In this document: piece after piece, positions 1 through 64,000 of the stretch
Numbering within the stretch: the stretch's first letter is position 1
How the letters are laid out: each line of letters starts with the position of its first letter
From: Pecten maximus
Taxonomy: Eukaryota
Reading direction: 5' to 3'
Length of the DNA: 64,000 nt
Assembly: GCF_902652985.1 (NCBI RefSeq)
Contig: NC_047019.1
Coordinates: forward strand, 22,816,001 to 22,880,000
Program-made: the position numbers and the translations under genes
The notes under the pieces: generated by a model
What the model was told of the DNA's origin: nothing
What the model saw: the letters and a program-made list of their open reading frames with translations, nothing else
Database searches by the model: none

Positions 1-1266
1 GTAACGTAAAAGGTTAATTACCTTTTTGTGCTAGATAGTATTAAGGTAATTTGACAGCACATTTTTTTTTTTTTTTTTTTTGCGATGACAAAATGTATTG
101 CTAGATTATTTCTAGTGTCTGATATGCCATTAGGTAATCGATAAAATTCGTAAAAAGCAGAAATGAGAATCATGTTATATTACATTATTTTATGTGTACT
201 AGACATCAAGACATTGCTTATATTTCGTCTTTAAGCGTCGCAGATTAGGTAGCATATACATGTATAGATCTAGAATTACTTCACCTTAGATGAACTGGAC
301 ACTGGCCCTGGCCTGGTTGATATGTCCCCGAGTAACCCTCTAATGCGCGAGGTCATGTATGCTTTAGGAGTTTAAGAAAAACTCCCTAGCGTAATTCTTC
401 ATAATAAATAAACGAAATAAAAAAAACCTTATAATTGTATGTTCCGCTACTCTCCTTTATTCATAAGCCCAGGAGTCTGCACTTGCCTAGATACGATGGT
501 GGTATAAATCGAAATACCCCGTAAAGCTGCCAATGCAAGTGATTTGTGTACAATGTACCTGTATATGGACATAAATAGTCTGATTTGTAATGTTATGTAT
601 AAGTACCAAGGCCAAATGGAAGCAGGTAAATTGGCTTGTAACAGGCCGGGTGAATAGTTCAGGGACACCTATTCGACAGCCAGATAGTCCGAAAGGGGTC
701 CACATTTATGTAGGTTTCGATTATTTCGGGATCACTCCAAAAGAAAAAATCATAATAAATTATATATCCTATTTACATGTATGTTGTATTGATTTCCTAT
801 TGGTTTGACTTAACTACAATAGACTGACGTAATACTTGGTTTCTCTTTTTTGGGGGTCCCGTCAGATTAACTGAGAACTACTGTAATATAAATCAACAAT
901 TTGGGGTCGCACTGTCTACCAGTCAGAAGAAACTGGTCTGAATACCGGATACGTTGGCCTTGAAATGTTATTCGTAGGTCTGAGTTTTATTCGTTATCAC
1001 TGCGTCAGTTGGCCGCACAGCATGTGATTGCGAGAGTGGGGGGATTATGATATTTTGGATATGACTGTTTTGAAAACTATACTTTTGCCATCTTATATTT
1101 GTAATACTATGTATAACATAACGAGATTTAGAAAAAAAATCAAATTGTGTCTGAACTGGACCATTTTAACACTGATTTTCTATTTTATTATTATTATTAT
1201 TTTTTTTTTTTTTTTTTTTGCAATATTTCAATATTGCTGACTTACATTTATGTAAAAGTTAATACA

Positions 1267-1461
1267 ATCACTTTCAAAGGAGAAAAATTATATTTTGTTA
1301 ACGTTAAAACACGTGAAACATAACGCGCTATTTCGCGAAACTTTCGAGTTATATCGCTAAACTTTTGCGTTATTACGAGAAAGCTTACGCGTTATATGTG
1401 TAACGCGTTATAGTTTCGCGATATAACATGAGAAAAAATATTTTCTCCTTCAAAAATGATT
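1267..1461. mobile_element. Degenerate MITE-like inverted-repeat element
   Basis: Imperfect inverted arms atcactttcaaaggagaaaa (~1268) and ttttctccttcaaaaatgat (~1441-1460) flank short internal taacgcg/cgcgtta repeats. No clear TSD. Confidence 0.4.
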
Positions 1462-4400
1462 CCAACCTGCTTTAGTATGTTCAAGATGATTGGAAATTGG
1501 TCATAAAAAAATAGATGCAGTTTCCTAATAAGTCAAAAATTATGTTGAAAACAGTCACTGGAATATCACAGCTACCTCAATTAACCACGGGTGGAAAATG
1601 GAGGTAATATAAACATTTTATAACTGTTCACCATTGCCTGAAACAAAACCTGGCTAGTGTCATCTGAAATGTTGTAGAGAAGAAAAAAACTCCCATCCGC
1701 CGATCCCTTAACCTCCACAGTACAGACTATGTTACTTACATACAGAAGTATGTAAGGTAATCAAAGTTATATCTAAGAGCTAATATACACGAAATGGAGG
1801 GGGAGTCAAAACAAAAACAAAAATCAAAAACCAAAATCTAGATCAATCGACGCATCTTATCCTCAACTTTTATTTTTCCTGTTTTCTTAATTCATTTTTG
1901 TTCAAGCTGAATTGTTGGAACTGACATAAAGAATAATTGCACATGGAATTGAAGCACGATTTTGAATACGAATCACTTGATATATCTTATAGTTCAATTT
2001 ACGCTAAAATCCATCATAAAAGATAGGTATCAGGAACATATTCCAATATTTTGTGTACAATTGATGCAAAATATGACATACGACACGCTTAACTTGTGTA
2101 TTCAGTTGAATAGGTATTCAGTTGCCACGTTTTCAAATATAAAGAACCTATCTCCTATCCTTTCATAATGATCTATGACGTTTTGTTTTCTGGTCGGATG
2201 GAAACACTGGATTTAAGTGGGGGGGTGGGGGGGGGGGGGTGGGGGGGGGGGGGTCTAAATTCATGAACTTTATTTAAATTCTTTGATACTTTCTAATGAA
2301 AACATTTAAGCTAAAGAATTTCCGAAATTTGGCCCAGATGTATTGATTATAATATACCTCAATATGTCAAGAATCTATTTATTTCCTTATTTCTTCAAAA
2401 GAGATTTAAAATTGTCATTTCTCGTTCAATCAGATGATTAAATTATTTGTTTTGTCGTGTATAACCACCATAATTAAGATATAGATGATAACTATAATGC
2501 ATTGTGAGTTAATGTCCATTTAAATTTATATTTGAAGATTGATACTTTATATGAAGTTTGTTAGCTGTGGTTAATTACTAACTATGAGGGAACCGTTTAA
2601 GAATTTTTTAGATGAGTATTATTTTTTGCATATTATCTTACCCGATTTATTATTTGATGATGCTGTACTTTGACATACTAGTATTATAATATCAATATTT
2701 TGTGCAAGTATTTGCTTGTTATTAAATTATTCAATGATTAAACAGTGTTTTTCTATGGATATTTGAATAGAGTAACGACCCGCCTCATCAGAAATGAAAT
2801 TGTGATCAACTAGTTAACGTTGAGTAGATAAACAAAACATGCATATTAAATATCAATTTGGTTTCACTTTGCGAAAATATATGTATTGCTTTGTATTCTT
2901 GTACTTTATAGATTTGACCTCTGGTTATTGTGAAATATACATTTCGTTGACTTTCACTTTGGCCATTAAAATGGGATAAATGTAGGCTTTCTGATATAAT
3001 GCCTTTTAACCTCAAATGTCACTTGACTCATGGAAATGTTTAAGACAAAAAGTGAACTCCTACATTAGAGGGACAATTGTTTGTTGTATCTCATGCAACT
3101 AGGCGACTACTTGGGATTTCCCTGGAACTTGAGTGTTTTCGCCGAGACAAGAATTGGTACAGAATCGGGCGGTTCTCCTGTATTTTATGCTTCGCGGATT
3201 TTGAAGATATCAAAATTAATATGCATTACCAACAGTGGGGATATCTGTGTTCGTTCGTTTCCTCAAAAGTGTTTACGATTCTGGCGTTCACTTCTCATAT
3301 ACAGTATAATAATTTAAGAAGACGAACAGCTGTTTTTAGTATATCGTTTGCCATTATTGTCCGATCGGTTTATGTTTGCTTAGAAATCATGATACAAACA
3401 CTGTTCTAGTTTGTCTGTAAAAGTCCCATTTTTTTTTTCTTTCTTTAAGGAGAAGACATGCAAGGACACCTCATCAGGTCACCCGAACTACACATATCAA
3501 CTGTAGCAATATTGCTGTTTAATACGAGCAATGTAAAGGCATTACTCCGTAAATCATCATAATAATGATAATAGACTTTATTTATTATTAATGACATATT
3601 GACTCCTCCTACATATGGTCATGATATGGTTCGATCCATCAAAGGTCGTATCAGGTAATATACTAAACTTAAGTCCGCTAAATTATGAACTCAGAAATGT
3701 ATTTTTGATAAACATTTTTATTAAAAAAGTAATATGGTAAACAAAAACTAAAATTTCAATTTCGGAAAGACTATATTATTTTCGGTGTTAAGATGTTTCT
3801 TGTAAACTGTTATAAGTTAAACGTGTTACATTGGCATCATAAATATGAGACTGATAACATACGTTATCGGCATGCATTGTGTAACAAACGAAAAATGACA
3901 ATAAGTTATTTTAATGCAATTTATTAACAACAAGTATCTGTTAAAAACAACAGAATATAACAATGTACAAAATACAGCGCCTGTCTTGCCCATGACAGGT
4001 ATTGATTAGTTGTGTATGGCTTGACGTCCTCATAACAGCCAAGGTCGGGACGAACCCAGAGAACTAGATGATACTATCACACAGTATACGGTCTTTATTA
4101 ATTCAATTTTCAATTTAATTCTTGTATCACAAATTCACAACTAGAGTATTAACATATAAAATTATCAATCTAAACCTTTGATTTAGAGAGTAACACATAA
4201 ATACAACATGCTGCCTCTCGATATCCTTTTTTTCTGGTTATGTATCTTAAATCAATACACATCCTCTCTAACATACACGTCACACATAGAGACACATTTC
4301 CTAACTTACATTCATAATCACTCGTTTCGATGATGTCCATTTGATACAATCCATATTCACAATCCTATCTCATGTTTGAATGGGCAACTATACGTGCTAC

Positions 4401-4737
4401 TGTCTGCCATCATCACGTGTCCATGGATAGGTAGCATCGGTCCCAAGCAGTAGTTTTGTCGTATAAGTACGCGCATTGTAACAAGTCTGCTAGATAGTCT
4501 GCTAGAAACATAAGATGATTGAATTTGTATCACAGTTCGTATGCAGTTTCGCAGTATCGTGACCGGCTTGCAATCTGTTGATGCAACGTCATCCATTATT
4601 AGCAGATCGCAATTACAACATGACATTCCATCTTGGAATGACATATATACATATCGTATCATCACATAGATCATCAAAACAGTTAGTCATCTGTTTAATG
4701 CTGCCAGTGGTTTTCTAAGATTCGAGTGTTGGTTGCG

Positions 4738-5347
4738 TCAACCCTGATAGATGCGAGCTCTTGTTGGTTTCGTATCCAGTGTGGTTACGTGCTCAATGTT
4801 CCAGAATTGGTAACGTTTTATCATCGAGGAAGCTGCAATTACAAAAACCAATGATGGAATCAATCTCTATTAAAAAAATCCCTGGAGGAAAAACTCGGTA
4901 ATGTATATATCAACGTCTATTTACAGACTGGTTTTAAAAGGTATGACATATAAGAACCGAAACTCCGAAAATGTCACTTTATACCTTACAATAATACATC
5001 ACGTGAAATAATATGTACGTAAATAATTGTTTAACAATGGTCATACTGTAAAACAAAAATATTCTAAACAAGGTGATTTGATAAACAGCCTAAGTTTTTT
5101 AACAACTGTCCTGCCACATGTATCTTATTATAAAACGGCAAACCATTCTCGAATCATAAACAATGTGATAAACAATTGGAAGCCTACCTGATGACATTAA
5201 AGATGTTGATGCCTTGCTGATGAAGGCCGCCATCAGAAACATGGATATGGCATAGATAAAACACATCAACGTTAGAACTACAGCCTTTATTTCTAATCCT
5301 GATCTTGGTTCTATCCTGTTAAATCTTCTTGATGCAGGAGACTCCAT
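4738..5347 (-). CDS. Small single-hydrophobic-segment protein, paralog A (84 aa; coding exons 5347-5188 and 4832-4738)
   Basis: ATG at 5347, phase-1 GT donor at 5187, ttgcag acceptor at 4833 and TGA at 4738-4740. Product: MESPASRRFNRIEPRSGLEIKAVVLTLMCFIYAISMFLMAAFISKASTSLMSSASSMIKRYQFWNIEHVTTLDTKPTRARIYQG. It is colinear with paralog B, with the same intron position and phase. A probable non-coding exon 1 has its donor at 5523, and a poly(A) signal lies at ~3920-3925. Confidence 0.8.
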
Positions 5348-5586
5348 TTTAGAAGTTGGTGTCTATATTTCGACAAATCGTGATCTGTAAAATATAAATA
5401 TTGTATAAAAATGGGTAAATATGCGTATAAGTTTTATCACTGAATATATTTATATCATAACCATGTTGATTTTACCAATACTAATCTGTATAGACTCGAT
5501 AGGTTTCGAAAGTGAATACCTACCCACACAGTTGACCGGTGAATGGAACTGACTGCAGACCAGGCATGTGTAGGTAATATAACACC

Positions 5587-5680
5587 TTTATACAGTGACG
5601 TCACTAGCACTAGCTGCGATCTTCAGTTAGGTATACTAAAATCTGCTGATAATTTCCGGTTTAAGTTCAAGTTCAAGGTA
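5587..5680 (-). promoter_or_regulatory. Putative promoter of paralog A: TATA, CRE and AGTTCA repeats
   Basis: TATAAA on the minus strand at 5587-5592, palindromic TGACGTCA at 5596-5603 and aagttcaagttcaaggta at 5663-5680. The same motifs occur in the same order upstream of paralog B. Confidence 0.6.
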
Positions 5681-6450
5681 TCAGACCATGCATATCATGC
5701 GTGTAAATACACGATGACATGCGTCCCATGTAGAAAGGTATAGAGTGATTATGAACAGCTGTACATTCAGAAGTCATTAATTTTATTATAATCTTTACAA
5801 ACAGGAAACTTTCAAGTACATGTATTGTTAACGCCGCCACTCTAATGCACACACACTGACTTTGTTGATAGAAATATCAGTTTTGGCTAACAATACATAA
5901 TCTCTCGCAACTCAGACTTGTCACTCTACAACACTATGTCATTTTTTTCATTTATTTATTTTTTTTTTAATGTTTTTCGGATAACTAGTATTTTTAAACT
6001 TCGATGTTTATTTGTAAAAATGTATCTTTATTTTTCCTTTTTCCTGATAATTTCTGGGTTAAGTTCAAGTTCAATGTATCAGACCAGGCATGTCATGCGT
6101 GTAAATACACGATGACATGCGTCCCATGTAGAAAGGTATAGAGTGATTATGAACAGCTGTACATTCATAAGTCATTAATTTTATTATAATCTTTACAAAC
6201 AGGAAACTTTAAATTACATGTACTGTATTGTTAACGCCGCCACTCTAATGCACACACAGTGACTTTGTTGATATAATTATTAGTTTTGGCTAACAATACA
6301 TAATCTATCGCAACTCAGACTTGTCACTCTACAACACTATGTCATTTTTTTTCATTTTTTTTTTTTTTTTTTATGTTTTTCGGATAACTAGTATTTTTAA
6401 ACTTCGATGTTTATTTGTAAAAATGTATCTATATCTTTCTTTTTTCCTGA
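5646..6450. repeat. Tandem duplication of ~400 bp upstream of paralog A
   Basis: 5646-6043 and 6044-6450 are near-identical. This explains the twin spurious ORFs at 5918 and 6321. Confidence 0.9.
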
Positions 6451-7920
6451 AAGTCTCATCTTGTCTCAGTGATGCCCATCGCATGTCTAGTATTTCGACG
6501 GTGTTTTTTTTTTTCATTTTTGTTTTTTTGTTTATTGTTTTTTGTGTTTGGTAATGTCTTTCAAAGTGAATATTAGTTTTATGACCTTTGACTAGTTAGA
6601 AATGTAGTGGTTAAACGTAGAGAGATTTCTGATTCCACAGTCGTCATACTTCTCTTCGCTAATCTTGCTGCTGACAAACTATGCAAAATTTTGAGAACCA
6701 AACCTGGACAATTGATATACAAATGTAATTCATTTTCTGAGGAATACTGTCGATACATTTGTAGCCGTTTTTCTTGAATGAACACCTGAAGGACCAAGAG
6801 GAATCTAGAAAAGGAGTTCGAGAAATATTCCCTTTTAACACTTTCTGAGAAATGCAGAAAAAATATGTTTTATTCCAAAACTGGTAACCATATCGTTATT
6901 GCGGTCAGTTCAAAACTTGATATTGTTTAGCTGGACTTCTATTACTTATTTTTGTAATTTTGACAACACGCTTAATCTTCGATTCCAAATTGGCAGGCCA
7001 GAGAACCATATATTTCGTTGGTGCGCAAGTCAATCACCATGTGCTGATGAGATTTCCAGCATTATCCGTGAAATAATGACAAGCTTCGATCGTCAAATTA
7101 CAAATTGGTGGCCTGAGTCATATATTGCGTTAGTCCGAAAATTAGATATGCAAAACTGAAAGCAATCTTACATGGGAACTAGTGATAACAATAATTATTT
7201 GAAGACAGAGGATGGATTGACCACGGACGAAAGGCGATGACCATGATAGAAACGTCAGAAGACAGAATAGATCCCCTCACAAACCACCATCCGGGTGAAT
7301 AAATGTGATTGATATAAGTTGATAGATCTAAGTTCGCAAATGATGTAAATTAATTCAAATTAAAAAAAATGACAAAAAAAAAAAAAAAAAAAAAGGGAAA
7401 TGAAAGTCAAACAGTACACTGTCACAATATTCTTTTCTCAGTCTGGTCACTTAGGAAGGTAAACTACAAAAAACACGTCGTAATAAGAGAATCTGAGACG
7501 ATGATTTCAACCAGAGTATTATCGCATTTACAGAACATATGTGTGGGTTGCGTTCATGATTTATTCTGTCAAAATATTTTTGCTGCGTATAGGAGACGAA
7601 AGTTATTTCAAGTTTGGATTTATTCCCACAATTCCTCGTTAGACTTCCCTGTTTGTGTGCTTTGAATGGACAGTGGTTTCATGGACAAAAGACTGCATGC
7701 CTCTAGTGGATTTTGGCTGTTGTCCTGGATACAGGGTACATTGTGTATGCGTTTTCAAAACAGACAATAAATTAGTTTTATGTAATTTATTAACAACAGT
7801 TCTCTGTGAAAAACAACAGAATTCAACAATGTACAAAATTAAACTTCCGTCTTCTGACTTCTCACTTCCGTACAGCTTTTGACTCTTCCCATCAATACAC
7901 AACCTTAACTCTTCACATCC

Positions 7921-8051
7921 ATACACAACTCGTCACAACCTTACACAACTCGTCACAACCTTACACAACTCGTCACAACCCTACACAACTCGTCACAACC
8001 TTACACAACTCGTCACAACCTTACACAACTCGTCACAACCTTACACAACTC
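7921..8051. repeat. 20-bp tandem repeat (acacaactcgtcacaacctt) x~6.5
   Basis: Visible periodicity. It lies in the inferred 3'UTR of paralog B. Confidence 0.95.
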
Positions 8052-8826
8052 TTCAAATCATACACAGTTCTTCACATCCATACACAATATACATGTAAAC
8101 CTGAATCACCAGATAGTTTGTTCTTCATTTGACACAAATGATAAGGGTGTGGGGTTACATAACAAACGATAATGTATGTTTAAATCTATATCCGTCTCCA
8201 TATATCTTGGTTTAATTAATGAAAGCACGTTCTATGTAAACAATATAATTCACAATTTTAAATGGCTGGTGAATCATTATTGATTTTGCATTATCTTACA
8301 CTCTCACATTCACAACCAAAATTAAAATTCCAGAGTATCGAATAATGAGCCTTATGAATTAAATTTTAAAATCAGGAGAGATCAAAACATATACAGTCTC
8401 TCAAGATGTCAAGGTTTTACACTCGCTGTCACTCGTTCAAAATGTAATTCATGGTACCAAATGACACATTCCATATTCAGGATCCAATCACTCTTTATTT
8501 GGCAGTTCAATTCAGGCAGAACTCACATTAAAAATGTCAACAAATACTTTTAAAAAGTTCGAAGTCCATGGTTGGACGCGGTATCCAAATTCTGCGATAA
8601 TCATATCGAATACATTGGCGCAACGTTCACCGTTTTAATTGTCACTGTCCAGTTCTACATCTGACCGATGGATCACTGTGAATCAGCTGTCCATTGGTTA
8701 AACACGGTCACTTATGCACACCTTTGCAGAGTACGTATCGTCGTAGAAATCAGCGAACAGTTAGTCATCTGTGTGATGAAATCAGTGTGGGTTTTTGAGA
8801 TTCTCGAGTTGTTGTATCAGCGATGT

Positions 8827-9452
8827 TCAGCCCTGATAGATGTGTTTCGTCGTGCGAGCTCTGGGTGGTTTCGTACCTATGTTGGACTGGTGCTCGATGC
8901 TCCAGAATTGGTAACTCTTCAATGTCGAGGACACTGTAAGTACAAAAGAACATGATGGAGTTATTCTTAGGATCATTATGAATATAGCTGTCTATTTTTT
9001 TAATCGTTTTTTTTTTCGGACCTAATGTATATCAGCAACCATGGAGGCTTGACCCATAACGAAAAATCAACCCCGGGGTCTGATCTAGGGATCGGCCCCT
9101 GGGTTAACATATTATTCTGGGTCATAGCATCGTGTCAAGCCACTGTGTATGCAACCTGGAATTTCGTATGAATTCTTTTATAATTAGAGAGGCTAATTGT
9201 TTAAGTACTTATCGAGTTATCTGTTATTGCAGAAAATGTTTTGCAGACAAAATATTAATTTTGCATGTATAGTTATTTAGTTGTAGACCTACCTGATGAC
9301 ATTGCCGAGGCTGTTGCCTTGCTGACAAACGCCGCTGTCAGAAAAATGACGATGGCGTAAACGAAACACGCTGACGTCAGAAAAATGGTCTTGAGTTCGA
9401 ACCCCATCTTGGGCTCAATTCTTTCAAGTCGTCTGTCTACTGAGGAGTCCAT
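8827..9452 (-). CDS. Small single-hydrophobic-segment protein, paralog B (88 aa; coding exons 9452-9293 and 8933-8827)
   Basis: ATG at 9452, 160-nt first coding exon as in paralog A, GT donor at 9292, ttacag acceptor at 8934 and TGA at 8827-8829. Product: MDSSVDRRLERIEPKMGFELKTIFLTSACFVYAIVIFLTAAFVSKATASAMSSVSSTLKSYQFWSIEHQSNIGTKPPRARTTKHIYQG. Confidence 0.8.
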
Positions 9453-9658
9453 TGTTTAATCCGCGTAGTGGATAGTGTATGATGTGAAACAATCTGAAAA
9501 ATACAAGAAAAAGATGTTAAGTATTTATATAAAGATATATGTTAAGTCCTAATATCTTGATTTGATTCCAATATATAAAAGGGATATAGTAATATGTAGA
9601 CAAGTACACCTACCTACAGTGGTGACAGTAATGACTATACAGCTGGGGCAGGTACGAG

Positions 9659-9740
9659 TATATATATATATCATGTAGACAGTGACGTCACCATAGCCAG
9701 GTACAAACTTCAGGTATATCAGGATTTCAAGTTCAAGGTA
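9659..9740 (-). promoter_or_regulatory. Putative promoter of paralog B: TA-rich box, CRE and AGTTCA motif
   Basis: (TA)n at 9659-9670, acagTGACGTCAc with the CRE at 9683-9690, and tcaagttcaaggta at 9727-9740. Confidence 0.55.
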
Positions 9741-9892
9741 CACACGAATTGTGTCACGTGTACTACAGTGTATACTAATTAGGAAATAAAGCTCCCCTCA
9801 GCACAGGTGATACAAATACAAAGTATATTCCGTCCTTAATACTAATTATATACTGATATAGCTTTGTCGGAAAGGTAACACCTTAATGTTTT

Positions 9893-10998
9893 ATGAATAT
9901 TTCAGAATGTGTGAAAAAATGTACGTATCTTGGTATAGTATTTTCAAAGACATCTTCATTTAATGATGCCAAGAGTCAGAATATTAAAAAAGCCTCGATG
10001 TATGATGTTTTGAAAAAAGGAAGAAAGTTGAATTTATCGACCAGGTGTATTTTTGAATTATTTGAAAAAATAGTGAAACCAATATTGTTATACGGTTGTG
10101 AGATATGGGGTTTTACAAATATACAATCAATTGAGCGTTTTTATTTAAAATTTTGTAAATTACTATTAGGTTTGAAAAAAGTACAGCAAGTTACATGGTA
10201 TATGGCGAACTGGGTACAAACCCGCTTGTAATTGACATAAAAATAAAGATGATTAATTATTGGTCAAATATGATTATATCAAAAGAAAGTAAATTGAATG
10301 TTGCAATGTATGATATGTTATATCATGTATTTATTAATGAAAATAGAGTTGTTCCATACTTAAGTTTTATACAAAATATTTTAAATGATTGTGGTCTGAT
10401 GTATATATGGAATTCTCAATTCCATAATAATTTGAACCCACAATTGGTTAAAGCTCAAGTTAAGCAGATATTGTGTGATCAATTTTTACAAAAATAGAAT
10501 AATGACATTTTTAATTCATCGATGTCAGTCTGTTATAGAATGTATAAAATAGAGTGTAATTTTGAAAAATATTTTGATATATTAAGTGACAACGACAGAA
10601 TTTTGATGTGTAGATTTAGAACAAGTAATCATAAATTCATTGTGGAAACTGGTAGATGGAATAATGTAAATTATCAAAATAGAATTTGTCCTTATTGTGA
10701 TGCCAATAACATCGGTGATGAATTTCATTATCTATTAAAATGCCCATTTTTGACTTTGGAAAGAAAATTATATATTAATAAATACTATTATACGATACCA
10801 AATATTATATAATTTCCACAGCTAATGAACTCTACAAATATCAAAACATTAAGAAATTTATGTAAATTTATCAAAGTTCTGTTTAAAAAACTTATATAAT
10901 TTGTCCTCCTTATATATTGTAGTTGTTGAATGTTGTAAATATGTTTCTCTATACATTGAACTTTTGTAAAGAGATTGAATAGAAAGTTGAAGTTGAAG
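9893..10998 (+). mobile_element. 5'-truncated, frameshifted non-LTR retrotransposon (LINE, CR1-group-like) 3' fragment
   Basis: Three broken ORFs carry motifs typical of the LINE ORF2 C-terminus: YLG, KPILLYGCEIWG, MVYGELG, FRTSNHK..ETGRW..RICPYC..GDEFHYLLKC. The fragment ends in an (aagttg)n tail. The clade assignment is tentative. Confidence 0.85.
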
Positions 10999-13735
10999 AC
11001 GGACTTTGACGAAGTTAATATAAAATTTGAATACAGTAATAATTATAATCTTTTCGAGCGAAGTTAGATTGTAATCCTTTCAATGGGAGTGGACCAGATA
11101 TATTCAGTACACTAGTACTGCAGTAAGAATTTTCGAATACGGTACCTGACTATATGCACATCCACCTGCAGAATATACACACGTGAACGAAACGTGACCT
11201 TAAATTATCCGATTCTGTAGTCCGTAGCCTTGTCTTGTCATATTAATATCAGGCGTGCTTTAATTACTAGGTCTAAACCTTGAATGAATTTGCTTGTTTT
11301 CTTTTACGTTATACATACATGTTCAGAGAGTTATTTATAATCCATATTCAGATTCAATAAAATCTCAATCCTATGATAATATAAATGTACAAAGCGTTCG
11401 ATAAGCTTTGGTTAAGCTAACGGAGCTTTAGATAATGGTGTCAAATATACCTATAGGCTATATACAGAAAAAGTCAAGGTCAGCTACAGGTAATAATAGC
11501 ACGTGATTATCAGCTTCGGGATACCCCGTCTAGCCATTGTTTGTACAACTCACAGGTGTTTTGGCAACTGCGTTATCACGGTTTATACATGTATATCATT
11601 ATAACCGGATATATACTAGTTAGGCGCTGTAGATTATTATAGTCTATATAACACACAATCATATGCTTCAAACATGGATAAATCTTAACATTTTCCAATA
11701 ATTATGATCTGCACAATGTCGGGGGTTATAATGAGAATAAGCCACTGACAATATATATTAAAATAACACAGACCTTTGGATAACATACATAATGTACCAA
11801 ATGTGTAAAATATAAGAAACATTAATGACTACGTATTTTGACGACATCGTTGTCGCTGACGATGTACGACAGAAAGAATTAGCTTGCCTAAGGGTAGTCA
11901 TTGCGTATTCCAGAGATCTGTCATTGGTTAAATATGTAAAAATATGACTAGATGCCTTTAGAAACACAAGAATGTACTATAAAGTACACTGTTAATTGCA
12001 TATTCGTGCATGATAAATAAAAGCAGAGACACATATAGACATGTAAAATTCATTGATTACCTTCGCTTCAAATACTTAGTCAACTTATTATTAAAATTAA
12101 TCGCCGAAAACACAACAATTTCTCGATACACGCGTTAGTTTACAGGCATGGTGATGAAATCAGCTGCCTGGCTGATGAAATCCTGTCTATATGTTAGCTA
12201 GAATGATTTCAGATAATTATACACAAACAATTGCCAACCATACAAAAATCAATTTAAACTGCATATATTTGTGTGTAATTCACATTACAACTAGTTCCAC
12301 TTTAAAATGCCAGACTTACCAGTACGTATATGCTGTCGATCCTGAGTCAATGTTCATTTACTTGTGAATCTGAATCCCCTGTTGTTTACAATGTGTACAC
12401 GCACGTTCTGAAATGTACATGATGTGATCATGTGTTCGCCATGTGCCTTTGTGTACATATATATATCACGTAACCTTTGACCCTGTTCCGGTAGGCTGGA
12501 CAACTCAAGCCAAATACAAGGTGACCACGCAGGGAACGCATGACCAAACTTTACCATGTACATGTATACATGCAGCTAGGTGCCCGCCAGTTGTCGGCGT
12601 GTTAGCACCACTTACGTAATTTACTAAAGGCTAAAACTGGCATGATTATCTTAATCTTTCCCTGGGTCGGAATTACACCTACAGCTTATTATAAATTCAT
12701 GTTAAGGAAAAACAGATATATAAGTAAACCTCATTGATATCCTATTGATCCTATTCAGGTCCTTAATTTGCAGTAGATAGCTATATGCAAAACTTATTTA
12801 CAAAAGTTAAATTGATATTAGAATGACTTCTTCGAGATATGCAAATTTTTATATACGTCCCTGGTAAAACTTCTCTATGAAAATATTAAGACTGTTCACA
12901 GGTTGTGCTTTCTTTTCTTTTTTCTTTTGTTGTTTTAACGTTACAATTGTGTGACACGATACAGGGGTTCCAAAATACATGTTAACTTTCCCGACTTTTT
13001 GACATTATAAACAATATATATATTACGTAAATGCCACATGGATTACATGACAGAGGGGAAGGAGAGAGCCAATTACCAGATTTTGATGATGTCATTGATC
13101 AGAAGCAATTATGACGTCATCATTTTTTGTGCTCGGTAATGGTAATGTTTTCATGTTTTATTACATTGAACTGTTTACGAAAATGTTTAGTGAGCTAATT
13201 GCTTGATCGCATTTTTTTATGCAAAAAATAATTAGGAATGGTTTTGTCACCCAGACCCCCCCCCCGAGAAATTTTGACAACCTAGTCGACCCGGACAATG
13301 TTTTTGTGACCGTACGGCCGAAAGTATTAAAAGAATTGAATTGAACCTATAGTCGCGAGTGGAGGTTATAACCAAATCGAGAGTTTAGACCGGCAACAAA
13401 ACAAAACAAATATCCTTATATGTATGGCACTACAGTACGTATTGATTAGAACAATAACATTTTATATACCATGATATATACATGTATTACTGTCTCCCAA
13501 CAACAGACATTGTATTAATGATCTACCATCCAGGGAGTGATTAATAGATTAACATATTAGGTATAAAACAAACACGAAGTTGTAAAAACGATTTGAACAT
13601 ATTGTATATGAAATAGAAAAAGAATCAATAAAAATAGAATTGTTTTGTTAATCGATAATATGCAAAATATCAAGAAGAAACACAGATTGGATTTCTCCCA
13701 TTCACAGATTTGTCTCCCGTTTTAACTGTCCAAGA

Positions 13736-13908
13736 TTTCTCTGTCAAACCCAGGATGTAATTTCTCTGTCACACCCCGGGTTTAATATCTCTGTCACACC
13801 CAGGGTATCATATCTCTGTCACACCCAAGGTATTATTTCTCTGTCACACCCAGGGTGTAATTTCTCTGTCACACATAGGGTGTAATTTCTCTGTCAACCT
13901 ATAGGGTA
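13736..13908. repeat. 25-bp tandem repeat (tttctctgtcacacccagggtgtaa) x7
   Basis: Units start at about 13736, 13761, 13786, 13811, 13836, 13861 and 13886. Confidence 0.9.
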
Positions 13909-15016
13909 TGGCATCGAACGTCTTTGCAGCAATGCAATGACGTTACGTCACCAATTCATCATGTCATTTCAGCACTGTGTTGCACTGCAAGATATTTACA
14001 TATTTTTCAAATATTTGAACTACTGAACACTGAGTAAATAGTATGACGGCGGGAAATAATAGTTCCGTACCTTGATACAATGTCAGAGAAATCTGCTAAG
14101 GACAGCTGGTGAATATAAATAAAATCTATACCTTCATTAAATGTCTAGCATCCAGAAAATGACACAAATGGTCCACGTTAATGAGAGAAGAAATATCCTC
14201 AAAAGCATAAACGGTTCATTACAGATATGTAATCAATAAAACATTGTTTAACGTTGTTAGGATGAATACAGTGCATGTTTACAACTATAACAAAATTTAT
14301 AATCCATAAGGAAATAGAATATTTCTAATTGGGATAATGATGTGGACCGTTCAACTTTGGCCGCGGTCTTAATCAACCTCGCCAAAGAAACTTACTGTAC
14401 CATTGAAATATTGTACTTTCTGGAGACTGATTTTTTCTAACCTGGTGTAAAGGTTTTTAATTATTGTTACATACATGTCACATAATCCCTTAAATATCGG
14501 TAGTCTGACATAACTCATTAAGACTGGCTTTCGTGATGGAATTGTATGTGATTTCACATATTCATATATATATCAAAGTTTAAGTCTAGTTACGAAATGC
14601 GAGTGTTTAATAGATTATCTGTGTCTGTACGTGAATCTCTCGAAGATAGGGATATACTGTTGTTACAGGTTGACGACTATATACATTATAGGTTAACACT
14701 ATTAAGTTTAAACAATATTTATTTGATAATCTGTAATACAATAAAATAAATCGAAAGTATGCAAGAGGATTTGGTAACAAGCTTAGAGCTTATGTAAAAT
14801 CGATTAACACTATTCATCACATATCAATGTCACGCCGGCACAGGTGTAATGACATTTCTTTGAAGTCACAAATATATGACGTCACACGCTTTTCTTGGTA
14901 GATTCATATCATTTTTGAGAGAAATCAATTTGAACGTTATCGCTTATTTTCTCGTGAATATGATTCATGTGATGAATAAAATCTTAAACTCGTGCCAGTA
15001 CAGTATGGGGTTTATC

Positions 15017-15953
15017 TATGGGGCGCCGTTTTACTATTTATTCCCATTTGGTGATATCGCCTATTCAAATAGGTGATATCACCTATTCAAATGAGTGATA
15101 TCACCTATTCGAATAGGTGTTATCATTTAAGAACTTTTTTAAGTGATTTCACCTATTCGAATAGGTGATATCACCTATTCGAATGAGTGATATCACCTAT
15201 TCGTTTCATTAAGTGATATCACCCATTAGAATAGGTGATATCACTTATTGAAACGAATAGGTGATATCACCAATTCGAATAGGTGATATCACTCATTCGA
15301 ATAGGTGATATCACCAATTGGAATAGGTGATATCACTTAAAAATATTCTTAGGTGATATCACCTATTCGAATAGGTGATATCACCAATTCGAATAGGTGA
15401 TATCACTTATACAATTCTTAAGTGATATCACCTATACGAATAGGTGATATCACTTATGAAATTTTATAAGTGATATCACCTATTCCAATTGGTGATATCA
15501 CCTATTCGAATGAATGATATCACCTATTCAATCAGTGATATCACCTATTCTAATAGGTGATATCACCAATTCATTTTTCAAATAAGTGATATCACCTATT
15601 CGAATTGGTGATATCACCTATTCGAATTGGTGATATCACCTATTCGTTTCAGTAAGTGATATCACCTATTCGAATGAGTGATATCACCAATTCGAATTGG
15701 TGATATCACCTATTCGTTTCAATAAGTGATATCACCTATTCGAATGAGTGATATCACCTATTCGAATGGGTGATATCACTTAATGAAACAAATAGGTGAT
15801 ATCACTTATTCGAATAGGTGATATCACTCAATCGAATAGGTGATATCACTTAAAAAAGTTCTTAAGTGATATCACCTATTCGAATAGGTGATATCACTCA
15901 TTTGAATAGGTGATATCACCAAATGGGAATAAATAGTAAAACGGCGCCCCATA
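15017..15953. mobile_element. Non-autonomous foldback/MITE-like element filled with palindromic ~22-bp subrepeats
   Basis: Long terminal inverted repeats TATGGGGCGCCGTTTTACTATTTATTCCCATTTGGTGATATC ... GATATCACCAAATGGGAATAAATAGTAAAACGGCGCCCCATA. The interior is made of dozens of ATAGGTGATATCACCTATTCGA variants. Confidence 0.85.
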
Positions 15954-15982
15954 AATATGTCATTAGCCTCAAAGCTCGTTAT

Positions 15983-16150
15983 TTAAATATTCCCGCGTTT
16001 CGCTTAGTATAGCGGGAATAATTTGTCTCTGTCGGCACGTAAATGCAGGTGTTGCACGTGCCTTGACGTCACAGTGGTTCACGTGTATCGGGTATACAGT
16101 GTGTGTGTCATTCCTAGCCGCCGCGCCGTACTGTACGGTTATGTCATATA
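15983..16150 (+). repeat. Split direct repeat A1 (168 bp; copy A2 at 20469-20636)
   Basis: Identical by eye to 20469-20636. Contains a tattcccgc/gcgggaata stem, a CRE (TGACGTCA) and CACGTG E-boxes. Confidence 0.95.
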
Positions 16151-16178
16151 ATTAAGCCAGTTATACTGTCCCCACATC

Positions 16179-19178
16179 ATGACGACTTCTACAGAAGATT
16201 TTATTACCGCCCGTGTGAAAGCGGCAGTGGAGGCCTCTCAGGAAGAGATTGTTTCAAAAATGAGTTCCGTCATTTCGCACAAGCAGGACAGTTTCGAACA
16301 TAGAATGAGTGACTGTTCCGAGGCCCATTTTTCCAAGTTACAGCAAAATATTTTATGTGGGGAGCCACACAAATTTTCCAGGAAAAGCTGTGAAGATCAG
16401 CACAAATTCAATGTGAAAGTTCGAGCCAAGTTAATGGAGGCGGAACATTTATCCACGACGGAACCACTAGCGTCAAAGGCTAAAATTTTGGAAGGTATTG
16501 GCCTAATTGACTATAGACAGAAACTTGTTAAACTAGCCGACACTTCGGATTGTGGATGGAAAGCTGTTGACGAATATATTGCGAATCCTATCGCTTCCGA
16601 TTCGGACGATGAGCGCAAGATGGATCGCGCCAGAGCCAGGGCCAACAGAAAGGCCAAGGATTCAAAACTAAAAGCCAATAAGGGAAGAGGTCGTTACACC
16701 CCTTATAGCGACCAACGTCTTCAATCCAATAATGCCACAGGGAATACCCAGGACGGTTTCAGAGGAGGTCCCCAAAGGAGTGCTATTAGCAGGCCGGGGA
16801 GCTGTTTTGCCTGTGGGAAGTTCGGACACTGGCGTGTCGATTGTCCTGCCCTGGCGGGAGGAACAGTGACGTCTGGCAGTATTAAGATAAGCAATATTTG
16901 GTTTACTAAACATGTACATATCGTAAATGACGATCAAGGCCGTAAGACAGACGACTCTATATTGATAGGTAAGAGTATCATTCAGTCAATGACGGACCAG
17001 TTAGGCGTCGCAAATGATTCAGGTCCTGAAGCTTATCGTTGCAGCGCAAATGATAGTTTTTCACAAACTTCACCTGTTGGCAGGTTGAAAGGTTGTTTTG
17101 ATTTTTGGGAGAGCACAGGCGCATGTGACGCTGTATTATCAGTTGTGAAGGATGGTTACAAGATTCCTTTTCGTGAAATTCCTCCTTCTGTTGTGTTAAT
17201 GAATAATAAGTCTTCACGGGATAATATCCCTTTCGTACAAGGTGAAATTGAAAAATTGGTCAAATTGGGCTGTGTTTCAGAGGTTTCATATGTACCTTTC
17301 GTTGTCAATCCTCTAACAGTAGCGTACGGTAAGTCGGGTAAGCCACGCCTCGTTCTAGATTGTCGGCATATCAATCTCTATTTGCATAAGTTCAAGGTCA
17401 AATTCGAGGACGGTAAAGTCGCTAGAGATATTTTTCAACAGGGCGATTTCTTGTTCACTTTCGACCTAAAATCGGCCTACCACCACATTGAAATTTTTGC
17501 TGATCACAGGAAGTTTCTTGGTTTTCATTACATTTTTGATAGCGTTACCCGTTATTTTGTGTTCAATGTGTTGCCTTTTGGAATAGCCACGGCCGGCTAT
17601 ATATTCACAAAGGTTCTCCGCGAGGTAGTGAAGCACGTGCGTGGTAGGGGTTACAAATTGATCATGTACCTTGACGATGGTATGGGCGGAGACGCCTCTG
17701 AAGGCGGCACTAGAGATGCCAGCGCATTTGTTATGCAGTCATTGATCAATTTTGGTTTTATTTTAGCGCACGAGAAGTGTCAGTGGACACCATCACAATA
17801 CGCCACGTGGTTAGGGTACACGTGGTCGATGTCTGTAGGCGTGGTCAGGGTATCGTCTGCTAGAGTAGAGCTATTGTTGGGTCAACTGTCTGACATCATG
17901 ACTCGGGTCAATGAGAAAGGTCACTATATGTTTCCTGCTAGGTATCTCGCCGGCGTAATAGGGCGTGTCATATCAATGCAAAGCGTGATCGGTTCAGTGG
18001 CGCGTTTACGCACACGTGAGTTGTATAAATGTGTATTGTCCAGGTCTAGTTGGAATGCGTACGTCATACTCAGTAGTGAGGCTCTAGAAGAAATAGCATT
18101 TTGGTCGTTGAACATTGAGAAACTGAACGAGAAAGGCTGTACTATCAAAGAAAACAGTTTTTGCAGTTCAATCGTTTGTACTGACGCGTCCGGTATTGGT
18201 TACGGGGGCTATGTTATGCCCTGTAAGAGTCCTTTGGAGGATGTTGTTGTCGATGTAGGTCAAGGTGATTACGTCGCAGATAATGACTTAGATGATTTGG
18301 CCCCATGGGCGGGATTCCCTTTGGAGGGACAAGTTTGTATGGGCGATGCCCCATGTTTCTGTTTGCCTTTGGAGGATTTGTCAAATGAGGTCAGGGCCCC
18401 TTTGGAGGGGACTTGTGAAAAATCAAGTGTTATAACGGGCACTTGGAGTGAGGATGAAAGGGTACGTAGCTCAACCTGGAGGGAGCTTGAAGGTATGAAG
18501 CGCGTCCTGTTTAGCGCTGTTGATGATATAAAAAGTCAGCACGTAAGACTGGTTACTGACAATAAGAATGTAGCCTCCATTCTTAAGGTAGGTAGTAGAA
18601 AACCCAATCTTCAAGCAGTAGCTTGTGAGGTAGTGGATTTTTGTGAGAATCACGGTGTAAGTATCAGTACTCAATGGATACCCAGACAGTTGAACAAAAC
18701 TGCAGATTGTTTGAGCAGATGTACGGATGCCGACGATTGGTCGGTTCAAAGGTGGGTTTTTGATTTTTGTGAAGTGTTATGGGAGCAGCACGATGTAGAT
18801 AGATTCTCTACAGATTATAACACAATGTGTGACAGATTTAACTCGCGCTTTTGGTGCACGGGTACTGAAGCGGTAGATTGTCTCACTGTATCATGGGGTC
18901 GGCTAAACAACTGGATAGTACCTCCCCCCAGGTTAATATGTAAGGTCATTGAAAAGATGTCAAAGGAACGGTGCCGTGGTACTCTGATAGCCCCTGTTTG
19001 GAGGTCTGCTCCATTTTGGCCTATTCTGTGTTTAAGCGAGAATAGATTCGACAGTTTTGTCGTGGATAACCGAGTATTGTCGAATAAGAATGTTACAAAA
19101 AAGGGTAGGGGTAAAAACGGCGTTTTTGGCAGAACCGTTTTACCCTTTGCCATGATCGCATTGCGTTTAGTTTTCTAA
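16179..19178 (+). CDS. Gag-RT-RNase H-DNA N6-adenine methyltransferase-like polyprotein (999 aa)
   Basis: Zinc knuckle CFACGKFGHWRVDC. RT motifs RLVLDCR, FDLKSAYHH, LPFG and YLDD. RNase H motifs TDAS, SSTWRELE, TDN and WIPRQLNKTAD. The C-terminal DIRS MT-like region includes DVDRF and WIVPPP. Confidence 0.95.
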   Translation: MTTSTEDFITARVKAAVEASQEEIVSKMSSVISHKQDSFEHRMSDCSEAHFSKLQQNILCGEPHKFSRKSCEDQHKFNVKVRAKLMEAEHLSTTEPLASKAKILEGIGLIDYRQKLVKLADTSDCGWKAVDEYIANPIASDSDDERKMDRARARANRKAKDSKLKANKGRGRYTPYSDQRLQSNNATGNTQDGFRGGPQRSAISRPGSCFACGKFGHWRVDCPALAGGTVTSGSIKISNIWFTKHVHIVNDDQGRKTDDSILIGKSIIQSMTDQLGVANDSGPEAYRCSANDSFSQTSPVGRLKGCFDFWESTGACDAVLSVVKDGYKIPFREIPPSVVLMNNKSSRDNIPFVQGEIEKLVKLGCVSEVSYVPFVVNPLTVAYGKSGKPRLVLDCRHINLYLHKFKVKFEDGKVARDIFQQGDFLFTFDLKSAYHHIEIFADHRKFLGFHYIFDSVTRYFVFNVLPFGIATAGYIFTKVLREVVKHVRGRGYKLIMYLDDGMGGDASEGGTRDASAFVMQSLINFGFILAHEKCQWTPSQYATWLGYTWSMSVGVVRVSSARVELLLGQLSDIMTRVNEKGHYMFPARYLAGVIGRVISMQSVIGSVARLRTRELYKCVLSRSSWNAYVILSSEALEEIAFWSLNIEKLNEKGCTIKENSFCSSIVCTDASGIGYGGYVMPCKSPLEDVVVDVGQGDYVADNDLDDLAPWAGFPLEGQVCMGDAPCFCLPLEDLSNEVRAPLEGTCEKSSVITGTWSEDERVRSSTWRELEGMKRVLFSAVDDIKSQHVRLVTDNKNVASILKVGSRKPNLQAVACEVVDFCENHGVSISTQWIPRQLNKTADCLSRCTDADDWSVQRWVFDFCEVLWEQHDVDRFSTDYNTMCDRFNSRFWCTGTEAVDCLTVSWGRLNNWIVPPPRLICKVIEKMSKERCRGTLIAPVWRSAPFWPILCLSENRFDSFVVDNRVLSNKNVTKKGRGKNGVFGRTVLPFAMIALRLVF

Positions 19179-19229
19179 ACCGGGTTATTTTTCACACACG
19201 TATATATATATTTGTTATTTGTTTAACAG

Positions 19230-20242
19230 GCATAGGACTACATACCACAATCGACCAAGCGATTAAGGACTCGGGCGTTGTAGAAGGTTCTTCACTGCAT
19301 AAACACGTCGTCGGTTTAAAGAGCAGGATACTTCAGTGCAAGAGTGACAGCACGAACTATAAATACTTCGGTGCTTTTAAACGATGGGAGCGTTTCATAA
19401 CAGCGCAGGGATTTCCGGCAGTACCAGCCAATTCCATACACATATGTTTGTACCTGAACAGCTTATTAACTAAAGGATCCTCATTTGCAGTGGTTTCTTC
19501 GGCAGTGTATGCTATCAAGTGGGCTCATAGCTTGAACGGATTGTCGGATCCAACAACAAACATTTTTGTAAAAAATCTTTTAGAAGCTTCAAAACGCATA
19601 GCGAAGAAACCTGTGTGTAAAAAGGACTCTGTTACCAGTGGCATTTTGATTAGGCTTTGTGACATTTTTTCAGAATCTAGCGACTTGTTAGTTGTCAGGG
19701 ATTTAACCATGATTTTGCTTAGCTTTTCAGGATTTTTGCGCTATAACGAGCTCAGCAATTTGCATTGTTCAGATGTTAAGCTATCGGAGAGCTATTTCAC
19801 ACTTGTAGTCCGTAAGAGTAAAACGGACCAATATCGGTTCGGCAGTGAGATTATTATCAGTAAGGGTGAAACTACGGCGTGTCCGTACGCCATGTTGATG
19901 AAATATATTCGTATAGCTCGCATTGACATCGAGTCAGATGATTTCTTGTTTAAACCAATTTATAGATCGGGCTCAGTTTGTGGTTTGATTCACAAAAATA
20001 AACCGCTCAGTTACACGGGAGCTAAGGAAGCTATCCTGAAACGGCTGAATTTGGTTTCGGAGGGAAAGAATTTCGGTTTACATTCTTTGGGATCAGGAGG
20101 GGCCAGCATGGCGGCCAACAATGGCGTTAATGATCGCTGTTTTAAGCGCCACGGGCGTTGGCGTAGTGAGTCTAGCAAGGACGGATACATCGCTGATTCT
20201 ATCGAGAGACGGTTAAATGTGACGCAAAAATTAGGTATCTGA
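19230..20242 (+). CDS. Tyrosine recombinase of the retrotransposon (probably a spliced second exon; HxxR Arg mutated)
   Basis: The frame is open from the acceptor at 19229 to the stop at 20242. Catalytic motifs: FLRYNEL (R), KSKTDQ (K), HSLG (HxxR changed to HxxG), HGRW and DGYI (Y). The ORF-track start at 19448 is a TTG, and the first in-frame ATG is far downstream. Confidence 0.9.
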
Positions 20243-20398
20243 AATCAAAATATATACAGGCAGTTAAACGTGACGCCTAATGTTTTAGACATCGCGTGTG
20301 TTGTATACGACGTATTCACTTAGTTATTTAGGATAACTATACACGTTTGATATATATATATATATATTTTCTACTCGTACTTTCCCCTTTCTTTGTTA

Positions 20399-20468
20399 TT
20401 CCTATACACGGCGGGCTAGTCGGCAAATGGAATTTGCGTGTTTGGTGTTGTATTAGTATAGAGGAGAC
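20399..20468 (+). repeat. Split direct repeat B1 (70 bp; copy B2 at 20959-21028)
   Basis: ttcctatacacggcgggctag...gaggagac is identical at both positions. B1 directly abuts A2, reproducing the circle junction. Confidence 0.95.
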
Positions 20469-21132
20469 TTAAATATTCCCGCGTTTCGCTTAGTATAGCG
20501 GGAATAATTTGTCTCTGTCGGCACGTAAATGCAGGTGTTGCACGTGCCTTGACGTCACAGTGGTTCACGTGTATCGGGTATACAGTGTGTGTGTCATTCC
20601 TAGCCGCCGCGCCGTACTGTACGGTTATGTCATATACTTTTTCTGTGTAGTTATATGATTTCTAGTGTCAATGCTGTCACAGTAGTTCATATTTGTCTGG
20701 CCTATAAATCCAGCATATGAAATCTTAAGCATTGAGGGCTGGTGCACCTCCTGCTCTCCCGTAAGACAGGAGTTTCAGGTTGGGTGGCTCGCTTGATTTC
20801 ACATAGGCCATATAGGGTTAAAGTTCAGGCTAGTTTTAGGTCAATGTTATCATAGGGATGATTTCGGTGTTCCTTTAGATTTGGCTATTCATTTCGCATC
20901 AATGTATTTGTATCATATGAAATTGGCATGAATGTTGCTTTTCTGAATAAATTCCGGCTTCCTATACACGGCGGGCTAGTCGGCAAATGGAATTTGCGTG
21001 TTTGGTGTTGTATTAGTATAGAGGAGACATATCAACTTCTTGACACCACGAAAAGATACTCTATATTCTGATAACAACATCTAAATGTATCATAAACAGT
21101 GAGCAAGTGAACAGCATATTAAAATATTAATT

Positions 21133-21263
21133 TAAGGATTGATTGTCAATTTTGTTGCTTGCATGGACTGATGAAGGAAGTGAAGCAGTTCATTTACCAT
21201 TTGCACGAGGTTCACTTCCCTTCATCAGTCCATGCAAGCAACAAAATTGACAATCAATCCTTA
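21133..21263. repeat. Near-perfect ~52-bp inverted repeat with 26-nt loop (short MITE/hairpin)
   Basis: 21133-21184 is the reverse complement of 21211-21263 apart from a 1-nt indel. The ends are TAAGGA...TCCTTA. Confidence 0.85.
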
Positions 21264-23432
21264 TATTTACGTTAACCAAATTAAAAACTTCGCCAACACA
21301 TTGCAAAATTCGGTCACAACGGTGTAATGTAAGTATGTCATTTTGTAACATTGTTATACTTATCGTACATGTGTGCACAGTCGTGGAACAGCAGACAGTC
21401 AGCTATTCTCGTCACCAAGGCAACACAAAATATAGTCCCATACACGTTTTGATTATTACGATGTTGATACACATAAATACGATATTTTCAAGGTAAAATA
21501 TTCATTTATAACAAATATTTATGATATTGTATAATAAAAACTTAGCAATACCCATATAGATACGAATTTAAAGTGCAGTGTTGACAGTTATAGTATGTGT
21601 GTGATTTGGTCACTCGAGACAGAGGGACTCGGTTAAAAAATGAGCACAAGGTTAACGTGACGACAGCTGTTCAGTGAAATATCACAACATTAAAAAACAG
21701 AGTTTATATACTCTCTAAAGCCTTTAAAAAAATGGATTTTGTAAGGTTTTATAATTTGAATGAATGTTGGATTTTTAGTCTTTTGATTTTTTATAGATGT
21801 CATATGTTACTCAAAATTTTACGCCGAACCCCTGTGACCAGTATGTGATGCAGACTAGGCCTAATAGCCGGGATATTCAGAGCTCCAGAAAAAGTGTAAC
21901 AATTTGGATTTTAGTCGCAGATGTACATTGTGCTCTTGAAATATTGGATTCCATTGTCATACTGGCGTTTTTTTATGTAAATTCTGATAATAGTAAGTAA
22001 AGAAACATTGATTTGAAAATTCGACGGCCGGAAACTTGTGTCCTCCATATTTTTAGATTGAGTCAAATTACGACAATAATGTGTTCCTGTGCTCGATAGC
22101 CTATAGCATACTGCTGCTACAGTCTGTTTTGTGTTGTTAAATCAGCTAACGTTAGACCTACTGCGCTACGTAGGTCATGAGCTCGGTGCTATCGGGAGTG
22201 TCAGTGTTCTGTCAGATCCTGTTTTCTAAACTATCTGCATTATACTGGCATTTTTATTAGCACATAAAGCGGCTATTCCACTTGTGTTTATATACGTTGA
22301 TATCAATGTTACACAATTCACAAAATGAAAGTGCATTCAAGTCTGAGGCGGTACAGAACTCGATCGCCATTGTAAACTCAGTGAATGTATTCACACGCCG
22401 CAAGAAAGTGATTCGTCTCTCAGAGCAGAAGCACGCGACCCAAAATCTTCAACGGGAAATGAAGTGATCTGAGTTTACTATGTTCATTGAGGCGGAGCGA
22501 AGTGAAAATGTAAATATTTAGTAATGCATGCATATGCAATATATCCCAAGAAATGAATGAACTAATGAAAGAAGGCCTATCAACTTCTTCCTCAGAAAAT
22601 AATGAAAAAAGTAAGGATGTGATATAGAATATTAGTAAGTCACATGACAGAATACTGATTTCCCATTGGCTACACACATATGGGAAGGATGATGCGATTA
22701 AGTGCCCGCTCCTCCGGAAACTGTCATTTTTTGTTTGAACGTTAATCTATTGTGATGTCACTGTTACTGTTGAGACAGACGGATGCGACGAAAATAACTG
22801 CCGATGACACATTCAGTGAACATTAAAATTAGTAGTACCAAAAAAAGTATTGCCTACAACGAGGGCACTATGGTCTGACAATGTTGTCCCAAGATGGAAT
22901 AGTACCATCGCCTCCGATAAGGGTACTAAACTTTCCTCGACAACAGTATTAGATCATAGTACCCCATGAAGAAGGCAATACTGTATACATATACATGTAC
23001 ATTAATCAATGAAAACTTTCGATTAACAAGATACAATTTTGCGACCTACCCACGTGGCCATTTTGGTACCAGTAGACGATTCCTTCCCCAAGGGAAACAA
23101 AATTAAACGCCGCGAACAATCAGTTAATTGATCATTATTTAGGAAAGACTTACCGGATATATTATTCTCCGAAGAATAAAAAATAAACTACAATTATTAA
23201 CAACATAATAAAATGGCTTTGATCTTCTAAAACATTAGTTATACCAGTAAGTCTACAGAGATTGGCATACACAATATCAATTATGTTATGTAACGACGCC
23301 GGTCGCGGCGTCATATTTAATGATCGATCGAAATATTAATTGGACAAAAAGTGAACGTCCGCTCAAATGATTTTGTCCTTGAATAGGACACCGGTGCTGT
23401 ACGCTTATTGAAGAGGTTTATCTACATAGAAA

Positions 23433-25168
23433 ATGAAAGTGTCGCCAACCCTTTGTTATTTGGTATTCCTAGTAGTGCTATGTGGCGGTGCTTCAGGAAC
23501 AATGGAGTATAAGGCAGGTAAGTAATAGATATATTTATTTTGATTAATAACTCAATAAATTGGGACTGCTGCATGGTATAAAGGGAGTGGTGTATCATGT
23601 GTACCCTGTATTGTATAAGTTATTTTGGTATGCATAGAAACCAAAAAATGTTGAGATCATAATTATCAAAACTCTCATTAACATGGTAAGCAAAATACTC
23701 GTGCCTGACATCGCAGAAATCATTTGTGTTGTAAGGAAGCATATAAGTAATGGCTCCATAACCGCATAGTTATAATAGAAATGGGCATGATACCTAGTGC
23801 GCTTTTCAGAGCAGACATACAGCCGTTCTTGAAACGGAAGTAGTTCCCTTTCTTAATCATCTATATGTGTTTTGTGCAATTTTCCTTAAAAAAATCGAGA
23901 TGAACAAAGATAAGGGAGATGTTTCCAGCTATGTTAATTTCTAATAGTCGTTGGCTTTAAGAAATGTTTCCTTTTTTCTGTTGGTGATCTGCTATTTTCT
24001 ATTTTTCGATAGGTGATTATGAAAGGCCGTTCATGTCAAAAACGAAATACATTTAACGCGTTAGCATTTAACGCGTTAAACACATTTAACGCGTTAAACA
24101 TAACATTTAACACGTTAAAACTAGTTTTAACGCGTTAAGATTTTTTTATTAACGCGTTAAGTTGTAGGAATATTTACTGTCATCAATGTTGCCATGGCAG
24201 CCGACCAGATAGACGAACTATCGACAAGTACTTGTAGTAGGCTGATGGATGTTGGAGTGATAAATACAGTCTCTACATCTCGTTTTCTGTAAACTGCATT
24301 TATAACATGGTATATTGTGAGATGTTCTGTATTATCTCATCAATGTTCAAAGATGACAAAACTACCAAATCACTGAACAAAATGCCACCTTCGTGTCGAT
24401 GAGTGCATTTTAAATGTTATGTTTAATGCGTTAAATGCTAACGCGTTAAAAGTATCTCGTTTTTGACATGAACGGCCTTATATAGGTGATCAACTCTTTG
24501 CTTTGTGTTATCAAAGTTTATGCTTTAGCCACGCCTTTCAATAAAATTAAATGATGATATGTTTTTCCAATTTCTTGATTGCGTAATTGATTTCAAATGA
24601 TTTTTAAGAAAATATTTATTTTACGTGACATGACATTCAAAGTATGGAATGTATTCTCGCTGTCAATGGAACCAAAACACGAGTACCAGATAACACGGTC
24701 AAGTTAATTGTCATACCGCGATGAACCTTCTATTGCATCAGCGTATACATAAACAGGTATTAGGTAAAGTTGGATAACATGATTCTGAAGTATGATATTG
24801 GTATGCCCTATCTAGTTGGTTCTAATGGATTCAAATCTATTGAGGGATTGCTTTAACCAAATGTTACATGAACTAGCTTTTCTTTCTGTTTTGTCTTGTA
24901 CTCAAAGCTCAATTGCTGGTGTTCTAGGAACAATGGAAAGCAAACATTTCATTTTGATCATCTTTTCACTACATAAATTGAACTGGAAAAAAATGTAATT
25001 ATCATACGTATATGTATTGTATCATGATAAATGCATGTAACTAACTAACTTTATTTCGCAAAATGTATTTTCGTTTGGATTGCGAAGACAGCCGATCAAA
25101 GTTTCAAACACAGCAAAACCAAAGTACTGGCAAGGAAGTAAACAAGGAATTAAATCATGTTCTTTTTT

Positions 25169-25201
<33 letters not shown>

Positions 25202-28200
25202 CTCATCTCTGTTGACGGACTTTAAGCCCTCGGCATTTGCCGTTTTCTGATACGCCACACCTGAATTCTATTATTAGTTGCTCTAGTCAAGAATATATAT
25301 CATACACTGTACATATTTAGTAGATGTTCTTTCATGTCTACAATTTATCATATCAAAATTAATTAAACCATGGGATTGGTGACCAACCCCTATCCCTCTG
25401 TGTATTTTAAACATTTGTTAAGGTCATTTTGATTGTTTCACACACTATTCCTGACTATTCCGGAATTATACAAGATCAAAGCATATTATATATGCTATTT
25501 GATGCAGATTTTTTATTCATTTTCCGACACTGTCTGTATTACAAAATTCCAAATTACAGCTGCTACTTACTAACGTGTTATTCATCCCCAGAACCCTTTA
25601 AGAGAACATTCAGGTGATTCACCATATATAACCTAGTACAACTTGTTTTGATTGGATTATTTAAAATCTAGCCGAAGATTTCGGTAATATGATATGATAT
25701 GCATCTTTTTGAATTATTTGTTTTAAAAAAATGGTTTACTATTTCTCAATTTATATATATGTATTTTGGAGAAGGCCTTCGTAATATTAATGTTGTAGTA
25801 AGTTGTACCTAATCCTTTCCGCTTTTAAAGCAAATAAAATATGTTTAAAACAAAATCAACTGGTATTTATCCAATCTCATGAAGACTTTTCGGGGAACTT
25901 ATTGACGTTCCTGGTCGATTATCTTCATTAAAACATCCATTAAAGCCTTGTCATCGTTCTATCGCCTGTTGTTCGCGGATCCACCATATACCATATTCGA
26001 TACCTATATTCCGTGATTCAGTTATGGACCAATTAAATACTGTGATTCCAACGTCGTGGCAGGAGTAATAGCGACTACTTAGGTTTAAGAAAGTTCATAT
26101 TGAGAATACTTGTAAAGCCAGTCTTTCACAATGACAAGATAATCATTTCATGAACTTTTATTTTTGTATAGTTCATATTTTATCATGTTACAGATTATCA
26201 GATATCTGAAAGTGTGTAAACAAAACAAGATACAGTGGAACCTCTATAAACCGAACATGCATGGGACATGACTATTTGTTCGGTTTACAGAGGGTTCGGT
26301 TTGGAGAAGTTGATCGAAAAATGACCGGTCGAATTCCGGATATAATTGGTCGGACGATTTTTTATTAGAATGCACCCGATTACAAACCGGCACGTACACG
26401 TAGACAATATTTGGTTTGTCTGAATAATATGCATATTATGAAAGTTAATCAATGTACATGTATATATTGCAGAATATATAAGAAAGGCAAATGACTTTAA
26501 CTATAGTTTTAAACAGTTTTTTCACATGTACAACTACACTTTACGATCGACCTACATTTTGTTACATCCGGTGAAGCTTCCGTCATGTGGATGGGGCCGA
26601 TAGTCCAATACGGAATATTTTACATATCGACTAATATTAAAGGGTGTGAAGATGTTTTGTTTCAATATCAATTACAATTGATCAGTTGATACTGGTCGTA
26701 TTTCCGACATCGCTGTTGTCTAAAAAAACATCAGTGGCTTCTTTTACGAAAACAACCCCCTTTGGGCCTCATTTAAATTAAATGCGAAACTCAGGCTTCT
26801 AGCTCTACTTGCATTGAGAAGATAAACGAACTGACGCGCTTCAATGAAGTGTGACATTGTTTCATAATTATCGTGTTGATTATACACTGGGCCATCCGTC
26901 ATAACGCCCCCTTGGGATATATATTGGATACCTGTACAAATCACCTACGTAGGTCCCGAGACAATAAGGCTTCACACAATACCCGTCACAGTTGTTGTTT
27001 CACGGTTGACTGGCCTGACCTCGTGTCATAATCGCTCAGGTAAGGCCGGTTTTCAGAAGTAATTTTTGGTATATTTTAACAGGAACCGGACGCAAAATCG
27101 GTCCGGTGTTCGGAATTCAGAGGGATCGGTATTTGGAAGTTTTTTAATACTATAATAAAGAAGGATCAATTCCGTACAATGTCAATTCGTTCGGTATTCA
27201 GAGGTGTTCGGTTTTCAGAAGGTTCGGTTTTCGGAAGTTGCACTGTAATATTATACGATATCAGATATCTGGAAACAATATGGCAAGGTGCTAACGGTTG
27301 TCTCAGCCTAATTGATAGAATAAGGAGCCGTAGCAAACATAAATATGCTTGTTTTAATTACATGTGATAAGGATCTTTTTTCAGATATTCTTCTGAATCC
27401 ATGTGGTAACGATAGAAACTTCACAAACATCACGTACCAGATACACGTACCCGATGGAATCACGTGGGTTCGACTACAAGAGGTCCACGAAGGGGAAGTA
27501 TTCCTTATAATCCGACAATGTAAGATATAAATGTAACTTGCCTGATTAATCAATATCTTTCTGGTTTATATTTTTTGCTGGATCGATATTGTGTCATGTA
27601 TTGATATTTGTAAAACTAAAACTCATTATTTTAATTCGTGCGATGTCCACATAACATACTATTAGATGCAAACATGAAAGTATTGGTGTACAATTTACAA
27701 ACTGACAACCGCTGACAAAATGATAACAACAGATATACAAATAAAGTTTTAAAATTAAACACAGTGGTGTCAAGCTATTGTATCCTGATTATTGGTACAA
27801 TGTATTACATACAACGGTATGGCAGTTTAAGTTCTTAAACTTAATTTCTTTATTAGACACATGGAAATAAATTCAATAAACTATTAGTTAAGACATACGT
27901 TCATTTCGAACTAATTTTGTTTTTGCTGAGCGATGCAAACTTTAACAAAATATACATAGGTCATCATTGCTATGGACCATATAGATATGTATATATGTCT
28001 CTGGACCCATTGATAAATCAAATAAATAAATTTATGAAAACTACATTCGATGTAAAGTTATTTGTATTAAGATATTTAACGCAATTTATTATACCATTTA
28101 TTAAGTGGGTTGACAGTGCGAAATTGTTTGGGGGTTTTTTCGCATTTGTATTCTCTGAGTTTACCTGGTGACGTGATTTATTTTTATAATAACACACAAT

Positions 28201-31200
28201 CCATTTATCTTTCAACAGTGAGGGCTCTAAAGGAAAACCATACAGATTTAGTCATCATGTCCTCTAAGCTCATGAGCGCATTTCCTGTCCAAAACCAGCA
28301 GTCATTTGCTCCAATGGAGGTTATTTCAATGGCCACTCTAACTAACCATCCGTATACACCTTTTGCTTCTATGAATGGCGATGAAGAATGTTCACCGTGC
28401 AGGGAAAACGGAAGTGTTCATTTCAAAATGACAAATTTGCTCATAAATGAACAGGACTGGTGGTCTAGTCACGTAATAGTTATTGCCGACACTATTTTCG
28501 AACACCTGAGATGGTCTACCGTTTGCATATTTTATGAAATGAAAATGCGTATGTACATTATTGATTGCCTTACTTATAAGAAATGTAGATATGATTTGCT
28601 GTTCTCAAAATGCATGTGATTGTTACTGGGACTTTTCATCATAACATGAGTATTTGTAAAGCTTTCTAGGAATATACTACTAATCTATACTGTTGGTGAT
28701 TTGTAACGACTGATATATTTTTAGTGTTCTGTACGACTGATGTATTAATTGTTCTATACGACTTATGTATTTCTTGTGTTCTGTACGACTGATGTATTTT
28801 TAGTGTTCTGTACGACTGATATATTTTTAGTGTTCTGTACGACTGATGTATTTTTAGTGTTCTGCACGACTGATGTATTTTTAGTGTTCTGTACGACTGA
28901 TGTATTTTTAGTGTTCTGCACGACTGATATATTTTAAGTGATCTGCACGACTGATATATTTTTAGTATTCTGTACGACTGATGTATTTTTTTGTGTTCTG
29001 TACGACTGATATATTTTTAGTATTCTGCACGACTGATATATTTTTAGTGATCTGCACGACTGATGTATTTTTAGTATTCTGTACGACTGATGTATTTTTA
29101 GTGTTCTGTACGACTGATATATTTTTAGTATTCTGTACGACTGATATATTTTTAGTATTCTGTACGACTGATGTATTTTTTTGTGTTCTGTACGACTGAT
29201 ATATTTTTAGTATTCTGCACGACTGATATATTTTTAGTGATCTGCACGACTGATATATTTTTAGTATTCTGTACGACTGATGTATTTTTAGTGTTCTGTA
29301 CGACTGATATATTTTTAGTATTCTGTACGACTGATATATTTTTAGTGTTCTGCACGACTTATGTATTTTTAGTGTTCTGTACGACTGATATATTTTTAGT
29401 GTTCTGTACAACTGATGTTGTTCTAGTGATCTGTACGACTGATATAGTTTTAGTGTTCTGTACGACTGATGTATTTTTTGTGTTCTGTACGACTGATGTA
29501 TTTTTAGTGTTCTGTACGACTTATGTATTTTTAGTGTTCTGTACGACTGATATATTTTTAGTGTTCTGTACGACTGATATATTTTTAGTGTTCTGTACGA
29601 CTTATGTATTTTTAGTGTTCTGTACGACTGATATATTTTTAGTGTTCTGTACGACTGATGTTTTTTAGTGTTCTGTACGACTGATGTATTTTTAGTGTTC
29701 TGTACGACTTATGTATTTTTAGTGTTCTGTACGACTGATGTATTTTTAGTGTGCTGTACGACTTAAATGTATTTATATTTTGTTGTTCTATACCACAGAT
29801 TTAGAATTTGTTGCTCTATACGAATGATATATTTTCTTGTTCTACACGACTGATATATAAGAATACGTAACCCTATGTTCTACAATCATAACCTACGAAA
29901 AGTATGGCACATATGTATTCCTACCATGTTTAAAATAATTATTTACAATAAATTTTTGAAACGTCTCAAAATATAAATGTGACAGTTTTATTTTGCTAGA
30001 CGATCACACTAAGGAATAGAGTGAATATTTGCACTTATACGAGGATATAGATACCACCATTTATTTTGTTTGTTTACACTTTCTGTTAAAGAACGTCTGG
30101 TGGATCTACTCCTGGAGCACTGGTCGGAGAAAAGTATCATGTTTAATACCTATATCGTCGACAGAATGTCTGAATCAGACGTTGTCAGTGTTCTTAGAGG
30201 TTTTAAGCCAGAGAGTAATGTGACCAAAGGCATGGCTAATTTTCTGGTCTTGTGTGAGGAATACTTCACAACTTTTATCTTACACGTGGTAAGGTTAACC
30301 GTAAAATACTACTCAGTAGATAGATCGGATTGATAGACATACTATCATAATGTATGGCCTATCCTCAATCGTCGATTATTGGAGGGGATTATATTTTTTC
30401 AAAGGGTATGTCTATATGTTTGATGTGATTACGTACATTTTTTTCTGTATTATTTTTATTCTAAAAACCAAACATTTGAAGTTGTTTTTCTATCACAATT
30501 CCTCAATCAATACAAGAAAAACACTGCTAACAATTGTTGATGATCACTCTAAATAAGTGTTTATGTTAATGTAGGCATCAGAATACTCCGAGAAGCACAT
30601 CCGGGATTCCGCCATTCAACATCACACACGCTGGTTGCTGTTTTTGTTCAGTAATGACGTCATCGGACAAAGGATACTGAACAACATATCGCTCGACAAT
30701 TTAGCCCTTATAGTTCTGGAAACTGAGGACAGGATTGAACAGAAGGTTTAATTGAAATTACCCTTGATAGAATTTTTTAGCTTAATAAAGAGTACGTTAT
30801 TTCATATTATTGTCTCATAGCAAGGTAGTTAAACACATTCCTGTTTCTGTATTGTTAATTTCCTTTAATGCTTAATACTGAACACCGTTTCACTAAGCTT
30901 TAATTTATTTTAAAGACATTTTGTTGTTTATAATGCATAAACCTGATAGGAAATTTGTAATCGTTTGGTACAATTGTATATGAAAACCTCTCCTTATCGT
31001 TTTTACACTTTCACCATGACTTTTTTTTTTTACAGATATGCCACTCCATCGAAAGTATTCTACTTGCAGATGAATGTGCGGAACACGGAGTTATTAGTGG
31101 CACCGAGTCCCTCAAACATACGATAGCGAGGCTGTTTCATGTAAATTTTATTTTGCCAATCAAGACAATTAGAATATGATTTACTATCATTTGACTTTCA

Positions 31201-34200
31201 ATAACTTAGTCTGATAATTTAAAACTCACCCACACATATCTTTTCTTAGCAAATTAATTTCTATTTCAACAGTATATTTTGACAAGTGAGTCTTTCGTGA
31301 AAAACTGCTATTGTAGAGGATATTGTCTAGCTGTTGTATATCTTTCACTCACTACTTACACACTATATATTTATAACTTGAAGAGTAACAACCTATGCCG
31401 TAAGTTTACGATACAAACTCTGATGTGGCGGGATGATGGACGAGAATTGTCACCAGTCGGATCTATTAACTTAAATGGAGAAAAAGATTTACACTCAGAT
31501 GTATTTCCTAACGTAGATTTCGGATTTAACCAAAGGAAGTTTATTGTTTCTACTCAGCCGGTAAGTTCATACATAAAGTCGCATGTCAGAGTGGTACAAG
31601 CACTTACATTTAAAAGTTTGTTTCGCGGAATTCGTAATTATAAAATTTACATTTCAATTTATCCAATTTCAATATATCGAAGTTTTAAAATCATGACGGG
31701 TCCATTAGAAATGAATAGATCAATATTTCAATATTATTTTATTGGAAACTCGTATTGCAATTCTTACAAAACTATATCTGGAAGTTAACTTATATAGATG
31801 TTGCTGTTTAGATTAAGATAGCTAAATAGTGGTGAGTGAATAATTGAAGCTTATGATGTACAATATGAATTATTACGGACCTACATTGTAGGTTTTTCCA
31901 TTTGAATACAAAACCAACAATTCATTCGAAGGTTTGTGCATTGACCTACTGGCACAGTTGGCAGTTGAATTAAACTTTACGTAAGTATTTTTTACTATCA
32001 GTCGTTACGCGTTTAAATCAAATCGAATACCCACATGGAAACTAATATTTCCATACATTTTATTACGAATCACATTACGAGTATTATATGATTATTATAT
32101 GTTATTCCACAGTTTTGAAGTGATTGTTTCCCCTGACGGAGATTTTGGAGTGATGTTGGATAACGGCAGCTGGACAGGACTCATAGGACAATTACAGAGA
32201 AAGGTATGGGACTTGCAGAGATACAGCATGTTAGACTCAAATCGGAATATGTTTTCAAACTTCAGCTACCGTAATCAACATACTCACTTTATGGAAGACG
32301 TTAAAACATTTCTAAGGTATACTCTGTGTTAACCTCAAAAACTGATAAAGCGAGAGTATAGAGAATCTAAATGCCGATTATATTGTATAAAAATGTATTT
32401 ATTTTTTTATGTATGACAATTTGACTTTTTGAAATTTTTTCAAGTATACATGTTTTTATGCATGCTCCACATAAAACTAAACCCAATGATTGGATTGAAT
32501 AGGCCATCTTATACAAGATGACAATTTATTATAGAAACATAACACTTAATATCATCAGAAATATTTTGAAAAGCTATGCTATGTCTGTCGTCGCAGAGTA
32601 CGTTATCGCAGTTTGGGATTAGAGGTCGGAGATCAGGGAAACACGTTGTTGTTTTGTTATTAGATGTTTTCAGAATTCGTTATTGAAGTAATAAGATATA
32701 TAAGTTACACATTATAGTAAAGCAGATTGGATCTTAAATAATACTTCGTTGTTGCCGAAGTTCTAAGTTATATATGCATAAAAATGTATTTGTATAGACA
32801 GCCAACACCGGTTACTTTTACTTTTGTTAATTTTTGCGATTTTGATATGGTTACGAAATTCGCAGGTACATTGTATATATATAATTTTGTTTTTGTGTCT
32901 AGGACGTTGACCTCGTTGCTGGTCCATTGTCAATAACTATCCAAAGGGAACATGTCATGGACTTCATTCATCCGTTTTTTCATGACCATTCTGTAGTTTT
33001 GATACAAAAACCTGATCCACAAGAAACAAAATGGCGGACTTTAATTGACCCTTATAGTGATACAGTCATCATCAGTATCGGGTTGTCCCTGCCCCTCGCA
33101 TCACTCGTGCTTGTAGTTCTGGAAAACATCAGCCCCGTCTACAGCAGAGAGGACAGGGCAGCCAACGAAAGTGACCTCAATTCCTTTTTGGGCTCATTCT
33201 GGTACCTGTTTGGAGCTCTTTTAACACAAGGTGATACACTGATTTTAACACAAGGTGATACACTGATTTTAACACAAGGTGATACACTGATTTTAACACA
33301 AGGTGATACACTGATTTTAACACAAGGTGTTACACTGATTTTAACACAAGGTGATACACTGATTTTAACACAAGGTGTTACACTGATTTTCAATATGTTT
33401 ATAATTCTATGATATCATTATATCATTTCTGTATTGTCGTTTTGAAGCAAACCGTTTTTATGGTAATGTTAACCAAACTTAAATCAGTCAATTCTTACAT
33501 TTTTTTTTTTTTTACATGTTAAGTCTTTTCATGTTGACATATGCCATTATATAACATTTGTTGCCGACTCATCCATCAATTTTCTTCAAAATAATGTATG
33601 TAAAGCAGTTCCGTAACCATGAATCAGTAATAAAACATATCATAACCGATCCTGATAAACTTTTATTGAAAAACTGCTGTTATTTCCTGAAAAGCGGTCA
33701 TTGATTAAATTCAATCGTAGACATAATTACGAATTATATCAACACTAAATACAAAATAATAACAACATACATGTGCTGTTTCAATGAGTACACTTTGTCC
33801 GAAATTGTATTTATCACGCTCTAGAACTTTATGAACTCTGACCTGATGTTTTTTCTCTGGGTACTCCGGCTTTCCTCCTCCTCCAAAACCTGGCACGTCC
33901 TTAAATGACCTTGGCTGTTAATAAGACGTTTAACAAAAAACAAACCAAACCAAACCTACACATTTGGTGGAAAAATCCATCTTGACAAATCATAAAACAC
34001 GAGTCTGAAAAATGGTTTAAAAAGACGGATTTCTAACTCGAAATCAATAAAGTTTGAACAAGTACAAATATAATAAGACAAAGTGTTTGGAATGCGTAAG
34101 CGTATCTTGATTTACCTGTACCTGTTCCCTAAACAGAACCAATGAAATTACAATCAGCAAACCTATAACCCCTTTCACTCCCCATGACCTTCATCAACCT

Positions 34201-37055
34201 ATATATGTTATAATTATCATTGATGAGTTTTGTGTAATGGGTACAGTGGGTATGGTATGATGTCCGGGAACCTCTCATGGACGTACTTCATCAATATCGG
34301 AAGTTACCTCATGTTATGTAATGCATATCAGCCTTTTTATTTGTCATTATAAAACGTCGATTTCAATATCGTATTAAAGGATTTTTTATTTTAATTTCCT
34401 GTCGGAAGTAATATCATTAACAGTTTGATTGCGAAGCCGTTATGTATGAGTACAGATTTGTTTCATTAAACGACACGTGTGGTATGCATATTGGAATAGA
34501 AGTTTCGTTATAAAAATTAAGTATGTTAGAACATTTATCGGTTGATTGGGGGAAATATGACAGGATGTTATAATTAATTGAGCTAAAAACCTTGACGTGT
34601 TCATTATCTGTAGGGAGGACCTAGTGGCGTCGACGTGTCTCGGTAGTAAAAAAAATGATAAAATAGGCATAAACGTTGTCCCACAGCTGATAACAGGAAA
34701 AACACTAATAGTTATCTGATGAAATGTAATAATTTTTAAAGTTACCACAGGTTTTCGGTACAATTTTTACATATATTTTTTTTAATTTTTAACCGGAATA
34801 AACACTTGCGAACAATATGATGCTACGAATTAATTTTGTTGGATTTTGATTCGAACTGGGAACCAGACATACCAAACAGAGATCGCCCTTGAAAGATGGT
34901 TTTGTCGTTTCCTGGTGAAATATATCTGGCTTTATTAATCTACTGATCTACAGTATTATCACAAGGTTAATCAGTGATCTTGTTTGTTGACTCGATTGTT
35001 TCATTTATTTTCTGGTTTTTAGATTTTTCTGTCATGGCTGATTGAAGACACCCAATCTTTCCGTAAATCAGTGATCACTAGAGACACTAAAATAATTAGG
35101 ATTCATAATGCAAGTACGCACTTCTACATTTAGGAATAAAGATTATATATTTTCTTCCCGTCTTAGTTAAAAGACAGTGGAAGCCTAGCTCTATTATTTT
35201 CTTGTGATAAGAGTGCAAGAGTTATATCCCTTTGTCTTGTTGACTACTTTTGATATGATGAAACAGTCAGGATTCACACATTAGCACGGTAATGAAAACA
35301 ACAGAGAAATACATATACATGGAATTTCTAATTCACAATCGGTATTCCGAGGCCAGAATACCAACAAAAAGAGATCCTTAAAAAGTACCACGAGAATAAC
35401 ACTTTCAAATAATGATTCGAGATTAGAAGGCAAACATATTTGAGAAATTTTGGAAAAAGCTAACATGTACCAGGTACCTTGAATATCTAAATATTGTGAT
35501 AGTATGCGATATGAAACTTCAATTACAAATATCCATACTGCTAGTATAACTTTATATGTAACTATCTGTTCTTATAAATATTGTAGGTGGGAAATACACT
35601 CCTTATGCTCTTTCCGGTCGACTTTTTGTTGGCATGTGGTGGCTGTTTTGTATCATCTCTTTGGCGACGTACAGTGGGAACCTCATCGCCTCGCTCACTG
35701 TGTCAAAGGAGAAATTGCCTTTTAAATCGCTTAAAGAGATGGTATCGCAGGATAAATTTAAATGGGGAACATATGGTGGCACTGTCTTTGTCACTATGTT
35801 TAAGGTATATATTACGAAGATTTAAGGTTTTATCTAAAATAATCACCAACCATAACATTATCAAAACTAGTGAAAAGTTTATCTGCATGTCTAATAAATG
35901 AAAAAGAAGTAAATTGATTTGAAGAGTTGCGTCCGAGGTAAGATAAACTTAAGCAGTTGCAATGTACGATTTTGATAGCATTTTGATCCTCAATTAATTC
36001 CAAAATGGTGAAAATATCCATAGAAAACAATGTCAATGGTGTTACTAATTCTTACTTATTCATAACAAGGACTCGGTGATATCAGATTACAAAGCAATAT
36101 GGCAAGGACTGGTCCGGTTTAACACCACTGACCCCTCCGTCCTTAACAAGAACCCAGACCAGCACATGCAGAAGGTCCTGGGTGGTCATTATGCCTATAT
36201 AGCAGCAAAATCCGAAGTAGACACGCAGATGACAAAGCAGTGCGGTCTGGCTACCATAGACGAGAAGTTTCTTCATATGCAATATGCTTTCGGGGTTCCC
36301 AATAATTCACCATACACCGATATTTTTTCTCTTAAGTAAGTACTTTGATATTTTCATTACGATCTGATGTAACGGTAGTTTTTGTTTATAAGACCTAATA
36401 TTTAACTGTCAGTGAAAATTCAAAATGATCGAATTGCGTCAAATAGCATACTAGTAATCGAAGACAAAAAATACTGTTTCAATATTTTGCCCTTTCAAGC
36501 AATTGTTAAGAAACTATATTTTCGCCAATTCCCCCCCCCCCCCCCCCCCCCCCCCTAAAAAAAAGCAAAAACAAACAAGAAATAAAAGACATGTATACGG
36601 ATGTTATATACTGAAGGGTAATACGCAATTATAACTTTTACATTACTAAATAGTAAACCGAAATATATACATTCAAAACAAGACAAAGGAAAACGTACAT
36701 TGTAATGTTACTGAGATAAAGGAAGTTTTTAGTCTTCACCAGTAAAAAGTGTTTGAGAAACTGAATTGTTCTCCTGTGTTTCAGAATATTAAAGATTTTG
36801 GAAAGTGGGCTGATGAATATATGGGAACGAAAGTGGTGGGCACAGCAGAAATTATGTTACGAGTCGACTTGGGACCAACGGAAGGTGATTAACTTAACAG
36901 ATGTCCAAAGTGCTTTCTACCTGATTGGTATAGGGATCGTACTGGCGTTACTGGTCATCTGCCTGGAGTGGATCTGCTTTAAAATCATCAGAACGAAGAG
37001 GAGACAACAGCCGGATGAGTCTTACACTGTAGAAATATCAGCATTACCGGTGTAA
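23433..37055 (+). CDS. Ionotropic glutamate receptor-like / divergent ionotropic receptor (IR), 13 exons, ~857 aa
   Basis: Exons 23433-23517 (signal peptide), 27385-27519, 28219-28548, 30092-30288, 30575-30745, 31036-31140, 31273-31560, 31892-31980, 32113-32203, 32903-33230, 35587-35804, 36070-36335 and 36785-37055. All introns are GT-AG and phase-consistent. Motifs: GLCIDLL, DGDFG..NGSWTGLIGQL, DLVAGPLSITIQR..DF..PF, pore FWYLFGALLTQG, M3 TYSGNLIASLT, ESGLM.IW..KWW and M4. The N-terminal exons are less certain than the LBD and channel exons. Confidence 0.9.
24018..24484. mobile_element. MITE with ~65-bp TIRs and 6-bp TSD (ggtgat), IS3EU-like termini
   Basis: TATGAAAGGCCGTTCATGTCAAAAACG ... 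CGTTTTTGACATGAACGGCCTTATATA, flanked by ggtgat at 24012-24017 and 24485-24490. Internal ttaacgcgttaa palindromes. The superfamily call rests only on the TAY..RTA ends and the 6-bp TSD. Confidence 0.8.
26233..27245. mobile_element. Tc1/mariner-pogo-type non-autonomous element with TA TSD
   Basis: TA|CAGTGGAACCTCTATAAACCGAAC ... GTTCGGTTTTCGGAAGTTGCACTG|TA, with subterminal gttcggttt repeats. Confidence 0.8.
28706..29764. repeat. 27-bp minisatellite (tgttctgtacgactgatatatttttag) x~39 in IR intron 3
   Basis: Clear 27-nt periodicity. It generates the spurious FCTTDIFLV / QNTKNISVV ORFs. Confidence 0.97.
33219..33390 (+). repeat. 24-bp tandem repeat x7 spanning the IR exon 10 splice donor
   Basis: Unit ttttaacacaag|gtgatacactga, with GT at 33231, 33255, 33279, 33303, 33327, 33351 and 33375. 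Confidence 0.97.
33850..33956 (+). mobile_element. SINE 3' fragment
   Basis: Contains gggtactccggctttcctcc, a central motif common in invertebrate SINEs, followed by a short body and an (aaacc)n tail. Confidence 0.65.
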
Positions 37056-37559
37056 TGGGTTTAAACTAGATCGATCAGTCTCCACGTTATCCTCTGCATG
37101 TTTGATACGCCTTTATGCATTATGCATATGTGCAACAGGAATGCTGCATTTGTCTAAACACCAACATACACTAACAGTAGTACTATATGCTGACGATGAT
37201 AAAACTCAAATTGTAGTCGAGGTTATTATAAGAATCATTATTAGTTGCATAATTTAATAGTGACCTGATGCCGGGTCTATGAAAACTTATATCAGGTTCG
37301 GCTTCTCCCCACATGATACAATTTTTTTAAACCGATATTCGCCTCACCTGATTCAAGTTTTTTGCAGACCCCATCTTTTTACGTATCAGGTCACTAACAA
37401 ACTGTGTAACAAATTTATCCCGCTGAAGGATTATACCCCTGTTATTGATTAGAATTGTTTTTTTCTTCTTAAAACATTTATCTTGCCAAAGAATGTTATA
37501 AATGTCCTGCTGTGTGGTGGTGATTTTTTTAATAGCGATGAAGAGCATGTCTGATGTTT

Positions 37560-37793
37560 TCAAATCAGCTGAACTTATATTTGGAACCGTCTGCCTTCCG
37601 GGCGCCAACATTTTAGCTAACCTCACCTTAAACGTTTCAAACTTAGTTGTCTGTGTCTTTTCACTTAAATAAGCTTTAAATGTTCTGGTCGCTTTGTCAT
37701 TACATTTCAAAGTATTGTCCTAATTTCTTTTGAGCGTTTCTCCGCCAATTCATCGCCTGTTGTGTCGCCGACGCATTTATAATGAGCAGCCAT
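37560..37793 (-). mobile_element. Possible decayed Crypton-type (tyrosine recombinase DNA transposon) 5' fragment
   Basis: ATG at 37793, then with a frameshift NTLKCNDKATRTFKAYLSEK..KFETF..LAKML. This resembles the Crypton/KCTD1-like N-terminal pattern NTxxxxxxAxxxFxxYLxE. No catalytic domain is present. Confidence 0.4.
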
Positions 37794-38236
37794 GATTGTT
37801 ATAGAATGGAGATATCTTTCATGAATGATAACTCACTACTGACGTAGAATGGATTTCTAGTGACGTGATACGGATTTTTAGTAACCCGATACGGGATCAT
37901 CCGGGACGCCACGTGATGTTTTTTAACCAATGGGGTGCTGAGATTTTTGCCAGCAGCGGGATAAATAAACTTCTGTAGTCTTCGAAGCTATATCCATTAT
38001 TGTCCTTGAGGCTCTCGTAGCCTATACTAAGTATAAAGTAAAAAAAAACTTGTGTGTTATTTACGAGAAATATGTTTATTTGACTATACTATGATTTAAG
38101 GATATATGCTACCAAACATTTACATTTAATTCTTCAAAAGAGTTTTCCATGGTAGGAAACTCCGTTTAATCATAAATTTTAAATAACAATGCATAATGTA
38201 GCAATAATAGTAAAGTTGCCAGTATCCTGATAGAAT

Positions 38237-41200
38237 TTAGCTGAATAGGAACCCGCTATGGTGATGGTCACTCCTCTTCATAGTCATGGTAGTGGTGAAA
38301 CAGCCAACGTTCTGGGTGTCCTTCAGAACGTTTACAGTGAATCTGAAATCTCCCTTGAATAAAAATAAATTAGCAGTGTGCATATACCATTGATTTTTTT
38401 ACATTTAAATATGGTTTGCTATATTATCCGCACTTAATTTTTTGAATTTAGTTATATACAACTGAAACTTCTTTTTGACATCCATCAGTCGTGCCTTAGA
38501 CGGTCTAGACAAAGTAAGGTATATCCTCCCTTACATCTGGATGGTAGGTTATATACCAAACATTTATTTATGTTTCTAGCATGTATACTTCATCCAATTT
38601 CTGGTTATTATTCATATCAAAACGGCATGTACTTGGTTTGGTTTAAGCCACTTCACAGTCAAAATAGTATATATATGAAATGTTTTTATCAAACAAGAAC
38701 ACTGCATGCAGTCTGTGAAGTTAGTGTGTTATTTCAAGCATGAAATGAGAACTGGTTTTCTATATAGAAACATTCTCCATATTTTCATTATCAGTTAAAG
38801 ATTGTCTTTTGCATTCTATATTATTTCTTATTGTTTTAAACTTAAAATGATAATATCGAAATGGGTATTAGGATTTATGGTGATAATATTTATGTATAGC
38901 ACGAATTACCCGTTATTTATACATACTACATATATAATTAAATTGACGCATGTGTTATAATTCCACCGGGGAATGCAAGGCAGCGCTGATACTTTCTACT
39001 TTCTATTTTTCTTTCTTTCTTTTTTCTTTTTTTTTTTTTTCTTGATTTTCTCCTTAATTTCATTACTTCCAGTCACTGGTGCTCCTCCCCTCATAGAGAA
39101 CATATTGCTTCTTTTATTGTCTTTTATGAACTATTTGTATAAACATGTAGTTATATCAATAAATGTATCAATAAATAAATGAATACACACACACACATCC
39201 GAGTTCTGATACATAATAAGAATCAAAGACGAACGTGTTTATATCATACAGGAATGAAAAGCATATACAAATGTATTTAGGTTTTTGATTTTATAATACA
39301 TATTATTTCACATTACAATTATAACTTGTTTGTGTGTATCAGTATCAGTTCATATCTAGTTTAGTGTTACGGTAACAGACGCTAAATAACACATCTTTAG
39401 TAATCACACAATATCAGTCGTAAATGACATTTCTTTAGTAATCAAACAATATCAGTCGTAAATGACATTTCTTTTGCGAGTATATGATCGGCGAATTAAA
39501 AAGAAAAAATGACAATTAGTTTTCAACAGGGAAAAGCAATTGCAATGTTTAAGGATCTACTCTCTGTAGGTTTCACTAACGTTGGAGTATCGTTTCGACG
39601 TTGCATTTTTGTAATGAATAACAAAAAATGGCAGTTTCATAGTAAGATTGTATCTGAAAAATGTGTAATAATTTCAGACTTCTTCTGTGAGTAGATTTGT
39701 TTTTAGAAGAATTTCAAAAATGGTCCATTTGGCGGTAATTTTGAAAATGGCTGTTTCTTGCATTGTATGCAAGGCTCAAATTTCACGTTTTTGGACTTAC
39801 TGTTTTCACTTAAACCATCATAGCGTTGACAATTTTGAATATGTCTAATTCAATTTTGCTGTACAACTTTGTAATGTTCAATACAATGAAAATAATAAAC
39901 AACAAAGTGGGAAATTACACATGTTTTACATTTTATTTTCACATTTTAATGTAAATGGAGCACTTGAATACTTTCTTTTTTTATCCAGAGCTAATATTTG
40001 TTATTATATTAGTTCAGGATAAAAAAAGTAAGTACACTGACCCCTCATTTTTGTATCAGTTTTAGATAATAATACAATTTCCCATGTGATCTGCAAAATA
40101 TCTCAAAAAGTATGTCGCCAAACTTTTGATGTTGAGCGTTTAATCTAGCAAAATATGGGTATTTTATATTAATGTATGGGTAGGAGTTGCATACATTGCA
40201 ATTTTGATTAAAAATAATTGGCTAGATAAATTTAACTTTAAATCTAAAAAGAATATGCTAGTTTTGTCGATTCAAGGAATATTCATATATATCTGATAAC
40301 ACACGTTTAAGATATTCCTCCGATTTGTTGTGTGTATGGTCAAAACAGCATAATTTACGAGCACACCGACGTATGATTTTCTTTTCTTTTTTCGTATCTC
40401 TGTATTCTCCCTTTAAAGTTAATCATCAGAAAAGTTTGACAGAGCAGATCCTTAGAAAATATAACTATATATATTATGTAAGATTTATTCGGACCTGCAC
40501 CGGCCAATTAATCGAGCAACGTCGGTCCATTCCGGAAGACTTTCTAGCATCTTCAAAGTATTCTAACTGACTGTAAGTACAATCCTATTTGCTATATATA
40601 TAGCATATAGCTATATACATGTGAATAGTCGATCAAGCAAGAAACAAAATAAAAAGTATAGATGATATAGATGTACAGCATACTTACATCAACCAGCCAC
40701 TGAAAGGAATCTCGGATAGAGGAAATGTTGAAGATGGAGTACGGCATGCTCAACTGACTTGGGTTGAACGGGCACGTACACGGGATGCCATTATTAACGA
40801 ATGCATCTGGACACTTTCCACCTTTGGCGGCAAATACTTGTACAAATTCACAAGGGTTATCGTAGATACTGAAATATTGATAAGAATTTTGTCAGAAATA
40901 CATAAGGTGCATTGCCAGGCTGGTCATACCGAATTTGATAATTTTTCCATAGACCATTTCAAGACATGTATCTGTCATTATAATAATTACTCTTCTCACT
41001 TATTTCCAGGCAATAATTCGTTCCAGTGGTTTTTCAATTTTACTCTTTTTCATAATGAATAATGTATATGCAATTTTACCAAGATCCGACACTACTGACG
41101 CAGGGAACTTTGGTCCATCGACCCAGTAACTTTTTCTCAATGGTAACGTTGAGTCTGGAATCATTTCCTAAGGATTTCCTAACATCCCCTGTGATGGTCA

Positions 41201-41668
41201 CGTTCAATATTCCCGGAACAGTTATTGGCTTAGGAAGAATGTCAAAGTTTGTGACATGTATGTAATCTGTGTTGTTATCACCTAGAATCAGACAACCAGA
41301 TTATTTGGATTCTTACCATCAATACAAATTGATCGATTCCGAAATAGATTGAAAACTAAGTGAATGCAATCAGCTTATACATATATGTTTATCGGTTATA
41401 TCCAAATTCGATAACAGCCTTTATATACAACACATACTTTATGTTATATTACAATATTTAAAACTTAAATCTATAAAATGTGAGCTTTGAATAGCGTTCG
41501 GGATTTAAGGCATTCGGTTACCAGGTTATAACGTTAAACACGTAACAAAGTTTTTTCTTATAATTCACATTACGTACCACAATTCTGGAAGCTAAAAGTG
41601 TGGTGGGTGAGAAAACATGATCCACAGGAAACAAGACTTAGGAACACTAACAACTGCCTTCCATACAT
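38237..41668 (-). CDS. GM2 ganglioside activator-like ML-domain protein 1 (196 aa, canonical cysteine pattern)
   Basis: Exons 41668-41578, 41281-41080, 40868-40688 and 38353-38237. Signal peptide, then FSFQNC, PKPITVPG, KKLLGRWTKVPCVSSVGSCIYDNPC, CP..GIPCTCPF, WLVDGDF and VGC. Confidence 0.92.
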
Positions 41669-44600
41669 GATGATCTGCTAGATAAGAATGTTAGATACCG
41701 GCCCCGATTATAGACTTGCTTTAGGATAGTCGATTTTATTTTAGGGATCAATCTAGATCAAACGAATCTTATCCTCATAAATATGAACAAGATATTAATA
41801 CAGCCTGGCAAATGGTATGTTTTTATGCATGCATATGTTAACGGAATCTACAGCACAGACTGGCAGTTTCTAATCTACTGGTTTCTGAGTGGAATAGTCC
41901 GTTGTGACCTAGCATGTGGACAAGGACAATTTTACCGTATCTAGACAAGGTTAGGCGAAGGCGAAGTAATTTAGGCCATACAAAATTGTATATTAACCGT
42001 TACATCTCGTGAAGAACAAAATCCAATGACACTCACTTTTAAATTTCCAATGTTAAACCATGGTGTTTTTCACGCATTACCTTTCTATGCTTACATTTGT
42101 AGAGACCAATTTTTTTCCTTGCTTCCATTGTTAACTAAATTTAGAGCTTGTCTAGGTTTCCAGACTATCTAATGCTTCCTAGCTTCCTAATTCGTTCATT
42201 TTTTATTGAGTAACAAAATACATTCTTATAGCTTTTTCTTTGCTATTGGTTTACAAAATCCTTCAAAGTCAAAAAACAGTGCAGAAATTATTCTTGGAAA
42301 GCAAAGGCTAGAAATGTTAATAATACTGTTCGTTGAATAATGATCTGCGAACAAAATTGTCATTAAATATCATGACATAATTCAAATCTCCCGCATCAAA
42401 CACTTTCTTCTGCTTTGAAATATGTTCTCAGCCCATAGCTTTAAAATGCAGTTGCCGTGGATAACGTCGATTTTGATTGGCTGATAAAGCGTCGTGATGA
42501 CTTCGAACAGAAAAGAGTCCGTCAATGGAAGTGGATTGTCACAGACATATTGAACAGTAAATCAAATCATAAGGATAAACTTGAATTTATTTTTCATGTT
42601 ATGGTGTTATAACGCCAAAAAATAAAACAAAGTGAGTGTACTCTCATCATAAACCGGTTTATTTAGACTTCTATCCCTGAGTTTTGTTATCTCCATAATA
42701 AAAGCATATTCAAGTTAATCCTTAAAAGTCTAAACATGCATTCTGCATGCATGAATGAAAGCATTTTATAAGGAAGACATGTCAATAGTTTCTAAACTAC
42801 TGGTTCTTAAATGAAATCCGTGGTAATCTAACATATGGCAAGTGTATCATGTATCCTGTAAGTTTGCTTGAAGACAACGTACGTTTTGAAGGCCAGATCT
42901 TATCAAGGCGACTGACATGTACGAGCACTTTTTGGTCTTAGTAATTAAATTTTCTAATTCAAATATTCATTATGAAATAAATCTGAGGGAGATTTGAATA
43001 TCTTTATCCGGACAACCGTCAATTGATATTGTGAATCGACAAAGCTAATCAGTTAATTTTAGAAAAAAGTTAGTTAAGAGATCAAAACGAAACTAATGAC
43101 CCTAAACAGACCTTATAATACATTGTATCTATATGGTAAGAAGATATATTCTTTTAGCTAGTGAAACTAGAAATCGTTAAAAATATAGTTTAATGAAGGA
43201 AGACATTTGTGAACATAAAGATAAGTGTTCTTGGAGGACAAAAGTCCTTTAGTTTCTTTTGTGCTGTTCGTTAATGACATCCGTCATTATTCAGGTCAAA
43301 TCAAATTATTATCACGATTTTTAGAACCAGATTAGTGTCAGCGAAACCACCAGCCATACACGTAAGCATTGAAAATGTTATCTCTGATAATGACCGTGGT
43401 AGTTATCCGCTCATCGTCTTGTATCGTTCGACACTCTGACATAAGAGTTGTAAGTTATAAGTCGATATTAAAATGTCCTAAAATTAAAACCACAAGAAGC
43501 ACTAGAACTAGCATTTTATGTTTAAACTATGTTTCTGCACCTTTCACTGACGATGTTTATTTATAGAATGTTATCATAGAAAATGCATCAGATATCATGA
43601 TCGACTATTTCGTACCACCAAGTTGTCTTGAACGATCAAAAATACGCAAGTCTTTATTGTATATTATACCGAATTGAACTGTTATTGAGCCCATATGTTC
43701 TAGTTACGATGATATCTGTCGCCAATAGAAAAACACATTCCTTTTTTCTAAAGCATCGTATTTCACAGAATCTGCAGTAATACACTTATATGTAATTATG
43801 AGGAATACGACAGAACAACCGCATGCCTATCCCAATTGGGGAATGCTGGGATATCCTCTAGATATCCTTCAACCAGGGGTCGTTCTTAAGACAATCCAAA
43901 AAGATATACCCACCTAATCAATGAAATAATTAGAGTTTATTTAACAAAAGGACAAGCGGTACCTTTGACCATTTACCTTGACAGATGACCACATATTTCT
44001 AACCAGGTAAAGCGATGGTGTAATTTGATGGTGTCATTACGAATTAAGTTTGTTTCGGGGTCCATGAGATATAATCGTGTACAGAAGGTGCTTATGTAAA
44101 ACGTGGTCAAGTACGACCTTTGACCTTTAACATTGACCTAGGGCTTCATATAATACCGTGTACAAAAGGTTATCATGGACGGAAGCACAGGCAAAGTGAT
44201 CACTATGTTATGTACCTTTTAGCCTTTCTGCAATTTTTAAATTTTTTATTTGGTATATCGAAAATAATAACGGTTTGAATTCATTATCATTTTGATTTGA
44301 ATAGTTCTACACATGTAGATTTGGACATGCGATCAAAATAGTATAGCTTTCGATAGACAAAATGTCCACTTTATAATTCATTGGACCAGGTATTTGTCAT
44401 CGGCATGAAGAAAAATCTTGATTAATGTAGAAAGATATTTCCCATATCCACCTACTTTTGAATTCGTTAGACAGGGGATAAAATATAGATATCTAAAGGT
44501 CTCTCAAGGCAGAACGACATTTTTTCTCGTTTAAAGGTCGATACCAGGGATAAGCACTTTGAATTGATTGCATTGGTAAATATCAATATCAAACACTAAA

Positions 44601-45080
44601 TTGCTAGCTAGTAATTCGGTTGCCACCTTCTTTCAAAACAATAACCTTATGTTGTTGTTCTGCTTGAAACATACAAGAAAATGTCTTAAAATGAAAATAT
44701 TTTGGTTGAAATCAGAAAAATCAATGCTGAACTATATCAGTGCAAATATGGCATGCCATGCACATCTTAAAATGTTAAGTTAAACAAAGTATGAGCGAAT
44801 TGTAGAAATCATTTATATGTAAGCACACGATAGCTGTTACAACAGGAACTCTTTGTACATCACAGTAAACTCATCAATGAGAAAAATGAAGGAATATATA
44901 ATGCTCCATCTGTTTCAATACTATAACATTTTTTCATTATAATCTTTTCGAAATATATCGGGAAATGTCAAGGAAATAATATTGATGTTTTTGTCAGTTT
45001 AAAAACAAGTCTTTGAAGGAAAATGTAAAAAAAAAAACATCTATTGATGGCGATATTATATACATGTACATATATATATG

Positions 45081-45700
45081 CATTTCTAAACTGTTAAAGA
45101 AATTTCAAAATTCCTGACAGTTATGTTCCTTTTAAGGACACTCTCTAATGATTATTAATACTATATAGGCTTTAAAATATCATCCTGTGGTCAGTTTGGA
45201 CAAGCGAAATTGTTGGAAATACCCCCGGTCACTATATAATTCGGCTGTCTAAATAGCGCAATGCGGAATCCGGAACTGATTATTCACTGTATCAAATATT
45301 TTATGCAAGGAGTCGGTAAATACACAAGCGTTTACGCTGTTCACTTGTGATAGCTTCTTAAGGGCTAAGGGCTGTTTCAAAGGAAACTACTTATGACGCG
45401 GTCGATCTAGATTCCGTGGAAGTCTGTAATTCGCTCTAGCTAGATGTGTAAAGAATTTCCATGAAATAAATATCATTGGATCATAAGGTTTTGTACAATT
45501 TTGATATAAAAAATAAAATCAAATAATACCTAGCTTGTGTCTAATATCACTATAAACAAAGCGAAATATGGATGGGTTGTAGCACATAAAACTGTAAATA
45601 GTTAACAGAAGAAGCGGAACACACCAGGATTTGTATATGTAATCTCAGTGTCTGATCACTGAAGGAAATGAAGGAGTGACTTTAATACACTCCTTTGTTA
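45081..45700 (+). repeat. Diverged ~600-bp direct duplicate of ~47156-47770
   Basis: Shared colinear blocks: tttctaaactgtt..ctgacagtt..ccttttaaggacac, ggtcagttt..caagcgaaatt, ggaatccgg and agcggaacacaccaggattt. Boundaries are approximate. Confidence 0.75.
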
Positions 45701-45831
45701 CTGGAATATATTCCAGATATGGAAATCGCTTAAACGATATTCACAATCCATGTCTCGTTTTTCTTAGAAATGAAGGCATTGACGTCTATCCTTCACGAGT
45801 ATGCCAGTTAAGTGTTTAATTTGTTTTGAAG

Positions 45832-45893
45832 TGCCGTACTGGGTTCGAGCACGTTTAAGAGACACAAATATAGGCGAGTTCAAGGGCTGCCAC
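45832..45893 (+). pseudogene. Orphan copy of the last exon of GM2A-like gene 2
   Basis: tactgggttcgagcacgtttaagagacacaaatataggcgagttcaagggctgccac (YWVRARLRDTNIGEFKGCH) matches 50835-50891 (YWVTARLRDPNTGELKGCH). No upstream exons were found. Confidence 0.8.
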
Positions 45894-48074
45894 TCTCGCG
45901 CTTTGTCATAAAGTACACTTATTTTGAATACTTCATAAAACACTCTGGACATTTGTGTAAAATCACAAAAATCAAAAATGTTTTAATCGACAAATTCGGT
46001 CCCCTATGAAACTTTCTTCCTTAGTATTAATCAAACATGTTTTAATCGACAAATTCGGTCCCCTGTGAAACTTTCCTCCTTAGAAAATGTTCTTCACTTT
46101 ACTAGATGATTTGAACAAATGAAGGTAAAATAAACTAAAATATAAGCAATATAATAATAATCCCACGAAGTTTTATTTTGAAAGTGGTCAAGCGCTACAT
46201 TTGAGTTTTAACCTTGAATGACGACCATTCAATTTTACGAGAATTATTCGTAATAAGATGTACGAGTTTATGGTGTGATGTTATGGTGTGAATATGAATT
46301 AATTCTGTCTTGGGGCTCATGAAATATCAAAGTGGTCAAACGCTTTTTTCAGGTTTAAGGTGGTCGATTGCGACCTTTGACCGTTAACCTTTACGTACGG
46401 GTCCATAAGATATCTTGTACACAAGGTTATCATCTGGAATCGATGGTGATGTCACAATCTGGACAAATACGTTACGTAAATAATTGAAAATGATTCAATT
46501 AAATGGATGCTTCCTTTTAGTTTTGAACTCCACAGTTTTCTTTAAAACTTTTCAGAATGTTAGTTTGCTTACATATATACATATGTAATAAGAAGTATCT
46601 TTTTTTTCACATCAGACTTTTTAAAACTTGCCCGGGAATTTTAATTCTGCTGACCAAGATTCAAAAATAAATGAATAAATAATACAAATACTTGTTCCAT
46701 AAAACTCCAATGAAGTAAAAACATACCTGTGATAGTTCTTATCACATAACTGAAAAACTGACAAAACATTGACAAATGGACGAGTGTGCTGTTTATAAAC
46801 AAGGTTTGGTAAAGACAAATTTTGGAGACCCGGTCTTATTATGATAACAGATCTGTAAACTTACCTTGAGGTCATAAGATCATACTATCAAATTCATACA
46901 TTCACTATGAAATAAATCCGATACGGTTTCGAAGTCTTCTATCAAGACAACCGTCAATTTGCATTCAAAATCAGTCAATTAGTCAGTTAGTTAAATATGA
47001 AAATAGATAATATTCGGATTTCTTTCGAGAGACGTTAGCAGAATAAGACCAAACATTCCAGAAATTCCCGTGCTTCATTGGCGACAATCAAACTAACGTG
47101 GACATGAGGACATTATCAGACAAATTGATATCTTTATCACAAAAACATTGTCGTATATTTCTAAACTGTTTATAAAGTTTCAAAATTTCTGACAGTTCTG
47201 TGCCTTTTAAGGACACGTTCTGATGACTATTAAAACCATGTCAGCTTCGAAGTATCCTTGTTACGATGGTCAGTTTATACAAGCGAAATTGGTGGGATCA
47301 GTTATCCCTGGTCACTAGATAATTAGACCGACTAAATATAGCGCATTGGGGAATCCGGGACGCGTCACTGTAGCATAGATTGTATGCAAGTATTTGGTAA
47401 ATATACAAGATTATACGTTGTTAACTTATACTTTCTACTTGGATCGCAATTGCATTGGTCCATAAGACTGATTTCTAGTCAATATTATAATGCGGCCAAG
47501 GTCACGTCGTAGTTTGTAATTCTGTTTAGCTAGAATTTCTACAAATTGAATATATGGTGGGTCAGTGTGTACAATTTTCATAAGGTCATAAGTTTTGATA
47601 CAAATTTATAGAAAAAAACATCAAATGAAATCCTAACTTATAAATATGTGTGAGTCGTTGAACCTAAAATATGACAATAGTTAAAACAAGATAGCGGAAC
47701 ACACCAGGATTTCTTAGTTTATTCTCAGTATTAAGATATTCCCTGGAAATTGACGTAATTTCCTACACCTCTTATATCTAATATAGGAATGTGGAAATGG
47801 GAGCTATATATACTGGACGTTTGGTATATGATGTATCAGACGTTGCCTTATGCTGTTACATGTAAGTACTTTGATATTTTGCTATGGAAAATGTTATTTG
47901 TTCATTTTAGCGGGCCCGGTAGGGGACATGTATTGATTCAGCAATAACCAATATGCTTGTTTCTCTTAATATCTGTCTAAAATTATAACCTACATTGTAT
48001 TTCAATTCAAATGTAGAAATTTAATTAATGTTTTAGTCCAACGAACGAAAAGAAAATATACCAGGAATACAAAG

Positions 48075-50921
48075 ATGTGTCCTTCAACTGTTACTGTTAC
48101 AACAACCCTTGTTGTGATGTCTTTTTTGGTTCTGTGTCCCGCGAACGCATTCTCCTTCAGCGACTGTATGCGTGAGTATTGGATATTATTGTAACATAGC
48201 TTTTTCTTAAATCGTTTCAAAGGGAAATTCTCTAAACGCACATATATACAATGCATATGCATTTAACGACCAACATCTCGCAACAACTTCCTAATTTTCA
48301 AACCTAATATAATATCTTTTTATTGAAATTTGCAGTGTTTATACTTTCTATGATGTGCGTTTTGACTTACATGTTTAAGTTTTTCATCGAAAACAGGTAA
48401 TGGCCAATACAACTCTGACAATGTCATTCATGTACACGAAGCTCAAATACATCCGTCCACTGTTGTCGCCCCGGGTACCTTGTGGGTGAACATAGACTTT
48501 GAGATTCTCCGCAATGTCCCCAGAGATCTCGAGCTGTCCGTGACTGTCCAGAAGAAAGTGTGGTTGTTCTGGATTGTAGGACACCGGAGGTAGGTGTATT
48601 TAAACTTTTGTATCAGTTATATTTGATACTTCATGCCTATACATGTACGCATATGTAAGAAACTCATTATGGTTATTAATGCATAAGTTGATCTTGATAA
48701 CAACTTATGAAAAAAACTATCTCATGATTTTTTGAAAATGTATTAAAGATCCATCACAATCGGTTTACAATGAGGTCTGTAGAGCGATGGTAACAAAATT
48801 TGATTTATAGTAACAATGGCATCATTATACCTTAAAGTGATTGACATACTCAACAAGAGTGGGTGGTCGTGAACATTTTTAAGTTCAGATTTAAGATGAA
48901 GTCGGTATACCAAGGAAGTCGTTTGGTGGAGTTTATACGCCTTAAAACACTTCATTCATTCAAATGATATACTGTAATATTTGGAATGTTTAAACACAAT
49001 ATCAACTTCAATGCTGTTATGTCATGCGTCCCCCTCGTGCCCACTCGGGGCGACAGGGGATACCTATACTTTACAATGCCTATTTTGGTTGTCTATGATT
49101 GTAACCATAATCATCCTTTAGTTAAATAGACTGCTAAGGTGACACATGATAAATATTTGAAATCATCACCAGAGGTCCTATATCCAGGTTAAATTCAAAA
49201 TTATTGATGTTTTGTTTTTGTTTTGTTTTTATCTTGTCTTTCTAATGGAAATCTGCTTGAATGTAAACCAAATATGCTTAAATTTCCACAGTCGGAAGAG
49301 TCTTTCGAAAATGCCTGATATCATCAACATTCTTTGAATTAACTAATTATGATATGAAGTTGTGACATTCGTTAAGGCAAATATCAAAATATATTCCATA
49401 AACATGTATTATACATTTTGATATTTCAAATCCTTGCGAATAGGTCGTTTACACAAAGACAAAGCAATTACCATTATGAAAAAATGGAAACGTTGACAAA
49501 TGTGATAAAACCATTTTAACGGAGATTTGTGTAGCTTGACAAAATCTATTACATTTCGAATTGTAATTATTCTACAGTACTCACAGTTTGTGTGATGTTT
49601 TGAACACGGCATTCTTGGAAGCAGACGGAACAACTGCATGCCCATCCCAATTGGCGAATGCCGGGATACCATGTAGATGTCCTTTCCGCCGGGGTCGATA
49701 TAACCTCCCATGGACCACTTTCGACGTCACAAAGCCAGATGATATTCCATATGTAAGTGTTAAGTATTCACCGGCATTCGATTAAAACAAAACTAATAAC
49801 TGCAATTGACCAACATTTAACATGTTTATTCAATCCACATCGCTTCTTAAATAAATAGGAGGGAACACAAAGTAAGCCTATGGATCCTTTTTATGGTTTC
49901 GTCTGTATAACAAGAATTAATTTTTCTTACCTCATTTGGGTAAGGTTCACAGTTGAATATCTGCAATTTTGGGATCAAAATTACTTTAGATATTGGTTTT
50001 GATGGAAAATACTCACTTTTAAGGATATTTTACTTTCTGGATAATTAAGCGGTGTCTAAGAACAGACAATATATCTGCGGTTGCAAATTGAAATCAATGA
50101 TTCTGATGTAGCGTTGTGATCACGAGTACATTAAATTGTTTATATTTCAATGCTTATTTTCAAAAAATTTCGCAATGATTATTTAAACACTCATTTAACG
50201 ACGATATAAATATATACATATTAATACGATAACATGGCCAGACTGTTGGCGTTGATAACAATGGATAGAAGTTTATGACCACTTTATGTCCAAAATACTG
50301 AAATAGGGCTTTTGATCGACCCGTCGTGATTTATTACAATATTTTTACATATACCGCGAATTTCAGCAAGCTACAAATATCACGTGTGCAATACATTCAC
50401 GAAATAAGAGTAAATAGAGGACCGTACGTACGTGACTGTCATTTAGAATTTATTTAATGAGCTCAATAATTTGATATGCCAGAAGTCATCAGGCGAGTGA
50501 CATATGCCATTATCATGAGTGTGATATTATGTTTATCACATAATGTTTATGATGTAAAAGAAAACTTTGGAGAAAAAACACCGGCCTGCAGTCAGTACCT
50601 TGCAACTGCCACACGTAGCTTTCGAACCCAGAGGTAGAGGGCTATAGTGATAAAGTGTCGGGACACCTTAACCACTCGGCCACCGCGACCCCGTATTAAT
50701 TACGTCCTAATAAGGGTTATTTCATATGATATCTATCACATAAACTAATTACATGGTAAAGCAGGTCAGTAAGTTGATGAAATTGATTACATTTCATGTG
50801 TTTTAAAGCGTTGTGATTTTTTTTTCAGGGGAATTACTGGGTTACGGCACGTTTAAGAGACCCAAACACAGGCGAGTTGAAGGGCTGCCACGAAGTGGGA
50901 GTTCACCTCGCGCGGTATTGA
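48075..50921 (+). CDS. GM2 activator-like ML-domain protein 2 (185 aa)
   Basis: Exons 48075-48171, 48397-48589, 49578-49752 and 50829-50921, with the same intron phases (1,2,0) as copy 1. Motifs: FSFSDC, PSTVVAPG, KKVWLFW, LCDVL, CPSQL..GIPCRCPF, GNYW and KGC. Confidence 0.9.
50569..50692 (-). mobile_element. tRNA-derived SINE 5' head
   Basis: The minus strand reads ggggtcgcggTGGCCGAGTGGttaagg (A box) ... GGTTCGAAA (B-box-like) and continues into a SINE body rather than closing a cloverleaf. Confidence 0.75.
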
Positions 50922-51027
50922 GATGCTCTTACCGATTTGAGATGAAATTCGACATGTTACCACGTGACTGTACACTAACATGTTTTTTCATGTATTACAA
51001 TAAATGAATCGAATTCGATATTTTTCT

Positions 51028-51077
<50 letters not shown>

Positions 51078-64000: not shown

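Follow-up and report, generated by a model that had tools for sequence, protein, structure and literature searches.

A tyrosine-recombinase (YR) retrotransposon in the genome of the scallop Pecten maximus very probably has its pol region removed as an intron, through an acceptor at 19229/19230 at the head of the recombinase exon, and the donor found joined to it in contigs begins with AT. We consider it likely that this AT..AG join is a spliceosomal intron whose removal leaves Gag closed by a stop codon, and that a canonical GT donor lying upstream yields, at low frequency and through the same acceptor, a fusion of the first 105 residues of Gag to the recombinase. One acceptor and two donors would then suffice for three products: the unspliced RNA would be both the genome and the Gag-Pol mRNA, the AT donor (16886 joined to 19230) would give Gag plus Ala-stop, and the GT donor (16494 joined to 19230) would give a small amount of Gag(1-105)-YR. 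The original prediction was right in having pol spliced out, and its unspliced Gag-Pol is kept here, but it missed the donor that was observed, 16886/16887, and with it the Gag-stop form that turns a two-product scheme into a three-product one. All positions are those of the window, i.e. the whole 64 000-nt stretch that was analysed.

The element and the state of the window copy

The window contains a complete YR retrotransposon (15983-21031), PAT-like in organization, with split direct repeats in the order A1-B1A2-B2. Its features are the following (a colon marks the cut in a splice site).

15983..16153, + strand: split direct repeat A1, 5′ end of the element; 171 nt, 99% identity to 20469-20639
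16179..19178, + strand: gag-pol in one frame, 999 aa, with Gag, zinc knuckle, RT, RNase H-like and Dam-like methyltransferase regions (Pfam)
16492..16502, + strand: upstream canonical GT donor (predicted), cut 16494/16495, phase 1; predicted product Gag(1-105)-YR, 442 aa
16803..16844, + strand: CCHC zinc knuckle of Gag; full CCHC motif
16884..16894, + strand: non-GT donor AAG:ATAAG, cut 16886/16887, phase 0; joint in runs X2 and X10
16887..19229, + strand: AT..AG intron, 2343 nt, with the whole of pol inside; contig joint, and homologous 2085-nt gap in copy L058 against L061
19210..19229, + strand: pyrimidine tract and CAG acceptor, 51 nt 3′ of the pol stop (from the sequence)
19230..20242, + strand: tyrosine recombinase (YR) exon; Phage_integrase, E 3e-5; no ATG before codon 160
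19233..19235, + strand: TAG closing Gag (K-A-stop) in the AT-spliced form (from the sequence; RefSeq model P0237 ends alike)
20399..20639, + strand: internal repeats B1 (20399-20471) and A2 (20469-20639), with a 3-nt overlap (repeat comparison)
20959..21031, + strand: split direct repeat B2, 3′ end of the element (repeat comparison)

Pfam matches in the gag-pol frame are clear for RVT_1 (E 2e-14) and zf-CCHC (E 6e-4), under the cut-off for the RNase H-like RVT_3 (E 4e-3) and weak for Dam (aa 850-929, E 4e-4, 20.6 bits against a cut-off of 28.1). A methyltransferase domain after RNase H is what separates PAT from Ngaro elements. RT and YR share one strand, a domain search of the element revealed no DDE integrase, and the zinc knuckle is a full CCHC, the feature that sets Pat1 apart from Toc and Kangaroo. 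The repeats of the element itself are all direct, the inverted terminal repeats and internal complementary region of the DIRS1 type being absent; the inverted repeats that were listed are part of a satellite located upstream of the element. The same A1-B1A2-B2 layout is found in copies L058, L061 and L038. By structure, the element fits the Pat1-like definition, as given in the accessible part of PMC4157794, its RT having been placed among the loci of the present analysis.

As originally claimed, the YR frame has no ATG before its core: the first in-frame one is at 19709 and leaves 177 aa to the stop. The recombinase of the window copy is likely inactive, with H-x-x-G at the catalytic H-x-x-R motif, and position +6 of the donor at 16886 is C where five sibling copies have T. 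Because of these two changes the window copy is likely a dead member of a recently active family. In the genome as a whole, YR matches number at least 122 and belong to many families.

The join in sequencing contigs, in a genomic copy and in gene models

Four runs from four studies were compared with 15975-20468; the material consisted of assembled contigs, not reads, the RNA nature of the runs is guessed, none being on record as RNA, and the comparison had no silent control stretch. Contigs of two of the four runs (X2 and X10, two studies) carry a joint of 16884 to 19228 which, with a 2-base slide, equals 16886 joined to 19230, i.e. an AT..AG intron. The join is in phase 0 and leads to Gag(236)-Ala-stop, with the YR out of frame. 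The X2 contigs fork exactly at 16886 and run unbroken across 16494; their depths are flat, at 6.2 for the joined form, 9.2 for the unjoined form and 14.4 downstream, so that a major third form has little room in that run. The joined X10 contig has a depth of 25.3 and continues through the YR to 20428, with no early end seen. In X1 and X9 the unjoined form stands alone, with no splice join. The 16494 to 19230 junction that had been predicted was found in the contigs of none of the four runs.

The contigs of X2, X9 and X10 bear the variants and the internal deletion of a sibling copy, L032: seven of the seven listed YR-side variants match it, five of them private among five siblings. Assembly DNA has L032 unspliced, with pol kept, and pol precedes the acceptor in 7/7 same-family copies found. 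Another joint, 17735 to 18314, seen in three runs, was rejected as a splice: it is the DNA deletion of L032.

We infer that the 16886/19230 join is very probably spliceosomal in origin. The intron lacks the canonical U2 GT or GC at +1/+2, AT standing there in the window copy and in five siblings; its donor is complementary to U1 at 7-9 of 11 positions, and it has a pyrimidine tract and YAG at its 3′ end. U12-type introns have an RTATCC donor and a conserved TCCTTAAC branch site. This type was rejected, since the donor is HTRAGT, not RTATCC, and no TCCTTAAC-type branch site is common to the acceptors. The 5′ end of U1 is canonical in 29 of 30 copies examined (one was unparsed, and 12 further copies were left out), and no variant U1 that would match AT was found among these 30.

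A sister family, whose Gag is ∼37% identical to that of the window family, provides a DNA counterpart. Its copy L058 is 99% identical to L061 except that a 2085-nt AT..AG stretch is missing, exactly between the donor and the acceptor homologous to those of the window element; all repeats are kept, and the copy looks like retroposed spliced RNA. Four other deletions (L017, L032, L056, L230) end at unrelated places. L056, L017/L210 and L230 were accordingly rejected as spliced copies, Gag having been brought near the YR by deletions at unrelated points. Two gene models end in the same way. RefSeq model P0237 matches the Gag of L032 over 236/236 residues and then reads A-stop where the DNA continues I-S-N; P0250, a model from another scallop species, has the K-A-stop ending too and may be a spliced model or a processed copy. 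P0237 and the contig joins may go back to a single body of RNA data.

Conservation of a donor without G

The donor survey was given 37 families, 33 of which have a recognisable knuckle, and used the pattern xG:xT(A/G)AG(T/C) within 220 nt of the knuckle. The non-G donor pattern follows the knuckle in 26/33 families and is lacking in 7/33, with 0.22 expected by chance, although these counts overstate independence since the families are related. The +1 base of the 26 is A in 19, T in 5, C in 1 and G in 1, against a pol background of G in 21/57. Columns outside the pattern match U1 as well (n = 26: A at −2 in 24, A at +7 in 23, T at +8 in 14), and both ATAAGT and ATGAGT occur; the source copy of the L047 row looks rearranged at the donor. 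The nucleotide motif is kept across different reading frames.

The same site was surveyed at the protein level among 148 of the best 150 database Gags (two repeat proteins were dropped), 111 of them with a knuckle. [KQE]-[ILM]-S follows the knuckle in 62/111, Val, the residue that a GT donor would encode, is found in none, and the donor-derived residue is Leu in 18 of the 62; the motif counts are biased, because the ranking profile already held both motifs. Since normal U1 can pair with the AT donor at nearly all positions but +1, splicing would be throttled and unspliced RNA would survive.

The shared acceptor and the Gag stop

The acceptor (...gtttaacag:G at 19229) ranks third among 288 AG sites. 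An acceptor in phase 1 with the YR, together with a Gag-frame stop within four codons, is found in 13/14 fused-frame families, L113 being the single miss, where the background is 24%; the stops are variously TAG, TAA and TGA. In the tree of the loci of this analysis the fused-frame clade has 14 rows and a support of 100/100. Because the stop is located just 3′ of the junction, junction-dependent decay would spare the Gag mRNA.

The upstream GT donor and expression of the recombinase

Exon 1 of the predicted fusion (16179-16494) consists of 105 codons plus one base and ends in phase 1 at GAAG:GTATTG, and the YR exon opens with the second letter of a codon, base 19230. The original coordinates (ATG 16179, donor 16494, acceptor 19229), phases and total of 442 aa were re-derived from the sequence, and E-G-I-G-L is indeed read across the junction on both paths. 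Taken as a single sequence the 16494 donor is unremarkable, ranking 22nd of 267 GT sites with a weight table; it is by conservation that this donor and the 19229 acceptor stand above chance. The homologous Gly codon is GGT in 19/20 families (21 were given, one was missed by the pattern, and eleven without Gly at the donor column were left out), compared with 37% (233/637) in the background and with 6/19 and 3/20 at control glycines. GTAAG and GTGAG are among the variants of this donor. The residue after the donor Gly is Leu in 2/88 proteins only, and adjacent helix positions are mostly Leu. Seven public gene models of 407-469 aa (four ENA records, two sponge, one amphioxus), found among 83 long matches and all of them predictions, join Gag to the YR at the same Glu; P0062, a Mytilus Gag-YR model, was not counted, its join being inside RT.

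Relatives lacking the splice sites and having an own ATG or frameshift signal for the YR had been named beforehand as adverse to the fusion. Eleven families have no donor Gly, and a Met near YR codon 29 is present in 66/83 database YRs. Among the eleven, the fused-frame L104 keeps the acceptor. Six others (L067, L069, L126, L141, L163, L183) have gag and pol in separate frames, together with a non-G donor in phase 1 in the pol frame and a phase-1 acceptor candidate, an arrangement that would give an in-frame YR along a different path; L064, L065 and L159 depart from this pattern.

Searches for the fusion itself were negative: neither the 40 + 30 own-genome loci nor the 41 foreign loci with Gag and YR that were examined include a copy joined at 16494, and Gag(1-105) was not found in proteins of 264-840 aa (23 candidates, a weak search). 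A scan of viral contigs revealed no relative. YR codons 4-28 look translated because differences are greatest at third positions (0.44/0.39/0.72 by codon position), a pattern which the intron-side control also has to some extent (0.56/0.50/0.68). The claim that the recombinase is made by joining 16494 to 19230 thus has the conservation of the GGT codon for it, and the four runs and the genomic copies against it; from that conservation we think it probable that the GT donor makes Gag(1-105)-YR as a minor product.

Alignment of relatives, also proposed earlier, shows donor, acceptor and phase to be conserved, but the exact GIGL duplication is confined to the window family and its nearest sister. 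Elsewhere G-hydrophobic-x-L/I is common on the two sides, in part because the Gag-frame stop codon overlaps YR codons 2-3. The predicted structure of Gag (pLDDT 83.6) has helices at 3-61, 69-91 and 96-122 and no PDB match at E ≤ 0.001. The 16494 donor cuts the last of these helices, and the G-hydrophobic-x-L with which the YR begins in the families checked could complete it. A trimer model of Gag(1-105) forms a bundle of parallel, self-associating helices; it scores 0.48 where the best control scores 0.00, with an agreement between runs of 67% or more and a pLDDT of 63 or more. The calibration mark was reached by 21/30 solved pairs and 0/23 single chains, and, in further counts, by 17/29 for eukaryotes, 7/16 for animals and 0/30 for single chains; the model, having three copies, is unlike the calibration. 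It supports self-binding of Gag(1-105), and the tagged recombinase would enter particles because its coiled-coil tag would co-assemble with Gag.

Two other routes to the recombinase accept the AT splice. According to the first, the YR is reached from another phase-1 cut, a GT at +5/+6 of the AT donor or one further downstream (e.g. 16969), to give a full Gag-YR with the zinc knuckle. Weak non-canonical sites can be cleaved at −1, +1 and +5, as described in the accessible text of PMC6280755, a phase-1 GT at +5 is present in 25/26 motifs, and several families have a phase-1 GT 64-85 nt downstream. However, U1 pairing alone explains the bases at +5/+6, the +5 GT is lacking in the window copy, and no +5 splicing is reported for FANCC-type sites in that same text (PMC6280755). 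The downstream GTs, for their part, are at no fixed position and are missing in L036, L038 and L051. No contig joint in the four runs comes from such a cut, which would also leave the conserved 16494 donor unexplained, and we regard this route as unlikely. The second, to which we give slightly less credit still, is reinitiation on AT-spliced RNA at a Met inside the YR, downstream of the Gag stop, giving a recombinase with no Gag tag. The codon-29 Met speaks for it, as do the fact that the AT-spliced form is the sole spliced form seen in contigs and the invariance of YR M160 in 52 sequences. But the codon-29 Met is absent from the window family, L036 and L061, which still have near-identical copies, a start at codon 160 would lose the invariant residues S38-P107, and codons 4-28 look protein-coding. 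Cleavage at −1 of the AT donor is rejected because the third frame closes after 11 codons, and −1 frameshifting into the YR because a stop lies just upstream in that frame (window family, L058).

Two further explanations concern the AT donor and its join rather than the recombinase. ADAR editing of the +1 A to inosine would make a GU-like donor and put splicing under the control of editing, and A is the commonest +1 base (19/26); this is very improbable, since the T or C at +1 in 6/26 families, and the Leu in 18/62 proteins, are not editable to G, unspliced X2 and X9 contigs have no A>G at 16887, and the local fold at the donor is ordinary (z = −0.33). Just as improbable is a template switch or deletion at 2-3 bases of microhomology, with the motifs reduced to protein constraints: AG does stand on both flanks of the join (AAG in L032), and other deletions occur in these elements, one of them also in contigs, but identical end points in two families and in two studies, the scattered ends of the four other deletions, a nucleotide motif kept in different frames and the lack of Val where Ile, Leu and Met occur all argue for a splice.

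Significance and comparison with known systems

Between the two donors of the spliceosomal scheme, the conserved non-G donor at 16886 is the better supported and the more surprising; the 16494 donor is minor and probably real. As for the wider proposal, our judgement is evenly balanced: in an animal PAT-like branch, from sponges and corals to molluscs, echinoderms and amphioxus, a donor otherwise perfect for U1, with +1 selected not to be G, may tune splicing like a rheostat, in competition with an ordinary donor for the single acceptor, and so set the levels of Gag, Gag-Pol and tagged recombinase, and would constitute a natural, conserved, efficiently spliced AT/TT/CT-AG class served by ordinary U1. 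A near-invariant G would then be avoided across many lineages, and removal of the intron would still reach a substantial share. This bears on the fidelity of the spliceosome and on the leakiness of some human +1 mutations, and aligners and gene predictors that require GT or GC would miss or mis-model such transcripts. The three-product scheme is testable, with exact junctions. How an ATG-less recombinase is expressed and how Gag and Pol are balanced in YR retrotransposons is not addressed in the accessible parts of the literature examined. No splicing scheme for PAT elements is described in the accessible text of PMC4157794, PMC3266345, PMC6681497, PMC9210276 and PMC7192593, and no two-donor or non-GT scheme was met in the searched text of that literature, PMC9341512 included. 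The Pat1-like echinoderm form of PAT (order DIRS), as presented in the part of PMC4157794 available, differs in that gag and pol are in one frame here.

Donors of the same shape, with a full match to U1 except at +1, are known among non-canonical U2-type sites. According to the portion of PMC6280755 consulted, AT, TT and CT donors splice in human reporters when U1 pairing is otherwise full, non-canonical donors rank GC>TT>AT>GA>GG>CT, and AT-AG hybrids are thought to be U2-type. Human non-GT donors are, in that account, rare and mostly secondary sites or disease alleles (PMC6280755), whereas here such a donor is the conserved state of a transposon lineage and makes a major form.

Gag-only RNA made by alternative splicing is known in Ty1/copia elements, namely shGAG of Arabidopsis EVD (PMC5580714) and BARE1 of barley (PMC3735527). 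As far as these sources were available, the likeness lies in one gag-pol frame and a spliced Gag-only RNA that sets the Gag excess, and the difference in a splice centred on the protease region and, for EVD, coupled to premature termination. The scallop element likewise has a single gag-pol frame and a spliced RNA encoding Gag alone, but is not a copia: its intron takes in all of pol and opens at a non-GT donor, and the acceptor also serves a recombinase exon.

Splicing also gives access to env in retroviruses and errantiviruses and to pol in foamy viruses, with gag-pol sequence taken out as the intron ahead of a downstream gene. In the scallop element, by contrast, the downstream gene encodes a tyrosine recombinase, which by prediction bears 105 aa of Gag, and there is no envelope.

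Probable splicing in the family and its traces in genomic copies

Two related copies bear on splicing at the conserved non-G donor that follows the Gag zinc knuckle (the AT site, cut at 16886|16887 in the window):
G000:C1:1842450-1849150, L058, intron-less, non-autonomous copy from a sister family
G000:C15:21370500-21377200, L032, sibling copy of the window element

L058 lacks the intron and has intact repeats; to judge from this structure, the spliced RNA can undergo reverse transcription and insertion. The pol of L032 has an internal deletion, its acceptor is AAG, not CAG, and its haplotype is the one found in three of the four sequencing runs (assembled contigs, RNA by guess). Pol of the window element also holds strong canonical GT donors:
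window 16969, 17329 and 18588

No join from these three was found in the contigs of the four runs, in two of which the AT site was joined.

Flanking repeats

The window holds further repeats:
window 15013-15957, Foldback-like element, immediately 5′ of the PAT-like element
window 13735-13896 and 24045-24138, small tandem array, units of 25 nt and 15-18 nt

In the Foldback-like element, 95-nt inverted arms enclose a 22-nt palindromic unit repeated about 37 times. Tandem arrays adjoin several sibling-family copies too (L037, L052, L058, L061).

Relatives and protein models

Some contigs that carry a bacterial or archaeal MAG label contain animal-type YR retrotransposon relatives (L181-L188), likely through host contamination. 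In ten split-frame relatives (L064, L065, L067, L069, L117, L141, L147, L163, L176, L183) pol overlaps gag, most have a Met among the first few pol codons, and the non-G donor is close to the gag stop and in most cases has phase 1 relative to pol. Among database protein models (the P0263, P0384, P0261 set), sea urchin isoforms end ...EK-stop and ...EKIQH-stop where the non-G donor falls, as does one from a mussel with ...KIQM-stop; alternative cuts there possibly account for these ends.

Follow-up and report, generated by a model that had tools for sequence, protein, structure and literature searches.

Four identical predicted hairpins in the RNase H frame of a Pecten maximus PAT-like retrotransposon, a candidate accessory mark of unspliced RNA for Gag

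An intact PAT-like tyrosine-recombinase retrotransposon of the order DIRS occupies 15983-21031 of a 64,000-nt stretch of Pecten maximus DNA (GCF_902652985.1 NC_047019.1:22816001-22880000, hereafter the window), and four copies of one decamer stand in the reading frame of its RNase H (Table 1). Comparisons between families of related elements argue that this motif is constrained at the level of nucleotides and hairpin pairing, and not as the PLE peptide that it encodes. We give a probability of about 0.45 to the reading in which the array would act as an accessory tag on unspliced RNA, bound by the zinc knuckle of Gag.

Exact matches to CCTTTGGAGG were found at the four positions of Table 1 and nowhere else in the window. 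Spacers between them are 77, 38 and 23 nt long, and translation of the ORF reads all four as PLE[D/G]; the identical decamers, unlike spacers and shared frame described by the sequence-only reading were thus confirmed. At 1015 occurrences in 918 Mb of genome, the decamer is expected only ~0.07 times per 64 kb, so that four copies within 178 nt are not a chance event. Paired flanks extend copies 1, 2 and 4, the three copies for which they had been claimed, and none were found at copy 3.

Table 1. Features of the element, with positions counted from the first letter of the window
Feature	Position	Strand	Basis or remark
Split direct repeat A1, left element end	15983..16153	+	99% identical to 20469-20639
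Gag-pol fused ORF (Gag, CCHC knuckle, RT, RNase H, MT-like)	16179..19178	+	999 aa from ATG
Single CCHC zinc knuckle of Gag	16803..16844	+	zf-CCHC E 6e-4, slightly under curated cut-off
Likely intron holding all of pol and the array	16887..19229	+	AT(AAGY) donor, polypyrimidine-CAG acceptor
RNase H linker, 75 aa (~65 aa insert)	18214..18438	+	predicted disordered, between two core strands
Hairpin copy 1, gtCCT-TTGG-AGGat, 5 bp	18231..18240	+	U-A becomes C-G relative to family B
Hairpin copy 2, tcCCT-TTGG-AGGga, 5 bp	18318..18327	+	predicted fold
Hairpin copy 3, 3 bp here, 4 bp in family B	18366..18375	+	predicted fold
Hairpin copy 4, ccCCT-TTGG-AGGgg, 5 bp	18399..18408	+	predicted fold
Dam-like methyltransferase domain	18726..18965	+	PF05869 E 4e-4, below curated cut-off
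Tyrosine recombinase (YR) reading frame	19229..20242	+	PF00589 E 3e-5, below curated cut-off
Adjacent repeats B1 (20399-20471) and A2 (20469-20639)	20399..20639	+	direct-repeat comparison
Repeat B2, right element end	20959..21031	+	99% identical to B1

The element is ordered A1-ORFs-B1-A2-B2, with split direct repeats. Its gag and pol form one ORF of 1008 aa from stop to stop, which contains a knuckle of C-X2-C-X4-H-X4-C spacing and a clear RT match (RVT_1 of Pfam, E 2e-14), and the motifs DAS, WREL and TDN are present in its proteins. The AlphaFold model of this ORF (99 sequences) has a mean pLDDT of 83; confidence is high in the core of RNase H and low in the insert. PF05869 is listed also for many homologues, and the closest named relatives are scallop proteins. 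According to the accessible text of PMC3266345 and PMC7192593, PAT elements combine split direct repeats with a methyltransferase that is missing from Ngaro; here split direct repeats accompany RT, RNase H and YR, and an MT-like domain follows RNase H. The wider set of defining features (split repeats, gag with CCHC, RT, RNase H, MT-like domain and YR; PMC3266345, PMC7192593 and PMC3783388, accessible text) is present as well, and compared with PAT-like elements three features are the element's own, namely the fusion of gag and pol into a single ORF, the 65-aa insert in RNase H and a likely Gag-terminating intron with an AT donor. The earlier comparison with DIRS has to be corrected in that the element is PAT-like and not DIRS1-like, from the split direct repeats and the methyltransferase-like domain. 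A DIRS1-like identity was rejected because the termini are direct repeats, not inverted repeats with an internal complementary region, and the 25 longest inverted repeats all lie inside a satellite upstream of the element. This palindromic satellite (15042-15931, immediately upstream) consists of GTGATATCAC units of ~22 nt in inverted blocks, and a 25-nt minisatellite of at least six copies lies at 13710-13909.

Family A, to which the window element belongs, has seven genomic copies at 97-100% identity. All four decamers are present in four of them, two stop-containing copies carry a T-T-A variant at copy 2, and one is without hairpin copy 1 through a deletion. The sister family B (79% amino-acid identity; two copies, 72-73% over the insert region) has 4/4 decamers exact, although its first two spacers are shorter (65 and 32 nt; the third is again 23 nt). 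In the sequence beyond the insert, 111/195 four-fold sites are common to A and B (~43% four-fold divergence), and identical residues use the same codon in 8/15 cases for P, 22/43 for L and 18/25 for E. By arithmetic from these codon-sharing rates, the 12/12 codons kept in the PLE motifs have a chance of ~0.0015. The claim that all synonymous PLE positions are fixed was therefore borne out by family B, whose decamers are exact despite its diverged four-fold sites.

These data bear directly on the idea that a tandem duplication has decayed where the protein tolerates it and is kept by chance or as a PLE peptide motif, to which we give little credence and which is largely ruled out already. Duplication is visible in the 28-nt units at 18300 and 18348, which are 75% alike; recent repeats occur in the related proteins P0001, P0009 and P0117, the insert is predicted to be disordered and many relatives have none. 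However, decay would not fix synonymous sites across families of such four-fold divergence, nor would it produce compensatory changes, one of which, the U-A to C-G exchange at copy 1 between A and B, comes at the cost of Asp to Gly. One loop of a second lineage, read both as PEV and as PGSE, speaks against a peptide as well.

The stems themselves vary in a paired manner. In 8/9 copies the base directly before the decamer, which is free to vary as a third codon position, is complementary to the base directly after it; covariation of the outer flanks is marginal for the exact decamer alone (p 0.054), and for the wider motif of 11 copies it reaches p 0.006. Family F (60% aa) carries the exact decamer, a version with an ATGG loop and, on a stem of 7 bp, the compensated form CCTT-TTGG-AAGG. 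In an alignment of 14 copies from five families, one row of which (D1) was picked for its hairpin look, 91.4% of cells are paired against 77.6 +/- 3.3 after shuffling (0/500), and both pairing and the covariation score lie above every one of the 500 shuffles and every slid control. In this alignment the count of pairs with changes on both sides does not exceed shuffles (66/500), a point against the Gag tag. Hence, the stem covariation proposed earlier stands across the 14 copies and the wider motif and is marginal for the exact decamer alone. Freely varying PLE codons and absence of stem covariation were both looked for and neither was seen, and exact conservation between families together with stem covariation upholds the earlier view in so far as constraint acts on nucleotides and hairpin pairing rather than on peptide.

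Complementary flanks also make it very improbable that a transcription factor binds the repeats as double-stranded DNA, in an internal enhancer or YR promoter. Such a factor gives no reason for flanks that vary yet remain complementary, or for stems kept by GGAG loop variants, and the decamer is barely enriched in the genome (1015 occurrences against 847 for the reversed control). It would agree with a near-palindromic decamer and with the internal promoter signals that split-repeat elements would need; CCGGAAGTG of the relatives, which we take to resemble an ETS site, was also counted on its side. Minisatellite decamers were considered separately as a sign of a DNA-binding motif and rejected, with 8 arrays against 8 places for the reversed control.

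Thermodynamic support for the tag is weak in the window. Stability of the array region is ordinary (z -1.31; single hairpins z -0.97 to +0.23), and copy 3 barely folds, at only -1.3 kcal/mol. Local pairing probabilities of copies 1-4 are 0.97, 0.77, 0.02 and 0.99, and become 0.10, 0.36, 0.00 and 0.97 with long-range pairs permitted; in the global MFE, copy 1 pairs with copy 3 in place of their own hairpins. A CUUU:GGAG wobble helix is predicted between copies through G-U pairs, and such a copy-to-copy duplex could be the bound form or could help dimer formation. It resembles the HIV-1 [UUUU]:[GGAG] nucleocapsid site (PMC7599994, accessible text), a likeness that we treat as a lead only. Rfam gave no family at gathering level for the array region, with one chance-level match (malK-II, E 0.12). 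Right before copy 2, at 18300-18315, lies a possible extra hairpin, CCC-ATGGGC-GGG or GCCC-CAT-GGGC, which is kept in family B.

The array sits in an unusually long RNase H linker, and the length stated beforehand, 75 aa from GYGGY to GTW, was found to be correct. In the AlphaFold model, pLDDT is <50 at residues 686-729 and 733-743, between strands at 674-681 and 750-755. We gathered 181 related proteins, of which 167 have a measurable linker (95 short, 72 long); DAS-to-SSTWRE spacing is 95-96 aa here vs <=40 aa (mostly ~31) in the 95. Among the 72 long-linker proteins, PEV repeats occur in 30, PLE in 4 and PGSE in 1, and hairpin arrays would account for the hypervariable RNase H inserts of these 72/167 proteins. 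The RNase H inserts of P0150, P0003 and P0113 carry the peptide repeats SP.GAQV.G, PQG and LTE, possibly further loop types. The loop that bears the insert is likely dispensable. In a FastTree phylogeny the scallop clade has a support of 0.997, and the long-insert clade with the PEV proteins joins 11 insert-less tips with 0.998. Since the PEV-bearing clade groups with insert-less tips, this tree, with weak deep nodes (0.17-0.61), suggests separate gains of the insert in the scallop and PEV lineages. No match came from metagenomes when the RNase H piece of the window served as query, nor from viral contigs, and a GTDB scan gave one locus, which is insert-less.

PEV-type DNA was obtained as five elements from metagenome contigs. 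What recurs in them is a loop of 8 nt, in most cases CCGGAAGY, whose stems differ widely in sequence. When the loop pattern YYGGADRH was selected by sequence only, 19/23 unique flank pairs gave >=4 bp vs 4.3 when permuted, and 10/138 did so outside inserts. All six stem pairs vary on both sides (32 rows, one misaligned), loop positions 5-8 are also conserved, and in one element (L113) the loop appears in two reading frames; its translation in this lineage is PEV or PGSE. Both RNase H lineages share GG as the third and fourth loop bases, and the bivalve CCGGAAGY lineage likely acquired its insert separately. Across 28 hairpins, internal wobble positions on the sense strand number 7 for G-U and 0 for A-C, which favours sense RNA as the acting form; the excess is modest (~p 0.035 by arithmetic from insert composition), and this too weakens the Gag tag.

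Strand asymmetry is also what tells against a role of the hairpins in single-stranded cDNA (RT, circularisation, recombinase), since the wobbles are G-U and not A-C on the sense strand while the known cDNA, that of DIRS-1, is antisense (PMC7192593, accessible text). The same text describes this cDNA as linear and single-stranded, and 3/4 hairpins here fold at similar energy on the antisense strand. As for a protein-free RNA dimerisation palindrome, two decamers could form a duplex along all 10 nt with the help of G-U pairs, and the MFE pairs copies 1 and 3; yet a full duplex is impossible for the variant loops AUGG, UUUG and CCGGAAGU. We hold both possibilities together to be improbable.

Arrays are also found outside RNase H. 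In some insert-less relatives, arrays with loops GTGGG, TGTGT, ACTG and TCTG(T/A) stand directly after the pol stop, and in one scan of such a gap array 0/100 shuffles produced an array. All of these loci (L260 at G000:C5:3565500-3571300, L121-L123, L152 and L142) are insert-less and bear the array in the non-coding gap between pol and YR. Loops differ by lineage: UUGG in families A, B and F, UGUGU in L260 of the same genome, and GUGGG, ACUG and UCUG(U/A) in metagenome relatives. From 37 elements with both ends found, 7 without a measurable linker were dropped. Among the remaining 30, the pol-YR gap is compact in 9/10 insert-bearing elements, the tenth being a broken copy, and long in 12/20 insert-less ones, leaving 8/20 with neither insert nor long gap.

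Arrays exceed their 12 shuffles in 12/30 elements, one of which, L257, probably does so by chance. No array above shuffles was found in 18/30, among them the open-frame families C, D, E and L256; family F is counted among the 18, although its copies are too varied for that scan. Over the 30 elements, with multi-copy open-frame families among these 18, the array appears recurrent and not obligatory. Absence in the 18, the 8/20 elements without long gap, and knuckle-bearing families without any array all count against the Gag tag. Array-less internal deletions (L294, L295, L296 and L299) have their own breakpoints each, with no sign of amplification; the 40/153 candidates scored included no non-autonomous derivative that had multiplied. 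In another deletion form, L241 (G000:C15:21372219-21376689), 17736-18313 is replaced by 16 nt and hairpins 2-4 are retained, and this form dominates runs X6 and X16. Families A and B have also left many solo A-spacer-B remnants elsewhere in the genome (L294-L308), which are comparable to solo LTRs and likely arose by recombination between A1 and A2.

Contigs that join 16886 to 19230 (equally 16884/19228, with 2 letters of slack) occur in 3/8 runs (X2, X15 and X17, from two studies), whose status as RNA is guessed or of unknown kind, a point that also lowers the Gag tag. None of the seven genomic copies lacks the 16887-19229 stretch. Since the joint removes this region, the array likely lies in an intron, and the sequence-only reading that only unspliced RNA carries it is supported by the contigs of these runs. 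Unspliced RNA would then likely serve as gag-pol mRNA and genome and be the sole carrier of the array. As a correction, the observed joint yields no Gag-YR fusion: it uses a non-canonical AT donor at 16887 (AAG-ATAAGT; ATAAGC in the window copy) and the joined form encodes Gag-K-A-stop. The two sides of the joint fall in 16884-16892 and 19220-19235. Right after the knuckle, the conserved donor AAG-AT(A/G)AGT is found in 6/7 family A copies and 10/15 other knuckle-bearing elements, and K[IML]S follows the knuckle in 85/104 proteins vs 31/3260 background windows. This donor could set the ratio of Gag to Gag-Pol. Splicing from either of two canonical phase-1 donors (GTAAGA) at 16942 and 16969 would produce a fusion of Gag with the recombinase, in whose frame no ATG occurs early on, and similar donors exist in families B, C, D and L256; joints from 16942 and 16969 were not seen in the contigs of the 8 runs, which could miss them.

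We propose that the four hairpins are repeated landing sites for the zinc knuckle of the element's own Gag, and that this contact would favour unspliced RNA for packaging and reverse transcription. The array may have arisen by in-frame tandem duplication, after which spacers drifted and stem and loop were kept. It would have settled in a surface loop of RNase H because only ~50 nt separate pol from the YR acceptor in this lineage, whereas some relatives may hold it in a long pol-YR gap. Since many relatives have no array, it would be an accessory booster and not an obligatory psi. All lineage loops expose G in GG or UG steps, and exposed G is what the knuckles of retroviruses bind, be it in loops GGAG and GGUG, in UCUG or in the [UUUU]:[GGAG] wobble helix (PMC7599994, accessible text).

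A host RNA-binding protein that reads the hairpins for export, stability or non-splicing of intron-retaining RNA, like HBV PRE/ZCCHC14-TENT4 or a Smaug-type SAM domain, is in our judgement the main rival, less likely than the Gag tag, and has several points in its favour. GG at loop positions 3-4 is shared by both RNase H lineages, and arrays occupy the intron's 3' portion or directly precede its acceptor. CCGGAAGY agrees with CNGGN0-4, the Smaug consensus, for which the stem is non-specific, and SREs function in multiples within ORFs (both from the accessible text of PMC4053848); but the loop here is UUGG or AUGG, without the invariant C1, and GUGGG, UGUGU and ACUG of the gap arrays fall outside CNGG. 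Moreover, positions 5-8 of CCGGAAGY are conserved, yet Vts1 makes no contact with the 3' loop part (PMC4053848, accessible text); no paper on tolerance of Vts1 for U at loop position 1 was found. HBV offers a precedent in which a CAGGU loop serves stability and export of unspliced RNA (PMC11055085 and PMC2275152, accessible text). Because loops differ by lineage within one genome, a reader encoded by the element, presumably Gag, would fit better than one host protein.

More tentatively than the Gag tag itself, we suggest that elements of the order DIRS may pick their genomic RNA with modular, movable hairpin arrays whose loop code co-evolves with the single Gag knuckle of each lineage. In this scheme the RNase H loop would have been invaded at least twice in compact bivalve PAT-like lineages, the PLE, PEV and PGSE repeats in many annotated bivalve proteins would be translated packaging signals, and the conserved AT donor would divide transcripts into Gag mRNA and genome.

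In the openly accessible literature searched, neither a hairpin array or packaging signal in DIRS-order elements nor a description of how tyrosine-recombinase retrotransposons choose genomic RNA was found; the insert might be visible in alignments that supplement DIRS surveys. Hairpin, intron and splicing are unmentioned in the accessible text of PMC3266345, as are splicing in that of PMC3783388 and packaging in that of PMC7192593. What is new here is the invasion of the RNase H coding frame by arrays in two lineages, the frame independence of loops, the strand asymmetry and the evidence that the array may be optional. With defined loops, variable stems and lineage loop codes, arrays offer a small natural candidate for genomic RNA choice, and since loop codes differ between lineages, the arrays lend themselves readily to binding tests in which loops are swapped between cognate knuckles. 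They would also represent an RNA signal able to move between a non-coding gap and the surface loop of an enzyme.

Smaug elements and HBV PRE SL-alpha share with the arrays non-specific stems, GG at loop positions 3-4 and multiple copies inside an ORF. Only the CCGGAAGY lineage fits CNGGN4; the array here has a UUGG tetraloop starting with U, unlike the Smaug consensus CNGGN0-4 on a >=4-bp stem, and the gap arrays of relatives misfit it too. The CNGGN pentaloop of the ZCCHC14/TENT4 PRE likewise differs from a tetraloop here and an 8-nt loop in the other lineage. Retroviral psi lies in the 5' leader near the major donor, whereas the array is ~2.2 kb into the element and 1.3 kb past the donor, inside the RNase H frame, a distance that argues against the Gag tag; its units are identical and repeated, it is absent from many relatives, and its binding or packaging role is a candidate one. 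As in psi (HIV-1 SL2, SL3 and [UUUU]:[GGAG]; MoMuLV UCUG), several small hairpins expose G, their structure being indicated by covariation and by predicted folding that is weak for copy 3, and here too the signal is limited to unspliced RNA, according to the contig joint, in an element that encodes a CCHC knuckle.
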